In this document: positions 1 to 64,000 of the stretch, piece after piece
Position numbering within the stretch: position 1 is the stretch's first letter
How the letters are laid out: the number at the start of each line of letters is the position of its first letter
From: Escherichia phage EcWhh-1
Length of the DNA stretch: 64,000 bases
Reading direction: 5' to 3' (one strand)
Sequence record: MH791409.1
Made by a program: the position numbers and the translations under genes
The notes under the pieces: generated by a model
The model's database searches: none
Seen by the model: only the letters and a program-made list of their open reading frames with translations
What the model was told of the DNA's origin: nothing

Positions 1-1221
1 TCCACGATGATATTTTTCCATTACCAAGGACGATTTGGTAGAGACGATTTTATCAAGCTCTGCTTGAAGCGCAGCAATCTCTTCGGCATTACTTACGAAC
101 TCAGCTGCCGCTTGGTCAATTAATACCTTAACCTTTTTGGCTTTCTCTACAGCAGTAATGGCTTGCTGCTTATGAGTAGCTATCTGAGATTTAATAGCCA
201 ACGCTTTATTGCGTTGTTCTGTTACTTGGTCTTTAATGAGCTTGAGCTCTTGGTATTGCTCATTAATCTTATCCAAAGATTTTTGAAGCTCAAAGTTTTT
301 ATCCTTAATTTTAGTAAGGATATTACCATGCTCTTCTAACCCTTGCATACACGTAGGGCAGTGACCACCGGTTTCGTATAACTTAACCACCTTTGTAAAG
401 GTTGCCATATCATTTTTGATTGCAAATCCTTTATTACTCAGGTCACTCATGGAATCGCTAGGGTCATCATCTACGATAACATTGAGTAATTCATCAGTCA
501 GGGATTCTATGCTCGCCTTAGCAGTCCTGGCTTCTTTAACGAGCTCATCATACATTAATTGTAGACGGGCAGCGTTTTCGCCAGATAATTTACGTTGACG
601 TTCTTCGTTGTCATTATAAATTTTAATTTGTTGGGTAATAGAATCTTGCTTAACGTCTATTACTTGGATTTGGCTATTAGTCTCACGAATCAAAGATTTG
701 TTCAACTTATCCATATCCGCCAATACAGAAACCTCTAAGAGGTCTTCGACGAGTTTTCTTCTTGCAGGAGTGGATAGGCCCATAAAAGGGGTATATCCAG
801 CTGTGCCGAGTACGACAATTTGTTTGAAGCTTGCATAGGACATTCCGATAAGCTGTTCAAATTCCGCTTGGAAGTCTTTACTGCTGGCAGATTCATCAAG
901 ACGTTCACCGTCACAAGAGATTTCAAAAACGTTGGGTTTTTGCCCGCGTTTGATATAGTATTCTTTGCCATCATATTCCATCCACAGTTCGACCAAAAGG
1001 TCTTTCTTGTTACTTGAGTTAATCAACTGCCCTTTCTTAACATCACGAAAAGGCTTACCGAACAGAGCAAATGTTACAGCTTCAAGGAATGTTGATTTCC
1101 CTGCACCATTTTTACCAGTGACTAAGGTCTTTTGGACCTTATCAAGTTGGATTGTAATGGGCTGCTGCCCGACCGACATAATATTTTTATACGTTACTTT
1201 CTTTAACTTAAAAGTCTTCAT
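1..1221 (-). CDS. 46: Recombination endonuclease subunit gp46 (Rad50/SbcC-like ATPase), C-terminal part beyond window start
   Basis: ATG at 1221; N-terminus MKTFKLKKVTYKNIMSVGQQP...TGKNGAGKST (Walker A) then coiled coil with CPTC zinc hook; matches T4 gp46 N-terminal region as I recall it. Confidence 0.9.
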   Translation of the reverse strand, partial: MKTFKLKKVTYKNIMSVGQQPITIQLDKVQKTLVTGKNGAGKSTFLEAVTFALFGKPFRDVKKGQLINSSNKKDLLVELWMEYDGKEYYIKRGQKPNVFEISCDGERLDESASSKDFQAEFEQLIGMSYASFKQIVVLGTAGYTPFMGLSTPARRKLVEDLLEVSVLADMDKLNKSLIRETNSQIQVIDVKQDSITQQIKIYNDNEERQRKLSGENAARLQLMYDELVKEARTAKASIESLTDELLNVIVDDDPSDSMSDLSNKGFAIKNDMATFTKVVKLYETGGHCPTCMQGLEEHGNILTKIKDKNFELQKSLDKINEQYQELKLIKDQVTEQRNKALAIKSQIATHKQQAITAVEKAKKVKVLIDQAAAEFVSNAEEIAALQAELDKIVSTKSSLVMEKYHRG

Positions 1222-1471
1222 CGTTATAAGCATCCTTGATGCATGATTCAGCCATATGAATTAATGTTTCTGGAGTATCATCTACCATTACATTAAAGCT
1301 AAATTCTACAGCCCAATCGGTAGCAACATAAACTTTAATAAGCTCGTTGGTATCGCGAGTGCTCACGGCTTCAAACCAGAACTTAATTGTACTAGGTTGA
1401 CCATCATCATCAATAACTATACAGTCGTGTTCCAGTTCAAGTCCCGATTTTTTGAATTCATCTAAAGTCAT
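1208..1471 (-). CDS. Hypothetical protein, 87 aa (gene 46.1 position)
   Basis: ORF between 47 and 46, stop overlaps 46 start region; no motif recognised. Confidence 0.5.
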   Translation of the reverse strand: MTLDEFKKSGLELEHDCIVIDDDGQPSTIKFWFEAVSTRDTNELIKVYVATDWAVEFSFNVMVDDTPETLIHMAESCIKDAYNDEDF

Positions 1472-2490
1472 CGTGTAACCTCATTATAAAGTTGTGCAGC
1501 CATAGTCTTAAGGGCTTTAACATCGGCTTCAGTGTGGCCATCAGGAAGGGCATCGATATAATCATACATCATATCCAAGAGGGATTTAACTTCGTCTTCC
1601 TCTTCAGAATCATCGATATCAACACTATTATCTACCTTAGACACAATACGTAAAGAGTGAACAACCTTTTCAAGCTCTGATTCGAACTTAGTAAGACCGT
1701 CATCGATTTTATCGACTATAACACGAACTGCGATATTTGTAAAATCTTTGTAATCGATAGTCTCGTTAGGATAATGAATCTTACGATGCCAACAGGTTTC
1801 ATTAATGATGAAATCCATTTTATGAGTTTCGGTATCGAAAATCCAGAAACCACGAGGGTCGTTCTCATCGCCTGCAGTAAGGGTCCATGGAGTACCAATG
1901 TACTTGACGTTTGCTGCATCAGAAATAGTGTGGAAGTGGCCTGACCAAACTTGCTTATACTTTTTAAGGAAATCAGGTTCTAAACCATGAGATTTCATTC
2001 CTTTATAGAAATAGAAACCATTTAATTCCCAATGTCCAATACAGAAATCTGCTGTGGTATTTTTGATATGGTCCATGATATCGGTCGTGTTTTCTTCACA
2101 CATCCATGGAATCAAATCAATTTCGGTGCTATCAAAGTTAACAGTAGTAGGTTTTTCAATAACCTTGATATGGTCATATTTACCCAGAACTTCAGAAGCT
2201 GCGTTCGGAGTCAATGTATTTTTGTAGTGGGCATCATGGTTCCCGACAACGGTATACATGGTGATGCCATTGGTTTTAAGCAAATCTGAAATATGCCGAG
2301 CAAATTCCATACACTTATGAGTAATTGCTTTACGAACGTCAAAGATATCACCATATTGAATCCACACGGTAATACCATTTGCTTTAGAATAATTGATAGC
2401 ATCTTTAATGCCGGACAATTGAATGTTTTGGACCCAAGGGTCGTCGTTCTTAACTCCAAGGTGCCAGTCACCTGTGTTTAATATTTTCAT
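1468..2490 (-). CDS. 47: Recombination endonuclease subunit gp47 (Mre11-like phosphoesterase)
   Basis: MKILNTGDWHLG...GNHD...GHWE/GHFH phosphoesterase motifs; start set at ATG 2490 (ATGA overlap with upstream peptide) rather than ORF-track 2517. Confidence 0.9.
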   Translation of the reverse strand: MKILNTGDWHLGVKNDDPWVQNIQLSGIKDAINYSKANGITVWIQYGDIFDVRKAITHKCMEFARHISDLLKTNGITMYTVVGNHDAHYKNTLTPNAASEVLGKYDHIKVIEKPTTVNFDSTEIDLIPWMCEENTTDIMDHIKNTTADFCIGHWELNGFYFYKGMKSHGLEPDFLKKYKQVWSGHFHTISDAANVKYIGTPWTLTAGDENDPRGFWIFDTETHKMDFIINETCWHRKIHYPNETIDYKDFTNIAVRVIVDKIDDGLTKFESELEKVVHSLRIVSKVDNSVDIDDSEEEDEVKSLLDMMYDYIDALPDGHTEADVKALKTMAAQLYNEVTR

Positions 2491-2630
2491 AAGCCGAGCA
2501 CCGTTATCGCAATGCAAAATAAAATTATTGAGATGAACCCATCAGGAGTAGAAAAGAATCCTATCCAACAGGCTCGTGTGAATGTGTAGAATGCCATGAA
2601 TAACACGACATATCCTAAAAGTAATTCCAT
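2487..2630 (-). CDS. Small hydrophobic peptide, 47 aa (MELLLGYVVLFMAFYTFT...)
   Basis: SD GAGGAG 5 nt before ATG 2630; TGA overlaps gp47 ATG; two hydrophobic stretches; below ORF-track size cutoff. Confidence 0.4.
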   Translation of the reverse strand: MELLLGYVVLFMAFYTFTRACWIGFFSTPDGFISIILFCIAITVLGL

Positions 2631-2639
2631 ATGTTCTCC

Positions 2640-2675
2640 TCAGTTGGTTCATTTTATCATCCTAATATAAAGCAA
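2640..2675 (-). promoter_or_regulatory. Middle-promoter-like element (MotA-box-like TGCTTTA, 11 nt, TAAAAT)
   Basis: minus strand TTGCTTTATATTAGGATGATAAAAT upstream of peptide/47/46 unit. Confidence 0.35.
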
Positions 2676-2693
2676 AAAAGGAGCCTAAGCTCC
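2674..2693 (-). terminator. Rho-independent terminator-like hairpin (GGAGC-TTAG-GCTCC + T6)
   Basis: minus strand AAAGGAGCTTAGGCTCCTTTTTTGC. Confidence 0.4.
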
Positions 2694-3130
2694 TTTACCA
2701 ATTAATACGCCATACAGAGGTTCATGAGAAGACCTGAACTTGATAGGCTTATAGGTAATAGTACCTTCATTTTCCGCTTTAATACGAGCAGCTTCAAATT
2801 TAAGTATCATCTCATTTTTGTCAGATTTAATCTTATCAAAATCCATCGAATTCGTCATTCATAAAACCTCTTAAACTTTTTCGTATTCGTCATTCATAGC
2901 TTAAAAATCCGGATGTTCGTCTTTCATTAGCCACCTGTCCATGTTATCATCGTTGCCACCACTTCTTAAGTTGATGTGAATCCACCCAAACCTTGGCTAC
3001 AGGCTCAATCCGAAAAATTTCATCGGAATACTGCCCAACCATTTTATATTCGGTTTCAGTCTGCTTAATACAAATATTACCGTATGAGCGAAGTCTGAAG
3101 GCGGCTCCAATAAGAAGCCTTTTAAAGGGT

Positions 3131-3442
3131 TTATTTACTAGCGCCATTGATAATTTCCCAAATCTGTTTACGCGTAGTTTCCCACATAACTCTAACGATT
3201 TCGTCAGTAGTCGGTTGACGGTAAATACCACGTAATTTAATTATAGCATATTTGTAAGCTTCGAAATTGTTTTCGAGAACAGCGCCCTGAGCATGTGTAT
3301 TAAGACGCTTAATTTCACGGGCATTCTTTTTAAGAATTTTGGCAGCTTGAGAAGCGGCTTCTTTAGCATTATTCTCTTCTAAACGCTTCTGGGCTTCTTC
3401 AATTTGCTCTTCGGTCAATTGAGAAATGTCGGTGCTTTGCAT
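3131..3442 (-). CDS. Hypothetical protein, 103 aa
   Basis: ORF downstream of gene 55 occupying the position where T4 has 47.1/a-gt; no motif recognised. Confidence 0.5.
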   Translation of the reverse strand: MQSTDISQLTEEQIEEAQKRLEENNAKEAASQAAKILKKNAREIKRLNTHAQGAVLENNFEAYKYAIIKLRGIYRQPTTDEIVRVMWETTRKQIWEIINGASK

Positions 3443-3443
3443 A

Positions 3444-3671
3444 TTAATCCTTGTAATTCAGTTTTATATAAAAATCTTCGTCGGTAACGTGATAGTTATA
3501 AGTTAATGTTCCTTTTTCAGCTTTAATTTCTACCGAATCAGGGTGTTTTGGGTCTATTACAATAGGAAGCTTGGCAATATCCTTAAGATACATTTTAAGA
3601 ACATAAGGAATTGCCGAATACTCTCCATCTACTTCTTCTAAAAGGCCTACCAGGTTAATCTTGAGTTCCAT
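3444..3671 (-). CDS. Hypothetical protein, about 75 aa
   Basis: start moved to ATG 3671 (MELKINL), which overlaps gp55 3' end; ORF-track start 3692 lies further inside gp55. Confidence 0.4.
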
Positions 3672-4212
3672 ATAAAAAATCCAGCTCACCAACTTTAGAT
3701 TCGGCGCTCTTATCAGACCCTGGCGCTTTAACTAAAGAGGTTTCATACTGAGTCATTTTGTCGTAAATATCCTGGATAAAAGTTTCATCTGCGATACCTA
3801 CCATGTCGTCGTCATTGGCGTCATAAACGTTATGGACGAAGTAGCTGTATTTCTTTGCCATTTCTTTACGTTCTTTCTTGATACGCTGAACAAAGGCATT
3901 AAAACAAGCCATAGTGATATATGCATGCGGGTTGTCGTATTTTGTTTCGTCGAAGTTATGAAGACCTTTAATAGAGGCTTCGATTCCATCAGCAATCATT
4001 TCTTGCTTCCAAGATTGGGTATATCCGGAGAAGTTGAAACGCTTAGAAAGGCCTTCAGCAATGAGCATAATAGCCAAGCCGATAACGTCGTTCTGACGAA
4101 CTATTTTATTAGGGTCGGTATTTTCTCGGAGTTCTGTTTTCCACTGGGTAATGGCTTTCAGAAGCTCCTTATTATTTACATAGTTATTTTTAGTCAGTTT
4201 AATTTCGGTCAT
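3655..4212 (-). CDS. 55: Late-transcription sigma factor gp55
   Basis: 185 aa; [10 protein letters not shown]...[55 protein letters not shown] near-identical to T4 gp55. Confidence 0.93.
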
Positions 4213-4244
4213 TGTTACCTCAGATAACTCAAATCATAGGTCTA

Positions 4245-4278
4245 TTATATCATAGTATTTGGAGACCCGTTTAAAGCA
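4245..4278 (-). promoter_or_regulatory. Middle/early promoter-like element upstream of gene 55 (TGCTTTAA MotA-box-like, TACTAT/TATAAT)
   Basis: minus strand ATGCTTTAAACGGGTCTCCAAATACTATGATATAATAGACC with GGTCT/AGACC stem. Confidence 0.4.
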
Positions 4279-4542
4279 TCAACGGAGTAAGCAATAAGCC
4301 TGAAATACTGTTTCAAGGATTTGTATGAACTCGGGATAAGAAATTGTATCAGTACATCCATGTTCGGACATATATCCGCAAAATTCTTTAAAAAGTTCCG
4401 GATAATCCCGATGGTTGTATTTGGAAATATGAGACTTCCATACTAAAGAAGTCTCACCACAAACAAACTCAACATCCATACAGTTATCTATTAAGAAAAA
4501 TCCGAGACCTTCATAAGCGAGGGTGGTGGATATGGGTTTCAT
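4279..4542 (-). CDS. Hypothetical protein, 87 aa
   Basis: ORF tiling with 4-nt overlap to downstream neighbour. Confidence 0.5.
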   Translation of the reverse strand: MKPISTTLAYEGLGFFLIDNCMDVEFVCGETSLVWKSHISKYNHRDYPELFKEFCGYMSEHGCTDTISYPEFIQILETVFQAYCLLR

Positions 4543-4805
4543 TGTAGGAATCGAGCTCCTTCTAATGCATCATCAAGATTATCAAACTCATCGACGTAAT
4601 CAATACCGCCAACTTCATCTTTAGCGTATAGCCAGTACCGTTTAAATTCATATTCGATAATAAAGTGGTCACCTTCAATCTGGAGAGCCCCATCACCATT
4701 AAATTGGACTGCATAACCTGTAAAGCGGACATCATTCAGGAGTTCTTCTTTCATAGCAATCATTTCCAAGTTTTTATCGTAATTAGAGAGTTTTATTTTA
4801 ATCAT
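4539..4805 (-). CDS. Hypothetical protein, 88 aa
   Basis: ORF tiling with overlaps to both neighbours. Confidence 0.5.
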   Translation of the reverse strand: MIKIKLSNYDKNLEMIAMKEELLNDVRFTGYAVQFNGDGALQIEGDHFIIEYEFKRYWLYAKDEVGGIDYVDEFDNLDDALEGARFLQ

Positions 4806-5046
4806 TTAAATAATCCTCAAATTCATTTAATGTCATGCCTTCGTCCCAAGCTATTTTAGGATCGGGCATTTTCATATAAGTGGTCTTAGAGCTTATAGGA
4901 AATATCCTGAAATCGCGATGACTTCCACTTAGCATATTAGCCGCTTTTATAATGGTTTCACTATTATTCATCATAGGGGTACGTTGGAAACCGGCTAAAG
5001 CTTTAAGGACTATTATAACCGATACATCTTCAGGCAAATTACTCAT
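4798..5046 (-). CDS. Hypothetical protein, 82 aa
   Basis: ORF tiling with overlaps. Confidence 0.5.
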   Translation of the reverse strand: MSNLPEDVSVIIVLKALAGFQRTPMMNNSETIIKAANMLSGSHRDFRIFPISSKTTYMKMPDPKIAWDEGMTLNEFEDYLND

Positions 5047-5372
5047 TTAGCTGCCTTAACAATTTTCAGGTCAACGAATTTTTTCTTACGTTGATTCTTC
5101 ATACGACGGATGGTTTTGTCTGTGATTTCACCTGGCTGCCAAGCTTTAGATTCGACACCAAAGGCGGCCACATCAAACTCGTCGAGAATATATTGAACCA
5201 GGATTTCACGAATACCGTTCTTACCAATTTTTTGGTCTTTAGAGTGCATGATTGGTAACAGTTCAGCAACCCATTGGTCAAGAACCTGAGGAGTTACAAA
5301 GCCAGTTTTCATCAGTTCATTAACTTTATCGAAAGCGAAAGAGTTCAGTACGTTTTTAATAGCTTGTGACAT
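5043..5372 (-). CDS. Hypothetical protein, 109 aa (MSQAI... N-terminal module)
   Basis: SD CTGAGGAAATTATT + ATG; 5' leader and first five codons repeated at 12934-12960. Confidence 0.55.
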   Translation of the reverse strand: MSQAIKNVLNSFAFDKVNELMKTGFVTPQVLDQWVAELLPIMHSKDQKIGKNGIREILVQYILDEFDVAAFGVESKAWQPGEITDKTIRRMKNQRKKKFVDLKIVKAAK

Positions 5373-5412
5373 AATAATTTCCTCAGTTTAAAAATTTATA
5401 ATCCGTAGGACC

Positions 5413-5442
5413 ATTATACTCTGGTCCCAAGAGTTTGTAAAC
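5413..5442 (-). promoter_or_regulatory. Early promoter (GTTTACA, 17 bp, TATAAT)
   Basis: minus strand TAGTTTACAAACTCTTGGGACCAGAGTATAATGG. Confidence 0.55.
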
Positions 5443-5642
5443 TATTTTTGTGCTAATGCACCTTTCCAACCTTCATACATCATTGCGGCTGATATTAATA
5501 TTGCTCCTGCGCATTTTGAATATTTGTTATTCCAAAACCAGTTTAGAAAAACTTCGTCATCAATACCTTGAGCTATCATATTTTCAAAGAACTGACGACG
5601 GGCTTCAGCAATTCGTTGTGATAATTTAGATTCAGGATTCAT
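5442..5642 (-). CDS. Hypothetical protein, 66 aa
   Basis: ORF; no motif recognised. Confidence 0.45.
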   Translation of the reverse strand: MNPESKLSQRIAEARRQFFENMIAQGIDDEVFLNWFWNNKYSKCAGAILISAAMMYEGWKGALAQK

Positions 5643-5774
5643 TTAAATTTTCCAGTTGCCGTTTTCATCAATAAATTTAATCCAGTCATTTACTGACCAC
5701 TTAGTCGTATCGCCTTTTGGAGTAACATTTAAAGTGTATAATCCTTGTTTAAAAAGCATACGTTTGATATTCAT
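5643..5774 (-). CDS. Hypothetical protein, 43 aa
   Basis: start moved to ATG 5774 with SD TGAGGAAAAT; ORF-track version overlaps upstream gene by 86 nt. Confidence 0.35.
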   Translation of the reverse strand: MNIKRMLFKQGLYTLNVTPKGDTTKWSVNDWIKFIDENGNWKI

Positions 5775-5781
5775 ATTTTCC

Positions 5782-6075
5782 TCAGCTGTAACGATAGCAT
5801 TCGTTTGATTTACGTTTTGCAACTCGATGAGAAGTATTGTAATCAGGTTCATCGTCGCTGTAAACATCTTTTTTCAGTTTTCTCACTTCTTTACGAAGTT
5901 GGCGGTTCATTTCATTCTTAACTTCAGAATCAACGCCGCTAAAGCGTTTCCATTTATCTGACCGGAAGATATTTTCATTCAAAGTTTCTTCCGATACGCC
6001 ATCAGGTGCTTTACGTCTAGCAATGCAATTAAAATCTCTAGATGGCAATTCTTTACGACGGATAGTTTTACCCAT
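5782..6075 (-). CDS. Hypothetical basic protein, 97 aa
   Basis: SD GAGGT before ATG 6075; lysine/arginine-rich. Confidence 0.5.
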   Translation of the reverse strand: MGKTIRRKELPSRDFNCIARRKAPDGVSEETLNENIFRSDKWKRFSGVDSEVKNEMNRQLRKEVRKLKKDVYSDDEPDYNTSHRVAKRKSNECYRYS

Positions 6076-6077
6076 AG

Positions 6078-6332
6078 TTACCTCAACAGTTTGTATCCAA
6101 TAAGGTTTTTAATGTACTGGATGTCTTTGATATCCAAATCCAACTTAAGGTCTTTCAGACGGTCGGCCAGGGTCAAAAAGGTTACATGCTTCCAATTCTT
6201 AACAGGACAGCAATAAGTCTTAGGACCATTTGCAATTTCAATATTCTTATCAGTGACGGTGAGAAAAATTAGGCGCTCATCATCCAGATTAAGGGTGATG
6301 ACATTTTTCATTGAATGCAATTTCAGGCTCAT
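6078..6332 (-). CDS. Hypothetical protein, 84 aa
   Basis: ORF; ATGA overlap with upstream small ORF. Confidence 0.5.
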   Translation of the reverse strand: MSLKLHSMKNVITLNLDDERLIFLTVTDKNIEIANGPKTYCCPVKNWKHVTFLTLADRLKDLKLDLDIKDIQYIKNLIGYKLLR

Positions 6333-6505
6333 AATTTAATTTCCTTAGCTATCGAACAAAATACACCACGGTCACAAATCATTTTAATATTAAGGTCAAT
6401 TATGGTATACCACACGTCTAGGCTAGATATTTCAGTTACTAGAACAGCTTTGCCGTTGATTGAATAATACTGGTTGACTTTAATTTCTTTATCTTGGATA
6501 GTCAT
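6329..6505 (-). CDS. Hypothetical protein, 58 aa (MTIQDKEIKVNQYY...)
   Basis: SD GAGGAGAACATT + ATG 6505; promoter cassette immediately upstream; below ORF-track cutoff. Confidence 0.4.
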   Translation of the reverse strand: MTIQDKEIKVNQYYSINGKAVLVTEISSLDVWYTIIDLNIKMICDRGVFCSIAKEIKL

Positions 6506-6520
6506 AATGTTCTCCTCATG

Positions 6521-6563
6521 TGTTGATAGGATAGACTATAACACGTGAGGAGAGGAAGTAAAC
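6521..6563 (-). promoter_or_regulatory. Early promoter (GTTTAC, 17 bp, TATAGT)
   Basis: minus strand GTTTACTTCCTCTCCTCACGTGTTATAGTCTATCCTATCAAC. Confidence 0.5.
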
Positions 6564-6564
6564 A

Positions 6565-6882
6565 CTAATCTTCAATTAAATCTCGGTCATAACCAAGTTC
6601 AATCAAAAGTGACTTAAAGGCAGGAATATTTTCTATTTTCTTATTATCGACAAATATGACAGGATAGCGTATCGCTAAGCTCTTGAAGCCGGCACGTTTG
6701 GCCAATGATACTATAAGAGGCTTGTCATATACCGCGCCTGACGGCGTCTGGTTAATCACAGGATAGAAAGTATGTGGGATAGAAAGGGAATTTAGGAGCG
6801 ATAGAACTGCAATGCACCCTGGACAGCGCATGACTGTCTCAGGGATACCGTAAATCTCAATTTTAGTTAACTTTTGGTCCAC
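6565..6882 (-). CDS. Glutaredoxin/NrdH-like redoxin (CPGC active site)
   Basis: KIEIYGIPETVMRCPGC near N-terminus; only in-frame start upstream of the motif is GTG 6882 preceded by AAGGAG; start uncertain. Confidence 0.55.
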   Translation of the reverse strand: MDQKLTKIEIYGIPETVMRCPGCIAVLSLLNSLSIPHTFYPVINQTPSGAVYDKPLIVSLAKRAGFKSLAIRYPVIFVDNKKIENIPAFKSLLIELGYDRDLIED

Positions 6883-7159
6883 AGGAAATAACTCCTTGGT
6901 AGTCCCAAGTTTTGATAACTTCTTCGTCATTAGTGTTGTACGGAACGTAAACCTGTACAAGAAAACCTGTGTCATCGAAAGAGAAATAAACGGTTGGTTT
7001 GATTCCGTGAATCTCTGATAGAGCATAGATATCTTTAAGGTCTTCTTCCTTATCTTTAAAGAATTCGGGGTTCAGGTCACAGTCATGGAAGTACCAATCA
7101 TCACCGAACTTGTCCCATGCGGTCCAATTGGTAGCTACATATTCTTCAAAACGTTTCAT
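6863..7159 (-). CDS. Hypothetical protein, 98 aa
   Basis: ORF; acidic; overlaps neighbours by a few nt. Confidence 0.5.
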   Translation of the reverse strand: MKRFEEYVATNWTAWDKFGDDWYFHDCDLNPEFFKDKEEDLKDIYALSEIHGIKPTVYFSFDDTGFLVQVYVPYNTNDEEVIKTWDYQGVISCGPKVN

Positions 7160-7371
7160 TCTTTCACCTTCATCATTTTAGAAATAACACCATGAACAGA
7201 CTGGATTCGTTTTTCGAACTCAGACCCTTCAAGACCTTTTTCAGTACTCAGGGCACCGATAATAACAAACAGTAATCCAAACGGGATGACCAGGATTAAA
7301 AGGCACACGATAAACAAGGCAAATGTAATATTGGCCAGGATATCGGAAACAGCATTACGAAATTTGTTCAT
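7156..7371 (-). CDS. Small membrane protein, about 71 aa
   Basis: start moved to ATG 7371 (MNKFRNAV...); long hydrophobic stretch FALFIVCLLILVIPFGLLFVIIGAL. Confidence 0.45.
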   Translation of the reverse strand: MNKFRNAVSDILANITFALFIVCLLILVIPFGLLFVIIGALSTEKGLEGSEFEKRIQSVHGVISKMMKVKE

Positions 7372-7496
7372 TAAAGAACCCACATGTTAGTTACAACAAA
7401 TAACCATTGAGCAGGATACTCAACACCCATAATACGCACCGCATCGTTCAGAGATTCGGCTAAAGCATAAAATGTGTAGCCATAAAAATTAATCAT
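7371..7496 (-). CDS. Small ORF, 41 aa
   Basis: ATG 7496 overlaps gp49 stop (ATGA); TAATG overlap with next gene; below ORF-track cutoff. Confidence 0.3.
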   Translation of the reverse strand: MINFYGYTFYALAESLNDAVRIMGVEYPAQWLFVVTNMWVL

Positions 7497-7966
7497 TTAA
7501 GCGATTTCCTCAGTTGTTTTTTAAACGAATCGACCATTTGTTTCTTAGTGGCAGATTCATTATAAGTCATTCCATGTGAAAGCATTTCAGCAATCATTTC
7601 TTCCTTACCCAACCTGCTGAACTCTTTGGTTTTATCAGGAACGAAATTAGGATGAATATTATTTTCAGTATAATCAGCTTTCAGATAGACCAGCAAATTC
7701 TCTAACCATTCGAGGTAGTCAACGTTTTGACCTTTAAGACCAGAACGGTTGAACTTATGCTTCATTTGTCCTTCTGCAGCATTGCACAGGTTACATAGTA
7801 AACCACGAACCTTACCGGCTTTTGGCCCGTTTAACTCGTGGTCGTGGTCAAGGTGGTTACTTTGAACATCAGGGTTTAATTCACGTTTACAAATCAAACA
7901 CTTACCACATTGTGCATCATAAAGTTTTTGTTTTTCTTCTTTGTATAATTTGCCGGTCAACAACAT
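7493..7966 (-). CDS. 49: Endonuclease VII (Holliday-junction resolvase) gp49
   Basis: 157 aa; MLLTGKLYKEEKQK...CLICKRELNPDVQSNHLDHDHELNGPKAGKVRGLLCNLCNAAEGQ matches T4 gp49. Confidence 0.92.
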   Translation of the reverse strand: MLLTGKLYKEEKQKLYDAQCGKCLICKRELNPDVQSNHLDHDHELNGPKAGKVRGLLCNLCNAAEGQMKHKFNRSGLKGQNVDYLEWLENLLVYLKADYTENNIHPNFVPDKTKEFSRLGKEEMIAEMLSHGMTYNESATKKQMVDSFKKQLRKSLK

Positions 7967-8001
7967 AATAAACCCTTACCATTATTAGATAAGGGTATTT
8001 A

Positions 8002-8187
8002 TTATTTTTCAAATGTACTATAGAACGAACGATGCAACCGTTTAAATTGACGAATCATCTTTTTGGTAGGGCGAGTATACAATCCTACACAGGTGGCCAT
8101 AAACTGGTCGGTAGGACTTCCTTTGATAAGAAGTTTCCAGACCTTACTGCCATCCAACTTTTCGGTATAGACTAATTTAGTTTTCAT
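8002..8187 (-). CDS. Hypothetical protein, 61 aa
   Basis: ORF; TGATG overlap with upstream small ORF. Confidence 0.45.
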   Translation of the reverse strand: MKTKLVYTEKLDGSKVWKLLIKGSPTDQFMATCVGLYTRPTKKMIRQFKRLHRSFYSTFEK

Positions 8188-8360
8188 CAGAACGCCTTAT
8201 CAGCAAAGCGAAGTTGAGCTTCAAGCCAATGGATATAGTCGGCTGCAGCTTTAATCAAATCGGATTCTAGGTCAGGTAAAGAACCCGAATCCGACAACTC
8301 GTAAAGCGAATGTTCAATCAGACGGCCTTTGTGACGGCCAATTTCAATTTTGGTACTCAT
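8187..8360 (-). CDS. Hypothetical protein, 57 aa (MSTKIEIGRHKGRLIEHSLYEL...)
   Basis: uninterrupted reading frame, below ORF-track cutoff. Confidence 0.35.
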   Translation of the reverse strand: MSTKIEIGRHKGRLIEHSLYELSDSGSLPDLESDLIKAAADYIHWLEAQLRFADKAF

Positions 8361-8476
8361 ATCCAAACTCCATATCGATTAAATCATTGTTTGAAGGTTC
8401 ATTATACTCTATTTCGGAATCGTTGTAAACCGGTTCCTCTGGCTCGGTAGTTTCCCACCGAGCGACATACCATGGC

Positions 8477-8785
8477 TTAACGGTCACACCACCAACTCGA
8501 TACTTCAAAATCGGGTTCACCATCTTCCCAGTACCAAGGGCCGACCGGGTGCCAATCGCCGTGTTCATCTTCTTCAAATTCTTCGGATTCAAGCCCAACG
8601 TATTGCCATTGGACCTCATAAGCGGTGCCACCAATTACAACAGTGTTCTCGCCATACGGGTGAGCTACAGCAAAGTCTATACCTTCTGCTTTAGCCAGCC
8701 AAACCATATATTCGTATAGTTTATATTCCAGGTCATCTTCGGTGCCATCACCTAGAAAAATGGTTTGTTCGTTTAATTCAATCAT
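8477..8785 (-). CDS. Hypothetical acidic protein, 102 aa
   Basis: ORF; overlaps alternative-frame ORF 8344-8634 (see findings). Confidence 0.45.
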   Translation of the reverse strand: MIELNEQTIFLGDGTEDDLEYKLYEYMVWLAKAEGIDFAVAHPYGENTVVIGGTAYEVQWQYVGLESEEFEEDEHGDWHPVGPWYWEDGEPDFEVSSWWCDR

Positions 8786-8970
8786 AATTCCACCATAAAT
8801 TCAAATAGCTGGTCACGTACACAAGTATCAGTCCAACCCCATTTGGTGGCTTCTTCTTTTAACCAATCCGGGAGATTTGCCAATACGGTTTCTTTACTAG
8901 GCGCAGGAGTATCAAACTCACTTGCAAACTCTCTTGCGCAGGTTCCATAAGCTATATCAAATTCGGTCAT
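8782..8970 (-). CDS. Hypothetical protein, about 62 aa
   Basis: start moved to ATG 8970 (MTEFDIAYG...), ATGA overlap with upstream peptide; ORF-track start was TTG. Confidence 0.4.
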   Translation of the reverse strand: MTEFDIAYGTCAREFASEFDTPAPSKETVLANLPDWLKEEATKWGWTDTCVRDQLFEFMVEL

Positions 8971-9134
8971 TTGAAGTTCCAGAATGAAGCACCAACCAGA
9001 AATAAAGGCCAACAAATCATAGACGTCAGCCACCAACAAAAGTCACCTGCACCGAAATCATCTAATTTAGCTAGGGTCTTAGCATAACCAATACCGATGA
9101 TAAGATACAAAATACCCAACAATAATTCAATCAT
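8967..9134 (-). CDS. Small membrane peptide, 55 aa (MIELLLGILYLIIGIGY...)
   Basis: ATG 9134 overlaps nrdC stop (ATGA); two hydrophobic segments; below ORF-track cutoff. Confidence 0.35.
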   Translation of the reverse strand: MIELLLGILYLIIGIGYAKTLAKLDDFGAGDFCWWLTSMICWPLFLVGASFWNFK

Positions 9135-9394
9135 TTGAAATACGCTCGCAGTTGGTCAAAGCCACCAATAGAAGTTCCATCGGGAGCAAATACCTGTGGC
9201 ATAGTCAAACCTACCTGAGATTCACGTCCAAGAGCAGCCAGGAGTTCGGCAATCTTCTCATCATCAAATACACCTTTTTCCGGCATCACGTTAATGAATT
9301 CGTAAGGTTGTTTCTTAACATCAAGCAGACGTTTGGCATTATCACAGAAAACACAACGGTGAATATTTGAATCGTAACCATAAACTTTAAACAT
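9131..9394 (-). CDS. nrdC: Thioredoxin/glutaredoxin NrdC
   Basis: 87 aa; MFKVYGYDSNIHRCVFCDNAKRLL...FAPDGTSIGGFDQLRAYFK nearly identical to T4 NrdC. Confidence 0.9.
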   Translation of the reverse strand: MFKVYGYDSNIHRCVFCDNAKRLLDVKKQPYEFINVMPEKGVFDDEKIAELLAALGRESQVGLTMPQVFAPDGTSIGGFDQLRAYFK

Positions 9395-9395
9395 T

Positions 9396-9632
9396 TTAAA
9401 TTCCTAATATTTGTTTGAATGCTTCAGAACGGTCGAGTTCTGTTCCATATTTTTCCGTGTGCTCATTTTTTAAATCATACACATCAGATAGTATATTATT
9501 ATACGAACGAGTTAAAGCAGATTTTAAAACTGAATAACTGTCCGGAAATTTACCGTGCTCTTTATAATAAGCTAGAGTAAGTTCGCGGACTGCCTTATCG
9601 GCAGCCTCTACATATTCTTTACGCTTTGCCAT
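9396..9632 (-). CDS. Hypothetical protein, about 78 aa
   Basis: start moved to ATG 9632 ([13 protein letters not shown]...). Confidence 0.4.
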
Positions 9633-9930
9633 TTTCGTCTCGCTCAAATCGGTGTTTGCAATGGCGGCATTTATATCGAAGATTACTGGTTTGCCAATGG
9701 ACCAATTGAACCTGTTCTGTGCCACACTTAGGACAGTTAGGAACATTCTTAGAAGCTTGTTCTCGTCGTGCGACCATAGCCATTACAGCATCCCAATTAA
9801 CGGCATCACCATAATCATCACAACCATGAATTTTACCGACCAATTCAACTTCAACATCCTCGGCTTTAATAAATTTCAATAAACCGGTATTAGATGCTGA
9901 AGCAATATCTTCAGCTAAACGTTGTTTCAT
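9619..9930 (-). CDS. Zinc-ribbon protein, 103 aa (CPKCGTEQ...CRHCKH)
   Basis: two CxxC pairs near C-terminus. Confidence 0.5.
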
Positions 9931-10937
9931 TTCAGCAGCTCCAGAGCCTGTTCAAGACGGTCTAAACGATTGGTAGACTCTTCCCAAAGTTTCTTGGCAG
10001 CGGTATATTGCCCGGTCAGTTTTTTGTTAATAGCCAAGGCATCTTTATACGCTTTTTCTAAGGCAACGATTTCCGGTAACTTGGATTTAGTAATTGGTGT
10101 ATGGGCCATGATAGGGCTGTTCAAGTCGTTAATCAAGTCTTCTAATGTAGCAGGCTCTTTATCAGTATTCACAATTTCCTCACATTTTTCTTGGTAAATT
10201 TCAGCGTCAGTTTTTGGAACGGTACATTTGATTTCGCGAACTGTTACTAAGACCTCATATCCTTTCCAGCCTAAGCGGTGTTTAACTTCTTGGGTCTCAT
10301 ATTTCTCTACTGTATCCATCAAAGCTAGGGCTTGTTCGATAGTATTCAAGGTATCGTAAGCAATATCTTGATACTTTACAACTTCCGCATCATCTTTAGG
10401 TTTCCTATTAGGTGACCAAATAACAGAAATAATAGCTTTTCCTTTATAACTATTTGTTTTAATCATGCAATTAGCCATCGGGTGAATAGTACGACAATCA
10501 CCGGAAACTATAGTTTTAGAGGCCGCTTTGAGAATTAATGCAGAGTTAGCCTTGAATTCGCTAACCCAACGTTGCGGAAATAAACTACTAGGGTCCATAC
10601 CTTTAATTTTGATATAACCTTTTATGGTATCACCAAACCATTTGTAGCTAACAACGTGGCTAGAACCCGGATATTTCTCTTTACCGAACTCAGAAAGGAT
10701 GTCCTTATTGACCAGTCGAGAAAGCAGTCGAGAACCTTTAAATGTATCTACGATATCAGGAATAAACAAACGACCCGCTATCTTTTCGATTTCAGCTTTG
10801 AAACAGCGCGATAATGCATCATCAATTTGGTCGACCCATTTATTGATATTAGAAACTATTACCACATATGGGGTTAATGGAGGGGTGTTGGCAGTGATAT
10901 ACGTAGTAAAGGCATTGATGTATTCAGTACGAGTCAT
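9927..10937 (-). CDS. Hypothetical protein, 336 aa
   Basis: SD GAGGAGAATATC + ATG; early promoter upstream; no motif recognised. Confidence 0.6.
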   Translation of the reverse strand: MTRTEYINAFTTYITANTPPLTPYVVIVSNINKWVDQIDDALSRCFKAEIEKIAGRLFIPDIVDTFKGSRLLSRLVNKDILSEFGKEKYPGSSHVVSYKWFGDTIKGYIKIKGMDPSSLFPQRWVSEFKANSALILKAASKTIVSGDCRTIHPMANCMIKTNSYKGKAIISVIWSPNRKPKDDAEVVKYQDIAYDTLNTIEQALALMDTVEKYETQEVKHRLGWKGYEVLVTVREIKCTVPKTDAEIYQEKCEEIVNTDKEPATLEDLINDLNSPIMAHTPITKSKLPEIVALEKAYKDALAINKKLTGQYTAAKKLWEESTNRLDRLEQALELLK

Positions 10938-10951
10938 GATATTCTCCTCAA

Positions 10952-10993
10952 GTTGATAGAAAGATTATACTCCATCCATCCTTGGATGTAAAC
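10952..10993 (-). promoter_or_regulatory. Early promoter (GTTTAC, 18 bp, TATAAT)
   Basis: minus strand GTTTACATCCAAGGATGGATGGAGTATAATCTTTCTATCAAC. Confidence 0.5.
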
Positions 10994-10994
10994 A

Positions 10995-11870
10995 TTATTT
11001 TAGAGCTAATACTGCAGCGCGGAGCTTGTCACGCTGGAGTTCCATGTTCTTGATGCGAATCAATACGTCTTGGATACTCTTTTTCTCATCTTCGATCTGG
11101 CCGTTTAAACGGTGGATTGATTCCTGGAGATGGTCCTCATGATACTTCTCGATAGGTTTCATCGTAGGGTTAGTAACCACCATAGAATTATCAGGTGTAA
11201 TTTTCCAATGATACGGTTTGGAATTGAATGGACTCGGTACAGCCGTGGTTTTGAATTTGTCATAGGCTGCATACTGGCCTACACTGTCACATGATACTGC
11301 AGAGGTAGAGATACGTCGTTCCATTTGTGGGTCCTTTTGTTGGGATTGGTAAGGGGCATAAGACAAAAGATATTCGCGAGTTAGTTTAATTCTGATGTAT
11401 ACTGCATCAGCCAGCCCGGAACATTCTGCGTACTCGTCAGTAGTAACCTTATATGATTCTACAGCCTTAATACGAGCCATTGCTTCTCTGAATAAGGTTT
11501 CAAATGCTTCACGAAGGGCCTTATTACCTTTTGAGGTAGGACGGAAACGAACTTGAACACCATCATCCAAAATATTAATGACCAGGTTACGAGCTGTAAA
11601 ATTAATATTTTTGATATTGACAGGAACCGTAGAAATACGCCCTGCAGTAGCCAATAGGTCTTTGATATTAGCTCGTAATGTTGCACCAAACAGATGGGCC
11701 GGGCTACGGCAATAATCATTCAAAGAGCTGATGTAAGTTCCTTTACGGCCTACACCATAAGTATAATTACCATTACAAATATGACCAAAGTCAGCTAGGC
11801 GGTCAATAGCGATACGACGAGTCGTGTCATGGTCATAGATGGAATATTCTTTACGTGTTTTAATGTTCAT
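10995..11870 (-). CDS. Hypothetical protein, about 291 aa
   Basis: start moved to ATG 11870 (MNIKTRKEY...) just after upstream stop. Confidence 0.55.
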   Translation of the reverse strand: MNIKTRKEYSIYDHDTTRRIAIDRLADFGHICNGNYTYGVGRKGTYISSLNDYCRSPAHLFGATLRANIKDLLATAGRISTVPVNIKNINFTARNLVINILDDGVQVRFRPTSKGNKALREAFETLFREAMARIKAVESYKVTTDEYAECSGLADAVYIRIKLTREYLLSYAPYQSQQKDPQMERRISTSAVSCDSVGQYAAYDKFKTTAVPSPFNSKPYHWKITPDNSMVVTNPTMKPIEKYHEDHLQESIHRLNGQIEDEKKSIQDVLIRIKNMELQRDKLRAAVLALK

Positions 11871-11871
11871 A

Positions 11872-12087
11872 TTAAAGTCCAAATAATTTTTCATAGAGTT
11901 TAGCAATAGGCCATAGAACTAGCATACATAGCCAGGCAAAGCAAAATACCGGCCATACGAATGTAATGAATACTGCATCATAGCTTGATTCAATTTCAAC
12001 CGGGTTCCATGCACCGGACTTATGAACAAATAATGCAGTAATAAATCCTATCACAAGATATCCAATAATAAAACTGATAATTTCCAT
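11872..12087 (-). CDS. Small membrane protein, 71 aa
   Basis: two hydrophobic helices (IIGYLVIGFITALFV; VFCFAWLCMLVLWPI). Confidence 0.5.
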   Translation of the reverse strand: MEIISFIIGYLVIGFITALFVHKSGAWNPVEIESSYDAVFITFVWPVFCFAWLCMLVLWPIAKLYEKLFGL

Positions 12088-12089
12088 AA

Positions 12090-12938
12090 TTAATCCTTAA
12101 GAAGATTTAGGATATCGATATATTTTTGACGTTCAGCCTTAGCTTTAGCATTCAGACCAGAGAGTCGGAAAATCTCATCATCTTGTTGTTGGATTGTAAC
12201 ATTCAAGCAAGTAAGCAAATTGCTAAAATACTCAATCTGGGCTTGATGCTTCTCATTGCTGCGCACTGGCACAGGTTCCGGTTTAGGAGCTTGTTCTGAA
12301 GGCTCTTCAGTCAGGTCTTTAATTTGGTACAGTTTAATACGCTGACCCGCTCCAGTTTCGGCATCACCAAAACTAAGAACACCATGCCGTTCTAATTCAG
12401 ACAGGGCTAAGCGCAGGTGGAACTTCCAGTTGTCATATTGACAACCACTATAAGTGGAAACAATATACCCACCATGTTCAGGTATTTGACTTTTAATAAT
12501 ATTAAAGACAATCCAATCGCCTGAACCATTGGTCTTAAAGGTCATTTGTTTATCAAGACCTTTTGCAAGGCGAGCGCCAAGAGCCAGTAGACGCCGTTGG
12601 TTGGCATGAAGGTCTTGAACAACTTCGTCAAATGACATCGCCGGGATTAAACGACCATAAAGGTCGTAGCCTTTGTTATAATTTTTAAGAATAATTTTGG
12701 CATTAGCACGAGACAACATACCTGTTTTACGAAGAGTTTTCATGACTCGGTCTTCTAACGTAAACGAACCTTTAGTCTTGTCAAAGATTTTAGTGAAGTC
12801 ATCTTTAACAGTACAAACATTGAACTTGTCCCACATCATATATAGAACCCTTTCAACCACTTCATTAGAACTCGGAATAAAACCAAAATTAATAACTTTT
12901 TTAACTTCAGAACGAATTTGATTAATTGCCTGTGACAT
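12090..12938 (-). CDS. Hypothetical protein, 282 aa (MSQAI... N-terminal module)
   Basis: SD + ATG; shares leader and first codons with gene 5043-5372. Confidence 0.6.
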   Translation of the reverse strand: MSQAINQIRSEVKKVINFGFIPSSNEVVERVLYMMWDKFNVCTVKDDFTKIFDKTKGSFTLEDRVMKTLRKTGMLSRANAKIILKNYNKGYDLYGRLIPAMSFDEVVQDLHANQRRLLALGARLAKGLDKQMTFKTNGSGDWIVFNIIKSQIPEHGGYIVSTYSGCQYDNWKFHLRLALSELERHGVLSFGDAETGAGQRIKLYQIKDLTEEPSEQAPKPEPVPVRSNEKHQAQIEYFSNLLTCLNVTIQQQDDEIFRLSGLNAKAKAERQKYIDILNLLKD

Positions 12939-12975
12939 AATAATTTCCTCAGTAAGTAATTAAGAACCTAGAACC

Positions 12976-13000
12976 ATTATACCATCCTTGGTATAAAGCG
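12976..13000 (-). promoter_or_regulatory. Middle-promoter-like element (GCTTTA MotA-box-like, 12 nt, TATAAT)
   Basis: minus strand CGCTTTATACCAAGGATGGTATAATGG. Confidence 0.4.
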
Positions 13001-13001
13001 T

Positions 13002-13526
13002 TTATGCGAGAACCGTCTTTAAACGCTCTTCAAATTTCTGAAGCAGAGCTTGGCGTTCAGCTCGTTGTGATTTGTACTGCTCGATACGACCTGAAGTGAG
13101 GGCGTACTGTTCGTTTACTGATTCCCGCATGAATTCAGGAATCTCTTTACACGCTTTGATTTCGTCAAACTTATCAATAACCGCTTGTTCCTCGGCAATC
13201 AGATTATCGAAATAAGCGATATCAGATTTAACATTTGCCAGGTCGGATTCAGTAGGCATTAAACGTTTGTTACGTTCAGCTTGATAAGCTTGATTGTTTT
13301 CACGGCTCCAGTAAAGAATACGTTTTTTGTTAGTGTTTTTATAGAGCTCTACAATACCAACTGAATCGATGATAGCAATCCAGTTCCAACGGCTTTTGTA
13401 AATCTCTCCTCCAGATACGGTAATCTCATTACCACAAGCAACGTCGTTAAAGAACTTGCTTTGTTTTTCAGATTTGAAATTACCATTATTAAAATTAATC
13501 AGTGAAAAAATATCTTTAGCGTTCAT
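13002..13526 (-). CDS. Hypothetical protein, 174 aa
   Basis: SD GGAGGTTATC + ATG; promoter cassette upstream. Confidence 0.6.
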   Translation of the reverse strand: MNAKDIFSLINFNNGNFKSEKQSKFFNDVACGNEITVSGGEIYKSRWNWIAIIDSVGIVELYKNTNKKRILYWSRENNQAYQAERNKRLMPTESDLANVKSDIAYFDNLIAEEQAVIDKFDEIKACKEIPEFMRESVNEQYALTSGRIEQYKSQRAERQALLQKFEERLKTVLA

Positions 13527-13531
13527 GATAA

Positions 13532-13581
13532 CCTCCAGTAGTTGATAGGTCTATAGTATCATTTCTACTGGAGATGTAAAC
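13532..13581 (-). promoter_or_regulatory. PeSL-like early promoter cassette (GTTTAC, 17 bp, TACTAT, in stem CTCCAGTAG/CTACTGGAG)
   Basis: minus strand GTTTACATCTCCAGTAGAAATGATACTATAGACCTATCAACTACTGGAGG. Confidence 0.6.
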
Positions 13582-13583
13582 AA

Positions 13584-13925
13584 CTAATAGAAACTTTTTT
13601 CACCGGATTGACCACTAAACCAAGCGGATTGGGTGTTCTCTTTCCGTTGGTGTTTAATACGAATAAGGTATTCATTCCTGATGGCGCAGAGTTCACCTCG
13701 GAAGTCGCCTGCCAACTTTACCTGCTTACGGTCTAGATTTATTAAGGCCTGAGTCTTAGCGGCCAAGGCCAGTCTCTTGTAGTCTCCTTCTTCACAATCG
13801 GTTTTATAAACCTTTTCGGCGAATTTGTATTTAAATTCATTATCATAGTCCTCGACGGACTGTTTCATGGCATTAGAGTACTTCAACTCTGCTTTTATAA
13901 GGTCGTAACTAAATTGTTCGAACAT
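13584..13925 (-). CDS. Hypothetical protein, 113 aa
   Basis: ORF; no motif recognised. Confidence 0.55.
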   Translation of the reverse strand: MFEQFSYDLIKAELKYSNAMKQSVEDYDNEFKYKFAEKVYKTDCEEGDYKRLALAAKTQALINLDRKQVKLAGDFRGELCAIRNEYLIRIKHQRKENTQSAWFSGQSGEKSFY

Positions 13926-13935
13926 AATTTCACCT

Positions 13936-14916
13936 TTATTTCAGAAGTGTAACTTCAGCGATTTCGTTCCAGTCATTTTTATCAGTGGCAATGAAGTCCG
14001 CCAGATAAAGAGCTGTACGTAATGATACGTTACGAAGACGAGATACATTAGCCTTCATCCATGCTAAAGCTTGATAAGTCTCAGCATCAGTCAGACCTCG
14101 ATTTTGCATCATATCAGTGGACAGGATAACGTCTTCAACACGAACCATAATCTCTTCGTTCGAGTGAACTCCGAGGTCTAAGTAAACTGAACGAGATACT
14201 AAAGCCTGGAGGTGTGGAGCAAGTTTAGTTCCACGCTCTAATTCACGGTCAATATCAACGTTGGTGATGAACACGATGGTGCCTTCGTATTCGAATTCTT
14301 TATCGATATTTTTATCATCGAGGTAAGAACTTGAAGTGCTCCAGCACACTTTACGTTTTTCACCAGTATCCAATGCTGCTTTTAACAGGTTCAGGATATC
14401 CATATCAGAGAATACATCAACATCATCGATAAGAAGAACACTATTAGGGCCGCGGTTATTCCAAAGCTGCTCGTAAAGACCGATTCCACTAATCTTTCCG
14501 TTGATTGATTTATATTCGATAGTTTCATTTTCGTGGGCATTTTGTAATGCTTTATCCAAAGAATACGTTTTACCAATACCTGCGGCACCAGAGATGATAA
14601 GGGAACGAATTTTACCATCGATGATTCCGTTGGTCATCATGTTCATTACTTTAAAACGTTTGTTGATGCGATGTTTCATTTCTTCAGCGGATTCAGTAAT
14701 CACTACAGGAGCTTCAGTACCTTCCATTTCAACGTCACATTTGAACACCCATACACCACGTTCAACACCATCAATCTGTACGAATACCTTGCCATCACCG
14801 AGGTGAGCTTCGGATTCATGAATTTTATTTGGGAACCAGGTTTTACCTGAACTCATGAACGTACCAGAGATTTCATTACCGCGATAGATACCTTTGTTGA
14901 TTTTGATAGTTAACAT
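13936..14916 (-). CDS. P-loop NTPase (AAA-like ATPase), about 326 aa
   Basis: Walker A LIISGAAGIGKTYS, Walker B-like VLLIDDVD; start moved to ATG 14916 with SD GAAGGAGAA. Confidence 0.65.
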   Translation of the reverse strand: MLTIKINKGIYRGNEISGTFMSSGKTWFPNKIHESEAHLGDGKVFVQIDGVERGVWVFKCDVEMEGTEAPVVITESAEEMKHRINKRFKVMNMMTNGIIDGKIRSLIISGAAGIGKTYSLDKALQNAHENETIEYKSINGKISGIGLYEQLWNNRGPNSVLLIDDVDVFSDMDILNLLKAALDTGEKRKVCWSTSSSYLDDKNIDKEFEYEGTIVFITNVDIDRELERGTKLAPHLQALVSRSVYLDLGVHSNEEIMVRVEDVILSTDMMQNRGLTDAETYQALAWMKANVSRLRNVSLRTALYLADFIATDKNDWNEIAEVTLLK

Positions 14917-14940
14917 TTTATTCTCCTTCACTCAGTAGAT

Positions 14941-14980
14941 TTGATAGGTCTATAATAACATGTTTGAAATGGATGTACAC
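14941..14980 (-). promoter_or_regulatory. Early promoter cassette (GTGTAC, 17 bp, TATTAT, TAGACCTATCAA)
   Basis: minus strand GTGTACATCCATTTCAAACATGTTATTATAGACCTATCAA. Confidence 0.5.
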
Positions 14981-14982
14981 AC

Positions 14983-15213
14983 TTATTTTGCAATAATTTC
15001 ACAGAAGCCATCTTTATAGCGGGCCCATGTTTCACCATTTACTGTATAAAGAGCAGCTTTACGACCATTAGGCATAACAACTTGTTTACCTTTGTTTTTA
15101 GTTACAGCTTCAATAATTTCGTATTCTTCGGCACGATCAGCTTTAAATGTATCTTCCAGAGCGATCAAGTTAGTAGTGTAAGAACCGTATTTGTAATTTT
15201 TGATAGCGTACAT
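14983..15213 (-). CDS. Hypothetical protein, 76 aa
   Basis: SD ACGGAGA + ATG; promoter cassette upstream. Confidence 0.55.
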   Translation of the reverse strand: MYAIKNYKYGSYTTNLIALEDTFKADRAEEYEIIEAVTKNKGKQVVMPNGRKAALYTVNGETWARYKDGFCEIIAK

Positions 15214-15251
15214 TTTTATATCTCCGTTTGGTTTAAGTTTTCAGCTCTTTA

Positions 15252-15292
15252 GCTGATAGGTCTATAATAACATGTTTAAAGCAGATGTACAC
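15252..15292 (-). promoter_or_regulatory. Early promoter cassette (GTGTAC, 17 bp, TATTAT, TAGACCTATCAGC)
   Basis: minus strand GTGTACATCTGCTTTAAACATGTTATTATAGACCTATCAGC. Confidence 0.5.
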
Positions 15293-15312
15293 TACTTTTT
15301 TGCACTAAACCC

Positions 15313-15334
15313 AAAAAAGGCCCGAAGGCCTTTT
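15313..15334 (-). terminator. Rho-independent terminator hairpin (GGCC-CGAA-GGCC, T-tracts both sides)
   Basis: AAAAAAGGCCCGAAGGCCTTTT directly after stop of gene 15336-16346. Confidence 0.6.
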
Positions 15335-15335
15335 A

Positions 15336-16346
15336 TCATTTATAATACGAGTTATGGTTTTCTAGGTAAACCTGCTCAACGAACTTGTCCCAGAACTTCA
15401 TATCTACCTTATCAGGCATACCGTTCTTAGCTGCCCAGATGGCATTGGTTTCGACTTCATCAACTATAGCTTCGAGCTCAGCCTGTACATCTTTAAAAGC
15501 ATGTAGCCCCTGTTTGATTTCAAGGATAAATGGTGCTGTTCGTAAAGGATATTGAAGGTCACCGGTCATATAGATTTCCTTCAACTGATATCCAGCACGA
15601 TAAGCATGGCTCAGAGCTTTCCAGTCAATACCTTCATTAGCTTCAGCCTTACGAGCACGTTCGCCATATTCTGCATCAAGTTTATTCAGAGATTGCTTAA
15701 GCTCGACCAATGACAGAGTAGTTTGGTACTTACGTCCGAGGACAGTATAGAACGTTTGAGGACCTGTTTTCTCGTGGTTATGAAATACCCATTCACAGAA
15801 CTCGTTTTCAGGGAGCCGGTGCTTAATATCTTCTACCTTAGTACGTCGTTGCTTAGTAGAACCATCTTCTTGATAATCAACCCACTGTTCAGGAATCTGG
15901 TTAACGATAGCCAGTACACCACGCAGAGCAGCCAGACGAGAACCCTTAACACCATATTTAGAAGCTTGCTTACGAACGTACCCTAAATAGGCTTTCATGT
16001 TGGTTGTATAGAACCGAGAACGATTGTCTTGGATAAATTTCCATACATCAGGTAAATCAGATTTAACCACCAGTTCAGGTGGAGTATGAATCATGTCCAG
16101 AGCAACTGTTTCGCCATCAGCCGCTAGTTTAAAGAAATATTTCAGGCTGTAAAGCTCGTGGTCGACATCATCTTTAGTGTTTTTGGAAGCAGTGTTATTC
16201 GTGTTCAGGTTGGTATGGTTCATAGCCGTACCTAACAGAATATCACGCGGATGCGGAACAAAGATTTCTTTAAAATCGACATCAGATTCCGGAGTACTTG
16301 TTCCATAAAGGTGGCTACCGAAGTAGCCTTTCATAACTGTTCTCAT
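15336..16346 (-). CDS. Pol-beta-superfamily nucleotidyltransferase-like protein, 336 aa
   Basis: N-terminal GSHLYGTSTPESDVDF fits the G[GS]-x9-13-D-x-[DE] nucleotidyltransferase signature; remainder helical; ATGA overlap with upstream membrane protein. Confidence 0.6.
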   Translation of the reverse strand: MRTVMKGYFGSHLYGTSTPESDVDFKEIFVPHPRDILLGTAMNHTNLNTNNTASKNTKDDVDHELYSLKYFFKLAADGETVALDMIHTPPELVVKSDLPDVWKFIQDNRSRFYTTNMKAYLGYVRKQASKYGVKGSRLAALRGVLAIVNQIPEQWVDYQEDGSTKQRRTKVEDIKHRLPENEFCEWVFHNHEKTGPQTFYTVLGRKYQTTLSLVELKQSLNKLDAEYGERARKAEANEGIDWKALSHAYRAGYQLKEIYMTGDLQYPLRTAPFILEIKQGLHAFKDVQAELEAIVDEVETNAIWAAKNGMPDKVDMKFWDKFVEQVYLENHNSYYK

Positions 16347-16795
16347 TCTTTATTCTCGAAGTGGATTACAGGGCAGACCTTAGATTTACGAGCTTTGATA
16401 TATTGGATGACAACGTTTTCTTTAGTTTCTCGGCCTTCACGCTCAGCTTGAATACGTTGCCATTCCTTTTCTTCTCTACGGGCATCATACCATGAGTGTA
16501 AATTCATCGCACCGAATGCCAAACCAATGGATAGCGCAATAATAAGAGATATTGCAACCAACCCTAAAACAAACCCGAGACTCAACAGAACAGGGGTACT
16601 TAATACAAAGAAATGCTCTAATACACCAGCACCTGCAACAGTTAATCCAAAAAGCGTACTACCTGCAACAACAGCACAAGCAAAACAAGCCCAAACCATT
16701 TTCCAGAAGTAAGCACACAAAGAGTGTGGTCGAGAATGGCGGTCATAAAAACGGTCGTGTAATTTAACGTGCCAAGAGTTTGTATTGATAATCAT
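16343..16795 (-). CDS. Membrane protein, 150 aa
   Basis: SD TAAGGAAAT + ATG; three hydrophobic helices. Confidence 0.55.
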   Translation of the reverse strand: MIINTNSWHVKLHDRFYDRHSRPHSLCAYFWKMVWACFACAVVAGSTLFGLTVAGAGVLEHFFVLSTPVLLSLGFVLGLVAISLIIALSIGLAFGAMNLHSWYDARREEKEWQRIQAEREGRETKENVVIQYIKARKSKVCPVIHFENKE

Positions 16796-16804
16796 AATAT
16801 TTCC

Positions 16805-17365
16805 TTAAGAGTTCATAGTTGGGATAACAGAGTTCAGATAAGAGACTAAAGCTTTGAGCTCGTCCTTAGTAAATACCACTTCATTTTCACCGTCGTGTCT
16901 TTGGGTCAAGGATAGCAAATCACGACCCTGATGTTGATACACAGACAATTCGGTGTCATAATCCATTTCTTCTTCATCACCTTCAAAGGTTTCACTAGAA
17001 CGAATTACCGCATCTTGGCCAGGGACTTTCCATTCAACTTCTGGATGGCATTCTTCCTGGAACAGTTTAAAAATATATTTAAAGAAATTAGCAGAATCAC
17101 TAATGCTTAGACATTCCCCATCCGTTTCCAAATTAAACCCGTTGTCATGGTTATAAATCTGGGCCCACATATCATCGTTAATATTAAATACACCTCTAAA
17201 ACTACCATTAAGATATTGGTGTTTGTCCAAAACCTTTAAATCGTAAAGTGGTTTGATATCTTGGATAGTCAGTACGATTTTATCGTCTTCTTGTGAAAGC
17301 ACAATTGCATTATCAACTACTTCAGCGGTCAGGTCACCAAACAACCCAGATGTTTCAATAATCAT
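16805..17365 (-). CDS. Hypothetical acidic protein, 186 aa
   Basis: ORF; D/E-rich; no motif recognised. Confidence 0.55.
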   Translation of the reverse strand: MIIETSGLFGDLTAEVVDNAIVLSQEDDKIVLTIQDIKPLYDLKVLDKHQYLNGSFRGVFNINDDMWAQIYNHDNGFNLETDGECLSISDSANFFKYIFKLFQEECHPEVEWKVPGQDAVIRSSETFEGDEEEMDYDTELSVYQHQGRDLLSLTQRHDGENEVVFTKDELKALVSYLNSVIPTMNS

Positions 17366-17375
17366 TTTCCGTTCC

Positions 17376-17558
17376 TCATTTCACATTTTGTTTAATAAAA
17401 TTTAACAACTCTTTAAGAGCTTCATCTTCTTCTTTAGAAAGCCTGCTACATTCACTAGCTGGGTAATCATTGCAAAACGCAGTTTCAAATCTGGCCACTG
17501 CTCCAGCATATGACTCGATAAGCTCTTCAAGTTTTAAATGCTTTTCTTCGGTTTTCAT
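17376..17558 (-). CDS. Hypothetical protein, 60 aa
   Basis: ORF. Confidence 0.45.
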   Translation of the reverse strand: MKTEEKHLKLEELIESYAGAVARFETAFCNDYPASECSRLSKEEDEALKELLNFIKQNVK

Positions 17559-17561
17559 AAA

Positions 17562-17759
17562 TCACCGGTTGTGTTTTAAAATACTATAAAGCTCTTCGAC
17601 CTGGCTTGCGTTCAGACAAATCATATCATTTTCTTGTTGGAGCGTAATTCCACCTTTTTCTTCCCAATCTTTAACAAAGATGTCATCGTCAGACTCTTCA
17701 ACATCGGCCAAAAGGACGATAATACCGTCTTCAGAATTACCACTCGGATCGTATAACAT
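17562..17759 (-). CDS. Hypothetical protein, about 65 aa
   Basis: start moved to ATG 17759 with SD GAGGAAAC. Confidence 0.4.
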   Translation of the reverse strand: MLYDPSGNSEDGIIVLLADVEESDDDIFVKDWEEKGGITLQQENDMICLNASQVEELYSILKHNR

Positions 17760-17878
17760 TACAGTTTCCTCGCTAACCATGAAAAGAATAAACCAATTAA
17801 AACAGGCCCTACAGCCATTGTTAGCCAAGCCCAAGGTTCAAGATAGTAAATCATCTCATGCTCCTGTGCCATCAGCCA

Positions 17879-18061
17879 TTATGCTTTCAATTCTTCTAAA
17901 TAATCAACCAAAGCCTGTTTTGATTTAGCCAAATCTCGTTTACACCGTTCTATTCCAGAATATGAATAACCTTCACACATCTCAACCGCAAGGTCGTTAG
18001 AATCTCTTTCAATTTCAATAGCCAATTTAAGAATTTTTGCACACTGTTCAGTAGTTAACAT
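17879..18061 (-). CDS. Hypothetical protein, 60 aa
   Basis: ORF. Confidence 0.45.
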   Translation of the reverse strand: MLTTEQCAKILKLAIEIERDSNDLAVEMCEGYSYSGIERCKRDLAKSKQALVDYLEELKA

Positions 18062-18065
18062 AATA

Positions 18066-18302
18066 TCACCAGTATTTGTTGATAGTAGAAATTAATTCTT
18101 GGGCTTGGGCTGTATTCAGTTTACACCCACAACCCTTTAATGTGTCTTTAAGGAGCCACGGTTCCTTGAGCTCGTCCTTTTCCAGACGAATTCTGTATCC
18201 TCGATAATCGGCAAAGATACTTCGGTCGTCGAATATCTTAATCTCAAGGATACGACCATTGATTTCATATTCTAATGAAACCGTAGTACTTGTAAGTTTC
18301 AT
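18066..18302 (-). CDS. Hypothetical protein, 78 aa
   Basis: ORF. Confidence 0.45.
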   Translation of the reverse strand: MKLTSTTVSLEYEINGRILEIKIFDDRSIFADYRGYRIRLEKDELKEPWLLKDTLKGCGCKLNTAQAQELISTINKYW

Positions 18303-18315
18303 ACTGTTTTCCTCA

Positions 18316-18546
18316 TTAAATTTTTTCGAATAATGCTAAAGCTTTTTCGATAGCTACAGATTTAGTACCAATAACCATTTTAGGCTGGTATTGGAACTTA
18401 GTAGCTTCGTAAACTTCTAAACCGGTTACTTTACCATTTTGTTCGATAATAGCAAAGGTGGCGTTTTCAAAATCTTCAGCTTTAACTTTAAGTGCTTTAG
18501 AAGCTTTAGCGATATCGATAACTTTCAGGTTGGTGATGGTTTTCAT
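18316..18546 (-). CDS. Hypothetical protein, 76 aa
   Basis: SD GAGGAGAA + ATG; promoter cassette upstream. Confidence 0.5.
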   Translation of the reverse strand: MKTITNLKVIDIAKASKALKVKAEDFENATFAIIEQNGKVTGLEVYEATKFQYQPKMVIGTKSVAIEKALALFEKI

Positions 18547-18562
18547 TTTGTTCTCCTCATTA

Positions 18563-18603
18563 GTTGGTAGGTCTATAGTATCATGTTCCTAGAGGATGTA
18601 AAC
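18563..18603 (-). promoter_or_regulatory. Early promoter cassette (GTTTAC, 17 bp, TACTAT, TAGACCTACCAAC)
   Basis: minus strand GTTTACATCCTCTAGGAACATGATACTATAGACCTACCAAC. Confidence 0.55.
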
Positions 18604-18612
18604 ACCTAAACG

Positions 18613-18638
18613 AAAAAAGGTCCCACCGAAGTGAGACC
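18613..18638 (-). terminator. Rho-independent terminator (GGTCTCAC-TTCG-GTGGGACC + T6)
   Basis: minus strand GGTCTCACTTCGGTGGGACCTTTTTTCG just after stop of gene 18644-19027. Confidence 0.55.
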
Positions 18639-18643
18639 TTTGA

Positions 18644-19027
18644 TTATTCTAACGTCAGCAAATACTTAGTCTGGTAAAAGACGCCAGTGATATCGTCCAA
18701 AGTCGACTGGATGGCCTTGGGAAGGGTGTCATAGATTTTATCAGTTGCTTTAAGAAGCTCATCAAGGAAATCTACAGGGTCCTTAGGCAAGTCTGAAGCA
18801 GACGGTAATGATGCTTTATATTCTTTGCCACTGAATCCAAGATATTGCTCACTAAATTGGTCCAGAGGTCCTTGAACTTCTACATAATAGAAGTCATACG
18901 CTTTGTGTCTTGCATAGCTTTTGGTTTCTAAATGGGCTGACTTAAAATAGGCTAAAGAAACCAGTAGCCAACCAATATAAGAATCCACTTCAGACCCTCG
19001 ACCGGGTACGAAATCATTGAATTTCAT
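18644..19027 (-). CDS. Hypothetical protein, 127 aa
   Basis: ORF. Confidence 0.5.
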   Translation of the reverse strand: MKFNDFVPGRGSEVDSYIGWLLVSLAYFKSAHLETKSYARHKAYDFYYVEVQGPLDQFSEQYLGFSGKEYKASLPSASDLPKDPVDFLDELLKATDKIYDTLPKAIQSTLDDITGVFYQTKYLLTLE

Positions 19028-19307
19028 CTTCTACCTTCATTAGTTTTGCATAACGCTCTCCGATGGCACGACCTTCAATTGAGCATGCTTCTATAGTCCG
19101 ACAACTTGAATTCTTCCAGGAAGCCGTAACATAGGCCCAATAGTCTTCGGAGGCCTTTACGCTTGGTCTACTCATTTGCGCATAAACAGGCATCGCACTA
19201 CTAGCAAACGCGTCCATCAATTTATCATTGGTATCATTTGCTAGTGAAACTGAAGGGCCTAAACATCCCGCCATAAGGATACAAGCCGCTGTACGGAAAA
19301 TATCCAT
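19014..19307 (-). CDS. rI: Lysis-inhibition regulator RI-like periplasmic protein (signal peptide/lipobox LMAGC)
   Basis: 97 aa; N-terminal signal MDIFRTAACILMAGC; C-terminal CRTIEACSIEGRAIGERYAKLMKVEDE resembles T4 RI C-terminus; sits next to tk as in T4. Confidence 0.55.
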   Translation of the reverse strand: MDIFRTAACILMAGCLGPSVSLANDTNDKLMDAFASSAMPVYAQMSRPSVKASEDYWAYVTASWKNSSCRTIEACSIEGRAIGERYAKLMKVEDEIQ

Positions 19308-19399
19308 ACAAATGTCCTTTGTTGTTTTATACTATTTGCCTTTCGGCCTTAACCGATAGCGATTACCAAAAGCTAAAGCTCTACGGTTAGTATTATTAT

Positions 19400-19678
19400 T
19401 TATAGCTTTTTAAGCTTACGACAATAAGAATAGAACACGTCGTTAAAATTATATTCAACCCAATTCCTCTGTATAGGCGAGGTAATGGAAAGCATATAAT
19501 GCGCTTTAATTAAATCCATCCCATTTTTATTAGGACACTCTTTATTATTAGCATTATACGTCGCTGCTACAACCTCTATCTCTCTTTTGTAAGCCACATC
19601 ATCCATGATAGGCGAAAGAACAATATAAGAAATAGCCACAGCGAACGCTAGAATTAAAATCTTTGAATTTAGGTCCAT
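19400..19678 (-). CDS. Membrane-anchored protein, 92 aa
   Basis: N-terminal hydrophobic anchor ILILAFAVAISYIVLSPI. Confidence 0.5.
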   Translation of the reverse strand: MDLNSKILILAFAVAISYIVLSPIMDDVAYKREIEVVAATYNANNKECPNKNGMDLIKAHYMLSITSPIQRNWVEYNFNDVFYSYCRKLKKL

Positions 19679-19685
19679 AGTACCC

Positions 19686-20258
19686 TCAACTCGTTATTTC
19701 TATCCAGTGCTTCCTGCACAATGACACGTAAGAATCGTTGCCACCTATAGAAACTTGGGCTCCGTCCTTAATTGCGATACCATCTTGGATACGAGCCGTC
19801 ATAGTAGCTTTACGGCCGCAATGGCACACACCTTTGTACTCAACGAGTTTATCTGCCGTAGCGAGTAATTCAGCAGAGCCAGGAAACAGTTTACCCTGAA
19901 AATCAGTTCTTAGTCCATAGCACATAACTGGAACATTATAATTGTCTACTATCTTTGCCAGTTGTTTTATCTGTACAGGTTCTAAGAATTGTGCTTCATC
20001 CACAAACACACAGTGGATATCTTTTTGAGATTCAGCCCAACGATAGAACTCGTATAGGTCCATATCCGGAGTCACTGCATTAGCCTCTTGGCTAATCCCT
20101 ATACGAGATGAAATGCTATGGCTTGATTCTCTATTGTCTATCGCAGGCTTTAAAAGGAGTACGCCCATACCACGTTCTTTGTAGTTATGAGCGGCTGTTA
20201 GCAATGAAGCGGTCTTCCCGGAATTCATTGCTGCGTAGTGAAAATAAAGTTGGGCCAT
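19686..20258 (-). CDS. tk: Thymidine kinase
   Basis: 190 aa; YAAMNSGKTASLL P-loop, VFVDEAQFL, CHCGRKATMTAR zinc motif; matches T4 Tk. Confidence 0.92.
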   Translation of the reverse strand: MAQLYFHYAAMNSGKTASLLTAAHNYKERGMGVLLLKPAIDNRESSHSISSRIGISQEANAVTPDMDLYEFYRWAESQKDIHCVFVDEAQFLEPVQIKQLAKIVDNYNVPVMCYGLRTDFQGKLFPGSAELLATADKLVEYKGVCHCGRKATMTARIQDGIAIKDGAQVSIGGNDSYVSLCRKHWIEITS

Positions 20259-20267
20259 ATTACCTTC

Positions 20268-20453
20268 TTAAAGACTATTTACATAAGCTATTAATTCATT
20301 TTCTTTCTCATCAAATCGATTGGCAAATTCTTCCTGGTGTTCGGCATCTATAGGGCCATATTCATCATAAAAAGAATTTGCTTCTGCATGCTCATCCAAA
20401 AGCTCATGGATAAGCTCAAATAATTTATCTTTCTGTTCTTTACTCAGACTCAT
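20268..20453 (-). CDS. Hypothetical acidic protein, about 61 aa
   Basis: start moved to ATG 20453 (ATGA overlap). Confidence 0.4.
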   Translation of the reverse strand: MSLSKEQKDKLFELIHELLDEHAEANSFYDEYGPIDAEHQEEFANRFDEKENELIAYVNSL

Positions 20454-20662
20454 AACCATTGCACCTTTAAGCAATATTCTTCTACATGATGTTTACGTTT
20501 ATTTTTATCTATAAAAGTATATTCAACGTATTCACCGATATACCATTTATCGGTGTTGTGTTGACTTTTTATAGGGCATTTAGTTACTCGGGTTTCAGTC
20601 CAACGTCGAATAATTTCCGCTTTGTTTTTAGGGTCAAACGGATGTGGGTAATGGGCTTTCAT
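20450..20662 (-). CDS. Hypothetical protein, 70 aa
   Basis: ORF; overlaps macro gene 3' end by 29 nt. Confidence 0.45.
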   Translation of the reverse strand: MKAHYPHPFDPKNKAEIIRRWTETRVTKCPIKSQHNTDKWYIGEYVEYTFIDKNKRKHHVEEYCLKVQWL

Positions 20663-21101
20663 AATCTACCACCACTAAATTAATATCAGGAGTAAACAAA
20701 TTAATCAATTGATAAACCTTGTCCCAATCACCACCAGCAATACCACAACCGATACGAGGGATATAAATTCTTGGTTTAAACAAAAGACCCTTTGCGGTAC
20801 GGTTTAATTCTATCATACAGTTTACTAAAGCACCGTAATCAAGATTAGGACCTGGTTCGTATTGGGTGTATAAATTATAGCAAATTTGGCCCTTATTACC
20901 TGTGGCTTGAGTAAACGTGCCAAGTTTTTCCAAATGGCCTAAATAAGTGGTTTTATCGATAGCGAGAATAGGCGGATAAGCCTTAGCCAATTGTCCGGCT
21001 ACACCTGAACCCATTGTGTGGAAACAGTTGCACCCGTGCGCAACATTATTGCCTTGAAGAAACAGGGCGACGATATCGCCCTTAATATAATCAATAATCA
21101 T
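20634..21101 (-). CDS. Macro-domain (ADP-ribose-binding/processing) protein, 155 aa
   Basis: GNNVAHGCNCFHTMGSGVAGQLAKAYP resembles the macro-domain NAAN...GGGV.G.I ADP-ribose pocket; size typical of a stand-alone macro domain. Confidence 0.6.
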   Translation of the reverse strand: MIIDYIKGDIVALFLQGNNVAHGCNCFHTMGSGVAGQLAKAYPPILAIDKTTYLGHLEKLGTFTQATGNKGQICYNLYTQYEPGPNLDYGALVNCMIELNRTAKGLLFKPRIYIPRIGCGIAGGDWDKVYQLINLFTPDINLVVVDYESPLPTSV

Positions 21102-21454
21102 TTAGAGTTTAATCCTCGATTGTAAGAATCGACGAGTCTGTCTACCATAGACGCGCACATTTCTTTGTACTTTTTATCAGATGGAATACATTCAGTAACG
21201 TTTAGACGTTGCTCGTATCTTTTAGAAAGAGTTTTCTCTTTCATTCGGCGATGCTCTACGTCGTTCTGGCCATCTTTAAAAGCAGCTGTGATTTTTGAAC
21301 TGAATTCGATAACGCATTCAGTATTACTTGGATGACAATAATCTTTTGCTGTACGGGTAGCATACTCGACAATTGAATTATTGCTATCATCAACTTGTGA
21401 CGCTAATACTCCCGGAGCTATCAACATAAGCGCTATAGTCATCTGCTTAATCAT
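21098..21454 (-). CDS. Secreted Cys-containing protein, 118 aa (signal peptide)
   Basis: MIKQMTIALMLIAPGVLASQ signal peptide; four Cys in mature part. Confidence 0.5.
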   Translation of the reverse strand: MIKQMTIALMLIAPGVLASQVDDSNNSIVEYATRTAKDYCHPSNTECVIEFSSKITAAFKDGQNDVEHRRMKEKTLSKRYEQRLNVTECIPSDKKYKEMCASMVDRLVDSYNRGLNSK

Positions 21455-21994
21455 TTAATATACCGCCTCAAACATCTTTTTAGATTTTAGGTAATTGGCC
21501 TTTTCTAGAACTTCAGAAGCATATTTACTGCCTGCTTTGACGTTCCAGCCCGCATTATAAGAAGCAATCGCTTTTCTCAGGTCACCTTTGTGAACATCAA
21601 TCCAATAAGACAGTTCAATGTAGGCCCAAGAGGCACTGTTCTGTCGTTTTTGGACCATACGAATTATTTCTTTGTCTGACATCTTCCAACCTACCTGTTG
21701 AACACGACTTCTTAACGTAGGCAAGTAATTTTGGAACATGCCATAAGCATGGTGCTTATCTTTATTTAAACCTTGATTAATTCCGGCTGATGATTCCTGC
21801 CATAGTAATCCGGCCATGATATATCCTAATCCTTTTTGATTAGGGTTTTCTTTGAACTTTCCCGACTTTTGGTATTGTTCACCGAAAGCATACGCATAAT
21901 GTAAATTATCGAGTTGTTCATTACTGAAAGTAGGCTCTACGCTATAGGCAGACATACTAACTGTCAATAGTAAAGTGGCTAATACTTTTTTCAT
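21455..21994 (-). CDS. Secreted lytic transglycosylase (SLT-domain)-like protein, 179 aa
   Basis: signal peptide MKKVLATLLLTVSMSAYS; SLT-like motifs QESS, GMFQ, SYNAG. Confidence 0.55.
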   Translation of the reverse strand: MKKVLATLLLTVSMSAYSVEPTFSNEQLDNLHYAYAFGEQYQKSGKFKENPNQKGLGYIMAGLLWQESSAGINQGLNKDKHHAYGMFQNYLPTLRSRVQQVGWKMSDKEIIRMVQKRQNSASWAYIELSYWIDVHKGDLRKAIASYNAGWNVKAGSKYASEVLEKANYLKSKKMFEAVY

Positions 21995-22006
21995 GAGACC
22001 TCATTA

Positions 22007-22465
22007 TTAAAGATAGATTACTTTCGTGCTGGTTTTACCTTCTAAACGTTTAGAGTTAACAAATGCCATACGACATTTTAATGAATATCCTTTATCAGGA
22101 TGTTTACGATCTACGGTCATACCCAACCATAAGGTTTTATCGGTAATCTCGAGACGCAGCGGACGATACACCTTACCTGGGACAATTTCGGATTCTACAT
22201 CAGGCAGAGGTTCCTGGATTAAGAATTCATGGATTTCTTTAACATGGTTATGGAGTTGCTTGAATAAAGCAAAAACGTATTTTTCGTCGATTTCACGTTG
22301 GATAGCACGGTCCAACAAATGATTGGAGTACTTAATAAAGAAGGCTGGGACTCCGCTCTTAATGGCGGCTTTTTTGATGGACGCATTCAGTTCACGGAAT
22401 TCGGTTTCAAACTGACGACGTAATTTGTTGCGGCGGATGAATACTTCTGAATTAATTTCTGACAT
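22007..22465 (-). CDS. regB: Endoribonuclease RegB
   Basis: 152 aa; EVFIRRNKLRRQFETEFREL...HLLDRAIQREIDEKYVF...LEITDKTLWLG matches T4 RegB. Confidence 0.9.
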   Translation of the reverse strand: MSEINSEVFIRRNKLRRQFETEFRELNASIKKAAIKSGVPAFFIKYSNHLLDRAIQREIDEKYVFALFKQLHNHVKEIHEFLIQEPLPDVESEIVPGKVYRPLRLEITDKTLWLGMTVDRKHPDKGYSLKCRMAFVNSKRLEGKTSTKVIYL

Positions 22466-22471
22466 TTTGTA

Positions 22472-22522
22472 ATCTCCTGTAGTTGATAGGTTTATAGTAT
22501 CATGTCTACAGGAGATGTAAAC
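22472..22522 (-). promoter_or_regulatory. PeSL-like early promoter cassette upstream of regB (GTTTAC, 17 bp, TACTAT, stem TCTCCTGTAG/CTACAGGAGA)
   Basis: minus strand GTTTACATCTCCTGTAGACATGATACTATAAACCTATCAACTACAGGAGATT. Confidence 0.6.
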
Positions 22523-22526
22523 TGCT

Positions 22527-22736
22527 TTATTCTTGGAATGGGGTAAGTTTTCCAGCAGCTGAACAAATTTCTACCAGTACAGGGTAAAACTCTTTCACTT
22601 GTTCAAGGCGTTGGGCTGCATACTGTACTTCGCCTTCTTCGAGACAAGCCATTTGGTCGTCAAGCAAGTATTTGTGGTAACCAGTACAGGCTTCACCGAT
22701 GATACGTTGGAAATCTTGCAAACTTTCAATTTTCAT
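22527..22736 (-). CDS. Hypothetical protein, about 69 aa
   Basis: start moved to ATG 22736 (TGATG overlap). Confidence 0.4.
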   Translation of the reverse strand: MKIESLQDFQRIIGEACTGYHKYLLDDQMACLEEGEVQYAAQRLEQVKEFYPVLVEICSAAGKLTPFQE

Positions 22737-23014
22737 CAGTATTTTTCCTCGGGTTGGAAAACGGAACGACATGCCCACATGCTTGCTTCTTTCAAGCGTT
22801 CGATTGCTGTACGAATCTGGGCTAGGCGTTCATGGGTGAGGTTGAATTCTTCATCACTCATTTTATCAACACCCGAGCATGTAAAGGCTTCAACATATTC
22901 TTCTTCCAAGGCTTTAAAGATTAACCCTAATCGAACTTCAGCATCTTTAATCGCGTTCACTTTACCGATTTTATCGTCGGTATGCGGCTTATAACCCTTA
23001 ATATCTTCAATCAT
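22736..23014 (-). CDS. Hypothetical protein, 92 aa
   Basis: ORF. Confidence 0.45.
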   Translation of the reverse strand: MIEDIKGYKPHTDDKIGKVNAIKDAEVRLGLIFKALEEEYVEAFTCSGVDKMSDEEFNLTHERLAQIRTAIERLKEASMWACRSVFQPEEKY

Positions 23015-23229
23015 TTCGCTTCCTCATCAGATGCAATATCGTATTCAACTAAATGAATCCCATCATATCCACCACGAACAGAGATATATGTGCTAGGATA
23101 AACGGTTTCTTTACCGTTCCATTGTCCACCATTCCAACATTCCAAAAAGCCTTGTTCGCCCTGTTCGTGGAACCAGTCAACAAACATCTTCAGAGCTTCA
23201 TCAGAGCCTTCAATTGTCAATTTAGACAT
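23011..23229 (-). CDS. Hypothetical protein, 72 aa
   Basis: ORF. Confidence 0.45.
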   Translation of the reverse strand: MSKLTIEGSDEALKMFVDWFHEQGEQGFLECWNGGQWNGKETVYPSTYISVRGGYDGIHLVEYDIASDEEAK

Positions 23230-23518
23230 ATTTCTTCCAGTCAGAAATCATATAAATCTCTTGGTCATATGTCAAGAGACTACGAGTTATAATACCCTTA
23301 CAAGGCCCTGAGATGAACTCGAGGGTGAAGTAAGGAACCTGTTTCATTAATCGGATGCTCGGGGCATGACATCTAAAACGAGAGCCCTTAAAGGGCCCTG
23401 TCATGAATACATATTCTAATGGATAGAAATAAGCATACTCGAAATTTTTAGTAAGGTCCTCTCTTCGAACCTTACGTGAGAAATAACAGAACTCAAAAAG
23501 TTCTTCATCAGTCATCAT
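23222..23518 (-). CDS. Hypothetical protein, about 98 aa
   Basis: start moved to ATG 23518 (ATGA overlap with upstream stop). Confidence 0.45.
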   Translation of the reverse strand: MMTDEELFEFCYFSRKVRREDLTKNFEYAYFYPLEYVFMTGPFKGSRFRCHAPSIRLMKQVPYFTLEFISGPCKGIITRSLLTYDQEIYMISDWKKYV

Positions 23519-24042
23519 TGCATTCCTATCACAAAGAACAGAGGCAAAGGCTTGTCGCCTTGACACATAAATTTATTAATCATTACCTGGTAAGCTTCAT
23601 AGAACTTATCCATCGCCGGAAGGCGCATCGGCTCTTCGATAATAATCAATAATCGAGTAACAGATAGTCCACGATACTTATGGAAATTGTCTTCATCAAG
23701 GAAACTGCGCACAGTATCATAGACAACAAAACCAGGACCTTCGACTTGGAGATGTGGTTGTGCCTTAGAAACCTGTTTTATTACATTACAAATTTCCCGC
23801 GAGCGATGCGAAGAACTTGACATAACAATCACATCATTACCTTTGGAAACCCAATCAGCTGCGAACTGAGCAAGGGCACTTGTTTTACCTGTTTGGCGTC
23901 CGCCGTCAAGTCGAAGAGTACCAAACTCTTGCATTCTTGAAGCTGGTTCATACCAGGTGTATTGGTCTGAGTCTAAACGTTCAATGGCGCGTTCAGCGAA
24001 GGCGTGCATTAAGGTTAGATAAATGGGAGTTAAAAATTTCAT
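23515..24042 (-). CDS. P-loop-containing protein, 175 aa
   Basis: Walker-A-like GGRQTGKTS; SD AAGAGA + ATG. Confidence 0.5.
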   Translation of the reverse strand: MKFLTPIYLTLMHAFAERAIERLDSDQYTWYEPASRMQEFGTLRLDGGRQTGKTSALAQFAADWVSKGNDVIVMSSSSHRSREICNVIKQVSKAQPHLQVEGPGFVVYDTVRSFLDEDNFHKYRGLSVTRLLIIIEEPMRLPAMDKFYEAYQVMINKFMCQGDKPLPLFFVIGMQ

Positions 24043-24203
24043 AGTAGTCTCTTAGCGGTGGGGCCGTTCCTTGGCACATTAAGTCGTCCATGTATCCGTA
24101 TGTAAACCCTTTACCGCACTTGGGCTCGACCTTATTACAGGTAGGGAAAGGCCCATCACTCAGAGGACGCAACGTTCATGAGGAGAGGGTCGGCTTGCCT
24201 TTA

Positions 24204-24503
24204 TTAGAAAGAACCAGAACCTTTAATTGTGTTCTGACGACCTTTATTTTCTAATTCAGAGTGGTCGATTTCATATGCTTGTGCTACGCCAAAGGCCTTT
24301 TTAACTTTAGCTAAAGAACCTTTAGATGTAACAATATTAAAAGTATTACCTTTGGTAAAATCAACCAAATCGACTTGTACACCCTGTTTACCAAGGCTTG
24401 CTACAATAGCGTCAACATATTCTTGGTCTAAAGTGCCTTGGACTCCAATTTGAAATGCTTTAGGGGCTTTGGCTTCTGTAATAAATTCTTGATAAGTTTT
24501 CAT
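24204..24503 (-). CDS. Internal-protein-like capsid-targeted protein (CTS MKTYQEFITE), 99 aa
   Basis: N-terminal MKTYQEFITEA matches the T4 internal-protein capsid-targeting sequence with (I/L)-x-E cleavage motif. Confidence 0.6.
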   Translation of the reverse strand: MKTYQEFITEAKAPKAFQIGVQGTLDQEYVDAIVASLGKQGVQVDLVDFTKGNTFNIVTSKGSLAKVKKAFGVAQAYEIDHSELENKGRQNTIKGSGSF

Positions 24504-24545
24504 ATTATTCCTTAAGTTGATAGAAGTATTCTATCACGGATTTAA

Positions 24546-24962
24546 TTAAGCGTAAATAGCCTTACCATAATGTTTGTACCAGGTAGGGCGCTGTGCAATT
24601 TTTTCGTCTAAACGGGCTTGTGAAATAGCGATAGAAGCTTCGTGAGGAACATAATCACCACGGAATTCCTGAGGAATATCACTAATGTCCTGGACCGTAG
24701 TATCCTTGATATTAAAACCACGTTTTAAACATTCGGCTATAAGCTCAATTTGTCGCTTACGTAAAAATTCAAGCTTATCGTAAAAGAATGTAACATGGCC
24801 TGTGCCAAGGATAAAAGTAGGACTGATTTTAAAATCACGAACACGTTTACCGTTAGCAACATGCTTACGAACTGCACCGAAAACACGTGGTAATTCACGA
24901 TATTCAGCCATTAAGTGTTGGTCAGCCAATTCAGATACTAAGGTAAGGTTGATACGAGTCAT
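24546..24962 (-). CDS. denV: Endonuclease V (pyrimidine-dimer DNA glycosylase) DenV
   Basis: 138 aa; [53 protein letters not shown]... near-identical to T4 DenV. Confidence 0.93.
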
Positions 24963-24970
24963 TTTTTAAT

Positions 24971-25020
24971 CTCCTGTAGTTGATAGGTCTATAGTATCAT
25001 GCCTACAGGAGAAGTAAACT
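24971..25020 (-). promoter_or_regulatory. PeSL-like early promoter cassette upstream of denV
   Basis: minus strand GTTTACTTCTCCTGTAGGCATGATACTATAGACCTATCAACTACAGGAGATT. Confidence 0.6.
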
Positions 25021-25418
25021 TATTTGTAAGTTTTCATCCAATTCTTAAACAAAGCTGCGACGTCTTTCTCTTTAACGTTCAATTTAACGTCCAGCATTTT
25101 GCCACCAGCGGCACGTGTCTGACGAATCTTAGCCGTACCGGTTTCGCCATTCCACTCAACATAATACTGTCCGGTGTTCATAGCGATACCATCGCCATAG
25201 TCTTCGTTCTTAGAAGTAGTGAATGCTAACTTCATGGTCTTAGAGACACGGGCCTGCATGCCTGTCTGCAGAGCGTTACGAACGCGAATAACCTGAGGAG
25301 TGGCCTGGGTAAGGTTCTCATTCAGTTCTTCAGTGAACTCTTCGGATTCAAACATCGCCAAAAGTTCTTTAGATGCAGGAATTACATTCTCTGCGATAAA
25401 TTCATTATAAGTTTTCAT
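25020..25418 (-). CDS. Internal-protein-like capsid-targeted protein ([13 protein letters not shown]), 132 aa
   Basis: N-terminal [11 protein letters not shown] leader. Confidence 0.6.
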
Positions 25419-25899
25419 ATGCTTTCCAAGTACCTGTTTTAAATGTAGAAATCACGCGCTTAGCACGATTAGGAGTTTGTCTATACCAACGAGATTGAGC
25501 CAGGTTAACTGCCGCATCGTCCCAACGTTTCTGTTGGAGCATACGTAAAGAGTTAGTGAACCCTGCTACGCCTGCTTCACCCATTTGGAAGACCATGTTA
25601 ATTAAAGCACAACGACGAACTTCGTCCAGTACATCATAAACAGGTTTCAATTTAGGATTACGCAGAATAGCTCTACGAGCATTTTCAACCGATCGGTTAA
25701 AGAGTTGCTCAGCTTCAGCCATAGTAATACGACCGTTGCAAACTCGACCCATAAGCTTATCAAGTTCAGCGCGAGCAACATCTTTAGATGGGTTCTTGGT
25801 AATCAACTGGCCAATGCCAATAGTCCAATAACCTTCGGTGTCTTTATAAAGATTTAAATCAAGACCTTCGTCTTGACGTAACATATCAAAAATATCCAT
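25405..25899 (-). CDS. e: Endolysin (T4 lysozyme e)
   Basis: 164 aa; [23 protein letters not shown]...[30 protein letters not shown] matches T4 lysozyme. Confidence 0.95.
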
Positions 25900-25929
25900 A
25901 ATACCTCCTGAGTATAGGAGGTATTTATA

Positions 25930-26379
25930 TCAAAAGAGCGAATCTAAAACCTTAAACATCGACGGACCCATGACATATTCCCATTGAGGACGTTTAATCA
26001 AGGCGAACGCATCGAATTCAGGAACCGTGCGACCATCAGGGAACGTATGGTAAGCGGTACATTTGCAATCCTTGAACTGCTCGTGTTCCACAGGCACAGT
26101 ATATAAGAACAGATGTAGATTCTTATTGCTTGAATATTTGAACTCACCTAGGTCTTTCAGGAACGCAGGATCGTATGCTGTGAATCCGATCTCTTCTTCG
26201 GTTTCACGCATTGCCGCTTGAATAGGCTCTTCGCCCGGTTCGACATGGCCTTTAGGAATGTCCCATTTATGACGCATGTTCTCTGGATTACGAGAGCCTG
26301 TTACACGACCCATAACTAGTTCTTTATCAACGGTCATGAATAAAATACCGGCAGATAATTCTTTCGCTTTCTTACTCAT
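25930..26379 (-). CDS. nudE: Nudix hydrolase NudE (e.1)
   Basis: Nudix box GHVEPGEEPIQAAMRETEEEIG; start moved to ATG 26379 (MSKKAKELSAGILF). Confidence 0.8.
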   Translation of the reverse strand: MSKKAKELSAGILFMTVDKELVMGRVTGSRNPENMRHKWDIPKGHVEPGEEPIQAAMRETEEEIGFTAYDPAFLKDLGEFKYSSNKNLHLFLYTVPVEHEQFKDCKCTAYHTFPDGRTVPEFDAFALIKRPQWEYVMGPSMFKVLDSLF

Positions 26380-26608
26380 CGTCTCGTTCCCATGATTGTT
26401 TAAAGATATCTCGTATAATAATTTCAACACATGTTTCTGTTGACGGACTTTCACTATCAGATATTTGGACCATATAATCAGAAATAGGTCGGAACATATC
26501 CAAGTCGCTTTCTAAATCTTCTTTGATTTTCTCTTCTGATGTTCCGGTGTCATAGGAATACAGATAAGAATCACATGACTCGGATTTAATATAAATTGCA
26601 ATACTCAT
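26372..26608 (-). CDS. Hypothetical acidic protein, 78 aa
   Basis: ORF. Confidence 0.45.
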   Translation of the reverse strand: MSIAIYIKSESCDSYLYSYDTGTSEEKIKEDLESDLDMFRPISDYMVQISDSESPSTETCVEIIIRDIFKQSWERDDE

Positions 26609-27192
26609 TTACGGCATTCCTCAATAAAGGAGTTCAATGTATTTTTCTTGGTGTTATCATCATATACCTTTTTAACTTTAGAAATACGAAAAGGTACTTC
26701 GATAACCGAGGTCCATAAAAATGACGCAATAAGACCTGAGATAGCCGCAGACATCGCTGAAGCAAATACACAAATAGGCAGGTCATTATCTGTTTTCAGG
26801 AAAAACCAAAGGAGTGGAAAAAATAATATTCCCATCCAAACATAGAACCTAGAACTCACTAATTTGTCATATTCGTCACTCCATGCACGAAAGCCGTATT
26901 TTTTGCTATAACAAATCAATGGGTCGGGTGTCTGTTCTTTGAGTGGTTCTGGTTGCCAACCGTTTACGATATAGCCCATTTTATATTCCTCAATTAAAAG
27001 CCGTTTCATTTCAGCAGTACAACCGGACCAATCTATCGTACTAGCTGGAATTCCTTCATCGCCATCATCAATATTTCGCCAAGACTTTTTAATAACCATA
27101 TTCTCACCACTTGGGATAATAATTCCAGCATTTTCCGACCGACGGATGAAGTTTGCATCAATACCCATACACCCAGGTTCATAAAGGGCCAT
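26605..27192 (-). CDS. Hypothetical protein with C-terminal membrane segments, 195 aa
   Basis: hydrophobic stretches in C-terminal third. Confidence 0.5.
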   Translation of the reverse strand: MALYEPGCMGIDANFIRRSENAGIIIPSGENMVIKKSWRNIDDGDEGIPASTIDWSGCTAEMKRLLIEEYKMGYIVNGWQPEPLKEQTPDPLICYSKKYGFRAWSDEYDKLVSSRFYVWMGILFFPLLWFFLKTDNDLPICVFASAMSAAISGLIASFLWTSVIEVPFRISKVKKVYDDNTKKNTLNSFIEECRK

Positions 27193-27878
27193 TACCAGCC
27201 CTCCATAGGAAATTCCAGATAAACTTGAGCATTAACACGGATTTCATTAGTAATCTTTTTAACACGGTCGGTATTACGAGAGACACGACCAAACCAGCGC
27301 CAACCGTTACTTACTGCACGAGAACCTGTATGCCATGTCTGCCAATCAAACTGGAGTAACGTGCGGTCAGGGGCATCCCACTTGGTTAATTCATTAGACT
27401 CAATTTTTTCCAGAACTTCTTTATGCCACTGGCGATAGATAAGTTCGCCTTCAGGAATCTGGCTAAATTGTGCAGTTCCGGTTGCAAAATAAGTAGGACA
27501 CACATCAGCGTTAACAAGACCGAGAATATGTTCAGAATGGTAACGAGGATTATCATAATCAGGTTGCCCTGCGGTAATAAAGTGCTGGCCAACCGGAATA
27601 TCCGGACGCGGTACATCATCATGATGATAACCTGGGATAGCAGGGTACCAACCAGGCATCAGCATATGAACACGAGAATCAAATACAACCTGGTCGGTGT
27701 TCCAATCATCTGGTAGGTTCATGATGAAGCTGCGGGTAATAGGTCCGCCATTATCAAAAGCGAAGGCTAACGAGCTGTTGAAGAACATAGGTTCGTTTTT
27801 GATTTTATCATTAGAAATTTTACCAGCGAAACCGCCTACTGCACGAGCTTTAGAATTAAAAGTTTTTGGACCGTTCAT
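27192..27878 (-). CDS. Hypothetical protein, 228 aa
   Basis: ORF; His/Asp-rich segment GYHHDDVPRP; no family assigned. Confidence 0.55.
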   Translation of the reverse strand: MNGPKTFNSKARAVGGFAGKISNDKIKNEPMFFNSSLAFAFDNGGPITRSFIMNLPDDWNTDQVVFDSRVHMLMPGWYPAIPGYHHDDVPRPDIPVGQHFITAGQPDYDNPRYHSEHILGLVNADVCPTYFATGTAQFSQIPEGELIYRQWHKEVLEKIESNELTKWDAPDRTLLQFDWQTWHTGSRAVSNGWRWFGRVSRNTDRVKKITNEIRVNAQVYLEFPMEGW

Positions 27879-27892
27879 AATATTTTCCTCAC

Positions 27893-28105
27893 TTACTTTT
27901 TGTTGAAAAAGTACATTTTACCTTTAGGGGACAAGGATACACGAAGTGCATTACCAATACCAACTGAACATTTAACCAGGTCAGCAGATTTCAATTCACC
28001 AAATGCTTGACGAAGGTCTCCATCACGAGTGTTAACCATCAGGCATTTAGCACCAGCTGCACGAACTTCGTTTAACATGTTGATTGCTTGATTAGAAAGT
28101 TTCAT
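27893..28105 (-). CDS. Hypothetical protein, about 70 aa
   Basis: start moved to ATG 28105 with SD GGAG; ORF-track N-terminus runs through the promoter cassette. Confidence 0.45.
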   Translation of the reverse strand: MKLSNQAINMLNEVRAAGAKCLMVNTRDGDLRQAFGELKSADLVKCSVGIGNALRVSLSPKGKMYFFNKK

Positions 28106-28130
28106 TTTATTCTCCATTTCACTCTGTTGT

Positions 28131-28173
28131 TTTGATAGGTCTATAGTATCACACCTATAGACCTTGTAAACAA
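28131..28173 (-). promoter_or_regulatory. PeSL-like early promoter cassette (GTTTAC, 17 bp, TACTAT; stem AGGTCTATAG/CTATAGACCT)
   Basis: minus strand GTTTACAAGGTCTATAGGTGTGATACTATAGACCTATCAAAAC. Confidence 0.55.
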
Positions 28174-28183
28174 TTTTATGCAA

Positions 28184-29143
28184 TTATTTTTCGAAAGGAC
28201 GAATTAAATGATGGTTATCTTGGAATCGTTTGATGTAGTCACTTTCACCTAAAGTCTTGTACATATTAACCACAGCTTGGTAGTTTTCCCATGCATAAGT
28301 GCGGAACCAACCTGAAGTGATTGAGGTACACACTTTCTCAAGAGCCATATAGAAACTTAATGATGGTGAAATATTGAAGTCATTAGGAACCTGTGAACGT
28401 TCTAGTGCCAGGACACAAGTTTCTTCATATACACCAGCCAGTTTAATAGCTTCAGGCAAAGCCTCGAACTTCTCACGAGAGGTCATGACTTCAGAACCTT
28501 CCTTCATATAAAAGGTATATGCAGGGCGCCCTGCCAATGCCACTGCTTCATGGATAGAGTCGTGGTCTAGCGTATAAATGGTATCGTTAAAGAACGATGA
28601 TTTGTTTACATCCAATTTAGGGTGCTTGTAGCTCAACGTTTCTTTTTGACGTTGCAGCATAATTTCCTGGAGTTCTTCGTTCAGGGTGATACCTTTATTA
28701 CGAAGGTATTTGATGTGGGACATAGTTTTCAGGAAGAAAGGATTATTCTTCAGGAAACGATGAGAGGTTTTGATAGCCAGACAGATATCAGGCGTGGCCC
28801 AATAAAAGCCTGTCATACGGTCCTTTTTAATATGATTTTCAGCATATTTTAGGAGACGATAACTTGAGGTGAAATCTTCGTCTTGAAGCTCACCGGTGAT
28901 TTCTCGTACGTTAGTCAGAGCACGAACGATATATGCTTCAAAATAGGTTTCTTTACCGTTGTACATGCATTTAAAAGCCTGGACATCAGGGTTATCCACA
29001 GGAACATGGGCGCCGAACATCCGAGCTTTAAAGTGGTTCCATGAGCCTTGGTCGGCAATGAAATCCCAATCAGAATTTTCGATATACTTACTTTCAATCA
29101 GACCAGCGTGGTGCAGTGCACGAGAACCAATAACTAACATCAT
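28184..29143 (-). CDS. Hypothetical protein, 319 aa
   Basis: SD AGGAAAAT + ATG; no motif recognised. Confidence 0.55.
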   Translation of the reverse strand: MMLVIGSRALHHAGLIESKYIENSDWDFIADQGSWNHFKARMFGAHVPVDNPDVQAFKCMYNGKETYFEAYIVRALTNVREITGELQDEDFTSSYRLLKYAENHIKKDRMTGFYWATPDICLAIKTSHRFLKNNPFFLKTMSHIKYLRNKGITLNEELQEIMLQRQKETLSYKHPKLDVNKSSFFNDTIYTLDHDSIHEAVALAGRPAYTFYMKEGSEVMTSREKFEALPEAIKLAGVYEETCVLALERSQVPNDFNISPSLSFYMALEKVCTSITSGWFRTYAWENYQAVVNMYKTLGESDYIKRFQDNHHLIRPFEK

Positions 29144-29156
29144 AATATTTTCCTCA

Positions 29157-29324
29157 TTAGTAGAGACGAGTTACTTCATATTTACCTAGTTCAGATTTTT
29201 TTGCTTCAACACGCGTGGCAGCGAGATTAGCGGCCTCTAGTGAAGAAAATTGAAGCACTTGTGAAGTATTCTGCCTTACGCCACCTTGTGGGTGAGTAAC
29301 AAAAACAATAAGAACATTATACAT
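29157..29324 (-). CDS. Hypothetical protein, 55 aa (MYNVLIVFVTHPQGG...)
   Basis: SD GAGGAAAA + ATG 29324; below ORF-track cutoff. Confidence 0.4.
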   Translation of the reverse strand: MYNVLIVFVTHPQGGVRQNTSQVLQFSSLEAANLAATRVEAKKSELGKYEVTRLY

Positions 29325-29345
29325 AATATTTTCCTCAGAGTAAAC

Positions 29346-29585
29346 TTAAATTTCGGCAACGTAAGTATTATGCAATTCCCACATATCATCGGAATTACTC
29401 TCAACGATAGGAATTATCTCATTAGAAATTTCTTCTGCATAAGGGTCATTGATACAGTGGGCATCTTCAAAACGAACACCGTAATCAGACTTCTTATAGG
29501 CAAAGCCATAAATCTTTTTAAACTTGGCACGAGTAATGCGTACCGGTTCATTAGACTTATCGGACATCGGAGCGTAATACCACAT
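29346..29585 (-). CDS. Hypothetical protein, 79 aa
   Basis: SD GAGGAGAACAT + ATG. Confidence 0.5.
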   Translation of the reverse strand: MWYYAPMSDKSNEPVRITRAKFKKIYGFAYKKSDYGVRFEDAHCINDPYAEEISNEIIPIVESNSDDMWELHNTYVAEI

Positions 29586-29612
29586 ATGTTCTCCTCATGT
29601 TTGTGTAGGGTA

Positions 29613-29641
29613 ATAGTAACACGTATTTTTAGAGTTGTACA
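29613..29641 (-). promoter_or_regulatory. Early-promoter-like element (TGTACA, 17 bp, TACTAT)
   Basis: minus strand GATGTACAACTCTAAAAATACGTGTTACTATTACCC. Confidence 0.35.
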
Positions 29642-29979
29642 TCACTTCTGCAATATTCTAAAAATAATTTATCGTTGTCTACCGTATCCCAACGACGCCA
29701 AGATGGATTCCAGACCAGAGCGTTGTCACCACAATCATTGAGCTTAAAATGGTCGTAGTACATAGCTATACGTCTAGTTTCGTCACCAGAGAACCCCAGT
29801 ATAGGCTCACCATGGGTGTGATACATATGATGGTGCATTGAGAGGTCGCATTTGTAAAACATCTCACGTTTACCACGAACGAACAAGAAGGCTTGCCCAT
29901 TCATATAGAATTCTTTGTCTGTTTTCAAAAGATATTTGAATACCGAATCTTTATGCATAAATCCTCCTACCACATCCAT
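29629..29979 (-). CDS. Hypothetical protein, 116 aa
   Basis: ORF; His-rich. Confidence 0.5.
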   Translation of the reverse strand: MDVVGGFMHKDSVFKYLLKTDKEFYMNGQAFLFVRGKREMFYKCDLSMHHHMYHTHGEPILGFSGDETRRIAMYYDHFKLNDCGDNALVWNPSWRRWDTVDNDKLFLEYCRSDVQL

Positions 29980-29988
29980 GTGGTTAAA

Positions 29989-30216
29989 TTATTTTCCTAA
30001 CGAAACACGAGTAGGTTTTTTACCAAAATAGTCTTCGTAAGAACCATCTAAACGACCTGCTTTAGACCGACAATACGAATCATACTTTTTGTAATAAGTC
30101 ATCTCAGTATTATAACGTGGGTGTCTATCGGCCATAATAATACTTAGTGGCCAACCTTTGGCATAATCGCGAAGACCGTTTATTTTACGAATGTATCGTT
30201 TTTTCAATTTTAGCAT
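29989..30216 (-). CDS. Hypothetical basic protein, 75 aa
   Basis: ORF. Confidence 0.45.
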   Translation of the reverse strand: MLKLKKRYIRKINGLRDYAKGWPLSIIMADRHPRYNTEMTYYKKYDSYCRSKAGRLDGSYEDYFGKKPTRVSLGK

Positions 30217-30434
30217 GAGCTTGGGTACCAGATTTCACCATCGGCACGAGCAACGAAGGTGCGACCAGCTTCTTCACCATAACAAGAGCTATTCAGCCAA
30301 TCTTCGAGACGAACTTCACCGTCATAATCGTCGAGCTCAACACCAAAATCCTGAGCAGAAGCCATATCTTTTACTTTCTTATACAGTGCAGCCAGTTCAA
30401 GTGCCGCTTTTTCTAATTCATTAATAGTAGTCAT
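30210..30434 (-). CDS. C-terminal-Cys family member E (ends ...EIWYPSSC), about 74 aa
   Basis: start moved to ATG 30434 with SD AAGGTGA; helical N-terminus; tail resembles the four upstream paralogues. Confidence 0.5.
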   Translation of the reverse strand: MTTINELEKAALELAALYKKVKDMASAQDFGVELDDYDGEVRLEDWLNSSCYGEEAGRTFVARADGEIWYPSSC

Positions 30435-30444
30435 TTTTATCACC

Positions 30445-30654
30445 TTAGCAAGACATAGAGGAGCTAAACCAGAAACCTTCACCTTCAGGAATACCGTAAT
30501 CATCACGGACCCATTCGTAATCATCATATTCCGGACTAGAAGCTGGAATATATTCTTCGCCACCAGCGTGGAAGTGCTGACCTGTTTCGTCAGCCACGGA
30601 CTGGCCTTTACGTACTAATTCACGGATTTGTTTTTCAATTTCATCAATAGTCAT
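30445..30654 (-). CDS. C-terminal-Cys family member A (ends ...GFWFSSSMSC), 69 aa
   Basis: acidic; stop TAA followed by GG forming TAAGG SD for next gene. Confidence 0.55.
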   Translation of the reverse strand: MTIDEIEKQIRELVRKGQSVADETGQHFHAGGEEYIPASSPEYDDYEWVRDDYGIPEGEGFWFSSSMSC

Positions 30655-30663
30655 TTTATTTCC

Positions 30664-30861
30664 TTAGCATTCGTAAGAGGAGGACACCCAGGAGCCACCT
30701 GTAATTGTAATACAGCCATTGTAAATCGTGATATGACGGTCCAGATGGTTTTCACCATCGATATAGATATCAGCTTCTTCGCGTTCTTCTTTACAAATCT
30801 GGATAACGTTTTCAATAGCTGCGGCTGCAGTACGGATTGCACAATCTAGTTCACGAGACAT
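30664..30861 (-). CDS. C-terminal-Cys family member B (ends ...GGSWVSSSYEC), 65 aa
   Basis: same junction architecture TGC-TAA-GGAAA...ATG. Confidence 0.55.
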   Translation of the reverse strand: MSRELDCAIRTAAAAIENVIQICKEEREEADIYIDGENHLDRHITIYNGCITITGGSWVSSSYEC

Positions 30862-30870
30862 AATAATTCC

Positions 30871-31152
30871 TTAACATTCAGAAGAAGAGGACACCCAACC
30901 ACCATTTTCTAGGCTGGTAGTGTAATCATGTTGGTTTACAATAGCGTACTGAGCTTCACCGTATTCTTCCCAGTGGGCAAGGTCGGCTTTCAGGGCGCCA
31001 GGAGAATAATAGTCACCGCCCATACCGCGAGCAGGGTATATATTAAAATGAGTCTCATATTTGTTAGCAATTTCCTCAGCACGTCGAATAGCTTTATGGA
31101 TATCATTTACTGCTTTGGCCAGCTCTTTATTTTTACGGTAATCATTCATCAT
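30871..31152 (-). CDS. C-terminal-Cys family member C (ends ...NGGWVSSSSEC), 93 aa
   Basis: same junction architecture. Confidence 0.55.
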   Translation of the reverse strand: MMNDYRKNKELAKAVNDIHKAIRRAEEIANKYETHFNIYPARGMGGDYYSPGALKADLAHWEEYGEAQYAIVNQHDYTTSLENGGWVSSSSEC

Positions 31153-31161
31153 AGTGTTTCC

Positions 31162-31452
31162 TTAGCACATTGCTGAAGAGGAGACCCAAGCACCAACTGT
31201 AACGACACCATTTTCAACTTCACCGCCGTTGTTTTCAATTTCATCTTTAAACCACTGGGAGCATTCATAACCGACAGGATAATATGTACGGCCTGAACCA
31301 TAATCACCGGTGCCGAATTGGATACCATACTTATCGGCAATAGCTTCGCATTCATGTTCGATGGCATCTACTTTATTCAGAAGAGCATAGATAGCCTTTT
31401 CTGCAGATTTCTCGTCATTGTGTTCTGGGATTTCAATTTCAATTTTATTCAT
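31162..31452 (-). CDS. C-terminal-Cys family member D (ends ...VGAWVSSSAMC), 96 aa
   Basis: ATGA overlap with upstream membrane-protein gene; same tail. Confidence 0.55.
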   Translation of the reverse strand: MNKIEIEIPEHNDEKSAEKAIYALLNKVDAIEHECEAIADKYGIQFGTGDYGSGRTYYPVGYECSQWFKDEIENNGGEVENGVVTVGAWVSSSAMC

Positions 31453-31802
31453 GATTTACATTCCTTAATAAAGGTTTCAAGGTCATTACGTTTAGTTTGT
31501 TTTACATACTCATTATAATTAGCCATCTCTAAAGCATATCTCTTACGGATGGGAGCATTCAAAGCATTTGTATGGCAAATATCATACACGAGAGGGATAA
31601 AATAGGCCACAACTGCTGGAGCGATTATCATATAGAAACCCATCTCAATAGGTGTGACTCCTTCGATTACAGCCATAACCACGGTCATTACCAGGCCAAT
31701 TAGGCCACCAAGCATGGCTGTAACAATCCCTAATAATAAATTGGCACCAATATCATATTCAGCCAATTGATAAACATGCGATGAAAGACTAGGCCGTTCC
31801 AT
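31449..31802 (-). CDS. Membrane protein, about 117 aa
   Basis: start moved to ATG 31802 with SD AAGAGG; multiple hydrophobic helices. Confidence 0.5.
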   Translation of the reverse strand: MERPSLSSHVYQLAEYDIGANLLLGIVTAMLGGLIGLVMTVVMAVIEGVTPIEMGFYMIIAPAVVAYFIPLVYDICHTNALNAPIRKRYALEMANYNEYVKQTKRNDLETFIKECKS

Positions 31803-32331
31803 TTTGAACCTCTTTAGCGTATTCACGGCATTCAGCAATAAAGCGATTAAGCTTCCGTTGTTGTTTACGACTTTCTAATGTGTACTCAGCAGTTAAGATA
31901 CCAAGCTCGGCTTTATCATAATTTTTAATATCAGTGTAAGATGGTCGACGGTCGACCATTCCAAATACATCACCATTTTCTAAAGCCACATAGCATACTA
32001 AATGGTAATCATCGTCTGCCATATTAAGAAGCACACAATCATCGCTCTCATTTAAAGAATATACTGAATAACGTAGTCCAGCGAATTCCACTCGTTGAAT
32101 AGTCAGATTTACGTCAATAATTTCCAAAGCATCTTCAAAAGAAAGGTCTTCAGCTAAAGCAAAAATAAAAGGTAATTTGGTAGTATCGCCACGGCTAGAT
32201 GTTCTGCTTAAGAAATCGTTTGAATAGCCTAGGTCTTGGCGAATTCTATAAAGAACTGAATTGGTTTCATGGGAAAGACCACTATTTTTAAACCAATCAA
32301 TATTTGATATAAGGTTATCATATAAACTCAT
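31789..32331 (-). CDS. Hypothetical protein, 180 aa
   Basis: SD GGAGGAGAGGAGAA + ATG. Confidence 0.55.
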   Translation of the reverse strand: MSLYDNLISNIDWFKNSGLSHETNSVLYRIRQDLGYSNDFLSRTSSRGDTTKLPFIFALAEDLSFEDALEIIDVNLTIQRVEFAGLRYSVYSLNESDDCVLLNMADDDYHLVCYVALENGDVFGMVDRRPSYTDIKNYDKAELGILTAEYTLESRKQQRKLNRFIAECREYAKEVQNGTA

Positions 32332-32354
32332 AATATTCTCCTCTCCTCCAAATA

Positions 32355-32372
32355 GGGAGACCGAAGTCTCCC
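32355..32372 (-). promoter_or_regulatory. Intergenic stem-loop GGGAGAC-CGAA-GTCTCCC
   Basis: perfect 7-bp stem with tetraloop between two genes; same core as hairpin at 33415-33430. Confidence 0.35.
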
Positions 32373-32379
32373 GGTAATA

Positions 32380-32973
32380 TTACTTAAGTGAATTAATGTA
32401 GTCTTCGATATCGGCTGAAGTCGTATCCATTCCAACTTGTGGGCCTTTAAACGTTTCTACACGCAGCAGGGTATCTTCAATATCAATCTTAGTCAGTGCA
32501 GCGATTTCAACCACATCATCGGCAGTAGCAATACCAAGGGCAGCCATATTACGAGTTTCACGGATGTACTCGAGCTTAACAGCCAGTTCTTGACGAGAGT
32601 CATCAAGTTCCTTGACCTTCAGTTTAATTTCATTACGCATTTCGATATAATCGTCTGCTTTCTTACGAAGTTGATTAGCGGTACGACGATAAAGGAGGCC
32701 TAGTTTAGCATGCACCTGAACATCGGCGCCTTCTTTAATCAGTTTACGAATTTCACGTTCTTTAGAAGCAGCGAGCTGGTCTTTTTCATTTGCCAATGCA
32801 CGAATGCGTTTTTCTTCATTCACCGACTTAACATGAGCAGTCTGAAGTTCGGTAATTTTATCAATCAGGGTAGAAGCAGCTTTAGTATACTGGTCTTCAA
32901 TTGACAGGTTCTGAGTCATTGCGGTACCCAGTTTAGAACGGATGAACTCAACAATTTTCTTTAAAGTATTCAT
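32380..32973 (-). CDS. Coiled-coil protein, about 197 aa
   Basis: start moved to ATG 32973 ([10 protein letters not shown]) with SD GAAGGAAA; ORF-track N-terminus overlaps promoter; heptad-rich. Confidence 0.5.
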
Positions 32974-33009
32974 AGTATTTCCTTCAGTTGGTTGGTATTT
33001 TGTAATCCA

Positions 33010-33046
33010 TGAGGACATTATACCCTGTCCTCTGAGGGTTGTAAAC
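33010..33046 (-). promoter_or_regulatory. Early promoter (GTTTAC, 18 bp, TATAAT)
   Basis: minus strand GTTTACAACCCTCAGAGGACAGGGTATAATG. Confidence 0.55.
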
Positions 33047-33048
33047 AA

Positions 33049-33312
33049 TTATTTCATATTATTGAAATAATCTTCCGCATCAAAATCATTATCGTGATAA
33101 ACTTTGGTCGACAATTTAACGTACCCTTCAGCAGCAAACATATTAACCACAACCTTTACGGTATACCACTGCCCATCGTCATTACCCATTACTGCGTAAG
33201 TTTCAAATATAGGATGGTCATCACCTATAACTTTAATATCGTTTACTGTAGCACCAAATTCTTCAGGAACGCATTTCATAAAGAAATTAAACAATTCACC
33301 ATAATTATCCAT
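33049..33312 (-). CDS. Hypothetical protein, about 87 aa
   Basis: start moved to ATG 33312 with SD GAAGGAGAG. Confidence 0.5.
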   Translation of the reverse strand: MDNYGELFNFFMKCVPEEFGATVNDIKVIGDDHPIFETYAVMGNDDGQWYTVKVVVNMFAAEGYVKLSTKVYHDNDFDAEDYFNNMK

Positions 33313-33329
33313 TTTACTCTCCTTCACTC

Positions 33330-33376
33330 TGTTGTTTTGATAGGTCTATAGTATCACGTTTAAAGGAGGTGTAAAC
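33330..33376 (-). promoter_or_regulatory. Early promoter cassette (GTTTAC, 17 bp, TACTAT, TAGACCTATCAAAAC)
   Basis: minus strand GTTTACACCTCCTTTAAACGTGATACTATAGACCTATCAAAACAACAGAGTGAAGGAG. Confidence 0.55.
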
Positions 33377-33410
33377 AACTTTGTGAAATTATTTTTAGAT
33401 TAAACCCCCT

Positions 33411-33430
33411 AAAAGGAGACCGAAGTCTCC
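33411..33430 (-). terminator. Terminator-like hairpin GGAGAC-TTCG-GTCTCC followed by TTTT
   Basis: directly after stop of IPIII-like gene. Confidence 0.45.
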
Positions 33431-33435
33431 TTTCA

Positions 33436-34053
33436 TTATTTACGGGTCTTTTCGAACTGAGCGGCGTCACCTGCAAGGCGGCGGGCTTGACGAAGTTTGT
33501 TATCAATTTCTTCGTGCATAGGCTGGGTATACTTAAGGCCTTCAACCGTCAGGTAAAGACGATAGAGGTCCGGGGTATCTAGGTTGTTAATGTGTTGACC
33601 ATTACGAAGAACATTGAATTCTCGAACAAGTTGTTTAGTTTCGGATTCGATTTCCGACACTAAAGAAGCCAGCTGGTTATATTTTTTAACAATAGTGCTG
33701 GTGTCGAACTTGATTTTAGGTTTAGGAGCTTCTTTTACAGGCTCTGCTTTAGGTGTAGGTTTCGGTGCTGCAACTTTGGTCTGAGCCGCGGGTTTAGAAA
33801 CAGGAGCTTTAGCTGGTTTAGCAGGCTTAGTAGAGCCACCGGCTACGATATCTTTAAAAGCTTTGGAAGCTTTGTAATATTCTTTCTGGCTACTAGTATC
33901 AAAACCATACATATCATAAACGTTTTTAAAGAACTCGGTAGTGGTTTTAGTCCCTGAAATTTTATCATAAGCAGCTTGCCACATATCTTTAGTCATGCGC
34001 ACGCTGGCTTCATTCAGAACGCTTTCGTTCAAAAATTCATTGTAAGTTTTCAT
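33436..34053 (-). CDS. Internal protein III-like capsid-targeted protein (CTS MKTYNEFLNE), 205 aa
   Basis: CTS leader; Lys/Ala/Pro-rich central region (KPAKPAKAPVSKPAAQTKVAAPKPTPKAEPVKEAPKPK) like T4 IPIII; late promoter upstream. Confidence 0.65.
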   Translation of the reverse strand: MKTYNEFLNESVLNEASVRMTKDMWQAAYDKISGTKTTTEFFKNVYDMYGFDTSSQKEYYKASKAFKDIVAGGSTKPAKPAKAPVSKPAAQTKVAAPKPTPKAEPVKEAPKPKIKFDTSTIVKKYNQLASLVSEIESETKQLVREFNVLRNGQHINNLDTPDLYRLYLTVEGLKYTQPMHEEIDNKLRQARRLAGDAAQFEKTRK

Positions 34054-34081
34054 TATTGTTTCCTGTGTTAATTAACTTATC

Positions 34082-34089
34082 TATTTATA
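34082..34089 (-). promoter_or_regulatory. Late promoter TATAAATA
   Basis: exact TATAAATA on minus strand about 28 nt upstream of ATG 34053. Confidence 0.5.
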
Positions 34090-34117
34090 CAAAAAGGCCC
34101 AACCTTTCGGAAGGGCC
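34090..34117 (-). terminator. Rho-independent terminator (GGCCC...GGGCC stem + T-tract)
   Basis: minus strand GGCCCTTCCGAAAGGTTGGGCCTTTTTG; identical hairpin at 34712-34740. Confidence 0.55.
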
Positions 34118-34122
34118 GTAAA

Positions 34123-34677
34123 TCAGTTCTTGTAGAACCGGAACGGGTTCACGTGGAAGGCCAACATAGCTTTAGGGATTTTACGAGACAAAAGACTCTT
34201 AAGCTTCCAGCCACAGTACACGCGAAGGTAAAATGTGATTCCGCCGACCTTAAGATAAGGAACTGAAGCAAATACACCCCAGGCGTCATCATTCCACATC
34301 CACAACCAACCATGGTGAGCTTTATCAGGAGAACCTGATTCTACGTCAGGATTACCACGATAATGGAATTCCGAGCTACAATCACGGCCTAGTTTATGAT
34401 AAGCAAAGTTATAAGCTTTATTTCGCCATAGCCAAGCTACTCTCTGGAGATAAACACCACCAGGCATTTTCCTGATTTTAGCCCAACGTTTAATATGACC
34501 TTTATCGCCGTCAATTGGATTATCGTATGTCATCATCCAATCAAAACCGTATGGCAATTTACCAGTCTTTTTATTATGAAAAGGAACCACAAAAGGCGCA
34601 AGGATAACGGCTAGAACCATAGAGATAAAATCTAGTGGGACCAACAGAATCCAACTCAAATATTTTAAAAGTTTCAT
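34123..34677 (-). CDS. Late-expressed membrane protein, 184 aa
   Basis: N-terminal hydrophobic helices; SD AGGAAATAAT + ATG; late promoter upstream. Confidence 0.6.
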   Translation of the reverse strand: MKLLKYLSWILLVPLDFISMVLAVILAPFVVPFHNKKTGKLPYGFDWMMTYDNPIDGDKGHIKRWAKIRKMPGGVYLQRVAWLWRNKAYNFAYHKLGRDCSSEFHYRGNPDVESGSPDKAHHGWLWMWNDDAWGVFASVPYLKVGGITFYLRVYCGWKLKSLLSRKIPKAMLAFHVNPFRFYKN

Positions 34678-34703
34678 ATTATTTCCTAAGTTAGTTTACT
34701 GTA

Positions 34704-34711
34704 TATTTATA
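34704..34711 (-). promoter_or_regulatory. Late promoter TATAAATA
   Basis: exact TATAAATA on minus strand 27 nt upstream of ATG 34677. Confidence 0.5.
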
Positions 34712-34740
34712 CAAAAAAGGCCCAACCTTTCGGAAGGGCC
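34712..34740 (-). terminator. Rho-independent terminator (same hairpin as 34090-34117) + T6
   Basis: minus strand GGCCCTTCCGAAAGGTTGGGCCTTTTTTGT. Confidence 0.55.
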
Positions 34741-34745
34741 TTTCA

Positions 34746-34976
34746 CCTAGGGTAACCTTGTCGGGGTTCCACCTGCTAGGCAAGTGTTCGGTGCGCCGTT
34801 TCAGCTGTGAGATAAGGGACTTTAAGAGGAACTCATGTACGCCTTAAAGTCGGGTCTTATTCAGGGAACTTCAGTCCGACGACTTACCGGTAGCGACCCG
34901 GTTTCTTGTTTGTTGCGCCGGTGAATGCTGGTAATCAGTCTTCATACGACGGCTTGACTATATAATAGTCTTCATT
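34746..34976 (-). ncRNA. Candidate stable small RNA region downstream of tRNA-Arg (position of T4 RNA C/RNA D)
   Basis: about 230 nt with no ORF, between tRNA 3' end and a terminator, with local hairpins; identity unverified. Confidence 0.25.
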
Positions 34977-35051
34977 TGGTATCCCGCCCTGGGATCGAAC
35001 CAGGACCGCAAACTTAGAAGGATCGTATGCTATCCATTACACCAGCGGGAC
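34977..35051 (-). tRNA. tRNA-Arg (anticodon UCU), CCA encoded
   Basis: minus strand GTCCCGCTGGTGTAATGGATAGCATACGATCCTTCTAAGTTTGCGGTCCTGGTTCGATCCCAGGGCGGGATACCA; 7-bp acceptor stem, T-loop TTCGATC, anticodon loop CTTCTAA. Confidence 0.85.
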
Positions 35052-35673
35052 GTAATTTATTTAAAAGACAAGACAAATCGGAAATCTCATCTTTTTCTAA
35101 AACTATCAAATTTTCTAAAGCTTTCCATTTACAAAGGTCTCTATCTCTTTTATATCCTTTGACTTCTATATAAAAATCATAAGTGGGTAAATAAAAATCA
35201 GGAAAATAGAGATGTTCTGAACCTTCCCATTCGTAAGGAATTGGCTTTATTTCATTAGTATATTTGATATTGTGTTCTTTTAAAAACTTAGCAACTTTTA
35301 ATTCCCAGGTCCCTTTAAATTTAAATCCGTCAAACTCGTATGTTTTTACTCGACCAGAAACATTAGAAGCAGAATATGAATCAGGATTATCAAGAACAGC
35401 TTGCCGCATTCTTTTAGAATGTGCTTCTTTGCGTTCATTAGACCATACATATCCTGTATTGGCTTTTCTAAGTTTTTCTCTGGTTTTATCAGAAACATTT
35501 ATTTCTTTACCTAGTTCTTTGGCTTTTGTAAATTGATTGACGCCTTTAAGACCAAAACGAGGGTTATTAGGGCCGCTCATATCCAATCCATTTGGGTTAG
35601 ATTTGCACCGTTTTTCATGTTGCTTTAGTGAATTTAAGTTTTTACATTCTTTAGAACAATATTGGCAAAGCAT
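35014..35673 (-). CDS. Zinc-finger PD-(D/E)xK-type nuclease (putative free-standing homing-endonuclease-like gene)
   Basis: N-terminal CQYCSKEC...HEKRC finger; C-terminal FPDFYLPTYDFYIEVKG resembles PDF...E-x-K nuclease core; start at ATG 35673 with SD GGAGA; 3' end overlaps tRNA-Arg by 38 nt. Confidence 0.6.
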   Translation of the reverse strand: MLCQYCSKECKNLNSLKQHEKRCKSNPNGLDMSGPNNPRFGLKGVNQFTKAKELGKEINVSDKTREKLRKANTGYVWSNERKEAHSKRMRQAVLDNPDSYSASNVSGRVKTYEFDGFKFKGTWELKVAKFLKEHNIKYTNEIKPIPYEWEGSEHLYFPDFYLPTYDFYIEVKGYKRDRDLCKWKALENLIVLEKDEISDLSCLLNKLRPAGVMDSIRSF

Positions 35674-35678
35674 AATTT

Positions 35679-35715
35679 TCTCCATGAATTTTATATAGAT
35701 ATTTATTCATGGAGA
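35679..35715 (-). promoter_or_regulatory. RBS-sequestering hairpin with late-promoter-like AATAAATA in its loop
   Basis: 11-bp inverted repeat TCTCCATGAAT/ATTCATGGAGA; 3' arm contains the GGAGA SD of the nuclease gene. Confidence 0.4.
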
Positions 35716-35731
35716 AGTTGACTGCTCTACC

Positions 35732-35808
35732 TAATCAAAGTTGGTGACCCAGACCAGATTTGAACTGGTAACCTTTCCCTTATGAGGGGACTGCTGCTAA
35801 CCATTGAG
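35732..35808 (-). tRNA. tRNA with CAU anticodon (Met or lysidine-type Ile), CCA encoded
   Basis: minus strand GGCCCTGTAGCTCAATGGTTAGCAGCAGTCCCCTCATAAGGGAAAGGTTACCAGTTCAAATCTGGTCTGGGTCACCA; T-arm ACCAG-TTCAAAT-CTGGT, anticodon loop CTCATAA; D-arm and acceptor have mismatches. Confidence 0.65.
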
Positions 35809-35825
35809 CTACAGGGCCTTAATTC

Positions 35826-36245
35826 TTAACTAGACCAATTCCAACCTTCGGAAGGGCCATCATAGTGTACACAAATATCAGGCGAAATATTAAAATTGGT
35901 ACCATCCGAAGAAAAAACACCTAACTTTTTACCAAACTCGCTGAAACAGAACTGTTCACCGCCTGGTGACCAAACATCTTCAAATAAAACAGTGAATAGC
36001 CATCCGGCAATTAAATCGGCATCAAATTCTGTTACGCCGGAACACATTTCATATAACTCGTCATCACAGACTGTAGCCACAATATGAGCTGAGTGTTCTT
36101 TAGATTTTAACCAAATACGGATTAAATTCCCGTCAAAACAATTATAGTTAATTTCAGATGGTTGGCAGTTATAAAATACTTCTGTAGCGATTTCTGGATT
36201 TTCCCAGGTTTCGCTGTTAAAATCGATAAGAATTGGAGTAATCAT
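35826..36245 (-). CDS. Hypothetical protein, 139 aa
   Basis: SD GAGGAAAAT + ATG. Confidence 0.5.
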   Translation of the reverse strand: MITPILIDFNSETWENPEIATEVFYNCQPSEINYNCFDGNLIRIWLKSKEHSAHIVATVCDDELYEMCSGVTEFDADLIAGWLFTVLFEDVWSPGGEQFCFSEFGKKLGVFSSDGTNFNISPDICVHYDGPSEGWNWSS

Positions 36246-36348
36246 ATTTTCCTCATTAGTTGATTAATTCTATTATGAAAGGCTCTTTGAGGGAAGAACC
36301 TTTGGTAATAGAGGGTATTAATGATAGAGTAATAATATCACATAATTC

Positions 36349-36825
36349 TTAAAGCATATCAAGTGCTTTCACATCAGGGATTTTAATTTCTTCTTCAATA
36401 ATATACAGCTTAACGTAAGAAATTACACGGATGAAATCACCATCATATTCACAAGCCATACCAAGGAGCTCAGTAAGGGCTTCATTCAAGTAGTATTCTT
36501 CCTCGTCGTCATTCAGCAAGGCTTCTAAGTCTTGGATACCGAGGGCCTTATCTAAAAATTCAGGGGTCAACTGGCCTGATTTTACACCCGATTCAATGTG
36601 GGCAATAACCAGATGCTTAACTACGTCCCATTCCGAATTACCACATTTATCCGGGTTGTTGCAATGAGAACCATGGAAAAGTTCTAGGATATATTTGTAC
36701 TGTCGGATTTCATGTTCTTCTACGCCAAATACAGTCTGGGTTTTATAGTTATCGCCATCATTTTCCCAGGTTTCAATTTCAATTGCATAACCTTTAGGGA
36801 TAATTTGTCCGAATTTAATATTCAT
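36349..36825 (-). CDS. Hypothetical protein, about 158 aa
   Basis: start moved to ATG 36825 (ATGA overlap); ORF-track start was GTG. Confidence 0.5.
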   Translation of the reverse strand: MNIKFGQIIPKGYAIEIETWENDGDNYKTQTVFGVEEHEIRQYKYILELFHGSHCNNPDKCGNSEWDVVKHLVIAHIESGVKSGQLTPEFLDKALGIQDLEALLNDDEEEYYLNEALTELLGMACEYDGDFIRVISYVKLYIIEEEIKIPDVKALDML

Positions 36826-37112
36826 TGTGGCCACATATTAATGTAATCAAGTTTAATAGAAGCAATTTTCAAAGGATTTTTAAAGATGTCATATTCGACC
36901 AACCCATTTTCATTTGCCGTATAAAAAGTAAAGTTAACAGAATTATAGCGTTGGCTGTTAACTTTGAGTTTAACATCGCTTGAACTACGGCCAATATTAA
37001 CCTGTTGAACATCAAGCACAGCATCTTTGCCGTAATTTCGAATCAACAACTCAGCTGCAACCTGATCGGATTTATAGCCATTCTCTGGATTAGTAACCTT
37101 AACGTATAACAT
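36822..37112 (-). CDS. Hypothetical protein, 96 aa
   Basis: ORF. Confidence 0.5.
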   Translation of the reverse strand: MLYVKVTNPENGYKSDQVAAELLIRNYGKDAVLDVQQVNIGRSSSDVKLKVNSQRYNSVNFTFYTANENGLVEYDIFKNPLKIASIKLDYINMWPQ

Positions 37113-37514
37113 TTAACCCTCGTCTACAATAGTGTGGGTATTGGCATTAACAATCTGCCACCAGCCAAAACGATTAGAACCGTAAAGAGGCTTATTCTCG
37201 TTTTCTTTAATGATATCGCGCAGTTCATCTTCAGAGAAGGCTTTAGCGATTAAATCAGTATACCCGCCGCGTGGATAATAATTATCACCCGCAAACAAAA
37301 GGAAATTTACCTTTCCGGAAGGAACATATGCTTCCTTAGGATACTTGTTTCCTGCGTGGTCGACAACTTCAATATAACGGTAAGGAATATCAGTTCTTTC
37401 AACCCATTGCCATGCCGCTGCAGGGGATTCAAAAGCATCTACACCTAAACGGTTATCTTCATCTTTAGACGGATTATTTTCGTAATCCGCATATACATAA
37501 TATTCAACGTTCAT
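37113..37514 (-). CDS. Hypothetical protein, 133 aa
   Basis: ORF. Confidence 0.5.
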   Translation of the reverse strand: MNVEYYVYADYENNPSKDEDNRLGVDAFESPAAAWQWVERTDIPYRYIEVVDHAGNKYPKEAYVPSGKVNFLLFAGDNYYPRGGYTDLIAKAFSEDELRDIIKENENKPLYGSNRFGWWQIVNANTHTIVDEG

Positions 37515-37699
37515 TATTCACCTTTAGAGATTTTATCCATAACGAAAGAGATTGAACCAATTAAGAATGCCACTACTAAAGAGATTGTATTCTCGGAAGT
37601 TGTAAGCAAATCCAACATGAATCCTGCAAACATACTAAAGCCAAAAGCAGTAACGGCGGTCAGTGCAGTAACATTTCTAATTAATTCACAACGTTTCAT
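37514..37699 (-). CDS. Small membrane protein, about 61 aa
   Basis: start moved to ATG 37699 with SD TGGAGAA; two hydrophobic helices. Confidence 0.45.
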   Translation of the reverse strand: MKRCELIRNVTALTAVTAFGFSMFAGFMLDLLTTSENTISLVVAFLIGSISFVMDKISKGE

Positions 37700-37721
37700 T
37701 TTATTCTCCAATCACTCATTT

Positions 37722-37765
37722 GTTTTGATAGGGCTATAGTATCATCACTAAAGCCCATTGTAAAC
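37722..37765 (-). promoter_or_regulatory. PeSL-like early promoter cassette (GTTTAC, 18 bp, TACTAT; stem GGGCT/AGCCC)
   Basis: minus strand GTTTACAATGGGCTTTAGTGATGATACTATAGCCCTATCAAAAC. Confidence 0.55.
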
Positions 37766-37767
37766 AA

Positions 37768-38040
37768 TTATTTTAAATAAATTGCATACTTTTTATAACC
37801 AGCCGTCTCGTGGCGCAACCCTTTTTCATTAGCAAAACGTTCAATATTGTTAATTTGATTCTGGTCAAGTTCTGAAGTATCAAATACAAAAAAGTTTCGC
37901 TTATTGCCTAAAGTTACATGATTAGTCAAATCAATGTTATAGAGATGATTTATATCATCAATCATAGTCTTAACAGATTTGTTAATTTTTACTTCCTCAT
38001 TAAGAATAGATTCAGCGATAAATTCTTGATAAGTTTTCAT
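37768..38040 (-). CDS. Internal-protein-like capsid-targeted protein (CTS MKTYQEFIAE), 90 aa
   Basis: CTS leader identical to T4 IP leader MKTYQEFIAE. Confidence 0.6.
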   Translation of the reverse strand: MKTYQEFIAESILNEEVKINKSVKTMIDDINHLYNIDLTNHVTLGNKRNFFVFDTSELDQNQINNIERFANEKGLRHETAGYKKYAIYLK

Positions 38041-38041
38041 T

Positions 38042-38266
38042 TTATTCTGCGCCAGCGGCTTTCAAAAGTTTTTTAAGATTGGCTGTACCTTGAGCAGAAA
38101 ACGTGACCTTGCCATCTTTTTCACCGATACTCCCGGTCAATTTAGCGAGCTTATCACTAGGGACTTTTTTAAAATCAGCCAATGTACCGTCAAAGGTTTT
38201 TGTAACAACCGGCAGTTGGTCTTCGTGTTTTTTAGCTTCTGTAATAAATTCTTGATAAGTTTTCAT
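38042..38266 (-). CDS. Internal-protein-like capsid-targeted protein (CTS MKTYQEFITE), about 74 aa
   Basis: start set at ATG 38266 (MKTYQEF) with SD TGGAAATCAAA. Confidence 0.55.
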   Translation of the reverse strand: MKTYQEFITEAKKHEDQLPVVTKTFDGTLADFKKVPSDKLAKLTGSIGEKDGKVTFSAQGTANLKKLLKAAGAE

Positions 38267-38290
38267 TTTGATTTCCATGTGGTTGGTTTG

Positions 38291-38332
38291 TTTTGATAGG
38301 CCTATAGTATCATGTCTATAGACCTTGTAAAC
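38291..38332 (-). promoter_or_regulatory. PeSL-like early promoter cassette (GTTTAC, 17 bp, TACTAT)
   Basis: minus strand GTTTACAAGGTCTATAGACATGATACTATAGGCCTATCAAAAC. Confidence 0.55.
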
Positions 38333-38344
38333 ACCTTTTTTAAA

Positions 38345-39228
<884 letters not shown>

Positions 39229-39236
<8 letters not shown>

Positions 39237-39990
39237 TTTTATTTCCTAATAATTTATCAATAGTAGTGTATAGTTCAGAAAGAGTGCCGTTATTTTCAAC
39301 AACAACGTCACCAGGTAAAATTGGTAGACCCGCTTCAGTGATGTGCGAGTCTTGTACTTGACCGGTTTCAGCGCGAACTACATGAATAATCGTAGCACCC
39401 ATCGCTCTGAGCGAATCAATTTCATGTGTTTGACGAACATCAGGTACGACATAGTATTTCGCATCAGAGTATATTTTATCAAAATAGTCTAAAGCGAACA
39501 ACTTAACCCAATACATCTTATCAAATTGGTTAACAATAATATCAGTCCCAAGGGTCTGCATGAGACGACGTACTGACCAATTGTTATTTTTATTTATTAC
39601 TTCAAATAGCTGGTCTTTTGTTTCTTCAGACAGATACTGGACCGGTGTAAGACCATAATGATATGCGGTACGAACATCAATTCCGGGAATAGGAAGGATA
39701 TTATTCAGCTTAACAATAGCATTTTCAAAAATATCAACCACATCATATGGTTTTAAAGGAATGATTTCTTCACGGTCGTAACCAATACCTTCAAAACAGT
39801 TAAAATCAAGTTTAGGCATATAGCTACGGTCGAATACAGGGTCATCAGATATGTATTCATAAGCTTCAGCCAGATACTTTTTAATAGGACCAGCGAGTTG
39901 GAATTTTACGGAATCCATATTTTCAATTACATAGTTAGCAACGGTATCCTTACCGCTACGTTTGATTCCTACAATTGATATTAGTTTCAT
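39229..39990 (-). CDS. 1: Deoxynucleoside monophosphate kinase gp1
   Basis: MKLISIVGIKRSGKDT P-loop; WSVRRLMQTLGTDIIVNQFDKMYWVKLFALDY and HITEAGLP match T4 gp1. Confidence 0.9.
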
Positions 39991-40580
39991 TATTTTCTCA
40001 TAGATGGATGCATAGACATACGAGCCACACGTTGTTCGGCATACGAATCAATTTGTGGACGACCTGTAACTATTGTACCATCTATTTCTACAGCAAACGA
40101 TTTGAAGTTGAATGTTGCTGTAGCGATTATCGCTGGGTCGGAATCTTCTTTATAAGAGTACTGAATCTCGGAAAGGTCGGACGGCCATCCGCCGTAGTAA
40201 TGAATGCTCATTACGATTTTCTGTTTGTTGTTATCAAGAATGTGGAGGGTGATAGCCTCAGGCTGACCTTTAGGGTGCCAGGCTTCAGATTCATGTGTTA
40301 CATAGTTGTTTAATGATAGCATCCATTTATAAACGTCCAGCCATGATTTCAATTCGCGGTCTACAAGAAAGTTCACAATCAAAGGGTCGAATTCTACAGT
40401 AGAACCTGGCAGTTTAGCACGATGTATGCCCTGGGTCGATCCTGGGACGTCTGAGACCGGAATATGGATACCCGGTAGTGTTACATCTTGCACGTTCAAT
40501 TTGAATGACTGCGTCATTCCTGAGTCACTAACCTCTAAGATAAAGTTGGTAGTGTTAGTTTGGTTAAATAAACCGTTCAT
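39990..40580 (-). CDS. 3: Tail completion/sheath stabiliser protein gp3
   Basis: 196 aa in conserved position between genes 1 and 2; SD AGGA + ATG. Confidence 0.7.
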   Translation of the reverse strand: MNGLFNQTNTTNFILEVSDSGMTQSFKLNVQDVTLPGIHIPVSDVPGSTQGIHRAKLPGSTVEFDPLIVNFLVDRELKSWLDVYKWMLSLNNYVTHESEAWHPKGQPEAITLHILDNNKQKIVMSIHYYGGWPSDLSEIQYSYKEDSDPAIIATATFNFKSFAVEIDGTIVTGRPQIDSYAEQRVARMSMHPSMRK

Positions 40581-40665
40581 AGGATTCCTATATTGCTTAA
40601 GTCCTAGCCAGTGTATAATGGTCCTAGGTCTGTTCCATTCAATAACTGGCTGGGATAATAGATTA

Positions 40666-41502
40666 TTATGCGTTCTTCCATACTGTCTGAGCTGAGTAAC
40701 GCTTACCTTTAGACATGAACTGCTGGAGAGGCATCATTACGACATTAGCCCAATCAGAAGGTTTTATCTCTACTAAAGGACCCTTGATATTTCCAGGGAT
40801 ATAAGCCTTAATCATCACGTCAGCGCCAGCGAATCCTTTTACCTTACTCCAATCGATTTTTAATTTAGTCGAGTTCGTAATGGTAGGCGTACTCGCGTAT
40901 TGCTTCAGCAATTCTTCTAGAAATTGTTGACGTGCTTTAGGTGGAATATAGTGTAAGTTTAGTCCGTACATTAAATTATGCTTACCCAACCCAAGATAAA
41001 TGATTAATGGATATTTGTCCCAGTATGGTAGGGTATCCTTATGTTTGGCGTCATAGATATAAGCATAAAGCTTACCAGGAGATGGTTTAGATACCTGGTG
41101 TCCACGAATTCCTTTCTTTAATGTTTCTGTAAACCATTTAGCTGATTTATTGTTTACAGCAGCGCCTTCGTTAGCAATCTTATCACGAATACTCTTTCTA
41201 AAACTATTCACCAAAATCAATTGGCGCTCGGCTTTGGTCAATTTATTGCCAGGTTTCTTCTGGAGTTTTTCGACCTGTACAGCAGTTTTAATTCGACTCG
41301 AGTATCGAGACATCGCAGATGTAAAGCTAGAATACTTAATGCCCTTATCTTCAGCGAATTTCTTAGCCGAGACACCTTTGGCCTTAGCTTTGGCATATTC
41401 AACACCTAAAGCTATCCATTGTTGCTCTGAACGAGTGGGCTTAGAACCTTTTGTGGTTTCAGTGGCCTCATTGATGTAGGAAAATATACTCATCCTTTCC
41501 AT
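40666..41502 (-). CDS. 2: DNA end protector protein gp2
   Basis: [11 protein letters not shown]... with lysine-rich body; conserved position; start may be ATG 41493 (ATGA overlap) rather than 41502. Confidence 0.85.
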
Positions 41503-41939
41503 CCTAATTTTTTCAGTGAGTTTTCAGTTATCAATCTAAAATTGATTCCCATTTTATCTGCTGTAGCTTTAGCAGCTTTCCATTTATCTTTATTTACACT
41601 CCATGTATAATGTTCGTTGATATATCTCTTTTTAGCGGCTGTAGTCATTTTAGCAGGAGCCGCTGGAGGATGGGTTTCTTTAAAAGGTTTGACTTCAAAA
41701 AAGAATTGTTGGCCATTATCAAACTTAACCCAGAAGTCCATAAAATATCGACGTTTCTTTCCATCAGCATTACTAAAATACGGAATAACTACCTCTTCAG
41801 AGTTCCATTGGACTACGTTAGGATGATTGTCAAGCCAACGCATGAGCCATGCTTCCCATGAGGAACGATATTGGATTTTCTTCCAGTCACCTTTATATTT
41901 TTGTAAGTTGGTAGGTTTAAATTTCCCTGAGTAAGCCAT
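41490..41939 (-). CDS. 4: Head completion protein gp4
   Basis: 149 aa; [18 protein letters not shown]...; conserved position divergent from gene 53. Confidence 0.85.
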
Positions 41940-41950
41940 AGTTGCCTCCT

Positions 41951-41958
41951 TATAAATA
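41951..41958 (+). promoter_or_regulatory. Late promoter TATAAATA for gene 53
   Basis: exact TATAAATA on plus strand 28 nt upstream of ATG 41986. Confidence 0.55.
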
Positions 41959-41965
41959 TTAATAT

Positions 41966-41973
41966 TATTTATA
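41966..41973 (-). promoter_or_regulatory. Late promoter TATAAATA for gene 4
   Basis: exact TATAAATA on minus strand 27 nt upstream of ATG 41939. Confidence 0.55.
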
Positions 41974-41985
41974 CTCGGAGGCCCT

Positions 41986-42588
41986 ATGCTCTTCTCATTT
42001 TTCGACCCTATCGATTACGAATCAAAAACAGTCAAGCCAGATTCCGGCTCATTAACAAATGCCGATATATTGAGCGTGCCGATGACTGATATATTTAGAA
42101 ATTATAAAGAATATTTTGATAGAGTGGCTAAAAATTATACACTAAAAACTTATTATATCAATGGAGCCCCACGCCCGGAAGAATTGGCCCATATTCTTTA
42201 TGGCAATGTCCAATTATATTGGGTTTTACTGATGTGTAATAATATATACGACCCGTATTATGGATGGATTACCGGTCAAGAAGCCGCCTACCAAGCAGCC
42301 ATCCAAAGATATTCTACAGCTGGCGGAAACCAGGTCCTTTACCATGTAAACGAAAAAGGTGAGAAATTCTGGAATCTTGTCAACACGCCAGAAAATCCGT
42401 ATACTTGGTATGATAAAGGCGATACAGAAAAACGTTATCCTCAATATGAAGGCCCATTGGCTGCAGTAGATATTTACGAGGATGCTATTCGCAAAAATGA
42501 ATATAAGCGCGAAATAAAAATTATAGACCCTAATGATATTGAGTCTTTTATTTCTGCTCTTATTCGTGAAATGGAGAAAGCCCTCTAA
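41986..42588 (+). CDS. 53: Baseplate wedge protein gp53
   Basis: 200 aa; MLFSFFDPIDYESKTV...PMTDIFRNYKEYF...PRPEELAHILYGNVQLYWVLLMCNNIYDPYYGWITGQEAAYQA matches T4 gp53. Confidence 0.9.
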   Translation: MLFSFFDPIDYESKTVKPDSGSLTNADILSVPMTDIFRNYKEYFDRVAKNYTLKTYYINGAPRPEELAHILYGNVQLYWVLLMCNNIYDPYYGWITGQEAAYQAAIQRYSTAGGNQVLYHVNEKGEKFWNLVNTPENPYTWYDKGDTEKRYPQYEGPLAAVDIYEDAIRKNEYKREIKIIDPNDIESFISALIREMEKAL

Positions 42589-44330
42589 TGATTAACATGT
42601 CTGATAACTTAAGTTGGTTCGTCGGTGTAGTTGAAGACCGAATGGACCCACTCAAACAAGGCCGAGTACGCGTACGCGTATGGGGTATGCATCCGTATGA
42701 AAAAGTACAGGGTCCTGTAAAAGGCCTTCGTACAGAAGATTTACCATGGATGTCGGTATTAATGCCCACATCTTCTGCCTCTGTTTCCGGTATCCAAACC
42801 GCCATGACAGGTATGGTCCCGGGTACACAAGTTTACGGGCACTTTCTTGATAAGTGGAAATTAAACGGTCTTGTCCTTGGTACATACGGTTCGGCTTCAA
42901 AACAAAAGGCCAATCCAAACGAAGGTTTTAGTGACCCTACAGGACAATACCCACTTTATTTAGGTAATGACGCTGCTGCACTAAACCGAGGTGGTGAAGT
43001 TGGATATGACGCCACTTCTAACGTAATACAAGATGCAAACACTGACGTAGGTATTAATCCTGATGGATTAGATTTAAGCCAGGTTAAGCCTGATGATAAT
43101 CCTAATTTCACAATAGAAAACATGCTTCATCGTGATGAGGGTCTTCGTCTTAAGGTATATTGGGACACTGAAGGATATCCTACCATAGGTATAGGTCACC
43201 TTATTACTCCACAACCTATTAGAGATATGAATCAAATAAACAAAATATTATCTAATCAAATAGGTCGTGAAGTTAAAGGAAACCCGGGTGCAATATCAAT
43301 GGACGAGGCTTCTAAATTATTCCAAGAAGACCTTAAAAAAGTCCAGAGTGATATAGGCCGGCACAGTGTTGTGGGTCCAGTTTACAATAAAGAAAACCGT
43401 TCAAGACAAATGGCTCTTGAAAACATGGCTTTCCAAATGGGTTTAGGTGGGCTTGCTAAATTTAAAACGATGCTCTCTGCAATGTTAGCTGGAGATTATA
43501 AGAAAGCATTTGATGCCGCTCGTGATTCTGTATGGTTTAACCAAACTAAAGGTCGCGCCTCAAGGGTGTCAATGATTATCCTTACAGGTAATATGGAATC
43601 ATATGGTATTATGGCACCTAAAGAAAGGAAATTTAAAGGTCGTTCTTATAGAATGATTCAAACCTTTGCGGCCCCTAAAAATTCCGACCCAGCCGACCCA
43701 TGGACTCCGGAAGATACAAGGATTCTTTTTAAAGAGCCTGATTCTAGTTATAAAGGCGAATACCCATATGTCCAAACCATGCAAACTGAAGGTGGGCATA
43801 TCCAAGAATTCGATAACACCCCAGGGCAAGAACGTTACCGATTAATCCACCCTACAGGTAGTTATGAAGAAGTCGCTCCTGACGGACGTAAAACTTCTAA
43901 GACCGTAGCCGACGGGTATTATATGACCCAAGGCGATTCTAATACTTATGTTGGCGGTAATAATAAAGTCAATATAGGTGGTGATGAAACCTATTATAAT
44001 ATGGCAAACGTTCGACGTCAAACTGACGGTTCTGAAAGCATTCATATTCGTGGTAATGAAACCAAAACGGTAGAAGGTGACGGAACCCTTATTGTTAAAG
44101 GAAATGTTACGGTTATTGTTGAAGGCAATGCTGATATAACTGTTAAAGGTGATGCAAAAACCTTAGTCGAAGGCAACCACGATTATACAGTAAATGGAAA
44201 TGTTAAGTGGTCGGTAAACGGAAACGTCGATATGACTGTTGCCGGTAATTGGTCTGAAACTATGTCGACTATGAGTTCTATTGCGTCCGGTCAATATACT
44301 ATTGATGGTTCGAGGATTGACATTGGCTAA
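42588..44330 (+). CDS. 5: Baseplate hub and tail lysozyme gp5
   Basis: 580 aa; NLSWFVGVVEDRMDP...; internal lysozyme domain LRLKVYWDTEGYPTIGIGHLIT; C-terminal beta-helix repeats (VNGNVxxSVNGNVD). Confidence 0.93.
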   Translation: MINMSDNLSWFVGVVEDRMDPLKQGRVRVRVWGMHPYEKVQGPVKGLRTEDLPWMSVLMPTSSASVSGIQTAMTGMVPGTQVYGHFLDKWKLNGLVLGTYGSASKQKANPNEGFSDPTGQYPLYLGNDAAALNRGGEVGYDATSNVIQDANTDVGINPDGLDLSQVKPDDNPNFTIENMLHRDEGLRLKVYWDTEGYPTIGIGHLITPQPIRDMNQINKILSNQIGREVKGNPGAISMDEASKLFQEDLKKVQSDIGRHSVVGPVYNKENRSRQMALENMAFQMGLGGLAKFKTMLSAMLAGDYKKAFDAARDSVWFNQTKGRASRVSMIILTGNMESYGIMAPKERKFKGRSYRMIQTFAAPKNSDPADPWTPEDTRILFKEPDSSYKGEYPYVQTMQTEGGHIQEFDNTPGQERYRLIHPTGSYEEVAPDGRKTSKTVADGYYMTQGDSNTYVGGNNKVNIGGDETYYNMANVRRQTDGSESIHIRGNETKTVEGDGTLIVKGNVTVIVEGNADITVKGDAKTLVEGNHDYTVNGNVKWSVNGNVDMTVAGNWSETMSTMSSIASGQYTIDGSRIDIG

Positions 44331-44364
44331 TATTTTACCTATGAGCACAGATTTAGGAGACTCC

Positions 44365-44862
44365 ATGGAAGGAGCCTCAATCGATGTTACGTTTACCGCT
44401 CAATTAGAAACAAACGAAACATTAGTTGAAATAAATATAACAGAATATGAGCCAACAGAAGGCATTATTGTCGATGGGGCTCGTTTATACGGAACCTATG
44501 AATCGGTATTCGGATTTTCTGAAGATGCGTTAAAATATCGATTAGGTGATGAATTTAAAACAGCAGGTTCGTGGAAAGATTTACCAGAGGACAAGAGCAC
44601 TCAATTATACCTCTGGAAAGCCCCTGGTAATCTTAAGAAGACTTTTTCCTATACCGTCACATTAATCTATGACTTTCAGGAAGAGTCATCAGGAGGTGAT
44701 ACAGGGAGCTCAGGAGGAAGTAATTCTAGAGCCGGTAACGAAACAGACCCTCCTCCAGCACCGGTAAGAAAAACTCTTACTAAGGTTTATACCAAGGTTA
44801 TAGTGGGTAATTGGAGCAAATGGGCTAATCAACTTAGAGAATATGTATATGCGAGGCCATAA
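44365..44862 (+). CDS. Hypothetical protein at gene 5.1 position
   Basis: ORF between gp5 and gp5.4; start chosen at ATG 44365 with SD AGGAGA; start uncertain. Confidence 0.45.
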
Positions 44863-45155
44863 TGTCGGGCTTAAGTTATAACCAATGCGTAACAGCAGGT
44901 CATGAAGCATGGCCTCCTACAGTAATAAATGCCACCCAGGGTAAAGTATTTACAGGCGGCATTCCTGTATTAGTCGATGGGGACCCAATAACTCCTCATA
45001 CAGAAATTAAAAAACCATATGAAACCCACGGTGGGGTAACCCAACCTAGAACATCAAAGGTATATGTTACAGGCAAAAAGGCTGTCCAAATGGCAGACCC
45101 TATTTCGTGCGGAGATACAGTCGCACAAGCCTCATCTAAAGTATTCATAAAATAG
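44862..45155 (+). CDS. 5.4: Baseplate spike-tip PAAR-repeat protein gp5.4
   Basis: 97 aa in conserved position after gene 5; TAATG overlap. Confidence 0.8.
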
Positions 45156-45163
45156 GAATTAAA

Positions 45164-47122
45164 ATGGCTACTCCTACGAATTACCAATTAACAAGAACCG
45201 TTAACGCTATCCCAAAAGTATTTGTGGGAGCTACGTTTGAAGAAATTAAAAAGAATATTATCGATTGGCTTTCCAGCCAGGAAGAATTTAAGGATTATGA
45301 TTTCGTTGGTTCTCGAATGAACATCCTTATTGATATGCTTGCTTATAATACTCTTTATATACAGCAATTTGCTAACACAGCTTTATACGAGTCTTTTATA
45401 GGAACGGCCAACCTCCGTTCTTCGGTTGTCCAGGCTGCACAAGATAACGGATATCTTCCTAGTTCTAAATCAGCGGCAAAAACAAGTATTATGTTGACCT
45501 GTACTCAAGCCCTTAATGAAAAGAATATTCGTATTCCACGTGGTACTAAATTCTTGGCCTATGCTCGTGATACTTCGGCAGACCCGTATGCTTTTGTTAC
45601 AACGGAAAACGTTATTGCCGTACGTGATGTTAATAACCAATATCTCCCTATTGTATCTTTAGCACAAGGTCGTATTATTCGTACCGAACTTAAGTATGAC
45701 CCTAAAACCCCTATTCTTATTCGTGACCCGGATATTGATAGACAAGAAGTTAAACTTTATGTCGATGGTGCAGAATGGACTAACTGGACTAATAAATCCA
45801 TGGTTCATGCTGGTAGTACATCAACCATTTACTATATGCGTGAAACCGTAGATGGTAATACTGAATTCTTCTTTGGTGAAGGCGTTGCCGAAAAATCAGT
45901 TGCGGGCGGTGTATTAGAAGCTAACTATATTGGTGGTTTAAAACCTGTTAAAGATGCTACCATTGTTATAGAATATCTTCGTACCGATGGTGAAGTTGCT
46001 AACGGAGCCGTGGACTTTAGTTATGCGGATTCTTTGGCATATATTACGGTTGAAAAAATTACAGAAAACTATGATGGGAATCCGGATTATGTAGGTGCTG
46101 ATGGTGGCGGTGACCCTGAAGATATCGAACGTATTCGTGAACTGGCTGTAGTTAAACGCGAAGCCCAGATGCGTGCCGTAACTGGTACAGATTATGATAC
46201 ATTCGTTTCAGAACGATTTGGTTCTATTGTACAAGCAGTACAAACATTTACAGACCCAAATAAACCAGGTTACGCCTTTGTTACTATTAAACCTAAATCA
46301 GGATTGTATTTGACAGCGGTTCAACGTGAAGATATCCAAAATTATCTTTCAGAATTTAACTTGGCGCCTATTACTCCTTCGGTTATTTCTCCGGACTACT
46401 TGTTCTTAAAGCATAAAATTAAGGTTTCATATGCACTGAACAAATTACAGGAATCCGAACAATGGCTAACGGCTCAAATCCTTTCCCAAATAGACCGTTA
46501 TTATATTAACGAAGTTGAAATATTCAACCATGGATTTGCCAAGTCTAAAATGCTGACTTATATTGATAACGCAGACCACAGTATCCTTGGCTCTTCGGCC
46601 ACGGTAACAATGGTTCGCGAGGTATTAAACTTCTTCAAAACACCTGAAGCGGGTATTAAATACTATAATCAATACACCAACCGTTCTGTAACTTCTAGTG
46701 AATTTGAGTTCGTCCCAACAAACGTATCAGATGATATTAAATCTTATAACGTACGTATTGTTGCTACAGATAAAGACGAACGAGGCGATGGTAAAATGGT
46801 TATAGGTCCTTTCCGTCCAGGTGATGTAATTGAAAACCAATACATCCAACCTTATACCGGAGATGACTTCGATAAAATGGCAGCTCCTGCAGACCAATCG
46901 GTCTACTATGTTATTGGCGAAATTGATTATTACTCAGACTTTATTTTCTGGGATATCGCCGCAATAGGCCTTACTTCCGACCGTTTTGAAGTCCAGTCTA
47001 TTGAACTTTATGCAGGACCAGACCAAGACAACATCTTTACCAAAGACGGCTCTTTAATCGTATTTGAAGATGACCTTCGTCCTCAGTACACAACTATAGA
47101 GTTGGAACCAATTACAATATAA
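45164..47122 (+). CDS. 6: Baseplate wedge protein gp6
   Basis: 652 aa; YQLTRTVNAIPKVFVGATFEEIKKNIIDWL...LAYNTLYIQQFANTALYESF matches T4 gp6. Confidence 0.92.
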   Translation: MATPTNYQLTRTVNAIPKVFVGATFEEIKKNIIDWLSSQEEFKDYDFVGSRMNILIDMLAYNTLYIQQFANTALYESFIGTANLRSSVVQAAQDNGYLPSSKSAAKTSIMLTCTQALNEKNIRIPRGTKFLAYARDTSADPYAFVTTENVIAVRDVNNQYLPIVSLAQGRIIRTELKYDPKTPILIRDPDIDRQEVKLYVDGAEWTNWTNKSMVHAGSTSTIYYMRETVDGNTEFFFGEGVAEKSVAGGVLEANYIGGLKPVKDATIVIEYLRTDGEVANGAVDFSYADSLAYITVEKITENYDGNPDYVGADGGGDPEDIERIRELAVVKREAQMRAVTGTDYDTFVSERFGSIVQAVQTFTDPNKPGYAFVTIKPKSGLYLTAVQREDIQNYLSEFNLAPITPSVISPDYLFLKHKIKVSYALNKLQESEQWLTAQILSQIDRYYINEVEIFNHGFAKSKMLTYIDNADHSILGSSATVTMVREVLNFFKTPEAGIKYYNQYTNRSVTSSEFEFVPTNVSDDIKSYNVRIVATDKDERGDGKMVIGPFRPGDVIENQYIQPYTGDDFDKMAAPADQSVYYVIGEIDYYSDFIFWDIAAIGLTSDRFEVQSIELYAGPDQDNIFTKDGSLIVFEDDLRPQYTTIELEPITI

Positions 47123-47149
47123 GCCTCTTCGGAGGTTTAAGGAGATTTA

Positions 47150-50100
47150 ATGTCTGTACAAGCGCCTTATGTTACTAGTCTGAGAATTGATAAGCTCTCG
47201 GCTAACCATGTGAGCATTCTTTGGGATGACGTAGGCGCCAACTTCTATTATTTCGTAGAACTGGCCCAAACGAAGGATGCGGGTGTAGAAATTCCCGACG
47301 ATAGATTATTTTGGAGAAATTTAGGTTACACCCCTAATAACGAATGGTTTGAAGAGGCATTCATTTCTCCTAATTCATTTTATAAAATGCGAGTTGCGGT
47401 CGCTGCTCAGGGGTTTGAGCAGTCTGAGTGGGTTTACACTGAAGAATTTGAAACTTTCTCTACCAACGCATATACATTTGAGCATATGCGTGAATTCACA
47501 TTGTCTAATAAATTTATTGAAGAAAAATTCACAAAAAATAATCAGAATTATGTGAACTTTAATACTGATGCCATTATGGCTTCCTTAATGACGGAAGATT
47601 TTAACTTTACGCCGGCGTATTCACATTTGTCATCTATATCAAATTATGTTTTAAAAGCCGACCGATTCCATGAAATCCAAGGAAGCATTCAAGCAGTTTG
47701 TAAAGACCCTAGACGTTCTATTTTAATGGAACTTGGTGGAGTTCTGTATCTTTTAGAAAGATTCCAAAGCACAGCTAAAGTTTCTAATGATAAAGGACAA
47801 AACTGGCACTATATTAGATTGTTTAACGATAGAGTGGGTAATCCGGTATCTAGAACGGCTCATTACCAAACAGAAACTACTACATATGTACTAGGTTATG
47901 ACCAAATATTTTACGGGCGTAAATCAAGTGATATTAGATGGTCTGCTGATGACGTTCGCTTTAGTTCTCAGGATGTAACATTTGCTAAAATCGGTAGTGA
48001 TATCGACCTTCCGTTTGAAATAGAAATATTTGGGTCATACGCAAAACTCCCATTGCCTATTTCCACTATTGCCGAAGCTATGTGTGCTTCTGACGATTTC
48101 ATTTATGTTGCGGGTAGAGACAGAGTTTATAAAGCAAAAACATCCGAGGCCCCTATAGACACTGACCCTAGCTCACCAACTTACGGCGAGAAGATATTTG
48201 AAAGCGGATATTCAACTATCACAGGGAACCCTAAAGCTGTTTGCTATAAATTAGATTCTATCCAAGGGCATACGTTTGCTTTAATTACAGGCGAAGTTAA
48301 AGAAGAAAAAATGGACCCTACAGTAGAGGCTAACGTAATTGATTCTGAATCTAAAGGTGTCTATTGGTTGGATGTAGAAACAGATACTTGGACTCGTGTA
48401 TTCGGAAATACTGAAGAAGAACGTCGTCGTATAGAGCATGGATATACTAGCATGTCTACAGATGGTGAAGAATTATTTTTCAGTTCAAGCAACTTTAGAT
48501 ACGAAGTAGAGGTTGATTCTGAACTTCCTTGGAAATATCCTGAAATTGTTACTTCGGCCGTTAAATACGTTAAAGACGAACAGTGGATTCATAATAAGCA
48601 TTATTTGATGATGAGCTTTAGGTCCAACTCTAAATCAGATTTTAAAGAATTTAAACCAGGCCGTATGGCTTATTATGCTGAACCATTCTTCAGTTGGTCA
48701 CGTCGTGATGGAACCCGTTCTTGGATTACTACAGGTGACCATGCGATGGTTGTTTATAACGATGCTTTGTATCAGAAAGTAATCGACCTTAATAGTGGTT
48801 CATCACCAGAACGTATTGTTCATGAGATTTGGAATAAAGGATTTTGCAAAGTTACGTCCCCTAATATCGAATTTAATGGCTTTAAAAAATATTCCTCCGG
48901 TATGATGATTCACAAATCTACGGGTGAATTAGTTGGTTATTTTGAATTCGACTATCGTGTGCGTGATGAAGTTCGTGTTATTTGGAAGCCTAAAGAAATT
49001 ATGTTTACGGCAGAGCTCCAAAACCAAGAGCATGAAATTCCATGGGCCCCTAAAGAAGAGACTGGCGAACAAGACCCTGATTTGAAACCGTTATTGGTCA
49101 AAATGGTTCCGGATAGTTATTTACTCCAAGATTCCAATTTTGAAAAATTCTGCGAATATTATCTACAGTTTATTAGTGATGGTTCTGGTACTCATTATAA
49201 TAATTTGTTAAACCTTATTCGTAATCAGTATCCTCGTGAAGAAGACTCATGGGAATACCTATGGTCTGAAATTTATAAACGTAATATCTATTTGTCAAAA
49301 GAAAAACGCGACGAAGTTGTTAGATTTTTCCAAGCTCGTCAGTCTGATTTTTGGTCAACTAAAGGTACTGAAGCTTCATATAAATTCCTGTTTAAATTGC
49401 TTTATAATGAAGATGTCGAAATTGATATCGAGTCCAAGAACTCTATCGAATATGATATCATCGTAGAATCCGACAATATCAGTGAAGATATCGTAGGCCA
49501 AACGATTTATACTCCTACAGGAAGAAGTAATGTTACTTATATAGAACGAAATTACAAAGATGGTAAATTGCAATGGCGTTTAACCATTCATAATCTTTTA
49601 GGTCGTTTTATAGTAGGTCAGGAAATCAAATCTGAACGTACTTCATTTAAGGGTATGATTGTTCAAGGTGTTCGCGGCAAAGAGCTTTTGAGTAACAATA
49701 TCGATTATATCAACCGTAACCGTTCTTACTATGTGATGACTATTAAGTCTAATCTCCCAACCTCTCGTTATCGCAACGACGTTTTGAGATTTGTTCACCC
49801 GGTGGGTTTCGGCTTTATAGGTATAACTTTGCTTTCTATGTTTGTTAACGTTGGTTTAACACTAAAACATACAGAAACCATTATTAATATCCTTAAGAAC
49901 TATAAATGGGACTCAGGTTTGCCATCTGAATGGTATGATAGAGTTGCTGTAATAGGTTTTGATGGTAATATAGAACGAGACCCTCGTACAGGTGCTCCGA
50001 TGTACAACGTTGGACCTAAAGCAGGTGAACCGTTTGATATTCCTGCCGATTATGATGCAGAAAATGATTTCTCTGTATTCCAAGGTCAATTACCACACGA

Positions 50101-50245
50101 ACGTATTAAAAAGCATAGTCCATTGTTTGACCAAAGTGCTGTGACTTTTGCCAATTGGCGTGCACTGGTTGATAAGCGTCTTAAAGACGATATTGGAAAT
50201 CCTAGAGACCCTAAAGTTCCAACTCAGGTAAAAATTAATGATTAA
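47150..50245 (+). CDS. 7: Baseplate wedge protein gp7
   Basis: 1031 aa; SD AAGGAG; size and position of T4 gp7. Confidence 0.92.
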   Translation: MSVQAPYVTSLRIDKLSANHVSILWDDVGANFYYFVELAQTKDAGVEIPDDRLFWRNLGYTPNNEWFEEAFISPNSFYKMRVAVAAQGFEQSEWVYTEEFETFSTNAYTFEHMREFTLSNKFIEEKFTKNNQNYVNFNTDAIMASLMTEDFNFTPAYSHLSSISNYVLKADRFHEIQGSIQAVCKDPRRSILMELGGVLYLLERFQSTAKVSNDKGQNWHYIRLFNDRVGNPVSRTAHYQTETTTYVLGYDQIFYGRKSSDIRWSADDVRFSSQDVTFAKIGSDIDLPFEIEIFGSYAKLPLPISTIAEAMCASDDFIYVAGRDRVYKAKTSEAPIDTDPSSPTYGEKIFESGYSTITGNPKAVCYKLDSIQGHTFALITGEVKEEKMDPTVEANVIDSESKGVYWLDVETDTWTRVFGNTEEERRRIEHGYTSMSTDGEELFFSSSNFRYEVEVDSELPWKYPEIVTSAVKYVKDEQWIHNKHYLMMSFRSNSKSDFKEFKPGRMAYYAEPFFSWSRRDGTRSWITTGDHAMVVYNDALYQKVIDLNSGSSPERIVHEIWNKGFCKVTSPNIEFNGFKKYSSGMMIHKSTGELVGYFEFDYRVRDEVRVIWKPKEIMFTAELQNQEHEIPWAPKEETGEQDPDLKPLLVKMVPDSYLLQDSNFEKFCEYYLQFISDGSGTHYNNLLNLIRNQYPREEDSWEYLWSEIYKRNIYLSKEKRDEVVRFFQARQSDFWSTKGTEASYKFLFKLLYNEDVEIDIESKNSIEYDIIVESDNISEDIVGQTIYTPTGRSNVTYIERNYKDGKLQWRLTIHNLLGRFIVGQEIKSERTSFKGMIVQGVRGKELLSNNIDYINRNRSYYVMTIKSNLPTSRYRNDVLRFVHPVGFGFIGITLLSMFVNVGLTLKHTETIINILKNYKWDSGLPSEWYDRVAVIGFDGNIERDPRTGAPMYNVGPKAGEPFDIPADYDAENDFSVFQGQLPHERIKKHSPLFDQSAVTFANWRALVDKRLKDDIGNPRDPKVPTQVKIND

Positions 50246-51242
50246 TTCTACAGTAGTTTATCGTTCTATTGTTACTTCAAAATTTAGAACGGAAAAAATG
50301 TACAACTTTTACAGAACAATAGGTGATGGCGAAGACCAGAACACTATGTATGTATCTTTCGGAAGGGCCCGACCATGGGCCGATAACGAAAATGACCCTG
50401 GTTTTGCACCACCCTATCCTGTAGATGATTCTGAAGGCGTAGAAGACGTCTGGACCAACATGATGGGTTGTGTTAAGGTTTATAAGAGTATGCTGGATTG
50501 TGTTGTCCCACGCAAAGACTGGGGTGACACAACTTATCCTAACCCATTTACTTTCCAGATAGGTGAAATTGTGGTAGCGAATAGCCAGCCACAAAACCGT
50601 ACTGATGTAGGTGCTGGATGGATGGTTTATCGTTGTGTAGATATTCCTGAATCAGGTACATGTTCTATTTTGTCCCTTGATAATAAAACCGAGTGTATTA
50701 AACTTGGTGGCAAATGGACTTCAAACGTGCAATCAGTTAAAGCCCCGGCAGGACAAGGTGATACGGAAGGTATGGTGGATACTGGTGACGGATATCTCTG
50801 GGAATATTTGTATGAGATTCCACCTGATGTAAGTATTAACCGATGCACTAATGAATATATTGTAGTTCCATGGCCAGAAGAAATTGCTGAGGACCCGGAA
50901 CGTTGGGGATACGAGAATAACCTCACTTGGCAACAAGACGATTATGGATTAATTTACCGTATTAAAGCCAATACTATTCGCTTTAAAGCATTCTTAGATT
51001 CGGTTTATTTCCCTGAATTTAGTTTGCCAGGCAACAAAGGTTTTAGACAGCTTTCTATAATTTCCAATCCATTGGAAGCTAAAGCTCACCCATCCGATCC
51101 GATCATTAAAGCCGAAAAAGAGTACTATGATGTTATAGACCTCTCCCGCCACTCCGGTGAAATGATTTATATGGAAAACCGTCCTCCGGTTATTCGTTCC
51201 ATGGACCAAACAGAAGAAATTAACATTGTCTTCGAATTCTAA
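50238..51242 (+). CDS. 8: Baseplate wedge protein gp8
   Basis: 334 aa; VYRSIVTSKFRTEKMYNFY...INRCTNEYIVVPWPEE...NTIRFKAFLDSVYFPEF matches T4 gp8. Confidence 0.92.
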   Translation: MINSTVVYRSIVTSKFRTEKMYNFYRTIGDGEDQNTMYVSFGRARPWADNENDPGFAPPYPVDDSEGVEDVWTNMMGCVKVYKSMLDCVVPRKDWGDTTYPNPFTFQIGEIVVANSQPQNRTDVGAGWMVYRCVDIPESGTCSILSLDNKTECIKLGGKWTSNVQSVKAPAGQGDTEGMVDTGDGYLWEYLYEIPPDVSINRCTNEYIVVPWPEEIAEDPERWGYENNLTWQQDDYGLIYRIKANTIRFKAFLDSVYFPEFSLPGNKGFRQLSIISNPLEAKAHPSDPIIKAEKEYYDVIDLSRHSGEMIYMENRPPVIRSMDQTEEINIVFEF

Positions 51243-51245
51243 TAA

Positions 51246-51269
51246 GGGCCGCAAGGCCCTTTCGGGTTT
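51246..51269 (+). terminator. Terminator-like hairpin GGGCC-GCAA-GGCCC + TTTCGGGTTT
   Basis: immediately after gp8 stop. Confidence 0.5.
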
Positions 51270-51303
51270 AATAAATACAGTATATCAATAATGAGGCATA
51301 CCT

Positions 51304-52164
51304 ATGATTAAGCAAACTGGTAAAGAACTAATTGACGTCGGTGAAATTGGTAATGCCAGCACCGGCGACATTCTTTATGACGGCGGTGTTAAACTGAACA
51401 CTGACTTAAACAACATCTATAATACTTTCGGCGACCAACGTAAAACTGCTTTAACCGGCGAATTGACCGGCCAGAAATTACACGCTACAGGTTATTATCA
51501 AAAATTTGGTGATATGGACCAAGCAAGCTCGGTTGATTTAGGCTCTTTGGTGGATATTGATGCTTCTAGCGGTTCTATCGTATTAACCACTGTAAAGGGT
51601 GCAGTTGGTGAAGGAATTGAGATTATCAACTCTAACGGAAGTATTTCACCTACCAACTATCTTGAAATCCGTATATTAGATACTTTTGCAAGCCATTCAA
51701 CTTCGACTTTGCGTATTGTAACACCTTATACACGAGTTCTTTTATGGTGTGTATCAGATACAAATGGTGTTGCGGTATGGGATTATTCAATTGAAAGTAT
51801 GTTTGGTGATAAACGTGTTCCATTAAATAAGACATATAATATATCTTCTGTTGCTCGTGATATCCCGGTGGTTTATTCAGGTCAGTATTCATTGGTCAAA
51901 CTTTTAGTTACGGCGGTGAATGCCAACGAAACCATTTACAAAGCTTCAGAATATCTTGTGTTTATCGATAACCAAGCTAAAAAGATTTATTCCACTGAAT
52001 ACGCAGTTATTAAACGTGGACAAACTTCAGATGATGACGAAATTTATTCTCTAGATTTTAAATTCGATACATCAAACTATATTATCGCGACCGCTTCTTC
52101 TGTCAATCCTATGAGGCTTGCAATTAAGGTCGTAGAAACCCAAACTATTGGAGTTCCAGTATAA
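51304..52164 (+). CDS. 9: Baseplate wedge tail-fibre connector gp9
   Basis: 286 aa; LIDVGEIGNASTGDILYDGGVKLN...HATGYYQKF matches T4 gp9. Confidence 0.9.
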   Translation: MIKQTGKELIDVGEIGNASTGDILYDGGVKLNTDLNNIYNTFGDQRKTALTGELTGQKLHATGYYQKFGDMDQASSVDLGSLVDIDASSGSIVLTTVKGAVGEGIEIINSNGSISPTNYLEIRILDTFASHSTSTLRIVTPYTRVLLWCVSDTNGVAVWDYSIESMFGDKRVPLNKTYNISSVARDIPVVYSGQYSLVKLLVTAVNANETIYKASEYLVFIDNQAKKIYSTEYAVIKRGQTSDDDEIYSLDFKFDTSNYIIATASSVNPMRLAIKVVETQTIGVPV

Positions 52165-53975
52165 TGAAACAAGACTTAAAAGTAGGTTCCGCTGTTGATG
52201 ACGGGTCCGGTGATTACCTGCGCGCAGGTGGTCTTAAAATTAATAACAACTTCAATGAGCTTTATTACCAATTAGGCGACGGCAGTAACCCACATGCCGC
52301 AGGCGCTTGGAAACAACATTCTACTGAAGACGGTGCTTTGTTGAATGCCGTAATGGGCCATAGCTATACCCTTAATACCCAGGGTGGGCGTATTAACGTC
52401 CAGCTTCCTAAAGGCTCTCCTGAAGAATATAACTTTGTTATCCGTGTACGTGACGTGTATTCTTCATGGCAAGCTAACCCAGTAACCTTAATCCCTGCCA
52501 CAGGTGATACCATTAAGGGTTCAGCTACTCAAGTTGAAATTGCTCGCAACTTCTCTGACCTTGAATTGGTTTATTGTGCGCCTGGTCGTTGGGAATATGT
52601 TGAAAATAAGCAAGTAAACCGTATTCCAAATAACGACCTTGCTACCGTAGCAACTAAGCAGTTTATTGCTACTGAAGGTCAAACAGATTTTCTAGATGTT
52701 TTCCCTGGCCTTTCTTACAACGTAGCAAGTTTAAGCGTTTCGCAACGTGGTAACAATTTGTTCTACGGTGTTGATGATATTTTTGATGCTGCTACCGCAG
52801 AGTTTGGTTCTCCGGGTGCTCAACCAGGTGAATTGGTTGCCTTGAATGGTAAGGACATCCGTTTAAAATATCCATGCGAAGCAGGTGATACCGTTATTAT
52901 CAAATCGTATAATGACGGACTTGCACAATGGCGCAGTTCTTATAACCGCCGTGATATAACAATCAAAAGTTCAGAATTGACTAAAGACGTTTCTGTTCCT
53001 GGTTCTTCTTTCGTAGGTGATTTGAGTACTTCACATGTTATATCAGCGGCTGATTTGAATATTTCCGTTAACAGTCCTATCAACCCAAATGCTTGCCAAG
53101 TCATGCTTAATAGCACATTACTTCATCAAGCTGGTACTGCTGGCCTTCCTTCGTTTTATTGTGAAGGTGCCGACGGACGTACTGCTACCGAGTGTTTTAA
53201 TGCAGGCGGGCAATGGACTCAATCTAAATCAGACTATATTTTTAATTTGACCCCTGAAGATAAGATTGAATCCATCGAATTTGGACGTGACTTTGAACAT
53301 GGTGATATTCTTACGGTAATTTGGTACAATAACGATATCGGCACTACCATGGAAATTGATGAGATTTTGGATTATACCAATAACATCTATATTTCTAAAG
53401 GCCCTTCTATTGATATATCAGGCCAGGTTCGTATCACTGATGTAGATAATCCTTTTGCACCTAACGTTGAACCTGTCGCCCCATCTAATATTACAATAGA
53501 TACGGCATCGACATTTTTTGATTTAATTTACCCTATAGGAACCATCTATGAGAACACGGTGAATCCTAATAACCCTAAAACTTATATGGGCTTTGGTTCA
53601 TGGAAGCGTTTATCTGATGTGTTCTTGGTAGGTTGGTCTCCTGACGCTAGTTCTTTGTTTAATGCAAATAATAACGACCTGGATTCAGCGGGTGTTCCAC
53701 AATCAACTGCAGGCGGGACTGGTGGTGCTCATGTGGCTAATTTGAAATATGAGAATATCCCAGAACTTAATACAGATGATAAAGTCCTTATTGCAGATAA
53801 TGATGGCCCTATTTTTGTAGGTGGATGTTTAGTTGACCCTGATTCACAAGGACCGGCTTATACAAAATATCGTGAAGATAAAGCCAGTATTAATAAGGCT
53901 CAAGGGACCACTCCTATCCCGGTTAATACTCTACCACCATACTTAACTGTTCATCGCTGGATGAGGATTGCATAA
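52164..53975 (+). CDS. 10: Baseplate wedge/pin protein gp10
   Basis: 603 aa; TAATG overlap with gp9; conserved order. Confidence 0.9.
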   Translation: MKQDLKVGSAVDDGSGDYLRAGGLKINNNFNELYYQLGDGSNPHAAGAWKQHSTEDGALLNAVMGHSYTLNTQGGRINVQLPKGSPEEYNFVIRVRDVYSSWQANPVTLIPATGDTIKGSATQVEIARNFSDLELVYCAPGRWEYVENKQVNRIPNNDLATVATKQFIATEGQTDFLDVFPGLSYNVASLSVSQRGNNLFYGVDDIFDAATAEFGSPGAQPGELVALNGKDIRLKYPCEAGDTVIIKSYNDGLAQWRSSYNRRDITIKSSELTKDVSVPGSSFVGDLSTSHVISAADLNISVNSPINPNACQVMLNSTLLHQAGTAGLPSFYCEGADGRTATECFNAGGQWTQSKSDYIFNLTPEDKIESIEFGRDFEHGDILTVIWYNNDIGTTMEIDEILDYTNNIYISKGPSIDISGQVRITDVDNPFAPNVEPVAPSNITIDTASTFFDLIYPIGTIYENTVNPNNPKTYMGFGSWKRLSDVFLVGWSPDASSLFNANNNDLDSAGVPQSTAGGTGGAHVANLKYENIPELNTDDKVLIADNDGPIFVGGCLVDPDSQGPAYTKYREDKASINKAQGTTPIPVNTLPPYLTVHRWMRIA

Positions 53976-54640
53976 TGACTTTAACTGAAATGAAAAGCGG
54001 GTTAAAATCCCGCTTAGCTGACTATTTGGAATTATCTTACACCAGTGACAAGCCTACTGCTGTTGCTGACCAACGACCTATCGGTGGCCCTTCTGCAAAC
54101 CAAACCCAGAAGGGTGTTTATTTTCCTACAGTCCAAAGTGCAATAGATGATATTGCATTTAGAACAGAGCTTCCTGTGAACTCTGTTATTATTACCACAG
54201 AAAACAGAGCACCTGGATTTATCCAACAATCTGATAAAATTACATTTACCGGTTCTATTTCTTCAGGCGGCGAACTTGGCGACCCGGTTATTATTAAAGT
54301 GTTTGGACTTCCTGTAGAGGTCTTAGTTGGTGATTCATCTGTATTGGTTGCATCTAAAGTAAATGATGTATTTTTAGACGCCATTGCTAATAGCTATATT
54401 TTAGCCGAAACGGCTATTGACGCCTTAGACCAATCTACCTTGAATATTAAATACAATGACTATCAGAATCATATTTTTTCACCATATAAACAATCGGGTT
54501 GTACAATTTCCCATACTATAGTCCAGCAGCCAAGGGCCGGATATGGTAAGTGGGAATACTTAGGTAACTCTACCCAATCGTTAGCAGGTGGTACAGTTAA
54601 CGGCACGATTCCTTTATATTACTATAAGAGATTATATTAA
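53975..54640 (+). CDS. 11: Baseplate wedge/short-tail-fibre connector gp11
   Basis: 221 aa; conserved order; TAATG coupling. Confidence 0.9.
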   Translation: MTLTEMKSGLKSRLADYLELSYTSDKPTAVADQRPIGGPSANQTQKGVYFPTVQSAIDDIAFRTELPVNSVIITTENRAPGFIQQSDKITFTGSISSGGELGDPVIIKVFGLPVEVLVGDSSVLVASKVNDVFLDAIANSYILAETAIDALDQSTLNIKYNDYQNHIFSPYKQSGCTISHTIVQQPRAGYGKWEYLGNSTQSLAGGTVNGTIPLYYYKRLY

Positions 54641-56166
54641 TGTCAACAAACACACTAAAACACATTAGTGATAAATCGGAATTCAAATCATTCGACCCTA
54701 CTGGGTCGAATTTCCCGCCTGATATTACTAATGTTCAAGAAGCATTGGCGGCTATTTCATTAATCGGTGTCACTGGTAATGTTCCTTCAGCCACAGAAAC
54801 ATCCCAAGGTATTATTCGTCTTGCCACAACACAAGAAGTAATGGATGGGTTGGATGCTTATAGTGCAGTGACCCCTGCAACTTTAAAAGCACGTTTAGAT
54901 ATTCCTACTCAGGCAACAGAAACTTATATAGGTATTACCCGTTATGCTACTAACGCTGAAGCTATAGCAGGTACAGAGCCCCAGGCTGCAATCGTAGCAA
55001 CCTCTTTGAAAGCGGTAATGGATTATACATTTGAGAACCGTTTATCAACAGAGAACACTACAGGCGTTATCAAGATTTCAACTACACCTGCCGCATTAGC
55101 TGGTACCGATGATACCACAGCAATGACCCCACTTAAAGTATCGCAAGCAATTGGCGCGGCCACAGCAGCGTTACCGGTTTATTCTACGGCAACGACTACA
55201 AATGAAGGTTTAGTTCGTTTAGCGACTAATGCTGAAGTTGGCAATGGAAGTCTTTCGGTAGGTATTGCTATTTCTCCAGCCGGATTAGCCACATTAACTT
55301 CCACCGAAGCCAGAAGTGGTATTATTAAACTCGCAGGTTGGGATATGGTATCTAATGGTACTGACCATACTGCCGCTGTTACTCCGGCATCTTTGCTAGC
55401 TCGTACAGGTAATACAGGGCGAATTGGCTTGGTGCGTTTAACTACTACAGTTGGACAAGGCGATGGTAATACGGCCCTGGCTTATAATGCTAACGTTATT
55501 TCTACTTCAGGTGGTGAAATATGGGGTACTTTAAACGTTAATGGCGCATTACGTCGTAATGGTGTTGATGTTGTTACCCACGACCAATTATCAGATAGCG
55601 TTCCGGTAGGTACTATTTGTATGTGGGGTGGACATGAAGGTAATATCCCAGGCAAATGGCGAGCTTGTGTAGGTGGGACTTATACTGGTGGTGCATATTT
55701 AAATGCTGTTGGCGGACGTTGGGGATGGTGGGGTGCTATTCCAGATTTCCGTGGATTATATCCTCGCGGTGCTAACATGGTTGGTGGATATTCTGAAGGT
55801 GAAGTTAACCCACATATTGCCGGTAACCGAGGAGAAGACGGTAAAGGTAAAGCCCGTTTAGGTAACGGTGTAGGTTCGTTCCCACAATCTTCTGTTCAAG
55901 CCCAAGCATTACGTTATCATAAACACGCCGGTGGTTTTGGTGAACATGATAACTATGGTGCTTTTGGTAACACTGCTAACTCTGGGTATGTTGGTACTCG
56001 TAAAGGACTTGACTGGGATAACCGTAGTTATTATACTAACGAAGGGTTTGAGACCACTGAACCTTGGAACCGTGATGGCCATACCACACTGAATAGTGAA
56101 GGACTTATTGCAAATGAAACACGTCCTTGGACAATGTCCGTTCTTTTTATTATTAAAGTAGAATAA
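54640..56166 (+). CDS. 12: Short tail fibre gp12
   Basis: 508 aa; repeated ...ATTQEVMDGLDAYSAVTPATLKA / TRYATNAEAIAGTEPQAAIVATSLKA / GVIKISTTPAALAGTDDTTAMTPLKV units. Confidence 0.9.
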   Translation: MSTNTLKHISDKSEFKSFDPTGSNFPPDITNVQEALAAISLIGVTGNVPSATETSQGIIRLATTQEVMDGLDAYSAVTPATLKARLDIPTQATETYIGITRYATNAEAIAGTEPQAAIVATSLKAVMDYTFENRLSTENTTGVIKISTTPAALAGTDDTTAMTPLKVSQAIGAATAALPVYSTATTTNEGLVRLATNAEVGNGSLSVGIAISPAGLATLTSTEARSGIIKLAGWDMVSNGTDHTAAVTPASLLARTGNTGRIGLVRLTTTVGQGDGNTALAYNANVISTSGGEIWGTLNVNGALRRNGVDVVTHDQLSDSVPVGTICMWGGHEGNIPGKWRACVGGTYTGGAYLNAVGGRWGWWGAIPDFRGLYPRGANMVGGYSEGEVNPHIAGNRGEDGKGKARLGNGVGSFPQSSVQAQALRYHKHAGGFGEHDNYGAFGNTANSGYVGTRKGLDWDNRSYYTNEGFETTEPWNRDGHTTLNSEGLIANETRPWTMSVLFIIKVE

Positions 56167-56175
56167 GGGTAAAAA

Positions 56176-58482
56176 ATGATTAACAAATTGGAACTTAGTG
56201 AGTTACCATTTGTTGACGGCGTACCTGATGCTCCTCAAAAGCGTATCCAATGGATACGCGAGGGTGATTGTATGTCTGCAGCAAAAACAAAATACGGCAA
56301 TGAAGGTAATTTGAACGCTGCTGCTTTAGGAGTTCAGAAAAACGTAGAAGCTCTTGATGCCAACGATTTAAAAACTGCTGATAAAGTTAATGAGCTTATA
56401 GAAAACGTTAATAATATCAATGACGCTTTAGAAATGTCAACAGATATTTCTATCATTCAACAAATAGAGAAAAACCGTGTTGATATTGTAGACCTTAAAA
56501 AAGTCACCGAAGATACAACAGAAAAATTGGACACCTTAACAACCAATTTTGATTTCTTGCGTGAAGATGTTGGATACCATGACCCTTTACAAGACGGGCC
56601 ATATTTAACTGTACGTGAAAATATTGTTCTTCTTAAAAATGAAATTGGTCACTATGAGGACCAGGATATAAACGGTAATCCTTTACCTCCAGGTGAAACT
56701 AGTGAAGCCACTGGTATAAAACGCCGCATCATGGATAATACCACTGAATTGGTGGACCATCGTCTTCGTATTGATACCCTTGAAAGAAACTATGAAGATT
56801 CTGATGTTGGGCAATTAGGTATTAAACTAAATGAAATTCGTGCCGAATTAGGACCACATTCTGATACGGTAGGTAAACAACCCGCTTACACCCGAATTTC
56901 AGTATTAGAAACGGCTGCAGTTAATTTTAATACGGCTATTGACGAAATTAAGGATAATATTGATTTCTCTGGTATGCCTATAAAGGACCGAGTAACTACT
57001 TTAGAAAGCAAAACCTTTACCTTAGAAAATTCAGTTAACGTTGATTTAAAACCTAGAGTAACTTCTATAGAAACTCAAATCGGTTCCGAGTCTGCACCAG
57101 CATCTATTAATGGACGTTTAAGTGGGCTTCGTACCGATGTAAATGATTTAAAAACCGTTGTTGGTAATAGTTCTAGTGAAGGGCTTCGTTTCCAGGTTTC
57201 CGATATTAATCGACGCCTTGGTAGTGAAGTGTCTCCTGCTGCTGGCACAATTAATAAGCGTTTGAATGATGTTATTATTCAAGCAAACCAATCTACCTCG
57301 TCCATCCAGGATATTCAGGTAGAAATTGGTAACAACCAATCTGGTATTAAGGGTACTTTACTTAAACTCACCGATAAGGTTGACGGGACGAACCCTAACG
57401 GAGCTACCGTAGAAGAACGTGGTCTTATTAATGCGGTTACTTCTTTAGAAACCCAGATTCAAGGTAAATTAGGTGATGCACCTTCTGATGGTAAACTCTA
57501 TGCACGTCGAAATGCGGCATGGGCTGAAGTTGTTAATAATTCCACAGAAATAGAAACCGTTAAAGCCGATTTAGTTGTTACCGACGGTAAAGTGACCGCT
57601 TTAACTTCCAGAGTAGATGGTAATGATACCTCAATTTCTTCTCTTGATACTCGTACCGGTGCATTAAACACTTCGGTTGGCGAGATTAAAGCTGATATAG
57701 TTTCTATAAAGGCTAAAGATGATGAACAGGATGGTCGTTTAACAGCACTTGAATCTAGTGATGTGACCATTAACGGTAAAATTGCTGCTCTTGAAACTAA
57801 GACAGATACCACTGATGATGATGTCACAGCACTAGCTTTAGACGTTTCTTCTTTAGAGAACCAATTGACTCCTATAAAAGCCGATATTACCAAAAACAAA
57901 GGTGATATTGTTGCCTTAACTGGTCGAGTGGCTTCTACTGAAGGCGAAATTAATGCAATTAAAGTTGATACAGCCAAAATTGCTCCTTTAACAACTAGAG
58001 TTACTACGGCAGAAGGTAAAATCACTACTTTAGAAACAGGGCTTGCCTCTGTTAAAGTCGAATCCGATAAGGTAGCAGGTATTAATACCCGCCTTAGCAC
58101 TGCAGAAGGTGACATCGGAACACTTAAAACAGGGTTGGCTGAAGTTAAGGGTGAATCCGATAAAGTAGCAGCTATAGATACCCGTTTGGGTGTTGTTGAA
58201 GTTGAATCAGGTAAAGTAGCAGGAATCGATGCTCGTTTGGGTGATGTTGAAGGCGAAGTTAGTACTCTTGAAACAGGTTTGGCTGCAGTTAAAGTTGAAT
58301 CTGATAAAGTTGCTGACTTAGGAACCCGTTTAACCGCTGCCGAAGGTAAAATTACAGCCTTAGAAACAGAATTATCTAAACGTCCACCGGTGGCTCCTGC
58401 CGCAGACGGACTTCCGTATGTTCTGGTTGATAACGCATGGGTATTATTGTCTGATTTTGTGACTTTAAACTCAGCACCATAA
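56176..58482 (+). CDS. wac: Fibritin (whisker antigen control) with C-terminal foldon-like domain
   Basis: 768 aa coiled coil; C-terminus ADGLPYVLVDNAWVLLSDF resembles T4 foldon; longer than T4 Wac. Confidence 0.85.
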   Translation: MINKLELSELPFVDGVPDAPQKRIQWIREGDCMSAAKTKYGNEGNLNAAALGVQKNVEALDANDLKTADKVNELIENVNNINDALEMSTDISIIQQIEKNRVDIVDLKKVTEDTTEKLDTLTTNFDFLREDVGYHDPLQDGPYLTVRENIVLLKNEIGHYEDQDINGNPLPPGETSEATGIKRRIMDNTTELVDHRLRIDTLERNYEDSDVGQLGIKLNEIRAELGPHSDTVGKQPAYTRISVLETAAVNFNTAIDEIKDNIDFSGMPIKDRVTTLESKTFTLENSVNVDLKPRVTSIETQIGSESAPASINGRLSGLRTDVNDLKTVVGNSSSEGLRFQVSDINRRLGSEVSPAAGTINKRLNDVIIQANQSTSSIQDIQVEIGNNQSGIKGTLLKLTDKVDGTNPNGATVEERGLINAVTSLETQIQGKLGDAPSDGKLYARRNAAWAEVVNNSTEIETVKADLVVTDGKVTALTSRVDGNDTSISSLDTRTGALNTSVGEIKADIVSIKAKDDEQDGRLTALESSDVTINGKIAALETKTDTTDDDVTALALDVSSLENQLTPIKADITKNKGDIVALTGRVASTEGEINAIKVDTAKIAPLTTRVTTAEGKITTLETGLASVKVESDKVAGINTRLSTAEGDIGTLKTGLAEVKGESDKVAAIDTRLGVVEVESGKVAGIDARLGDVEGEVSTLETGLAAVKVESDKVADLGTRLTAAEGKITALETELSKRPPVAPAADGLPYVLVDNAWVLLSDFVTLNSAP
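58046..58330 (+). repeat. Imperfect tandem coding repeats inside wac (ESDKVA-type units)
   Basis: motif GAATC[C/A/T]G[A/G]TAA[A/G]GT[A/T]GC recurs near 58064, 58154, 58204, 58297. Confidence 0.4.
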
Positions 58483-58487
58483 TAAAA

Positions 58488-58506
58488 GGGCTTCGGCCCT
58501 TTTTTG
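58488..58506 (+). terminator. Rho-independent terminator GGGC-TTCG-GCCC + T6 after wac
   Basis: AAAAGGGCTTCGGCCCTTTTTTG. Confidence 0.55.
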
Positions 58507-58507
58507 C

Positions 58508-58515
58508 TATAAATA
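58508..58515 (+). promoter_or_regulatory. Late promoter TATAAATA for gene 13
   Basis: exact TATAAATA 22 nt upstream of ATG 58537. Confidence 0.6.
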
Positions 58516-58536
58516 CGGTTATTAGAGGAATAAAAC

Positions 58537-59472
58537 ATGGCAAGTGAATCATATAACCCTAAGCAACTCAAGGACGCTATTCTGCGTCGCCTGGGTGCGC
58601 CGATTACAAATATTGAAGTAACTACTGACCAAGTATATGATTGCATCCAGCGGGCTCTAGAGCTCTACGGCGAATACCATTATAACGGGTATAACAAAGG
58701 TTATCAGGCTTTTTATATTGGCCATGACGATGAAGAAAAATTCCGTAATGGCGTATTCGACCTTAAAGGACGTAATATATTTGCAGTAACACAAATTTTG
58801 AGAACTAACGTTGGCTCTTTAACATCTATGGACGGGCAAGCAACTTATCCATGGTTTACAGATTTTGTACTAGGTTTGGCAGGTATTAATGGTGGTCTTG
58901 GGTCTTCATGTAATAGTTTTGGACCTAATGCCTTCGGCGCCGACCTTGGCTATTTTACACAATTAATGCAATATCGTTCTATGATGCAGGACCTTTTGGT
59001 TCCGCTGCCTGATTATTGGTATAATGATGCCACTGAACAATTGAAGGTAATGGGCAACTTTGTTAAAGGCGACTTTATTGTAATTGAAGTTTATACCCGT
59101 TCATTTAATGGCGTTGATTCCATGGTCGGGAATACAGCAGGATATGGATATGCTTCTGGTGGCTGTGACGAAAATGAATGGAGTCCTGGGGCTATTTGGG
59201 ACAATCCTGCACGCCGAATTTCAGGAATGAGAGCTGGTGAGGACCTTGGACTACAAGATGGTGCGTATAATAACCGTTGGGTCAAAGATTACGCTACGGC
59301 ATTAGTTAAAGAGGTCAATGGTAATATTTTAGCCAAACACCAAGGTATGCAATTAGCAGGCGGAACCACTGTAGATGGCATTCGATTGATTGAAGAAGCT
59401 CGTTTAGAAAAAGAACGTCTTCGCGAAGAATTAGATTTGCTCGACCCACCAACACCTATTTTAATTGGATAA
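58537..59472 (+). CDS. 13: Neck protein gp13
   Basis: 311 aa; conserved position; late promoter upstream. Confidence 0.9.
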
Positions 59473-59474
59473 TT

Positions 59475-60248
59475 ATGGCTACTTTCGATTCGAGTTTATT
59501 TGCTAAGCTGGAAAATAACACCGGTTATGCTAACACGAACGAAACTGAAATAATGAACCCTTTCGTCAACTTTTATCGCCATGAGAACACTCAAACATTG
59601 GCCGATGCTTTAGTTGCTGAGTCTATTCAAATGCGTGGTATCGAGCTTTATTATATACCACGCGAATACGTTAATCCTGACCAGCTATTTGGCGAAGACC
59701 TTCAGAACAAATTTACTAAAGCCTGGAAGTTTGCAGGTTATTTGGATTCCTTTGAAGGTTATTCCGGTGACAATACTTATTTCAGTAAGTTCGGTATGAT
59801 GGTTAATGATGAGGTAACAATCACAATTAACCCTAACCTTTTTAAACATCAATGCAACGGCACTGAACCTGTTTCAGGTGATTTGATTTATTTCCCAATG
59901 GACAACAGCCTATTTGAAATTAACTGGGTTCAACCTTACGACCCATTCTATCAAGTCGGTACAAACGTCCAGCGTCGCATTACTGCTACCAAGTTCATTT
60001 ATAATGGTGAAGAACTTCGTCCTGAATTACAGAGAAATGAAGGCATTAATATTCCTGAATTCAGTGAGCTTGATTTAATGCCTGTTAAGAATATTGATGG
60101 GTTGGCTGATATCTCTGATATCCAATATGAAGAGGTTAATGAGATTAATGCTGAAGCGGCGGAATTCGTACACCCTTATGTAGTGATTAACGGTAGAGGA
60201 GAAGATGCTCCTCCTACAGCATTTGATGATGCTTTTTTAGATGATTAA
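59475..60248 (+). CDS. 14: Neck protein gp14
   Basis: 257 aa; conserved position. Confidence 0.9.
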
Positions 60249-60256
60249 ATAATACA

Positions 60257-60277
60257 TGGCGCATCCCGCGCCATTTT
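60257..60277 (+). terminator. Terminator-like hairpin TGGCGC-ATCCC-GCGCCA + TTTT
   Basis: between gp14 stop and gp15 SD. Confidence 0.5.
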
Positions 60278-60287
60278 AGGAGGTTTG

Positions 60288-61150
60288 ATGTTTGGACATT
60301 GGTATAATAGTTCGCTACGTCGCTATATTGTTTTGATGGGTGATTTATTTTCCCATGTTCAAGTAGCACGTCAAAGAGAAGATACAGGGCTTAAATTTAT
60401 TAAGGTTCCTATTACGTATGCTTCTAAAGAAAGATTTATGGCTAATTTAGGTAAATGGACGGCAGTACAGAATATCCCAAATCCTAATATGACGCCAAAA
60501 GAAAGGGCTGAACAAAAAGCTAAGGTGGAAACTGTTCTTCCACGTATGAACCTCCAAATGGTTGACATGCTTTATAACTCACAATACAAAACAGCTCTTC
60601 AAAATAGAACACAAATTCAATTTGAGAATGGGGACCCTCGGAAACGAGTCAGCCAATATTCTCCTACTCCAGTAAAAATGATTTTTGAACTGGGTATTTA
60701 CACTAGAACTCAAGATGATATGTTCCAGATTGTGGAACAAATTATGCCGTATTTCCAACCTCACTTTAATACAACAATTACCGAACTCTATACAAACGAA
60801 ATTAAATTTGACCGTGATATTCGTATTGTGTTCCAATCTATAGCAATGGACGAACAATTAGAAGGCGATACCACTTCACGTCGTCGCTTGGAATGGTCTA
60901 TGATGTTTGAGGTTAACGGATGGCTATATCCTCCTGTTAAAGAAATGGAAGGCGAAATCAAAACCATTTATCTTGATTTCTTTGCCAACTCTAAAGAACT
61001 CGCTCCTGAGGGTAATTTTGAATCGGTTGATAGCGAAGTAGTTCCTAGAGGTGTAGAAGAAAAAGAATGGGACGGTAAATCCATTCAAACATATTCACAA
61101 GATATTCCGGTGCCTGTTGAACCAGAACCTCCAGCACCAAGGAGAAACCC

Positions 61151-61154
<4 letters not shown>
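60288..61154 (+). CDS. 15: Tail sheath stabiliser/terminator gp15
   Basis: [21 protein letters not shown]...[40 protein letters not shown] matches T4 gp15; SD TAGGAGG. Confidence 0.88.
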
Positions 61155-63464
<2,310 letters not shown>

Positions 63465-63493
63465 ACAATAAAGCATAACCAAGAGGATTCAAA

Positions 63494-64000
63494 ATGGCTT
63501 TATTATCACCGGGCATTGAGCTCAAAGAAACGTCCGTACAGAGTACTGTCGTTCGTAACGCAACGGGTCGTGCAGCGCTGGTTGGTAAATTCCAGTGGGG
63601 CCCTGCTTTCCAGGTAACTCAGATTACCAATGAAGTTGAACTGGTTGATTTGTTTGGAGGTCCTAATAACGAAGTAGCAGATTACTTTATGTCTGGTATG
63701 AACTTCCTCCAGTATGGTAATGACCTTCGTACAGTTCGTGTCGTTAGTCGCGAATTTGCTAAAAACGCATCTCCTATCGCTGGTAATATTGAAACCACTA
63801 TTACTACGGCTGGTTCCAACTATGCTGTAGGCGATAAAATTAATATTAAATATAACCAAACTGTAGTCGAATCTGAAGGTCGTGTGACTTCTGTAGATAC
63901 AGACGGTAAAATTCTTTCTGTGTTTATTCCGTCAGCAAAAATTATTGCTTACGCCCGTTCTTTAAACCAGTATCCTACCCTAGGCCCGGCTTGGACTGCT
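63494..64000 (+). CDS. 18: Tail sheath protein gp18, N-terminal part (continues beyond window)
   Basis: MALLSPGIELKETSVQSTVVRNATGRAALVGKFQWGPAF...FMSGMNFLQYGNDLR matches T4 gp18 N-terminus; SD AAGAGGA. Confidence 0.92.
   Translation, partial: MALLSPGIELKETSVQSTVVRNATGRAALVGKFQWGPAFQVTQITNEVELVDLFGGPNNEVADYFMSGMNFLQYGNDLRTVRVVSREFAKNASPIAGNIETTITTAGSNYAVGDKINIKYNQTVVESEGRVTSVDTDGKILSVFIPSAKIIAYARSLNQYPTLGPAWTA

What the first reader, a model, noticed from the sequence alone, without database searches (positions are those of the whole stretch)
30210..31452. Tandem array of five small paralogous genes ending in W-[VFY]-[SP]-S-S-x-Cys
Five consecutive minus-strand ORFs (96, 93, 65, 69 and about 74 aa) end in ...GAWVSSSAMC, ...GGWVSSSSEC, ...GSWVSSSYEC, ...GFWFSSSMSC and ...EIWYPSSC. 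Cys is the last residue in every copy, and the stop is TAA followed by GG, forming a TAAGG Shine-Dalgarno sequence (TGC/TGT-TAA-GGAAA or TAA-GGTGA), then about 7-9 nt to the next ATG. The N-terminal halves are diverged, helical and mostly acidic. The pattern looks like repeated duplication of one cassette with diversification of the body and conservation of the C-terminal tail. I do not recognise this tail from any T4 protein family. Acidic small proteins in T-even accessory regions are often host-takeover or anti-defence effectors, and the invariant terminal Cys suggests a shared modification, metal-binding or targeting role.
Basis: seen in the sequence. Interest (0 to 1): 0.85.

Follow-up and report, generated by a model that had tools for sequence, protein, structure and literature searches.

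The report
Cys-tailed small proteins partnered with phage nucleotidyltransferase
Five neighbouring phage genes encode old paralogues of a small acidic protein with an almost invariant Trp-x-x-Ser-Ser-x-x-Cys tail, and in very different phages this family lies just upstream of one uncharacterised nucleotidyltransferase-like enzyme, which points to an undescribed two-part phage system.

Summary
Five minus-strand genes (96, 93, 65, 69 and 74 aa) end in W-x-x-S-S-(x-x)-Cys. They are true paralogues: leave-subtype-out HMM E-values run from 1e-18 to 1e-5. They are under purifying selection (dN/dS 0.03-0.39). The duplications are ancient, not recent.

The main new result is a conserved gene linkage. 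In 80 viral contigs chosen only for encoding a homologue of the 319-aa protein at 28184-29143 (DUF7277+DUF7275), 182 of 183 family members lie upstream on the same strand. All 18 enzyme lineages show this, in different genomic contexts.

Best inference, untested: the tail is the handle by which each paralogue engages this enzyme, probably as a substrate nucleotidylylated on a tail Ser or Cys. I found no publication on either component.

The parts
31162..31452 (-). Copy A, 96 aa, subtype A (GDYGSGRTYYP ... GAWVSSSAMC)
   Evidence: ORF and sequence. phrog_899 E 9e-24. AF2 pLDDT 91, alpha+beta fold. dN/dS 0.13-0.28. Leave-subtype-out HMM E 3.5e-18.
30871..31152 (-). Copy B, 93 aa, subtype B (ARGMGGDYYSP ... 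GGWVSSSSEC). The terminal Cys is its only Cys.
   Evidence: phrog_899 E 3e-20. dN/dS 0.15-0.39. HMM E 2e-18. Cys count.
30664..30861 (-). Copy C, 65 aa (...GSWVSSSYEC), the most diverged body
   Evidence: Best match phrog_4882 E 2e-36; phrog_899 only E 0.038. dN/dS 0.03-0.24. Leave-subtype-out HMM E 3.5e-7.
30445..30654 (-). Copy D, 69 aa (...GFWFSSSMSC). The terminal Cys is its only Cys.
   Evidence: phrog_899 E 2e-13. dN/dS 0.21-0.33. HMM E 2.9e-14.
30210..30434 (-). Copy E, 74 aa, with the motif twice: DWLNSSC-YGE internally and IWYPSSC at the C-terminus
   Evidence: phrog_899 E 8e-10. 28 distinct double-motif members in other phages. dN/dS 0.09-0.25. HMM E 8.8e-6.
30435..31164 (-). Four stop/Shine-Dalgarno/start junctions inside the array: TAA-GGAAACACT-ATG (31153-31161), TAA-GGAATTATT-ATG (30862-30870), TAA-GGAAATAAA-ATG (30655-30663), TAA-GGTGATAAAA-ATG (30435-30444)
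   Evidence: Read directly from the sequence. These junctions are the only DNA-level repeat left in the array (47 nt, 68-79% identity).
28184..29143 (-). 319-aa DUF7277 + DUF7275 protein: a Pol-beta-type nucleotidyltransferase fold plus a conserved C-terminal domain of unknown function. It is the conserved partner gene of the family.
29157..30216 (-). Four unrelated small ORFs between copy E and the enzyme gene (29989-30216, 29629-29979, 29346-29585, 29157-29324). They are lineage-specific inserts, not part of the conserved module.
   Evidence: Each belongs to its own PHROG (7065, 9796, 3723, 20278) and none has a Pfam hit. They are absent from the corresponding position in Aeromonas phage 44RR2.8t and the Phapecoctavirus locus.
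31449..31838 (-). e.3-like predicted membrane protein immediately upstream. Its stop overlaps copy A's start (ATGA). Context only.
   Evidence: phrog_2330 E 3e-45. Its RB69 counterpart, directly upstream of the array, is annotated e.3; the SP18 counterpart gp142 is an unnamed hypothetical protein. Overlap read.
33017..33045 (-). Sigma-70-like promoter match (TTTACA-17-TATAAT, 11/12) upstream of the gene block. A possible early promoter for read-through into the array.
   Evidence: Consensus scan only. No minus-strand terminator-like site between 28000 and 33000 and no TATAAATA late promoter in the array.
29316..29344 (-). Sigma-70-like promoter match (TTTACT-17-TATAAT, 10/12) just upstream of the 55-aa ORF and the enzyme gene
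   Evidence: Consensus scan only.

Best explanation
The five ORFs are real, translated genes. They are ancient paralogues of a phage-restricted family of small acidic alpha+beta proteins. The invariant feature of the family is a C-terminal W-x-x-S-S-(x-x)-C tail.

The family is one half of a conserved two-component phage module. The other half is the DUF7277-DUF7275 protein encoded downstream (window 28184-29143), a Pol-beta-type nucleotidyltransferase with an intact catalytic core and a highly conserved C-terminal domain.

Most likely mechanism (inferred, not shown): the tail is the common handle by which every paralogue docks into this enzyme. The enzyme then transfers a nucleotide monophosphate onto a tail hydroxyl or thiol, one of the two invariant Ser residues or the Cys. 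The diversified bodies give each modified protein a different cellular partner.

My estimates for the steps: real family plus conserved module, about 0.9. Physical partnership through the tail, about 0.65. Covalent nucleotidylylation of the tail, about 0.35-0.4. The role in infection (anti-defence, host takeover or tRNA-related) is not determined.
For: Genes are real. dN/dS is 0.03-0.39 for all five against orthologues. They have coupled SD/start junctions. The tail is selected at the amino-acid level, since Ser uses both TCN and AGY codons.

They are one family. All hit phrog_899 or phrog_4882. W, S, S and C are invariant in 44 homologues. Leave-subtype-out HMMs recognise each copy, and also the bodies without tails.

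The linkage was first seen in Aeromonas phage 44RR2.8t, next to nrdD, and in a Phapecoctavirus record; both carry small copies directly upstream of a homologue of the 319-aa protein at 41-46% identity.

The linkage holds in 80 IMG/VR loci picked only by enzyme homology. There, 183 HMM members are all on the enzyme's strand, 182 upstream and 1 downstream. The tail regex hits 214/1954 upstream same-strand ORFs, against 0/1597 downstream and 6/4028 on the other strand. Every one of 18 enzyme clusters at 60% identity has 1-5 copies. 79 of the 80 loci carry a copy somewhere in the locus.

The flanking genes differ between lineages: e.3/e.2, nrdD, a class II RNR, a Dda-like helicase, NAMPT. The module therefore moves as a unit.

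The reverse test also holds. A distant member found through the small-family search has the enzyme gene 84 nt downstream.

The module is phage-restricted. Only 3 hits appear in 100,044 species genomes. All are MAG contigs, and all have upstream copies.

There is precedent for an NTase modifying a neighbouring small protein: MntA AMPylates HepT (PMC7641770, PMC11586414).

In copies B and D the terminal Cys is the only Cys, so it cannot serve an intramolecular disulfide or metal site.
Against: No experiment or complex model supports contact or modification. The inference rests on gene neighbourhood and motif conservation.

In the AF2 model the Trp lies in the last beta-strand (residues 88-91), so part of the motif may be structural rather than a free peptide.

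In E-type proteins one motif copy is internal, so a free C-terminus is not required.

Nine of 212 detected members do not end in Cys.

In the window, four unrelated ORFs (1.07 kb) separate the array from the enzyme gene. The median distance from a small ORF's stop to the enzyme gene's start is about 900 nt.

Distant DUF7275 homologues in Vibrio phage nt-1 and in an actinophage have no tail-motif ORFs nearby, and CC31 has none within 6 kb. The enzyme can therefore exist without them.
Confidence: 0.4

Rival explanations
1. The small proteins are non-covalent regulators of the enzyme. They would act as antitoxin-like inhibitors whose acidic body and tail block the active site, as the 68-aa MenA1 blocks MenT1. 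Alternatively they are specificity subunits that steer the enzyme to different substrates, for example particular tRNAs.
For: The enzyme's closest solved structures are MenT toxins. MenA1 is a small protein encoded next to MenT1 that blocks its active site (PMC10435456). Small acidic genes sit upstream of the enzyme gene on the same strand, as in type II TA operons. The strict linkage fits any physical partnership.
Against: One inhibitor would suffice, yet phages keep 2-6 ancient, distinct paralogues, and subtypes A, B and E are conserved across several phage groups. There is no fold or sequence similarity to MenA1, AbiEi or any antitoxin. Two invariant Ser residues and a Cys look more like reactive groups than a plug. 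The enzyme does not match the Pfam AbiEii/DUF1814 model.
Confidence: 0.25
2. The small proteins are independent effectors, such as host-takeover or anti-defence binders. Their tail would serve a purpose unrelated to the neighbouring enzyme: intermolecular disulfide or metal-bridged oligomerisation, a host-protease or chaperone tag, or membrane or partner targeting. The gene linkage would reflect only co-regulation or co-inheritance in an accessory island.
For: They are small, acidic, early-region proteins. Unrelated ORFs are often inserted between them and the enzyme gene. The Trp is predicted to be part of the fold. Some enzyme homologues occur without them.
Against: Linkage with fixed order and strand persists in 18 enzyme lineages and in different genomic contexts, including jumbo, Otagovirus-like, Phapecoctavirus-like and marine phages. 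That is hard to explain without functional coupling. The family was never seen without the enzyme in the loci examined.
Confidence: 0.2
3. This is RiPP-like tail chemistry. The enzyme would activate a tail Ser by O-nucleotidylylation. Elimination would give dehydroalanine, and the Cys thiol would add to it, forming a lanthionine-like C-terminal ring. Several 'precursors' would be served by one enzyme, as in prochlorosin/ProcM clusters.
For: The Ser-Ser-x-x-Cys spacing is compatible with lanthionine rings (my own knowledge of lanthipeptides). Several precursor-like genes lie upstream of a single enzyme gene. The enzyme has a large, extremely conserved extra domain with invariant His, Asp, Glu and one Cys.
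Against: No LanB, LanM, LanKC or LanC-like domain is present in the enzyme or its neighbours. The second candidate Zn ligand, C243, is Tyr in many lineages. The 'leader' is a confidently folded domain, and the conserved part is the core, the reverse of RiPP logic. The E-type S-S-C spacing is too short for a usual ring.
Confidence: 0.07

Closest known systems
PHROG 899 / PHROG 4882 (phage protein families of unknown function)
   Same: Copies A, B, D and E match phrog_899 (E 9e-24 to 8e-10). Copy C matches phrog_4882 (E 2e-36). The sequences are therefore already catalogued and annotated 'hypothetical protein' in dozens of GenBank phages.
   Different: The catalogue carries no function, no motif description and no link to the enzyme. 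I found no paper for phrog_899, DUF7275, DUF7277 or the RB69/JS98 locus tags.
MenAT / AbiE nucleotidyltransferase toxin-antitoxin systems (MenT1-MenA1 in particular)
   Different: There is no sequence-level match to DUF1814/AbiEii, and only about 145 of 319 residues superpose. The small proteins have no similarity to MenA1 or AbiEi. This module has 1-6 paralogous partners, is phage-encoded and is essentially absent from bacterial genomes. Toxicity and tRNA activity are untested.
HEPN-MNT (HepT-MntA) type VII toxin-antitoxin
   Same: A minimal Pol-beta NTase covalently (oligo)AMPylates a conserved residue of the small protein encoded beside it (PMC7641770, PMC11586414). This is the closest precedent for the proposed mechanism.
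   Different: The partner there is a HEPN RNase modified on Tyr. Here the partners have a new fold with a Ser/Cys tail, and the enzyme is much larger, with an extra conserved domain. No modification has been shown.
GlnD-PII and aminoglycoside/lincosamide nucleotidyltransferases (ANT(2''), LnuA)
RiPP clusters with several precursor genes and one modifying enzyme (e.g. prochlorosins/ProcM)
   Same: Several short genes with a shared Ser/Cys-containing segment precede one enzyme gene.
   Different: The conserved segment is the C-terminal 'core', not a leader. The bodies are folded domains. No known RiPP enzyme domain is present.

Membership tests
PHROG 899 (unknown function) | Significant match to the family HMM | tested here: met
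   A 9e-24, B 3e-20, D 2e-13, E 8e-10. C reaches only 0.038 and belongs to phrog_4882 (2e-36). C is nevertheless recognised by a leave-subtype-out family HMM (E 3.5e-7).
Pol-beta-superfamily nucleotidyltransferase (for the 319-aa partner) | hG[GS] motif, DxD on the next strand, a third carboxylate, and the NTase fold | tested here: met
DUF1814 / AbiEii / MenT toxin family (for the partner) | Sequence match to the family model | tested here: not met
   No AbiEii/DUF1814 hit for any of 38 members at E up to 1. No PDB sequence hit. The similarity is structural only.
DUF1814 / AbiEii / MenT toxin family (for the partner) | C-terminal motifs III and IV forming the catalytic site (PMC10435456) | tested here: inconclusive
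   An invariant K125-x-S-H-R129 and an invariant Y-D-H-D-x-I-H exist. Their equivalence to motifs III and IV could not be checked without coordinates.
DUF1814 / AbiEii / MenT toxin family (for the partner) | Growth toxicity and addition of nucleotides to tRNA 3' ends | not testable with these tools
   Requires expression and in vitro assays.
MenA1 / AbiEi antitoxins (for the small proteins) | Sequence or fold similarity to a known cognate antitoxin | tested here: not met
HEPN-MNT type VII TA | The partner is a HEPN-fold RNase modified by the NTase | tested here: not met
   No HEPN or other known fold for the small protein. Modification is untested.
Lanthipeptide-type RiPP precursors | Ser/Thr and Cys in a core peptide, plus a LanB/LanM/LanKC/LanL-type enzyme in the cluster | tested here: not met
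   Ser and Cys are present. No such enzyme domain was found in any neighbour or in the partner. The N-terminal part is a folded domain, not a leader.
Known defence-system proteins (PADLOC) and NCBIfam families | Match to a curated model | tested here: not met
   No PADLOC hits at all. NCBIfam gave only far-below-cutoff noise.

The most novel reading that the evidence does not exclude
Many large phages of Proteobacteria (T4-like, jumbo, Otagovirus-like, Phapecoctavirus-like, marine) carry a previously unrecognised protein-tail modification system. A dedicated nucleotidyltransferase would covalently nucleotidylylate the invariant W-x-x-S-S-x-x-C tail of a set of small acidic carrier proteins, possibly processing it further with its conserved C-terminal domain. 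The result would be a family of post-translationally armed effectors with different targets.
Probability: 0.3. Interest if true: 0.85.

Novelty: categorically new. Interest (0 to 1): 0.72.

Why it matters
If the partnership is real, this is a widespread, phage-specific two-component system that nobody appears to have named. The enzyme occurs in 733 GenBank phage records and in about 1,900 protein clusters. The system has a clear and cheap experimental entry point: co-express the two parts and weigh the tail.

It would add a new kind of protein modification, or a new NTase-regulator pairing, to phage biology. It would also give function to several conserved 'hypothetical' genes in well-studied phages such as RB69 and JS98, and in many phages considered for therapy. 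The enzyme's nearest structural relatives are tRNA-modifying toxins and abortive-infection proteins, so the system may also bear on tRNA-centred conflicts between phage and host.

Even under the most conservative reading, the tail motif plus synteny rule is a useful annotation marker for this module.

Tried and rejected
Searches that could not be run:
- The exhaustive profile search (search of protein representatives with A2) never ran. It was accepted but the job was interrupted. The full extent of the small family is therefore known only from loci I could fetch.
- The AFDB Foldseek library was unavailable.
- The search for related loci with the small-family alignment failed because no stretch was conserved enough.

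Searches with no informative hits for the small proteins:
- Pfam, NCBIfam and PADLOC.
- BFVD returned only other members of the same family.

Literature searches with no result: phrog_899, DUF7275/DUF7277, RB69/JS98 locus tags, C-terminal-cysteine plus NTase plus phage, and T-even accessory-gene screens.

Ideas considered and rejected:
- A Zn site made of Cys-Cys-His in the enzyme's C-domain, LanC-like. It is weakened because C243 is Tyr in many lineages.
- T4 nrdC.3 as the T4 counterpart of the enzyme. It is unrelated.
- T4 Tk.1 as a family member. It gives a marginal E of 0.002 with the iterated HMM, has no tail, and was rejected.
- Window ORF 35826-36263, which ends GWNWSS. It is unrelated (phrog_25544).
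- The conserved TGY-TAA-GG as an RBS constraint that would explain the terminal Cys. Rejected because the last copy of each array also ends in Cys, as do GC-rich phages with other junctions, and because the invariant tail residues (the two Ser positions and Cys) use multiple codons.
- A recent tandem duplication. Rejected.
Full report
1. THE OBSERVATION

- A: 31162-31452, 96 aa, ...GAWVSSSAMC
- B: 30871-31152, 93 aa, ...GGWVSSSSEC
- C: 30664-30861, 65 aa, ...GSWVSSSYEC
- D: 30445-30654, 69 aa, ...GFWFSSSMSC
- E: 30210-30434, 74 aa from the ATG at 30434, ...EIWYPSSC

The four internal junctions are TGY-TAA-GGAA/GGTG, then 7-8 nt, then ATG. Copy A's start overlaps the stop of the upstream gene (ATGA). 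Copy E's stop overlaps the next start (ATGCTAA).

Among 975 stop-to-stop segments of at least 30 aa in the window, 32 end in Cys. Of those, only these five also have W..SS near the end. The proteins are acidic, with pI 4.2-5.5.

2. THEY ARE REAL, PARALOGOUS GENES

All five show purifying selection against orthologues in related phages, with dN/dS 0.03-0.39.

An alignment of the five copies with 39 database homologues leaves exactly W, S, S and C invariant.

HMMs built only from members less than 35% identical to the tested copy recognise every copy: A 3.5e-18, B 2e-18, C 3.5e-7, D 2.9e-14, E 8.8e-6. They still recognise the bodies after the last ten residues are removed: A 8e-15, B 7e-15, D 2e-9, C 7e-4, E 2e-4. 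The similarity is therefore common descent, not a convergent tail.

The motif is kept at the amino-acid level. In 93 distinct tail sequences the two invariant Ser positions use both TCN and AGY codons, and Cys uses TGC and TGT.

At the DNA level only the 47-nt junctions still resemble each other. Subtypes A (YGxGxTYYP), B (GMGG) and E (double motif) recur in several distinct phage groups. The duplications are ancient.

3. WHERE THE WINDOW COMES FROM

The region is 96% identical to JS98-like Dhakavirus phages such as SHP1, IME281 and AnYang. The array lies between the e.3-like membrane-protein gene and the genes leading to e.2, nudE and e.

In T4, e.2 and e.3 are adjacent. A scan of the whole T4 genome finds neither the family nor the partner enzyme.

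RB69 has copies A (split into ORF139c/138c), B (137c) and C (136c).

Transcription signals are weak evidence only. There are sigma-70-like matches at 33045-33017 and 29344-29316 on the minus strand. There is no minus-strand terminator-like site and no late promoter in the array. No Rfam family matches the region.

4. WHAT THE SMALL PROTEINS LOOK LIKE

They match PHROG 899 (C matches PHROG 4882), both 'unknown function'. Nothing turned up in Pfam, NCBIfam or PADLOC, or in PDB sequences.

The AF2 model of copy A is confident (pLDDT 91.2). It has a long helix at residues 14-42 packed on a small sheet, and the Trp lies in the last strand.

Across 187 distinct members the median pI is 4.4. 67 of them have a single Cys.

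5. THE MAIN FINDING: A CONSERVED PARTNER GENE

The lead came from two records. In Aeromonas phage 44RR2.8t an A-type and an E-type copy sit next to nrdD, directly upstream of ORF062c. In a Phapecoctavirus record three copies sit directly upstream of a 313-aa ORF. Both ORFs are homologues of the window's 319-aa protein at 28184-29143, with 46% and 41% identity.

I then fetched 80 IMG/VR loci selected only by homology to that protein. I searched them with an iterated family HMM and with a tail regex.
- 183 HMM members were found, all on the enzyme's strand; 182 are upstream and 1 is downstream.
- The regex hits 214 of 1954 upstream same-strand ORFs. It hits 0 of 1597 downstream same-strand ORFs and 6 of 4028 opposite-strand ORFs.
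- All 18 enzyme clusters at 60% identity carry 1-5 copies.
- Four of the five apparently negative loci have a copy about 6 kb away on the other strand. Only CC31 has none.

The same arrangement appears in other sources:
- a Tara marine contig
- GC-rich metagenomic phages
- Pseudomonas phage PspYZU05
- an Otagovirus
- a Menderavirus, where the copies lie downstream

.

The flanking genes differ: e.3/e.2, nrdD, RNR genes, a Dda-like helicase, NAMPT. The two components therefore travel together.

The reverse test also holds. A distant member found through the small-family search has the enzyme gene 84 nt downstream. The named structural relatives in BFVD come from phages that also carry the enzyme.

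In 100,044 species genomes the enzyme appears three times. All three are MAG contigs of 73-87 kb with upstream tail-motif ORFs. The module is effectively phage-restricted.

6. WHAT THE PARTNER IS

Pfam calls it DUF7277 plus DUF7275. It occurs in 733 GenBank phage records and in about 1,900 protein clusters. No solved structure matches it by sequence.

The catalytic signature G6-S7, D25-x-D27 and E69 is invariant in 38 sequences and conserved across 21 representatives of all lineages.

The C-terminal two thirds is extremely conserved, with K.SHR, Y.HP.L, Y.YDHD.IH, PAY..Y, G..EE, VLA.ER and KVC.SITSGWFR. Its function is unknown.

It does not match the DUF1814/AbiEii model. I therefore file it as a Pol-beta-type NTase whose nearest structural neighbours are MenT-like, not as a MenT family member.

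7. HOW IT MOST LIKELY WORKS

Shown:
- A real paralogous family with an invariant tail.
- A conserved gene module with a catalytically intact NTase-fold protein.
- Restriction to phages.

Inferred: a short C-terminal motif stays fixed while the bodies diverge beyond easy recognition, and the only constant neighbour is an equally conserved enzyme. This is the pattern expected if the tail fits into that enzyme.

The enzyme's structural relatives put NMPs on hydroxyl groups of tRNA 3' ends or of antibiotics. Minimal NTases are known to AMPylate the small protein encoded beside them (HepT-MntA, PMC7641770, PMC11586414). My preferred reading is therefore that the enzyme nucleotidylylates a tail Ser or Cys, and that the different bodies give each modified paralogue its own target.

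The retention of 2-6 old, distinct paralogues argues for substrates or adaptors rather than a single inhibitor.

My estimates: module real, about 0.9. Tail-mediated physical partnership, about 0.65. Covalent modification, about 0.35-0.4.

Rivals:
- Antitoxin-like or adaptor partners without modification. The precedent is MenA1, a 68-aa protein that blocks MenT1 (PMC10435456).
- Independent effectors whose tail serves oligomerisation or targeting.
- A RiPP-like Ser-to-Cys crosslink, which I rate low. No RiPP enzyme domain is present, one candidate Zn ligand is not conserved, and the 'leader' is a folded domain.

8. NOVELTY

The sequences are already in databases as hypothetical proteins and PHROGs. 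I found no description of the tail motif, the paralogue set, the enzyme, or their linkage.

The small proteins resemble no known fold or family. The system as a whole fits none of the known kinds I tested. The enzyme alone belongs to a known superfamily.

I rate the finding as lying outside known kinds of system. The caveat is that the mechanism is inferred from comparative genomics only, and that one planned exhaustive search could not be run.

Noticed in passing
L003 (RB69) 3989-4204 and 4194-4295: The RB69 A-type copy is split into ORF139c and ORF138c. The two pieces together align with the full 96-aa protein, and the second piece ends ...GAWVSSPALC. This is either a frameshift or a sequencing error in the reference genome.
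   Followed up: partly
L006 4202-4384 versus L047 1710-1895: A marine-phage member ends ...EWTSSSQN-stop, while a near-identical one ends ...EWTSSSQNC. The terminal Cys can therefore be lost through a premature stop. 9 of 212 detected members lack it.
   Followed up: partly
L016 (Streptomyces phage TunaTartare) 3878-4636: A homologue matching only the DUF7275 part (252 aa) sits directly after an RNA ligase gene, and no tail-motif ORFs are nearby. This hints that the conserved C-terminal domain may have an RNA-end-related role independent of the small proteins.
   Followed up: no
L006 4424-4864, L007 147-587, L011 4660-5001: In marine and GC-rich phages a PF26820 (Phage_T4_Y00F) gene lies between the small genes and the enzyme gene. 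It may be a third, lineage-specific component.
   Followed up: no
L072, L073, L076 (about 12558-12689, minus strand) and L091 (11987-12322, minus strand): In these contigs the only family copy (...YAWCSSSMEC) lies about 6 kb downstream of the enzyme gene on the opposite strand. Enterobacter phage CC31 (L039) has no copy within 6 kb. These are the exceptions to the synteny rule.
   Followed up: partly
window 29157-30216 (minus strand): Four small ORFs of 75, 116, 79 and 55 aa separate copy E from the enzyme gene. Each has its own PHROG of unknown function. The 79-aa one has an RB69 counterpart (ORF135c).
   Followed up: partly
window 35826-36263 (minus strand): A 145-aa ORF ends ...EGWNWSS, which superficially resembles the tail. 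It belongs to phrog_25544 and is not recognised by the family HMM.
   Followed up: yes
window 34977-35051 and 35742-35818 (minus strand): Two phage tRNA genes, tRNA-Arg(tct) and tRNA-Met(cat), lie about 3.5-4.4 kb upstream of the array. This matches the tRNA cluster position in T4-like genomes.
   Followed up: no
L101 (T4) 7436-8446: T4 nrdC.11 is annotated as a nucleotidyltransferase, yet T4 has no DUF7275/DUF7277 homologue and no tail-motif family. The two NTases appear unrelated at the sequence level.
   Followed up: partly

Follow-up and report, generated by a model that had tools for sequence, protein, structure and literature searches.

The 205-aa open reading frame at 34053..33436 on the minus strand of the window, by which we mean the whole 64-kb stretch of DNA analysed here, probably encodes an internal head (ejection) protein that is transcribed late from a self-contained unit, directed to the prohead by a capsid-targeting sequence (CTS) and processed by gp21, and that represents a new, unannotated family. 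The source phage is a Dhakavirus, a JS98-like, T4-type member of the Tevenvirinae. Over the 900 bp surrounding the gene, the window is 99.8% identical to Escherichia phage UP19 and 98% identical to JS98, in which the open reading frame corresponds to orf135 and is annotated as 'hypothetical protein'.

The gene, the hairpin in front of it and its late-promoter motif are all located on the minus strand, where the upstream gene's stop codon is followed by ACGGCCCTTCCGAAAGGTTGGGCC, TTTTT, a single G, TATAAATA, 28 nt containing AGGA, and the ATG. Upstream of the hairpin lies a DUF7338 gene (34123..34677, minus strand; JS98 orf136, PHROG 2143), which is placed between two copies of the hairpin and whose presence varies among Dhakaviruses. 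It is preceded by a homologue of the T4 stable RNA rnaD that is fused to the 3' end of rnaC (34763..34913, minus strand) and by tRNA-Arg(TCT) (34977..35051, minus strand; ARAGORN and Rfam), the last member of a prereplicative tRNA cluster. The stable-RNA homologue was recognized in an alignment with T4 rnaD/rnaC and Mosigvirus G2469, the 150 nt 5' of the first hairpin copy aligning with T4 rnaD plus the rnaC 3' end, while the rnaC body is absent from the window. An Rfam search of this upstream noncoding stretch yielded the tRNAs and a sub-threshold match to the sRNA BjrC68 (21.8 bits), and nothing else; the BjrC68 match was dismissed, as the rnaD/rnaC alignment accounts for the stretch. The placement of the target gene between the tRNA cluster and e.8 is kept in all seven divergent relatives examined. 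A chance open reading frame was ruled out because the gene is conserved in at least six genera and its indels, all in frame, affect only the linker region of the protein.

The leader, the protein and its family

The preliminary description of this DNA had proposed a leader-bearing 205-aa protein, and a T4-type CTS with prohead-protease sites is indeed present. Residues 1-15 (34009..34053, minus strand) comprise MKTYNEFLNE and SVLNE, each segment ending in an L-x-E site, with A following; the predicted cleavage sites are thus L8-N-E10 and L13-N-E15, and the protein carries no L/I-x-E past residue 15. In T4-type internal head proteins, a propeptide of 10-19 residues ends in such a site. T4 IPII and IPIII both begin with MKTYQEFIAE. 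In the CTS of IPIII, residues 4 and 7 mainly determine targeting, residues 8 and 10 govern processing, gp21 cleaves after L/I-x-E, and the first 10 residues are enough for encapsidation, including that of foreign proteins in T4 (PMC9026906). With Y4, F7, L8 and E10, the target satisfies all four mapped positions, Y4 and F7 being identical to IPIII. Family relatives have Y or F at position 4 and F or I at position 7, and [L/I]-x-E with P1 at residue 9-12 is found in 13 of 13 diverse members, nine of which contain a second L/I-x-E before residue 31. The mature N-terminus that follows the site is likewise conserved among family members (A/S-G/S-x-RMTK). Identification of the leader as a signal peptide was rejected because it is not hydrophobic. 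The same leader occurs on four other open reading frames of the window, three of which fall into PHROGs named internal head or internal virion protein; the CTS frames at 25418..25020 and 24503..24204 are located downstream of e. A head maturation protease and head scaffolding proteins are annotated in UP19, the closest complete genome, their genes lying outside the window.

Behind the leader, the protein is divided into two folded domains and a linker. The N-terminal helical domain (aa 16-72; 33838..34008, minus strand) was delineated from alignments, which reveal the conserved pattern RMTK..W..YG..QK.YYK..AFK, and from AF2 models (pLDDT ~83-88). It is followed by a disordered basic linker (aa 73-115; 33709..33837, minus strand) composed of 23% P, 21% A and 26% K with a net charge of +9, and by a C-terminal three-helix bundle (aa 116-205; 33439..33708, minus strand; AF2 pLDDT 90-97). 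Based on a 14-sequence alignment, AlphaFold predicted a four-helix N-domain for aa 20-72 (pLDDT ~83), disorder for aa 73-116 and, confidently, a three-helix C-domain for aa 119-204 (pLDDT 90-97). The linker contains a 9-nt tandem repeat and differs in length among relatives; the Lys/Ala/Pro-rich string KPAKPAKAPVSKPAAQTKVAAPKPTPK occupies aa 76-102. The predicted mature protein comprises 190 aa (21.4 kDa, pI 9.66, net charge +12). Searches of Pfam and NCBIfam returned no family match for the target, only low-complexity matches below threshold, and profile matches to PDB sequences were limited to the Pro/Ala/Lys tract. With the first model, Foldseek detected nothing below E = 0.7 in the PDB, and BFVD contained uncharacterised family members only. 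Because structure and profile searches thus recover only generic helical bundles or uncharacterised relatives, they lend no support to any particular function after injection.

The only PHROG matched by the target is 2280, labelled 'unknown function'. A search of 5.8 billion sequences retrieved 16 unnamed clusters that stem exclusively from T4-like phages, and an exhaustive profile search against 1.84 billion representatives gave 13 matches. By tblastn, the 205-aa type is present in about 140 phage records, in Dhaka-, Mosig-, Winkler-, Kanagawa-, Karam- and Marfavirus as well as in Erwinia and Cronobacter phages. PHROG 2280 also includes a divergent allele of 157 aa, which is found in 511 records. 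Most of them come from phages that infect Escherichia, Shigella or Yersinia, and the majority are apparently Tequatrovirus. The allele is missing from the T4 reference strain but is carried by many other Tequatroviruses. In every one of these records, about 650 in all, the product is called 'hypothetical', and our literature search yielded neither virion proteomes nor transcript maps for family members, and nothing usable of either kind for Dhaka- or Mosigvirus and their relatives. Members pair N-domains of types A and B with C-domains of types 1, 2 and 3 around the linker. As different N- and C-domains are combined in this way, the sequences point to a modular protein.

We consider it unlikely that the product is instead a basic late protein associated with DNA or with assembly and not kept in the virion, its CTS being a by-product of cassette recombination or serving for transient targeting to the core, with degradation or expulsion to follow, as for scaffold. 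The leader can travel with the cassette, as the promoter, the 5' UTR and the first 16 codons are DNA-identical in the divergent 157-aa allele of vB_EcoM_005. Moreover, T4 IPIII mutants show head-assembly defects, so that large internal proteins can have a role in assembly (PMC9026906). Nor do relatives avoid internal L/I-x-E sites: the depletion in mature regions that would mark exposure to gp21 was not seen, with 12 sites observed vs 13.9 expected. Against this reading, leader and cleavage site are retained by all 13 divergent members, across at least six genera and in some cases behind unrelated 5' UTRs; ten such residues suffice to encapsidate foreign proteins in T4 (PMC9026906); and the window protein itself is free of further sites beyond its leader.

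For the internal head protein that we favour, identity at the positions mapped in T4 suggests that MKTYNEFLNE would bring the 205-aa precursor to the scaffolding core of the prohead. There, the prohead protease would cut after L-N-E10 and/or L-N-E15, leaving a product of 190-195 aa (~21 kDa, pI 9.7) in which a basic, disordered linker rich in Lys, Ala and Pro connects a small helical N-domain to a three-helix C-domain. Such a protein would be kept in the head among the DNA, with the lysine-rich linker probably touching phosphates, and would be injected together with the genome.

The late promoter and the hairpins at the ends of the unit

An exact TATAAATA, the T4-type late promoter (-13 to -6), is found at 34082..34089 (minus strand). 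It is separated from the ATG by exactly 28 nt, as had been claimed approximately in the preliminary description, and predicts the G at 34076 as +1 (numbering according to PMC2988020). The 28 nt of spacer and 5' UTR (34054..34081, minus strand) include an AGGA Shine-Dalgarno sequence at 34064..34061. In Dhaka-, Mosig-, Karam-, Marfa-, Winkler- and Kanagawavirus, NATAAATA is positioned 25-36 nt upstream of the homologous gene within divergent flanks. The exact TATAAATA is present in Dhaka-, Mosig- and Karamvirus, and the first base is C or G in Marfa-, Winkler- and Kanagawavirus, the variation among the six genera being confined to -13. This position varies among T4 late promoters too; as these promoters lack a -35 element (PMC2988020), there is room for a terminator immediately next to the motif. 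The annotation of UP19 includes a late sigma transcription factor, an RNA polymerase binding protein and a DNA polymerase processivity factor. Once replication has begun, RNA polymerase modified by gp55, gp33 and gp45 would start at TATAAATA, with no -35 element being needed.

It is very improbable that TATAAATA is a chance AT-rich match and that expression is mainly prereplicative, driven by an overlooked early or middle promoter or by transcripts that run on from the tRNA unit. By its number, the motif could be fortuitous, as nine exact copies in 64 kb vs 7.9 expected are not above chance; the T4 internal protein genes use sigma-70-like promoters, and the hairpin upstream, having an internal loop and only U5, may terminate partially. 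The positions of the motif, however, are far from random: a Shine-Dalgarno sequence, an ATG and an open reading frame of at least 50 codons follow 8-45 nt downstream of seven of the nine exact copies, compared to 9.6% of other A5T3 8-mers (p = 2e-6). Motif and spacing are also kept in six genera, a scan between hairpin and ATG found no sigma-70-like promoter, and an identical cassette serves the neighbouring DUF7338 gene, 26 nt upstream of which a motif search located a further exact TATAAATA (34704..34711, minus strand).

The late promoter had further been described as lying directly downstream of a GGCCC...GGGCC hairpin. The sequence bears this out: the hairpin GGCCCTTCCGAAAGGTTGGGCC (34096..34117, minus strand) continues into U5 (34091..34095), and the T5 is followed by a single G and then by TATAAATA, such that this terminator-like element abuts the promoter of the target. 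The hairpin, referred to as copy 2, consists of five G-C pairs and two inner pairs closed by a GAAA loop; for GGCCCUUCCGAAAGGUUGGGCC plus U5, the folding energy is -15.3 kcal/mol (z = -2.8 vs dinucleotide shuffles). An internal loop in the stem caused it to be missed by a simple consensus terminator scan. Copy 1, GGCCCTTCCGAAAGGTTGGGCC plus T6 (34719..34740, minus strand), is the putative terminator of the tRNA/stable-RNA unit; its region, the 44 nt before TATAAATA, folds with -19.8 kcal/mol when a small extra 5' stem is included.

Copy 1 is homologous, in sequence and in place, to the hairpin at the end of the T4 tRNA region, where GCCCCGACCGAAAGGTTGGGGC-T5 directly follows rnaC (species 1 RNA) at the same position relative to the rnaC 3' end. 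The second stem pair is C-G in T4 and Mosigvirus and G-C in Dhakavirus, a compensatory change. Behind the T4 hairpin there is no late promoter: GGTATCTAAG takes the place of TATAAATA, about 150 nt of noncoding DNA then lead up to the early promoter of e.8, and no gene is present there in the T4 reference strain. Judged by its sequence, the hairpin is a resident, conserved terminator of the prereplicative tRNA/rnaD/rnaC unit. That it would terminate transcription in vivo we infer from its homology to the T4 hairpin, which serves as a transcription terminator. Given this homology and the structure with its U-run, both the prereplicative tRNA/rnaD-rnaC transcripts and the late DUF7338 transcripts would end at a GGCCC...GGGCC hairpin. 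Since the DUF7338 gene has an identical late promoter, the transcription stopped by copy 2 would be largely late too. Hairpins are located 0-9 nt upstream of the motif in four genera, with different stem sequences. In a genome-wide analysis of UP19, hairpins just upstream of TATAAATA were not enriched (5 of 27 vs 13% at random positions); a UP19-wide design in which hairpins abut late promoters was accordingly rejected, and the arrangement is locus-specific.

At the other end, a second type of hairpin, AAAGGAGAC-UUCG-GUCUCCUUU (33412..33433, minus strand), starts 2 nt past the stop codon (-15.2 kcal/mol, z = -3.3), and another copy of its core is present at 32356..32371. Further downstream follows a sigma-70-type, T4 early-like promoter, TTTACA-16-TACTAT with an upstream TG (33348..33375, minus strand), which is homologous to the region upstream of T4 e.8 and would restart prereplicative transcription into e.8. 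The predicted transcript of the target would run from about 34076, with a 23-nt leader, to the UUCG hairpin just past the stop codon. Because this hairpin closes the 3' end and the sigma-70-type e.8 promoter comes next, the gene appears to form a monocistronic late island in an otherwise prereplicative region of the same strand. Taken together, the CTS, the canonical late promoter and the abutting terminator-homologous hairpin make late, insulated expression of a head-internal protein the best reading, as the preliminary description had it; the part of that proposal which did not hold is the likening to IPIII.

Comparison with the internal proteins of T4

The gene had been called IPIII-like, in part for a Lys/Ala/Pro-rich centre resembling that of T4 IPIII. 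The Lys/Ala/Pro-rich centre exists in the target, whereas T4 IPIII contains 2% Pro and no Pro/Ala/Lys tract. What the two proteins have in common, besides the CTS with its L/I-x-E site and the location of both genes on the 'early' strand of a T4-type phage, are bulk properties: mature T4 IPIII (IPIII*) measures 183 aa and 20.4 kDa, with a pI of 9.65 and a net charge of +10, and is near-identical to the predicted mature target in size, pI and charge. The likeness to IPIII is one of mass, pI and net charge only. As UP19 has no IPIII homologue, the target could in principle be a replacement. A diverged homologue or orthologue of T4 IPIII is nonetheless effectively refuted: BLASTP similarity is restricted to aa 1-25 (E = 0.004); the proteins belong to PHROGs 2280 and 5341, which do not cross-match; Mosigvirus G2469 encodes both a 192-aa IPIII orthologue, placed with an IPII orthologue beside e and denV, and a separate 208-aa PHROG 2280 member; the genomic positions differ; and IPIII lacks the two-domain layout. 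In T4, the order is tRNAs, rnaD, rnaC, e.8 ... e, ipIII, ipII, with ipIII following e, whereas the target is inserted between tRNA-Arg/rnaD and e.8. The widespread, previously unannotated family to which it belongs is unrelated to T4 IPIII.

The mode of expression also sets the target apart. T4 ipI, ipII and ipIII have sigma-70-like promoters, that of ipIII being just upstream of the gene, and no TATAAATA within 110 nt, so that by its dedicated late promoter the target differs from the T4 internal protein genes rather than resembling them. In the complete genome of UP19, no homologues of mature T4 IPI, IPII or IPIII were found, with tblastn of mature IPIII giving only E > 0.7. Because the target homologue is, in addition, the sole CTS open reading frame of more than 100 aa in UP19, the target may fill the niche of a 'large basic IP' in this phage; it is also the only CTS frame there with its own TATAAATA. 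Internal proteins of T-even phages are diverse and have the CTS alone in common (reviewed in PMC3012670).

Module exchange at the hairpin and possible functions

The hairpin and its T-run, 27 nt in total, form two exact copies 623 bp apart (34740..34714 and 34117..34091), each followed by G-TATAAATA, so that the DUF7338 gene is bracketed by two hairpin/promoter cassettes. UP19 contains a third copy of the hairpin, without promoter, between convergent genes. Among Dhakaviruses, the sequence on the left of the hairpin is either the rnaC end or the DUF7338 3' end, and that on the right is the late promoter with the DUF7338 gene, the late promoter with the CTS gene, or the early promoter with e.8. 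The window, JS98 and UP19 possess both the DUF7338 and the CTS gene, IME08 and CLB_P2 the CTS gene only, and MX01 and JS10 the DUF7338 gene only; in vB_EcoM_005 and WG01, the 157-aa allele is followed by the DUF7338 gene. In vB_EcoM_005, the DNA shared with the window extends from the promoter through the 5' UTR to codon 16 and then gives way to the divergent 157-aa body. The hairpin is a breakpoint of gene-module swaps among Dhakaviruses.

This organization resembles the PeSL cassettes of RB49 and phi1, mobile regulatory units composed of a stem-loop and a promoter (Arbiol et al., 2010; PMC2839356). In both cases, a repeated stem-loop terminator and promoter surround a non-essential open reading frame, and the repeats coincide with breakpoints of insertions, deletions and replacements. 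The PeSL elements differ in having a sigma-70-type early promoter and a polyG/polyC stem (PMC2839356), whereas the elements described here carry an 8-bp late motif and a GGCCC/GGGCC stem; no PeSL-type -35/-10 pair was found in the window cassette. In addition, the window hairpin is an old resident terminator after rnaC, the mobility of which is not obvious.

Two injected CTS proteins are known as anti-restriction factors, with T4 IPI* countering GmrSD and Bas37_0260 countering McrBC. The target shares with them the leader only, together with the residence in a hyperplastic region and a presence or allelic form that varies between close relatives, and its family displays the domain shuffling expected of arms-race genes. 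Compared to IPI, the target is about twice as large, has two domains and a basic disordered linker, and is encoded outside the ipI locus. By analogy with IPI* and Bas37_0260, it may act as an anti-defence effector, a role that is plausible because another, non-homologous CTS protein inhibits McrBC (bioRxiv 10.1101/2025.11.20.689424). More speculatively, though we regard it as conceivable, PHROG 2280 could be a modular family of injected effectors in which a CTS, at least two N-domains, a basic linker and at least three C-domains are shuffled between genera, the domains being directed at host defence or host takeover. The hairpin/late-promoter unit could then be the late-gene counterpart of PeSL, a recombination linker for swapping late, head-packaged cargo without disturbing the surrounding early transcription.

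These findings are a modest addition to a known theme and leave current understanding in place. The polymorphism at the hairpin junction provides a documented late-promoter example for the modular-shuffling model of T4 hyperplastic regions, and the predicted unit, a natural, strictly late and terminator-insulated CTS expression cassette, could be used for packaging foreign proteins. To our knowledge, internal head proteins alone among phage proteins are in place as early as DNA entry into the cell, and the few that we know to have been studied in detail, IPI* and Bas37_0260, act against restriction. A CTS/internal-protein identity for a family that is listed as 'hypothetical' in about 650 genomes of T4-type phages, of which many are candidates for therapeutic use, would make its members concrete candidates for an anti-defence screen.

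Repeated hairpin and late-promoter cassette

A cassette consisting of a hairpin, a T-run, a G and the exact late-promoter motif TATAAATA is present twice on the minus strand as a direct repeat, at 34704..34740 and 34082..34117. The two copies lie 623 bp apart, with a DUF7338 gene (34677..34123) between them. Dhakaviruses differ in whether the DUF7338 module and the module of the CTS gene (named for its capsid-targeting sequence) are present, absent or replaced, and the hairpin is where these differences break. In UP19 the Dhakavirus hairpin recurs a third time as an exact copy, located outside the window between convergent genes at 58453..58474. A homologous hairpin has been kept 3' of rnaC in T4 (NC_000866, locus 8690..8860, minus strand), where it is followed by GGTATCTAAG and then by about 150 nt of non-coding DNA, whereas relatives have the CTS gene at this position. 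The non-coding stretch of T4 may be a deletion scar.

Elsewhere in the window, on the plus strand, a second hairpin (GGGCTTCGGCCC plus T6; 58480..58515), unrelated to the first, immediately adjoins another TATAAATA, and at 41951..41973 each strand bears an exact TATAAATA, with 8 bp between the two, giving a divergent late-promoter pair.

Stable RNAs and tRNA cluster

A homologue of rnaD, a stable RNA of T4, is fused directly to the 3'-terminal ~25 nt of rnaC (34763..34913, minus strand); the window lacks the body of rnaC, which both T4 and Mosigvirus possess. No Rfam model detects the rnaD/rnaC RNAs. Between tRNA-Met and tRNA-Arg lies a 223-aa endonuclease-like ORF (35014..35685, minus strand; PHROG 15137, E = 1.5e-39), the final 38 nt of which overlap tRNA-Arg. 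At this locus, the window is missing the tRNA-Asn of UP19 and JS98, and a homing endonuclease is annotated in phage AnYang. The placement of the endonuclease is reminiscent of segB in the T4 tRNA cluster.

CTS-leader genes and lysozyme gene e

Four more minus-strand ORFs begin with the leader MKTY(Q/N)EF(I/L)xE: 38266..38042 (74 aa), 38040..37768 (90 aa), 25418..25020 (132 aa) and 24503..24204 (99 aa). Two of them reside in the ipI locus, 3' of an early-type promoter, and two occupy the positions of T4 ipIII and ipII downstream of the lysozyme gene e. One of the four, the 132-aa ORF (PHROG 15461, "unknown function"), in place of which UP19 has an 89-aa CTS ORF, has a start codon that overlaps the 3' end of the lysozyme gene. 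At the e homologue, TATAAATA is followed by a CCTCCTATACTCAGGAGG hairpin (25929..25890, minus strand). In T4, the Shine-Dalgarno sequence of gene e is sequestered by a hairpin in longer early transcripts; the CCTCCTATACTCAGGAGG hairpin would likewise hide that of the homologue in such transcripts.

Within the CTS gene, a 9-nt unit repeated in tandem (TTTAGCAGG x 2.6 as read on the plus strand; 33808..33830) codes for part of the Pro/Ala/Lys linker, the length of which varies between close relatives (202-208 aa), consistent with slippage.

Reused terminators and promoters

Further minus-strand elements are duplicated, namely the downstream UUCG hairpin core GGAGACTTCGGTCTCC (33412..33433 and 32356..32371) and an early-promoter -35 region (GTTTACA...; 33348..33375 and about 33017..33045). 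The entire region from the tRNAs to e.6 forms a mosaic in which terminator and promoter cassettes are used repeatedly. Separately, 30210..31452 (minus strand) holds a series of small paralogous ORFs of 65-117 aa, all with a W(V/F)SSSxxC-like C-terminus (GGWVSSSSEC, GAWVSSSAMC, GSWVSSSYEC, FWFSSSMSC, IWYPSSC).

Follow-up and report, generated by a model that had tools for sequence, protein, structure and literature searches.

A repeated predicted terminator/late-promoter cassette brackets an accessory gene beside the stable RNAs of a JS98-like phage and marks sites of gene gain, loss and reordering in its relatives

Two copies of a short element, which reads on the minus strand as a terminator hairpin followed by a predicted T4-type late promoter, lie on either side of a single accessory gene in the stretch of 64,000 nucleotides analysed here (the window). 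The window comes from a Dhakavirus, a T4-type phage resembling JS98, and in the matching part it has 99.5% identity to UP19 and 98.8% to JS98. Repeats of this terminator/late-promoter cassette probably insulate late genes and at the same time supply the homology through which these genes are lost, gained or reordered. In alignments of relatives, the limits of indels and rearrangements lie in the cassette or in T-runs of terminators, which is where recombination between repeats would put them; the recombination pathway is inferred, and each event may have been an insertion or a deletion. The result goes modestly beyond what is known, adding a late-promoter variant to the terminator/promoter shuffling cassettes described as PeSLs (promoter-early stem-loops) and at internal-protein (IP) loci.

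The two cassette copies are 36 and 37 nt long and are found at 34082-34117 (copy 1) and 34704-34740 (copy 2). They are direct repeats with a period of 623 bp, and are identical over 27 nt (AAAAAGGCCCAACCTTTCGGAAGGGCC, 34091-34117 and 34714-34740), beyond which TATTTATAC is also common to both, with one additional A in copy 2. The minus-strand sequence of both copies is GGCCCTTCCGAAAGGTTGGGCC-T5/6-G-TATAAATA. The 22-nt hairpin core GGCCCAACCTTTCGGAAGGGCC occurs exactly twice in the 64-kb window with up to three mismatches permitted, and has no match in any of 100 dinucleotide-preserving shuffles. The initial annotation had reported a 36-bp string occurring twice at these positions, which the exact identity, the shared TATTTATAC and the empty shuffles confirm.

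All genes around the repeat are on the minus strand. First in transcription order here is tRNA-Met (35818-35742), followed by a free-standing gene for a 223-aa endonuclease (35014-35685), which lies between tRNA-Met and tRNA-Arg(TCT) (34977-35051), the last tRNA of the unit that copy 2 is predicted to end. Alignment places a homologue of the T4 stable RNA rnaD, together with its tail, at 34741-34907 (rnaD itself at approximately 34907-34791), and the conserved tail of about 45 nt after rnaD (...GGTGGAACCCCGACAAGGTT...) runs into copy 2. By alignment, rnaC is present in phage KIT01 and not in the window. Rfam at the gathering score finds only the two tRNAs at this locus, and no family for the rnaD homologue; a BjrC68 match over the tail and hairpin at a lax threshold (21.8 bits against a cut-off of 39) was rejected as terminator-driven noise. 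A laboratory evolution study involving rnaC and rnaD found a point mutation in rnaD, separate from the cassette (PMC12685909).

Copy 2, the transcriptionally first copy, is composed of the hairpin (34740-34719), a U-run (34718-34713), a G (34712) and TATAAATA (34711-34704). It is followed by the gene for a 184-aa DUF7338 protein (34123-34677, with the ATG on the 34677 side), which forms a single-gene module between the repeats. The hairpin of copy 1 begins 5 nt past the DUF7338 stop codon (34117-34096), and is followed by a U-run (34095-34091), a G (34090) and TATAAATA (34089-34082). Next comes a 205-aa gene (33436-34053), a homologue of JS98 orf135 with an internal-protein-type N-terminus, and 3' of it an unrelated hairpin, GGAGAC-UUCG-GUCUCC plus U4 (33405-33433), which is the right-hand limit of the variable stretch, ahead of the e.8 early promoter. 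The e.8 early-promoter element TTTACA-16-TACTAT (33348-33375) is a member of a repeated early promoter/stem-loop cassette family.

The RNA of each copy is GGCCCUUCCGAAAGGUUGGGCC, with U5 (copy 1) or U6 (copy 2) directly 3' of the stem, then G and TATAAATA. The predicted thermodynamic fold is (((((..((....))..))))), with a free energy of -13.9 kcal/mol (z = -3.2, 97.5% of the ensemble): a 5-bp G+C stem, a 2x2 U.U/U.U internal loop, a 2-bp stem and a GAAA loop. Covariation was assessed with a search pattern in which stem positions 2 and 21 were unconstrained, allowing all four combinations. In 40 distinct genomic contexts this pair is always complementary (C-G in 29, G-C in 11, mismatched in none). 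A consensus terminator scan, which demands a contiguous stem of at least 5 pairs and a loop of 3-8 nt, called neither copy, because the 2x2 U.U internal loop interrupts the contiguous stem; as the miss is due to the stem rule of the scan, it is no evidence against the hairpin.

The T4 late-promoter consensus TATAAATA sits at -13 to -6 (PMC1524935). Both copies match it exactly, and they account for two of the nine TATAAATA sites on both strands of the 64-kb window. Three of the nine are directly behind a hairpin and T-run, namely copy 1, copy 2 and a site following an unrelated hairpin at 58484-58515. The distance from copy 1 to the ATG of the 205-aa ORF is 28 nt, and from copy 2 to the ATG of the 184-aa ORF 26 nt, with a ribosome-binding site, AGGAAA, 6-7 nt ahead of each ATG, in agreement with the earlier statement that each copy lies upstream of a gene. 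From the position of the consensus, transcription is predicted to start near 34698 for copy 2 and near 34076 for copy 1. The homologous element of Yersinia phage fPS-90 is annotated as a 'terminator' and a 'predicted late promoter'. Thus the fold, the covariation, the orthology with T4 described below and the fPS-90 annotation all support the initial reading of a minus-strand hairpin and T-tract with TATAAATA ahead of a gene, and both copies are predicted to terminate transcription and to fire as late promoters. A literature search for mapped transcripts from T4-like late promoters at this locus, or from Dhakavirus, gave nothing usable. A sigma-70 early promoter was also looked for in the cassette, where the best match (9/12, TATACA-16-AATAAT at 34705-34678) is no better than chance; the region has 11 sigma-70-like matches, against 11.5 expected from shuffles.

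The 184-aa protein belongs to Pfam DUF7338 (4.6e-63) and phrog_2143, and has one N-terminal hydrophobic segment by hydropathy. Its gene is missing, truncated or placed elsewhere in close relatives. DUF7338 homologues are found in 592 phage records, including those of unrelated Felixounaviruses at 55-58% identity. In other genera the gene is preceded by unrelated hairpins, and outside this group a late-promoter-like ATAAATA is present in L054-L057 and absent in RB43-like phages. The unrelated hairpins rule out a cassette that travels with DUF7338 across genera; what is kept is therefore the functional layout rather than the 36-nt sequence itself. No compositional sign of foreign origin is seen in the module: its G+C is 0.414, the mean for the window being 0.393 +/- 0.025, and a G+C equal to or above that of the module is reached in 21% of windows.

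The 205-aa protein belongs to phrog_2280 and to no Pfam family. It starts with MKTYNEFLNE, compared with MKTYQEFIAE in T4 IPIII, a propeptide type with a gp21-type cleavage motif; the role of this capsid-targeting sequence in T-even internal proteins has been described (PMC9026906). Beyond residue ~25 there is no significant similarity to T4 IPIII, and there is none to T4 IPI, so homology to IPIII or IPI is ruled out past the propeptide. Since the resemblance to IPIII is limited to the first ~25 residues, the protein is assigned to the internal-protein class and not as an IPIII homologue, and the label 'IPIII-like' of the initial annotation holds for the capsid-targeting propeptide but not for the remainder of the protein. 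The capsid-targeting N-terminus is also found in five further genes of the window, none of which has the late cassette; at least three of the five adjoin early promoter/stem-loop cassettes of repeated families.

The stretch from the RNA tail to e.8 was mapped in relatives from a viral-contig scan for the hairpin family and from database records, and at least eight architectures are found at this spot. T4 has the hairpin alone. L045 has the hairpin and late promoter, a 157-aa IP-like gene and a hairpin, while fPS-90 has the hairpin and late promoter, an IP-like gene, a hairpin, a second IP-like gene and another terminator. In dhaeg the hairpin and late promoter are followed by the orf135 homologue. 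The window, JS98, IME281 and KIT01 have the hairpin and late promoter, DUF7338, the hairpin and late promoter again, and orf135. In vB_EcoM_005 the hairpin and late promoter are followed by a chimeric IP-like gene, DUF7338 and a hairpin, which reverses the gene order of the window. IME341 has a variant-stem hairpin and AATAAATA, an IP-like gene of 154 aa, a different terminator, a DUF7338 remnant and a hairpin, and L009 and VR5 have the hairpin and late promoter, DUF7338 and then other genes. The junction of RNA tail, cassette and DUF7338 is found in 66 records, that of DUF7338, cassette and orf135 in 25, that of DUF7338, hairpin and e.8 promoter in 26, and that of RNA tail, cassette and IP-type leader in 408 (14 of them with ≥95% identity, most of the others being T-even phages with 80-90%). 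Each of these junction types is thus widespread among phage records. The search of related phages that the initial annotation had proposed as a check thus finds the cassette at gene boundaries in many genomes.

Several of these architectures differ by one gene. In alignment, dhaeg, without DUF7338, has a single cassette that combines the upstream flank of copy 2 with the downstream flank of copy 1, and the indel separating it from the window and JS98 is 623 bp, exactly one repeat period. L045 differs from T4 by a one-gene insertion with limits in the hairpin and TTTTTGGTAT repeats, and L009 differs from L024 by an insertion of DUF7338 with limits in GGGCTTTTTTATA. The IP-like gene of vB_EcoM_005 is a chimera of the first 17 codons of orf135 and a different IP body; its gene order is permuted, yet the hairpin stays at the 3' end of the module.

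A near-identical hairpin follows the stable RNAs in T4, fPS-90, dhaeg, JS98, KIT01 and IME341. The T4 hairpin after rnaC, which closes the region of the tRNAs and the species 1 and 2 RNAs, is orthologous in position and sequence to that of the window: the tail ...GGTGGAACCCCGACAAGGTT... leads into GCCCCGACCGAAAGGTTGGGGC and T5, the RNA being GCCCCGACCGAAAGGUUGGGGC and then U5. It differs in having a continuous 9-bp stem instead of one with a U.U/U.U internal loop, in GGTATCTAAG after the T-run in place of TATAAATA, and in being single with no gene inserted, whereas the two copies in the window bracket a gene. As T4 has a hairpin at the equivalent site with the same tail, copy 2 appears to be the ancestral end of the stable-RNA unit.

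In the mechanism proposed here, the two copies would be one composite regulatory element, a Rho-independent terminator abutting a gp55-dependent late promoter. Copy 2, as the ancestral terminator of the tRNA/rnaD unit, would stop transcription of that unit and restart late transcription into DUF7338; copy 1 would then stop the DUF7338 transcript and restart late transcription into the internal-protein-class gene. Homologous recombination between the copies, as direct repeats spaced at 623 bp, could delete the DUF7338 module exactly, leaving one chimeric cassette, and the reverse event would insert a module. Such recombination might be intramolecular, take place between co-infecting genomes or proceed via an excised circle. 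The cassette would accordingly have a double role, insulating single late genes and providing homology for their loss, gain, replacement and reordering.

Gene shuffling by cassettes, as suggested in the initial annotation, is supported in that the limits of gene presence and order in relatives lie on the cassette, but it is confined to a local hotspot with one to three copies per genome (690 places in 561 records). With so few copies per genome there are few chances for exchange outside the locus. Furthermore, the 36-nt sequence does not follow DUF7338 across genera, and the late promoter is missing from the copies at a third site and from several second copies. The third copy, found in several Dhakaviruses between convergent uvsW.1 and uvsY-side genes, does not carry TATAAATA, and a search of the window for this third-site copy was negative. 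In relatives with DUF7338 at the end of the gene row, the hairpin behind it directly adjoins the e.8 early promoter, again without TATAAATA. The recurrent unit therefore appears to be the hairpin, and not the full cassette.

The strongest alternative, which nonetheless seems unlikely, is that the element is pure transcriptional punctuation and plays no particular part in gene exchange; the copies would be identical through a single ancient duplication at the locus, or because neighbouring terminators underwent gene conversion, and the relatives would differ by ordinary homologous segment exchange between co-infecting phages and occasional illegitimate deletion. Such deletions exist at this locus: in VR5 an illegitimate deletion, outside any cassette, has brought the 3' end of orf135 directly behind the stop codon of DUF7338, and in IME341 an internal deletion within DUF7338 also has its limits outside any cassette, so that both indels clearly bypass it. 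The low copy number of the cassette is also in keeping with punctuation, as is the combination of a terminator and TATAAATA with the unrelated hairpin at 58484-58515 and with unrelated hairpins ahead of DUF7338 in other genera, which is evidence of functional selection on the layout. Against punctuation alone, at least three independent indels (dhaeg/JS98, L045/T4 and L009/L024) have both limits in the repeated hairpin or T-run, and the permutation of genes leaves the hairpin fixed at the module 3' end. Moreover, copies 1 and 2 agree even where no base pairs form, in the UU/UU internal loop and in the GAAA loop, an identity that function alone does not need.

Gene conversion driven by the neighbouring endonuclease, in which the product of the 35014-35685 gene cuts genomes lacking that gene, repair copies the DNA on either side, and the patchwork around the tRNA genes, the DUF7338 module included, is a by-product of co-conversion, is very improbable. 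The ORF between tRNA-Met and tRNA-Arg is indeed missing from JS98, the similarity of the window to UP19 and JS98 ends at ~34912, where the T4-type tRNA-Arg and an extra ~70 nt start, and the equivalent position in T4 is held by SegB, although the endonuclease of the window is not a SegB homologue (E = 0.41). However, the breakpoint at ~34912 is 170 nt from copy 2, and JS98, IME281 and KIT01 have the cassette-DUF7338-cassette arrangement without the endonuclease. Apparently DUF7338 is independent of the endonuclease, as JS98 and KIT01 have the former without the latter. Co-conversion would also leave unexplained why the repeat brackets exactly one gene. Chance resemblance or an assembly artefact is refuted by the shuffles and by the two-copy layout in the independently sequenced JS98, IME281, KIT01, UP19 and others (25 records), and has a negligible probability.

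The closest known systems are the PeSLs of T4-type phages (Arbiol, Comeau and Krisch 2010, PMC2839356; Comeau et al. 2014, PMC4122927). Genes flanked by PeSLs yield mini-circles through recombination between the flanking cassettes (PMC2839356). Like the cassette, PeSLs are intergenic elements of variable regions in which a stem-loop/terminator is joined to a promoter; they form direct repeats around single accessory genes, relatives keep one chimeric element, and the flanking elements are proposed to recombine by way of a circular intermediate. However, PeSLs carry a sigma-70-like early promoter with -35 and -10 elements where the cassette has the late TATAAATA, and they are dispersed in many copies per genome, whereas the cassette is present twice in the window and occupies no more than three places per genome. 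The anchor copy of the cassette also doubles as the terminator of the stable-RNA operon, unlike a PeSL. With the early promoter missing and the copy number low, the cassette is not classed as a PeSL. The phrase 'late promoter' is found in neither PMC2839356 nor PMC4122927. The window itself carries early promoter/stem-loop cassettes, in overlapping families D1 and D2 with 7 and 5 listed copies, which occupy about 8-12 places per genome. The analogy to early cassettes drawn in the initial annotation is sound as regards the logic, but the late cassette is not dispersed like the early families.

The IP loci of T-even phages, as summarized in PMC2839356 and PMC4122927 from Repoila et al. 1994, have interchangeable genes with a shared capsid-targeting N-terminus and flanking regulatory sequence, and their shuffling is proposed there to alter host range. 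The vB_EcoM_005 chimera, with its orf135 start and other IP body, fits the picture given in these summaries. In the account of Arbiol et al. (PMC2839356), the IP-locus elements are T4 early promoters and weak A+T-rich stem-loops at two loci, and no IP genes are placed outside these two. Compared with the IP loci of the later summaries, the cassette differs in lying between the stable RNAs and e.8 and in joining a G+C-rich hairpin to a predicted late promoter; the locus also carries the non-IP gene DUF7338.

If the cassette is a real recombination substrate, the PeSL concept reaches late genes as well as early ones, and the locus is a natural, predictable insertion site for late-expressed cargo in T4-like phages; if it is not, the arrangement is only tidy transcriptional punctuation. 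In these natural genomes predicted late accessory genes appear as promoter-gene-terminator units, and their gain, loss and reordering track a short repeat. T-even phages inject internal proteins that inhibit type IV restriction enzymes of the host, each protein being directed at one enzyme variant (PMC12373910), and exchange of internal-protein genes is therefore relevant to host range and to therapeutic phage design. A more speculative extension, and a rather doubtful one, is that the stable-RNA operon terminator is a dedicated landing pad, where one-gene circles with one cassette are excised and re-inserted in mixed infections. If true, this would be integron-like swapping of injected anti-defence and membrane genes prewired for late expression, a previously undescribed late-gene counterpart of PeSLs.

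Two further comparisons rest on work as it is cited in PMC2839356. Like the morons of lambdoid phages (Hendrix et al. 2000), the DUF7338 module is a single accessory gene with its own predicted promoter and terminator, placed between elements that are adjacent in relatives, and its gene family is also found in unrelated phage groups. Unlike a moron as cited there, it is co-oriented with its neighbours, has no compositional signature and is enclosed by repeats, and its phage is lytic. Finally, T4 deletions between genes 56 and dda are cited as having endpoints at GGGC/GCCC (Mosig et al. 1998), and the arms of the cassette hairpin similarly hold GCCC/GGGC inverted repeats, with natural indel endpoints located there.

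The hairpin of the terminator/late-promoter cassette is also found in other settings. In several Dhakavirus genomes an identical 22-nt hairpin followed by T6 separates uvsW.1 from the convergent genes on the uvsY side (L013, L028, L040, L042 at ~4246-4268, and L043, the L numbers being viral contigs or genomes from the scan for the hairpin family). This copy is a predicted terminator only, without the late promoter. The sequence GCCCC(G/T)GCCGAAAGGTTGGGGC, followed by a run of five T (T5), occurs in a set of unrelated contigs of viral origin, many with a length of ~38 kb, where its context is conserved and quite different (L007, L010, L012, L014-L016, L021, L022, L031-L033, L035, L038, L044 and L046). 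Thus, the hairpin design recurs beyond the T4-like phages, through either convergence or transfer.

Within the window, a partial match to the hairpin, GGCCCTTCCGAAGGTTGG (35832-35858, plus strand), falls in the 3' end of a 139-aa ORF (35826-36245, minus strand), where it occupies the final codons (...GPSEGWNWSS*). It matches the cassette hairpin over 18 nt with one base deleted and lies just ahead of tRNA-Met; the related phage IME341 and contig L008 have it as well. It is possibly what remains of a hairpin taken into the coding region.

A third terminator/late-promoter junction (58484-58515, plus strand) has the layout of the cassette with an unrelated hairpin, AAAAGGGCTTCGGCCCTTTTTTGC, followed by TATAAATA and, 22 nt further on, an ATG. 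Two additional TATAAATA sites, matching the late-promoter consensus, point apart on opposite strands at 41951-41973, inside a near-palindromic stretch of ~45 nt (…CCTCCTTATAAATATTAATATTATTTATACTCGGAGG…), each with a divergent ORF start ahead of it.

Early promoters are also combined with stem-loops, in minus-strand cassettes of 66-91 nt that form families (GTTTACA ... TACTATAGACCTATC) and resemble the PeSLs, the early-promoter cassettes of T4-type phages. They are found at 13522-13587, 14909-14999, 15233-15298, 18544-18609, 22463-22528, 24960-25025, 28100-28190, 33305-33395, 37693-37783 and 38261-38351, and a query containing one of them gave ~8-12 matches per Dhakavirus genome. Five further genes with the capsid-targeting motif, beginning MKTY(Q/N/S)EF, are encoded on the minus strand at both classical internal-protein loci (38554-38345, 38266-38042, 38040-37768, 25418-25020 and 24503-24204); none of the five carries the hairpin/TATAAATA cassette.

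Of the T4 stable RNAs, the window has a counterpart of rnaD and lacks rnaC; KIT01 has both. The regions compared include 34741-34907 of the window (minus strand) and 2880-3030 of contig L003. Neither RNA is represented by a family in Rfam. The conserved tail of ~45 nt that links the stable RNA to the hairpin is almost invariant from T4 to Dhakavirus. A free-standing endonuclease ORF of 223 aa (35014-35685, minus strand; phrog_15137, weak Phage_endo_I match) has tRNA-Met on one side and tRNA-Arg on the other, a place taken by tRNA-Asn in JS98. This slot is equivalent to that of T4 segB; homology to SegB was rejected (E = 0.41). The final 38 nt of this ORF overlap tRNA-Arg (34977-35051), which is of the T4 type and is followed by ~70 extra nt. 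Similarity of UP19 and JS98 to the window ends at ~34912.

Follow-up and report, generated by a model that had tools for sequence, protein, structure and literature searches.

What is a nuclease gene doing between two tRNA genes of a phage, and how did it come to be there? The question is raised by a 219-aa ORF in the window analysed here, a stretch of 64,000 nucleotides of Escherichia phage EcWhh-1 (MH791409.1), whose relevant features are collected in Table 1. The first-pass annotation had placed this ORF between tRNA(CAU) and tRNA-Arg(UCU), as the ORF list and ARAGORN both confirm; its strand, which is minus, had been omitted. Counted from the first ATG, the minus-strand frame 35685..35014 encodes 223 aa. 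The second ATG (35673) gives 219 aa and has a GGAGA Shine-Dalgarno sequence (35683-35679) at the proper spacing, and an identical 219-aa product is annotated in the IME341 record. The upstream tRNA(CAU) is identical to T4 tRNA-Ile (100% identity to T4 over window 35745-35820), and identity to T4 is again 100% over 34972-35059, which covers tRNA-Arg. Both flanking tRNA genes are intact and the nuclease gene is intergenic, not inside any tRNA; the 38-nt overlap with tRNA-Arg noted earlier is found at 35014-35051, the TAA stop falling inside the tRNA-Arg anticodon loop. A focused Rfam scan of 34950-35850 detected no ribozyme, and there are no paralogs of the nuclease within the window. In our view this ORF is likely to be a free-standing gene for a homing-type endonuclease whose family is undescribed, with a CCHC finger and NUMOD3-like helices ahead of a PD..ExK core related to T7 endonuclease I.

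Table 1. Features of the nuclease locus in window coordinates
Feature	Position	Strand	Details
Mosaic patch	34913..36268	.	tRNA-Arg, nuclease gene, tRNA(CAU), 139-aa ORF of unknown function
tRNA-Arg(UCU)	34977..35051	-	ARAGORN; Rfam tRNA 48.8 bits; downstream flank
Nuclease ORF	35014..35673	-	219 aa + TAA stop; program-made ORF list
Non-native C-terminal tail RPAGVMDSIRSF, aa 208-219	35014..35052	-	Read from tRNA-Arg sequence
PD-(D/E)xK nuclease core, aa 118-190	35104..35322	-	E124, D159, E170, K172
NUMOD3-like helical DNA-binding repeats, aa ~61-95	35389..35493	-	Predicted helices, family NUMOD3 matches
CCHC zinc finger, aa 3-23	35605..35667	-	Conserved residues; pLDDT >90
Outer 9-bp stem, GGTAGAGCA / TGCTTTGCC	35664..35731	-	35731-35723 / 35672-35664; covers start-codon region
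Predicted translational-control hairpin	35678..35716	-	5' arm 35716-35705, loop 35704-35690, 3' arm 35689-35678
Late-promoter-like AATAAATA	35700..35707	-	7/8 match to T4 late-promoter consensus TATAAATA
tRNA 5'-half remnant TTAGGTAGAGCAGTCAACT	35716..35734	-	D-arm 3' part + anticodon-stem 5' strand; insert starts ~35737
tRNA(CAU)	35742..35818	-	ARAGORN; Rfam tRNA 53.9 bits; upstream flank

Each module of this architecture is recognisable in the protein. The N-terminal finger proposed in the first-pass annotation, C3-x2-C6...H19-x3-C23, is present; across 33 homologs C3, C6 and H19 never vary and C23 is conserved at >=90%, and C2H2-type Pfam matches occur among family members. The AlphaFold model (pLDDT 82.8) has helices at residues 62-72 and 79-95, and NUMOD3 (PF07460) is matched by 6 of the 33 members. 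The PD...ExK motif FPDFYLPTYDFYIEVKG (aa 157-173), likewise anticipated, belongs to a longer E...PD...E-V-K pattern in which E124, P158, D159, E170 and K172 are invariant in all 33, and the core adopts the alpha-beta-beta-beta-alpha-beta fold by which the PD-(D/E)xK superfamily is recognised.

To which nucleases is this core related? A resemblance to T7 endonuclease I had been suspected, and the family profile indeed matches 1m0d (E = 3.7e-6) with the E/PD/ExK residues aligned, the equivalents of T7 endonuclease I E20, D55, E65 and K67 falling on the catalytic residues of the family. Phage_endo_I (PF05367) is matched by 21 of the 33 members; the window protein itself scores below the gathering threshold (24.3 vs 29.1 bits), covering profile positions 14-72 of 149. 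Judged by these alignments, the nuclease core is homologous to T7 endonuclease I, while its model appears structurally closest to the homing endonuclease I-Bth0305I. Among the PHROGs, the protein matches phrog_15137 'endonuclease' (E = 1.5e-39) and phrog_9019 'Holliday junction resolvase' (E = 3.6e-11), and none of its matches is to a non-nuclease family. The earlier impression that it differs from the GIY-YIG and HNH types also stands: no such Pfam domain is found in the window protein or in family members, and the weak PHROG cross-matches to 'homing endonuclease' families lie only outside the catalytic domains of those families. Foldseek against the PDB gave no match at E <= 0.001, and the NCBIfam search returned nothing useful.

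The gene is far from universal at this site. A copy more than 95% identical is present in only 4 of 568 phage records that share the flanks, and in UGJNEcP3 the site is empty, with the same two tRNAs 5 nt apart. The blastn segment map shows the window to be 97-99% identical to JS98 apart from the mosaic patch, where JS98 has a different Met-Asn-Arg tRNA set and orf137. Conversely, Tequatrovirus F25 is 96.9% identical over exactly 34975-35823 (tRNA-Arg, ORF and tRNA(CAU)) and at most 84% identical in aligned segments elsewhere. These boundaries, at which tRNA(CAU) and tRNA-Arg form the two outer edges, point to exchange of a tRNA-nuclease-tRNA cassette between phage genera. The analogy with segB is closer than had been suggested: T4 segB occupies exactly the same tRNA-Ile/tRNA-Arg slot, ending 5 nt before tRNA-Arg, and both junction sequences are common to F25 and T4, an indication that one gene has replaced the other. 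In F25, tRNA-Thr carries a 15-nt deletion beginning at anticodon position 34, a possible repair scar. The proposal of a mobile nuclease is supported by sporadic presence, sharp boundaries and cassette exchange.

The window copy also bears traces of its own history. Between its start and tRNA(CAU) lies the remnant TTAGGTAGAGCAGTCAACT, which is missing from the UGJNEcP3 empty site and resembles the 5' halves of tRNA(CAU) genes, split or intact (TAGAGCGTCCAACTCAT in L088, TAGAGCAGTCGACTCAT in PLL1). The remnant was apparently carried in together with the nuclease element and, because this 5' half is still present, the window copy appears to descend from one that once split a tRNA(CAU) gene. At the other end, homolog alignments reach only about aa 204 of the window protein, residues 211-219 have pLDDT <50, and L080, an 85%-identical homolog occupying this slot too, ends in a TAA of its own that lies 18 nt short of tRNA-Arg. 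A deletion of about 26 nt removed the native stop codon and created the overlap with tRNA-Arg secondarily. The idea that a stop in the tRNA-Arg anticodon loop is a designed feature was rejected for the window, given the deletion that L080 reveals.

Relatives of the window protein form a family of 321 clusters (E<=1e-30) that is almost always attached to tRNA genes: tRNAs adjoin about 42 of the 48 loci surveyed and all 6 of a further set. The speciality of the family as a whole is tRNA(CAU) genes. At least eight lineages have the nuclease gene base-precisely inside the tRNA(CAU) anticodon loop, with no ribozyme detected, and sister phages have the intact tRNA. Nine of about 35 Lazarusvirus records carry a 666-nt insert between CTCAT and AATCC of tRNA(CAU), which is intact in more than 25 sister phages. 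Aeromonas phages likewise present filled and empty alleles, the empty ones identifying tRNA(CAU) as the target. Among Kuttervirus-type phages, 9 of 199 matching records are filled, and the remaining 190 mostly keep the flanks only; there the cassette comes with an intact tRNA(CAU) of its own. At locus L014, an intact tRNA overlaps the ORF end. The tRNA-splitting inserts measure 666-692 nt, about 630-640 nt of each being ORF. AsFcp_1 and PX29 are 98.6% identical in the flank and 68-76% in the insert, and the nuclease copies of PX29 and AsFcp_2 are multiply frameshifted, hence decaying.

Are these inserts introns of a familiar kind? Focused scans, at a sensitivity that detects the intron of locus L092, found no group I intron (RF00028) in the window, nor in the inserts of Apostate, CkP1 and AsFcp_1, and on this ground we rejected the idea that the window element or the inserts of split tRNAs are group I introns. 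We also rejected the conserved tRNA halves of AsFcp_1 and PX29 as a sign of functional split tRNAs, since they are conserved because the genomes are close. The labels tRNA-Val(CAC), tRNA-Ile(aat) and tRNA-Arg(cct) returned by ARAGORN in intron mode are artefacts of intron-boundary placement. At L092, the nuclease starts 18 nt after a tRNA(CAU) whose anticodon loop holds an ORF-less group I intron (RF00028, E = 1.8e-12), an arrangement seen at one metagenomic locus only.

How might expression of such a gene be controlled? The inverted repeat TCTCCATGAAT/ATTCATGGAGA noticed upstream as 11 bp extends to 12 bp (Table 1), and the Shine-Dalgarno sequence lies in its 3' arm, fully paired in the predicted fold. 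Predicted folding energies of the read-through leader, outer stem included, range from -28.6 to -29.2 kcal/mol (z about -5.5); the value of -28.6 kcal/mol, with z = -5.6, was equalled by none of 200 shuffled leaders. A transcript beginning in the hairpin loop is predicted to be unstructured (-3.4 kcal/mol, z +0.8). The late-promoter-like motif reported for the loop is present, although AATAAATA spans the junction of 5' arm and loop and does not lie wholly in the latter. A start about 6 nt downstream would land in the loop, where the position of the motif would place late transcript starts. The window motif differs from the canonical TATAAATA, and TATAAATA is not enriched within the window. In 12 family hairpins, picked since the hairpin was visible, every 5' arm pairs best with its own 3' arm in an own-versus-cross duplex test (0 of 20000 permutations match); this test replaced a MAFFT column covariation count, dropped because three sequences were shifted by one position in both arms. 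All 12 retain NATAAATA, with the exact TATAAATA at the same place in 6. The hairpin, whose conservation had been in question, is maintained with covarying arms in these members. ATAAATA occurs in 15 of 42 family leaders against a 3.7% background, and the motif is often missing in more distant members and in Ackermannviridae members. The outer stem is predicted in both minimum-free-energy and centroid structures and recurs in L004, L013 and L080; its significance is uncertain because these other carriers are closely related. As the first-pass annotation had noted, hairpins over the ribosome-binding site combined with a late promoter are documented for T4 homing endonuclease genes, namely I-TevI, I-TevII, I-TevIII, segB and mobE (PMC2988022).

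The window gene shows what is expected of a free-standing homing gene: it is sporadic, with an empty site, its recombination boundaries are centred on the gene, and no intron or intein surrounds it. We infer DNA cleavage, its target site, homing itself and late-only translation as follows. During mixed infection, the enzyme would cut the tRNA region of a related phage lacking the nuclease gene; judging by its relatives, the probable place of the cut is the anticodon arm of a tRNA(CAU) gene or its vicinity. Repair of the break by recombination would then transfer the nuclease gene, and the tRNA genes on either side of it, to the cut genome. Expression would be delayed, since transcripts reading through the tRNA cluster would keep both the Shine-Dalgarno sequence and the start codon shut in the hairpin; the late-promoter-like AATAAATA would yield late transcripts without the 5' arm, which could be translated. 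The window copy would first have split a tRNA(CAU) and later lost its own stop by the small deletion. Several observations count against this reading: the sub-threshold Phage_endo_I score, the lack of a PDB match, the non-canonical promoter motif, the choice of the 12 hairpins by their visibility, and the intact tRNA(CAU) and tRNA-Arg genes of the carrier genome, which the enzyme would somehow have to leave uncut.

Could the phage itself profit from the enzyme? A domesticated nuclease, kept to exclude the tRNA-region markers of competitors or to rearrange or amplify the tRNA locus as anti-defence, and so more than a purely selfish homing gene, is an alternative that we regard as unlikely. It overlaps with the homing explanation, the enzyme and the cut being the same and the selective rationale different. 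The dN/dS of the window ORF against five homologs (0.05-0.19) shows strong purifying selection, which fits both domestication and the homing reading; the window gene travels with T4-type tRNA-Ile and tRNA-Arg, and the intact tRNA(CAU) in the Kuttervirus cassette also fits. Furthermore, SegB, whose homologs are often tRNA-associated, promotes the amplification of anti-defence tRNA loci (PMC13096335). Against domestication, the gene is rare in close relatives (4/568, 9/~35 Lazarusvirus, 9/199 Kuttervirus-type), some copies are decaying, and at least eight lineages lose a tRNA gene to the insertion instead of gaining one.

It is very improbable, in our estimate, that the ORF-only inserts at the anticodon of tRNA(CAU) in Apostate, CkP1, AsFcp_1 and metagenomic relatives are not dead-end disruptions but tRNA introns that lack a ribozyme and depend on protein. 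Excision of the 666-692 nt insert from the pre-tRNA would then fall perhaps to the PD-(D/E)xK protein or a host RNase, and phage polynucleotide kinase-phosphatase together with RNA ligase 1, or else host RtcB, would rejoin the halves. If true, such introns would be a bacterial and phage counterpart of archaeal and eukaryotic tRNA splicing, and the window copy would be a derivative escaped from one.

A housekeeping Holliday-junction resolvase of the T7 endonuclease I type, acting on branched DNA in replication or packaging, would account for the homologous catalytic core, the phrog_9019 match and the annotation of Apostate, F25 and other records as 'endonuclease I' or 'putative endodeoxyribonuclease I, Holliday junction resolvase'. 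We find it extremely unlikely, given the sporadic distribution with clean empty sites in sister phages, the pseudogenised copies, the insertions at tRNA genes and a zinc finger and NUMOD3-type sequence-reading modules that would be superfluous for a structure-specific enzyme; moreover, gp49 endonuclease VII already serves T4-type phages as a junction resolvase. Equally hard to credit is an enzyme working at the RNA level, whether processing or splicing interrupted tRNAs or attacking host tRNA: the tie to tRNA genes and anticodon loops and the inserts without detectable ribozyme fit it, but the metal-dependent E/D/ExK residues belong to DNA nucleases, T7 endonuclease I among them, and splicing endonucleases use Tyr/His/Lys; mobility at the DNA level is indicated by presence/absence polymorphism, by divergent alleles sharing a site and by cassette exchange; and the window copy lies outside any tRNA.

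Homing endonucleases are sorted into a handful of structural families, and T4-type phages are the model for the free-standing ones, which so far have, to our knowledge, all been GIY-YIG, HNH or Vsr-like Hef enzymes. The literature searched, which covered the journals in part, described neither this family nor phage tRNA genes split by an ORF. A further large homing lineage is indicated, with a T7-endonuclease-I-type core, zinc finger, NUMOD3 and tRNA-gene specialisation. That segB is replaceable in an identical slot is a clear example from nature of competition for a single site between selfish nucleases of unrelated origin, with tRNA genes acting as portable homology arms between phage genera. 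Insertions of the family explain missing, 'pseudo' or mis-typed tRNA(CAU) genes in many phage annotations, and they bear on the recent finding that nucleases of tRNA clusters influence the set of anti-defence tRNAs that phages carry. The base-precise, ribozyme-free interruptions of anticodon loops pose the question of whether the tRNAs are lost or somehow rescued. The family is also a candidate source of new long-target nucleases for engineering.

How does the window nuclease compare with known systems? It shares with T4 SegB the slot between tRNA-Ile(CAU) and tRNA-Arg(UCU), and the two genes are alike in their RBS hairpin, which is combined with a predicted late promoter in segB (PMC2988022) and with the late-promoter-like motif in the window. 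SegB recognises sequence within tRNA genes and takes neighbouring tRNA genes along as it spreads (PMC2330249). The folds are unrelated, however, SegB being a GIY-YIG enzyme and the window nuclease PD..ExK; the DNA-binding modules are C-terminal in SegB and N-terminal in the window nuclease, and SegB recognises the T-psi-C arm whereas the insertion points of the window family lie in the anticodon loop. SegB is experimentally characterised, while the window nuclease is known here from sequence and model.

The I-Ssp6803I family is listed among PD-(D/E)xK homing endonucleases (PMC3424549). I-Ssp6803I itself is small and single-domain and resides in a self-splicing group I intron of cyanobacterial tRNA-fMet. 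Bonocora and Shub reportedly placed its target, in 2001, in the anticodon region of that tRNA gene. The window family shares with it the fold and the tie to the anticodon region of a CAU-anticodon tRNA gene; it differs in its zinc finger and NUMOD3 extension and in being free-standing or inserted without a ribozyme. PF11645 (I-Ssp6803I) is matched neither by the window protein at E <= 1 nor by the 33 members at E <= 0.01, and PDB searches with the family gave no match to I-Ssp6803I. In 'collaborative homing', a free-standing endonuclease sits beside an intron-interrupted target, as with cyanophage F-CphI/psbA. Locus L092, with the nuclease next to an intron-holding tRNA(CAU), resembles this arrangement, whereas the window has no intron.

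I-Bth0305I, of the EDxHD family that includes T-even phage Hef, is phage-borne like the window nuclease and has an N-terminal NUMOD region followed by a C-terminal nuclease (PMC3239194), just as the zinc finger and NUMOD3-like helices (aa 1-95) precede the core (aa 118-190) here. It is intron-encoded in recA, uses NUMOD2 in place of zinc finger and NUMOD3, and has a Vsr-like EDxHD motif with His and without Lys (PMC3239194), against the classical E...PD...ExK of the window family. In the family alignment the EDxHD motif was not found, the lysine being invariant and no core histidine conserved, and I-Bth0305I gave no sequence-profile match to the family. The closest sequence relative of the catalytic core is T7 endonuclease I, a stand-alone, domain-swapped dimeric Holliday-junction resolvase encoded by a conserved core gene and without a sequence-specific DNA-binding extension. 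The window protein differs from it in having about 115 aa of DNA-reading sequence at its N-terminus, and its gene in behaving as a mobile one.

The window comes from a JS98-like Dhakavirus, a T4-type phage. As the first-pass annotation had proposed, an ORF lies between its tRNA(CAU) and tRNA-Arg(UCU) genes, a layout given by ARAGORN and the ORF list. The second ATG of this ORF, at 35673, is preceded by a GGAGA Shine-Dalgarno sequence at proper spacing and yields a product of 219 aa, the annotated length in IME341. Both the N-terminal C-x2-C...H-x3-C motif and the FPDFYLPTYDFYIEVKG segment claimed earlier were found in its sequence, as was the 38-nt overlap with tRNA-Arg.

Positions of the nuclease gene, its flanking tRNA genes and the exact late-promoter-like motifs in the window
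Feature	Position	Strand	Source or context
tRNA(CAU)	35818..35742	minus	ARAGORN
Nuclease ORF, first to last position	35685..35014	minus	ORF list; between the two tRNAs
tRNA-Arg(UCU)	35051..34977	minus	ARAGORN
Exact TATAAATA copies	34082-34089 and 34704-34711	minus	intergenic stretches of the window

What does this gene encode? The sole Pfam match, to Phage_endo_I, is sub-threshold (24.3 vs 29.1 bits), and PHROGs assigns the protein to phrog_15137 'endonuclease' (E = 1.5e-39). In an alignment of 33 homologs, the zinc-finger residues C3, C6 and H19 are invariant and C23 is at least 90% conserved; E124, P158-D159 and E170-V-K172 are likewise invariant, and NQxTKA and SNVSGR motifs are seen. The profile of these homologs matches T7 endonuclease I (E = 3.7e-6), and in the match the catalytic residues line up. 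Matches to NUMOD3, a typical DNA-binding motif of homing endonucleases, occur in six family members. An AlphaFold model of the window protein (pLDDT 82.8) gave no significant PDB match with Foldseek. A dN/dS of 0.05-0.19 against five homologs shows the gene to be functional. Distant homologs (~25% identity) occur in AR9, PBS1 and Staphylococcus jumbo phages, where their annotation reads 'endonuclease fused to N-terminal Zn finger domain'.

The ORF came to overlap tRNA-Arg secondarily. In L080, a homolog of metagenomic origin with 85% identity that occupies the same slot, the ORF has its own TAA 18 nt before tRNA-Arg, and by comparison ~26 nt are missing from the window. Homologs align to the window protein only as far as ~residue 204, and its C-terminal tail is disordered in the AlphaFold model. 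Many family ORFs lack a native stop codon and terminate within the neighbouring tRNA.

The family extends to 466 metagenomic proteins at E<=1e-5 and, in an exhaustive profile search, to 321 clusters at E<=1e-30; the source names displayed are 'hypothetical protein' only. Phage records and IMG/VR supplied 48 loci, of which ~42 have a tRNA within 250 nt, as do all 6 further metagenomic loci; three arrangements are recurrent. In the first, the ORF interrupts a tRNA(CAU) gene at the anticodon (CkP1, the Apostate group, AsFcp_1, PX29/AsFcp_2, and surveyed loci L081, L088, L089 and L090, the tRNA halves of L089 being identified by eye because ARAGORN makes no call for that tRNA). The tRNA is intact in >25 Lazarusvirus relatives, and the filled ones carry an insert of exactly 666 nt between CTCAT and AATCC; in Aeromonas phages the insert lies between CTCA and TAACCGC, versus an intact CTCATAA in Aeh1. 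The second and commonest arrangement consists of a tRNA 5'-half remnant, the ORF and then an intact tRNA(CAU); in the third, an intact tRNA comes first and the ORF immediately after it. Of the Kuttervirus records, 9 show the second arrangement, and of the other 190 that match, most have the flanks only. Compared with the empty site of PLL1 (L087), positions 28-70 of tRNA(CAU) are replaced in PhaxI (L012, 556-1363) by an 808-bp cassette containing the ORF and a different, intact tRNA(CAU).

AsFcp_1 and PX29 are 98.6% identical in the flank vs only 68-76% in the insert, and the nuclease ORFs of the Aeromonas phages PX29 (L009) and AsFcp_2 (L086) carry multiple frameshifts while the AsFcp_1 copy is intact; one site thus has divergent alleles, and some copies are decaying. 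The PX29 annotation holds a fragment only, 'endonuclease', at 921-1229. The window leader starts with TTAGGTAGAGCAGTCAACT, which matches the tRNA 5' halves of L088 and PLL1; the window copy therefore descends from a tRNA-splitting ancestor. Directly after the split tRNA of CkP1 (L005, 3176-3285), the intron mode of ARAGORN gives a second tRNA-Met, its 'intron' being 22 nt long; this may be a false call, or else a tRNA that is degenerate or unusual.

Could a group I intron host these inserts? Rfam scans found none in the window or the tRNA inserts. Because the multi-locus scan had missed a genuine group I intron in locus L092 (RF00028, 51.8 bits, E = 1.8e-12), focused re-scans were made of the window element and the Apostate, CkP1 and AsFcp_1 inserts; these gave no match either. 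There is also little room for a ribozyme, since ~630-640 of the 666-692 nt of the inserts are ORF. In L092, an ORF-less group I intron (219-414) interrupts the anticodon loop of tRNA(CAU) (163-482), and a family ORF 52% identical to the window nuclease begins 18 nt after this tRNA, resembling a free-standing endonuclease beside an intron-protected target.

Flank-matching phage records number 568, and 4 of them have a >95% identical copy: IME341 (two records, one genome), HEMP5 and F25. UGJNEcP3 has the identical tRNA pair, 5 nt apart, without the nuclease gene. Outside 34913-36268 the window and JS98 are 97-99% identical; within this patch the JS98 tRNA set differs (Met-Asn-Arg). The patch also includes a 139-aa ORF (35826-36245, minus; phrog_25544, no Pfam or NCBIfam match) that is found together with the nuclease gene in both IME341 and L080 and whose place in JS98 and UGJNEcP3 is taken by a different 88-aa ORF. 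Downstream of tRNA-Arg, 34708-34975 (minus) resembles the T4 stable-RNA (rnaD/rnaC) region in two segments (81-91% identity); Rfam gave no family for this stretch, only a sub-threshold BjrC68 match at 34708-34793.

Each of the two window tRNAs is a 100% match to its T4 counterpart, tRNA-Ile or tRNA-Arg. F25, a Tequatrovirus, is 96.9% identical to the window over exactly 34975-35823 (tRNA-Arg, ORF and tRNA(CAU)) and at most 84% identical in aligned segments outside it. In the slot of the window nuclease T4 keeps segB, a characterised GIY-YIG homing endonuclease gene (PMC2330249). F25 and T4 share both junction sequences, agreeing as far as ...TATTTTGA at one junction and again from AATTAC-GTCCC at the other, which indicates that one nuclease gene replaced the other. 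Immediately upstream of the tRNA(CAU) flanking the nuclease gene, F25 (L004, ~2297-2369) has a T4 tRNA-Thr homolog with a 15-nt deletion (GTAATGAGGATGTCG) starting right after anticodon position 34; this single case may be a cleavage-and-repair scar at the anticodon loop.

The inverted repeat upstream of the ORF proved longer than first described, at 12 bp, and a second stem of 9 bp covers the start codon. The late-promoter-like AATAAATA, a 7/8 match, is present, but it spans the boundary between 5' arm and loop rather than lying wholly in the loop. Folding of the leader gives -28.6 kcal/mol (z = -5.6), equalled by 0 of 200 shuffles. A read-through transcript is predicted to be locked (-29.2 kcal/mol, z -5.4) and one begun in the loop unstructured (-3.4 kcal/mol, z +0.8). 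Among 42 non-redundant leaders, 15 have ATAAATA <=90 nt upstream, vs 3.7% of background windows, and in 13 of the 15 the motif lies at -23 to -36. In 12 leaders with a start-proximal hairpin, picked for that visible hairpin, the best partner of every 5' arm is the 3' arm from the same leader, despite differing arm sequences (-13.7 vs -4.5 kcal/mol; 0/20000 permutations); all 12 contain NATAAATA and six the exact TATAAATA. Two mutually similar intergenic stretches of the window (~34029-34117 and ~34656-34740) each hold an exact TATAAATA, the latter also a G+C-rich hairpin (GGCCC..TTCGG..GGGCC) with a related motif at ~35838-35862; they look like reused terminator and late-promoter cassettes.

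The window ORF is best explained as a free-standing gene for a homing-type endonuclease, from a lineage not described before that has specialised on tRNA genes. Cleavage, target and homing we infer: the nuclease would probably cut tRNA(CAU) in its anticodon arm or close by, and its gene would spread using flanking tRNA genes as homology arms. A domesticated nuclease that benefits the phage, for which SegB may be compared (PMC13096335), overlaps this explanation. A housekeeping resolvase is contradicted by the distribution and domain make-up, and an RNA-level enzyme by the signs of mobility at the DNA level.

The nuclease lineage, its systematic link to tRNA(CAU) genes, the ribozyme-free, base-precise interruption of anticodon loops and the segB replacement are new; no prior description of them was found in the searchable literature. 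Free-standing homing endonucleases with such regulation are already well known, as is the presence of a nuclease (segB) at exactly this place, and the combination of hairpin and late promoter is known for I-TevI, I-TevII, I-TevIII, segB and mobE (PMC2988022). In domain order the window protein equals I-Bth0305I, with an N-terminal DNA-binding region followed by a C-terminal nuclease (PMC3239194), but its catalytic motif is a classical PD..ExK where that of I-Bth0305I is EDxHD.
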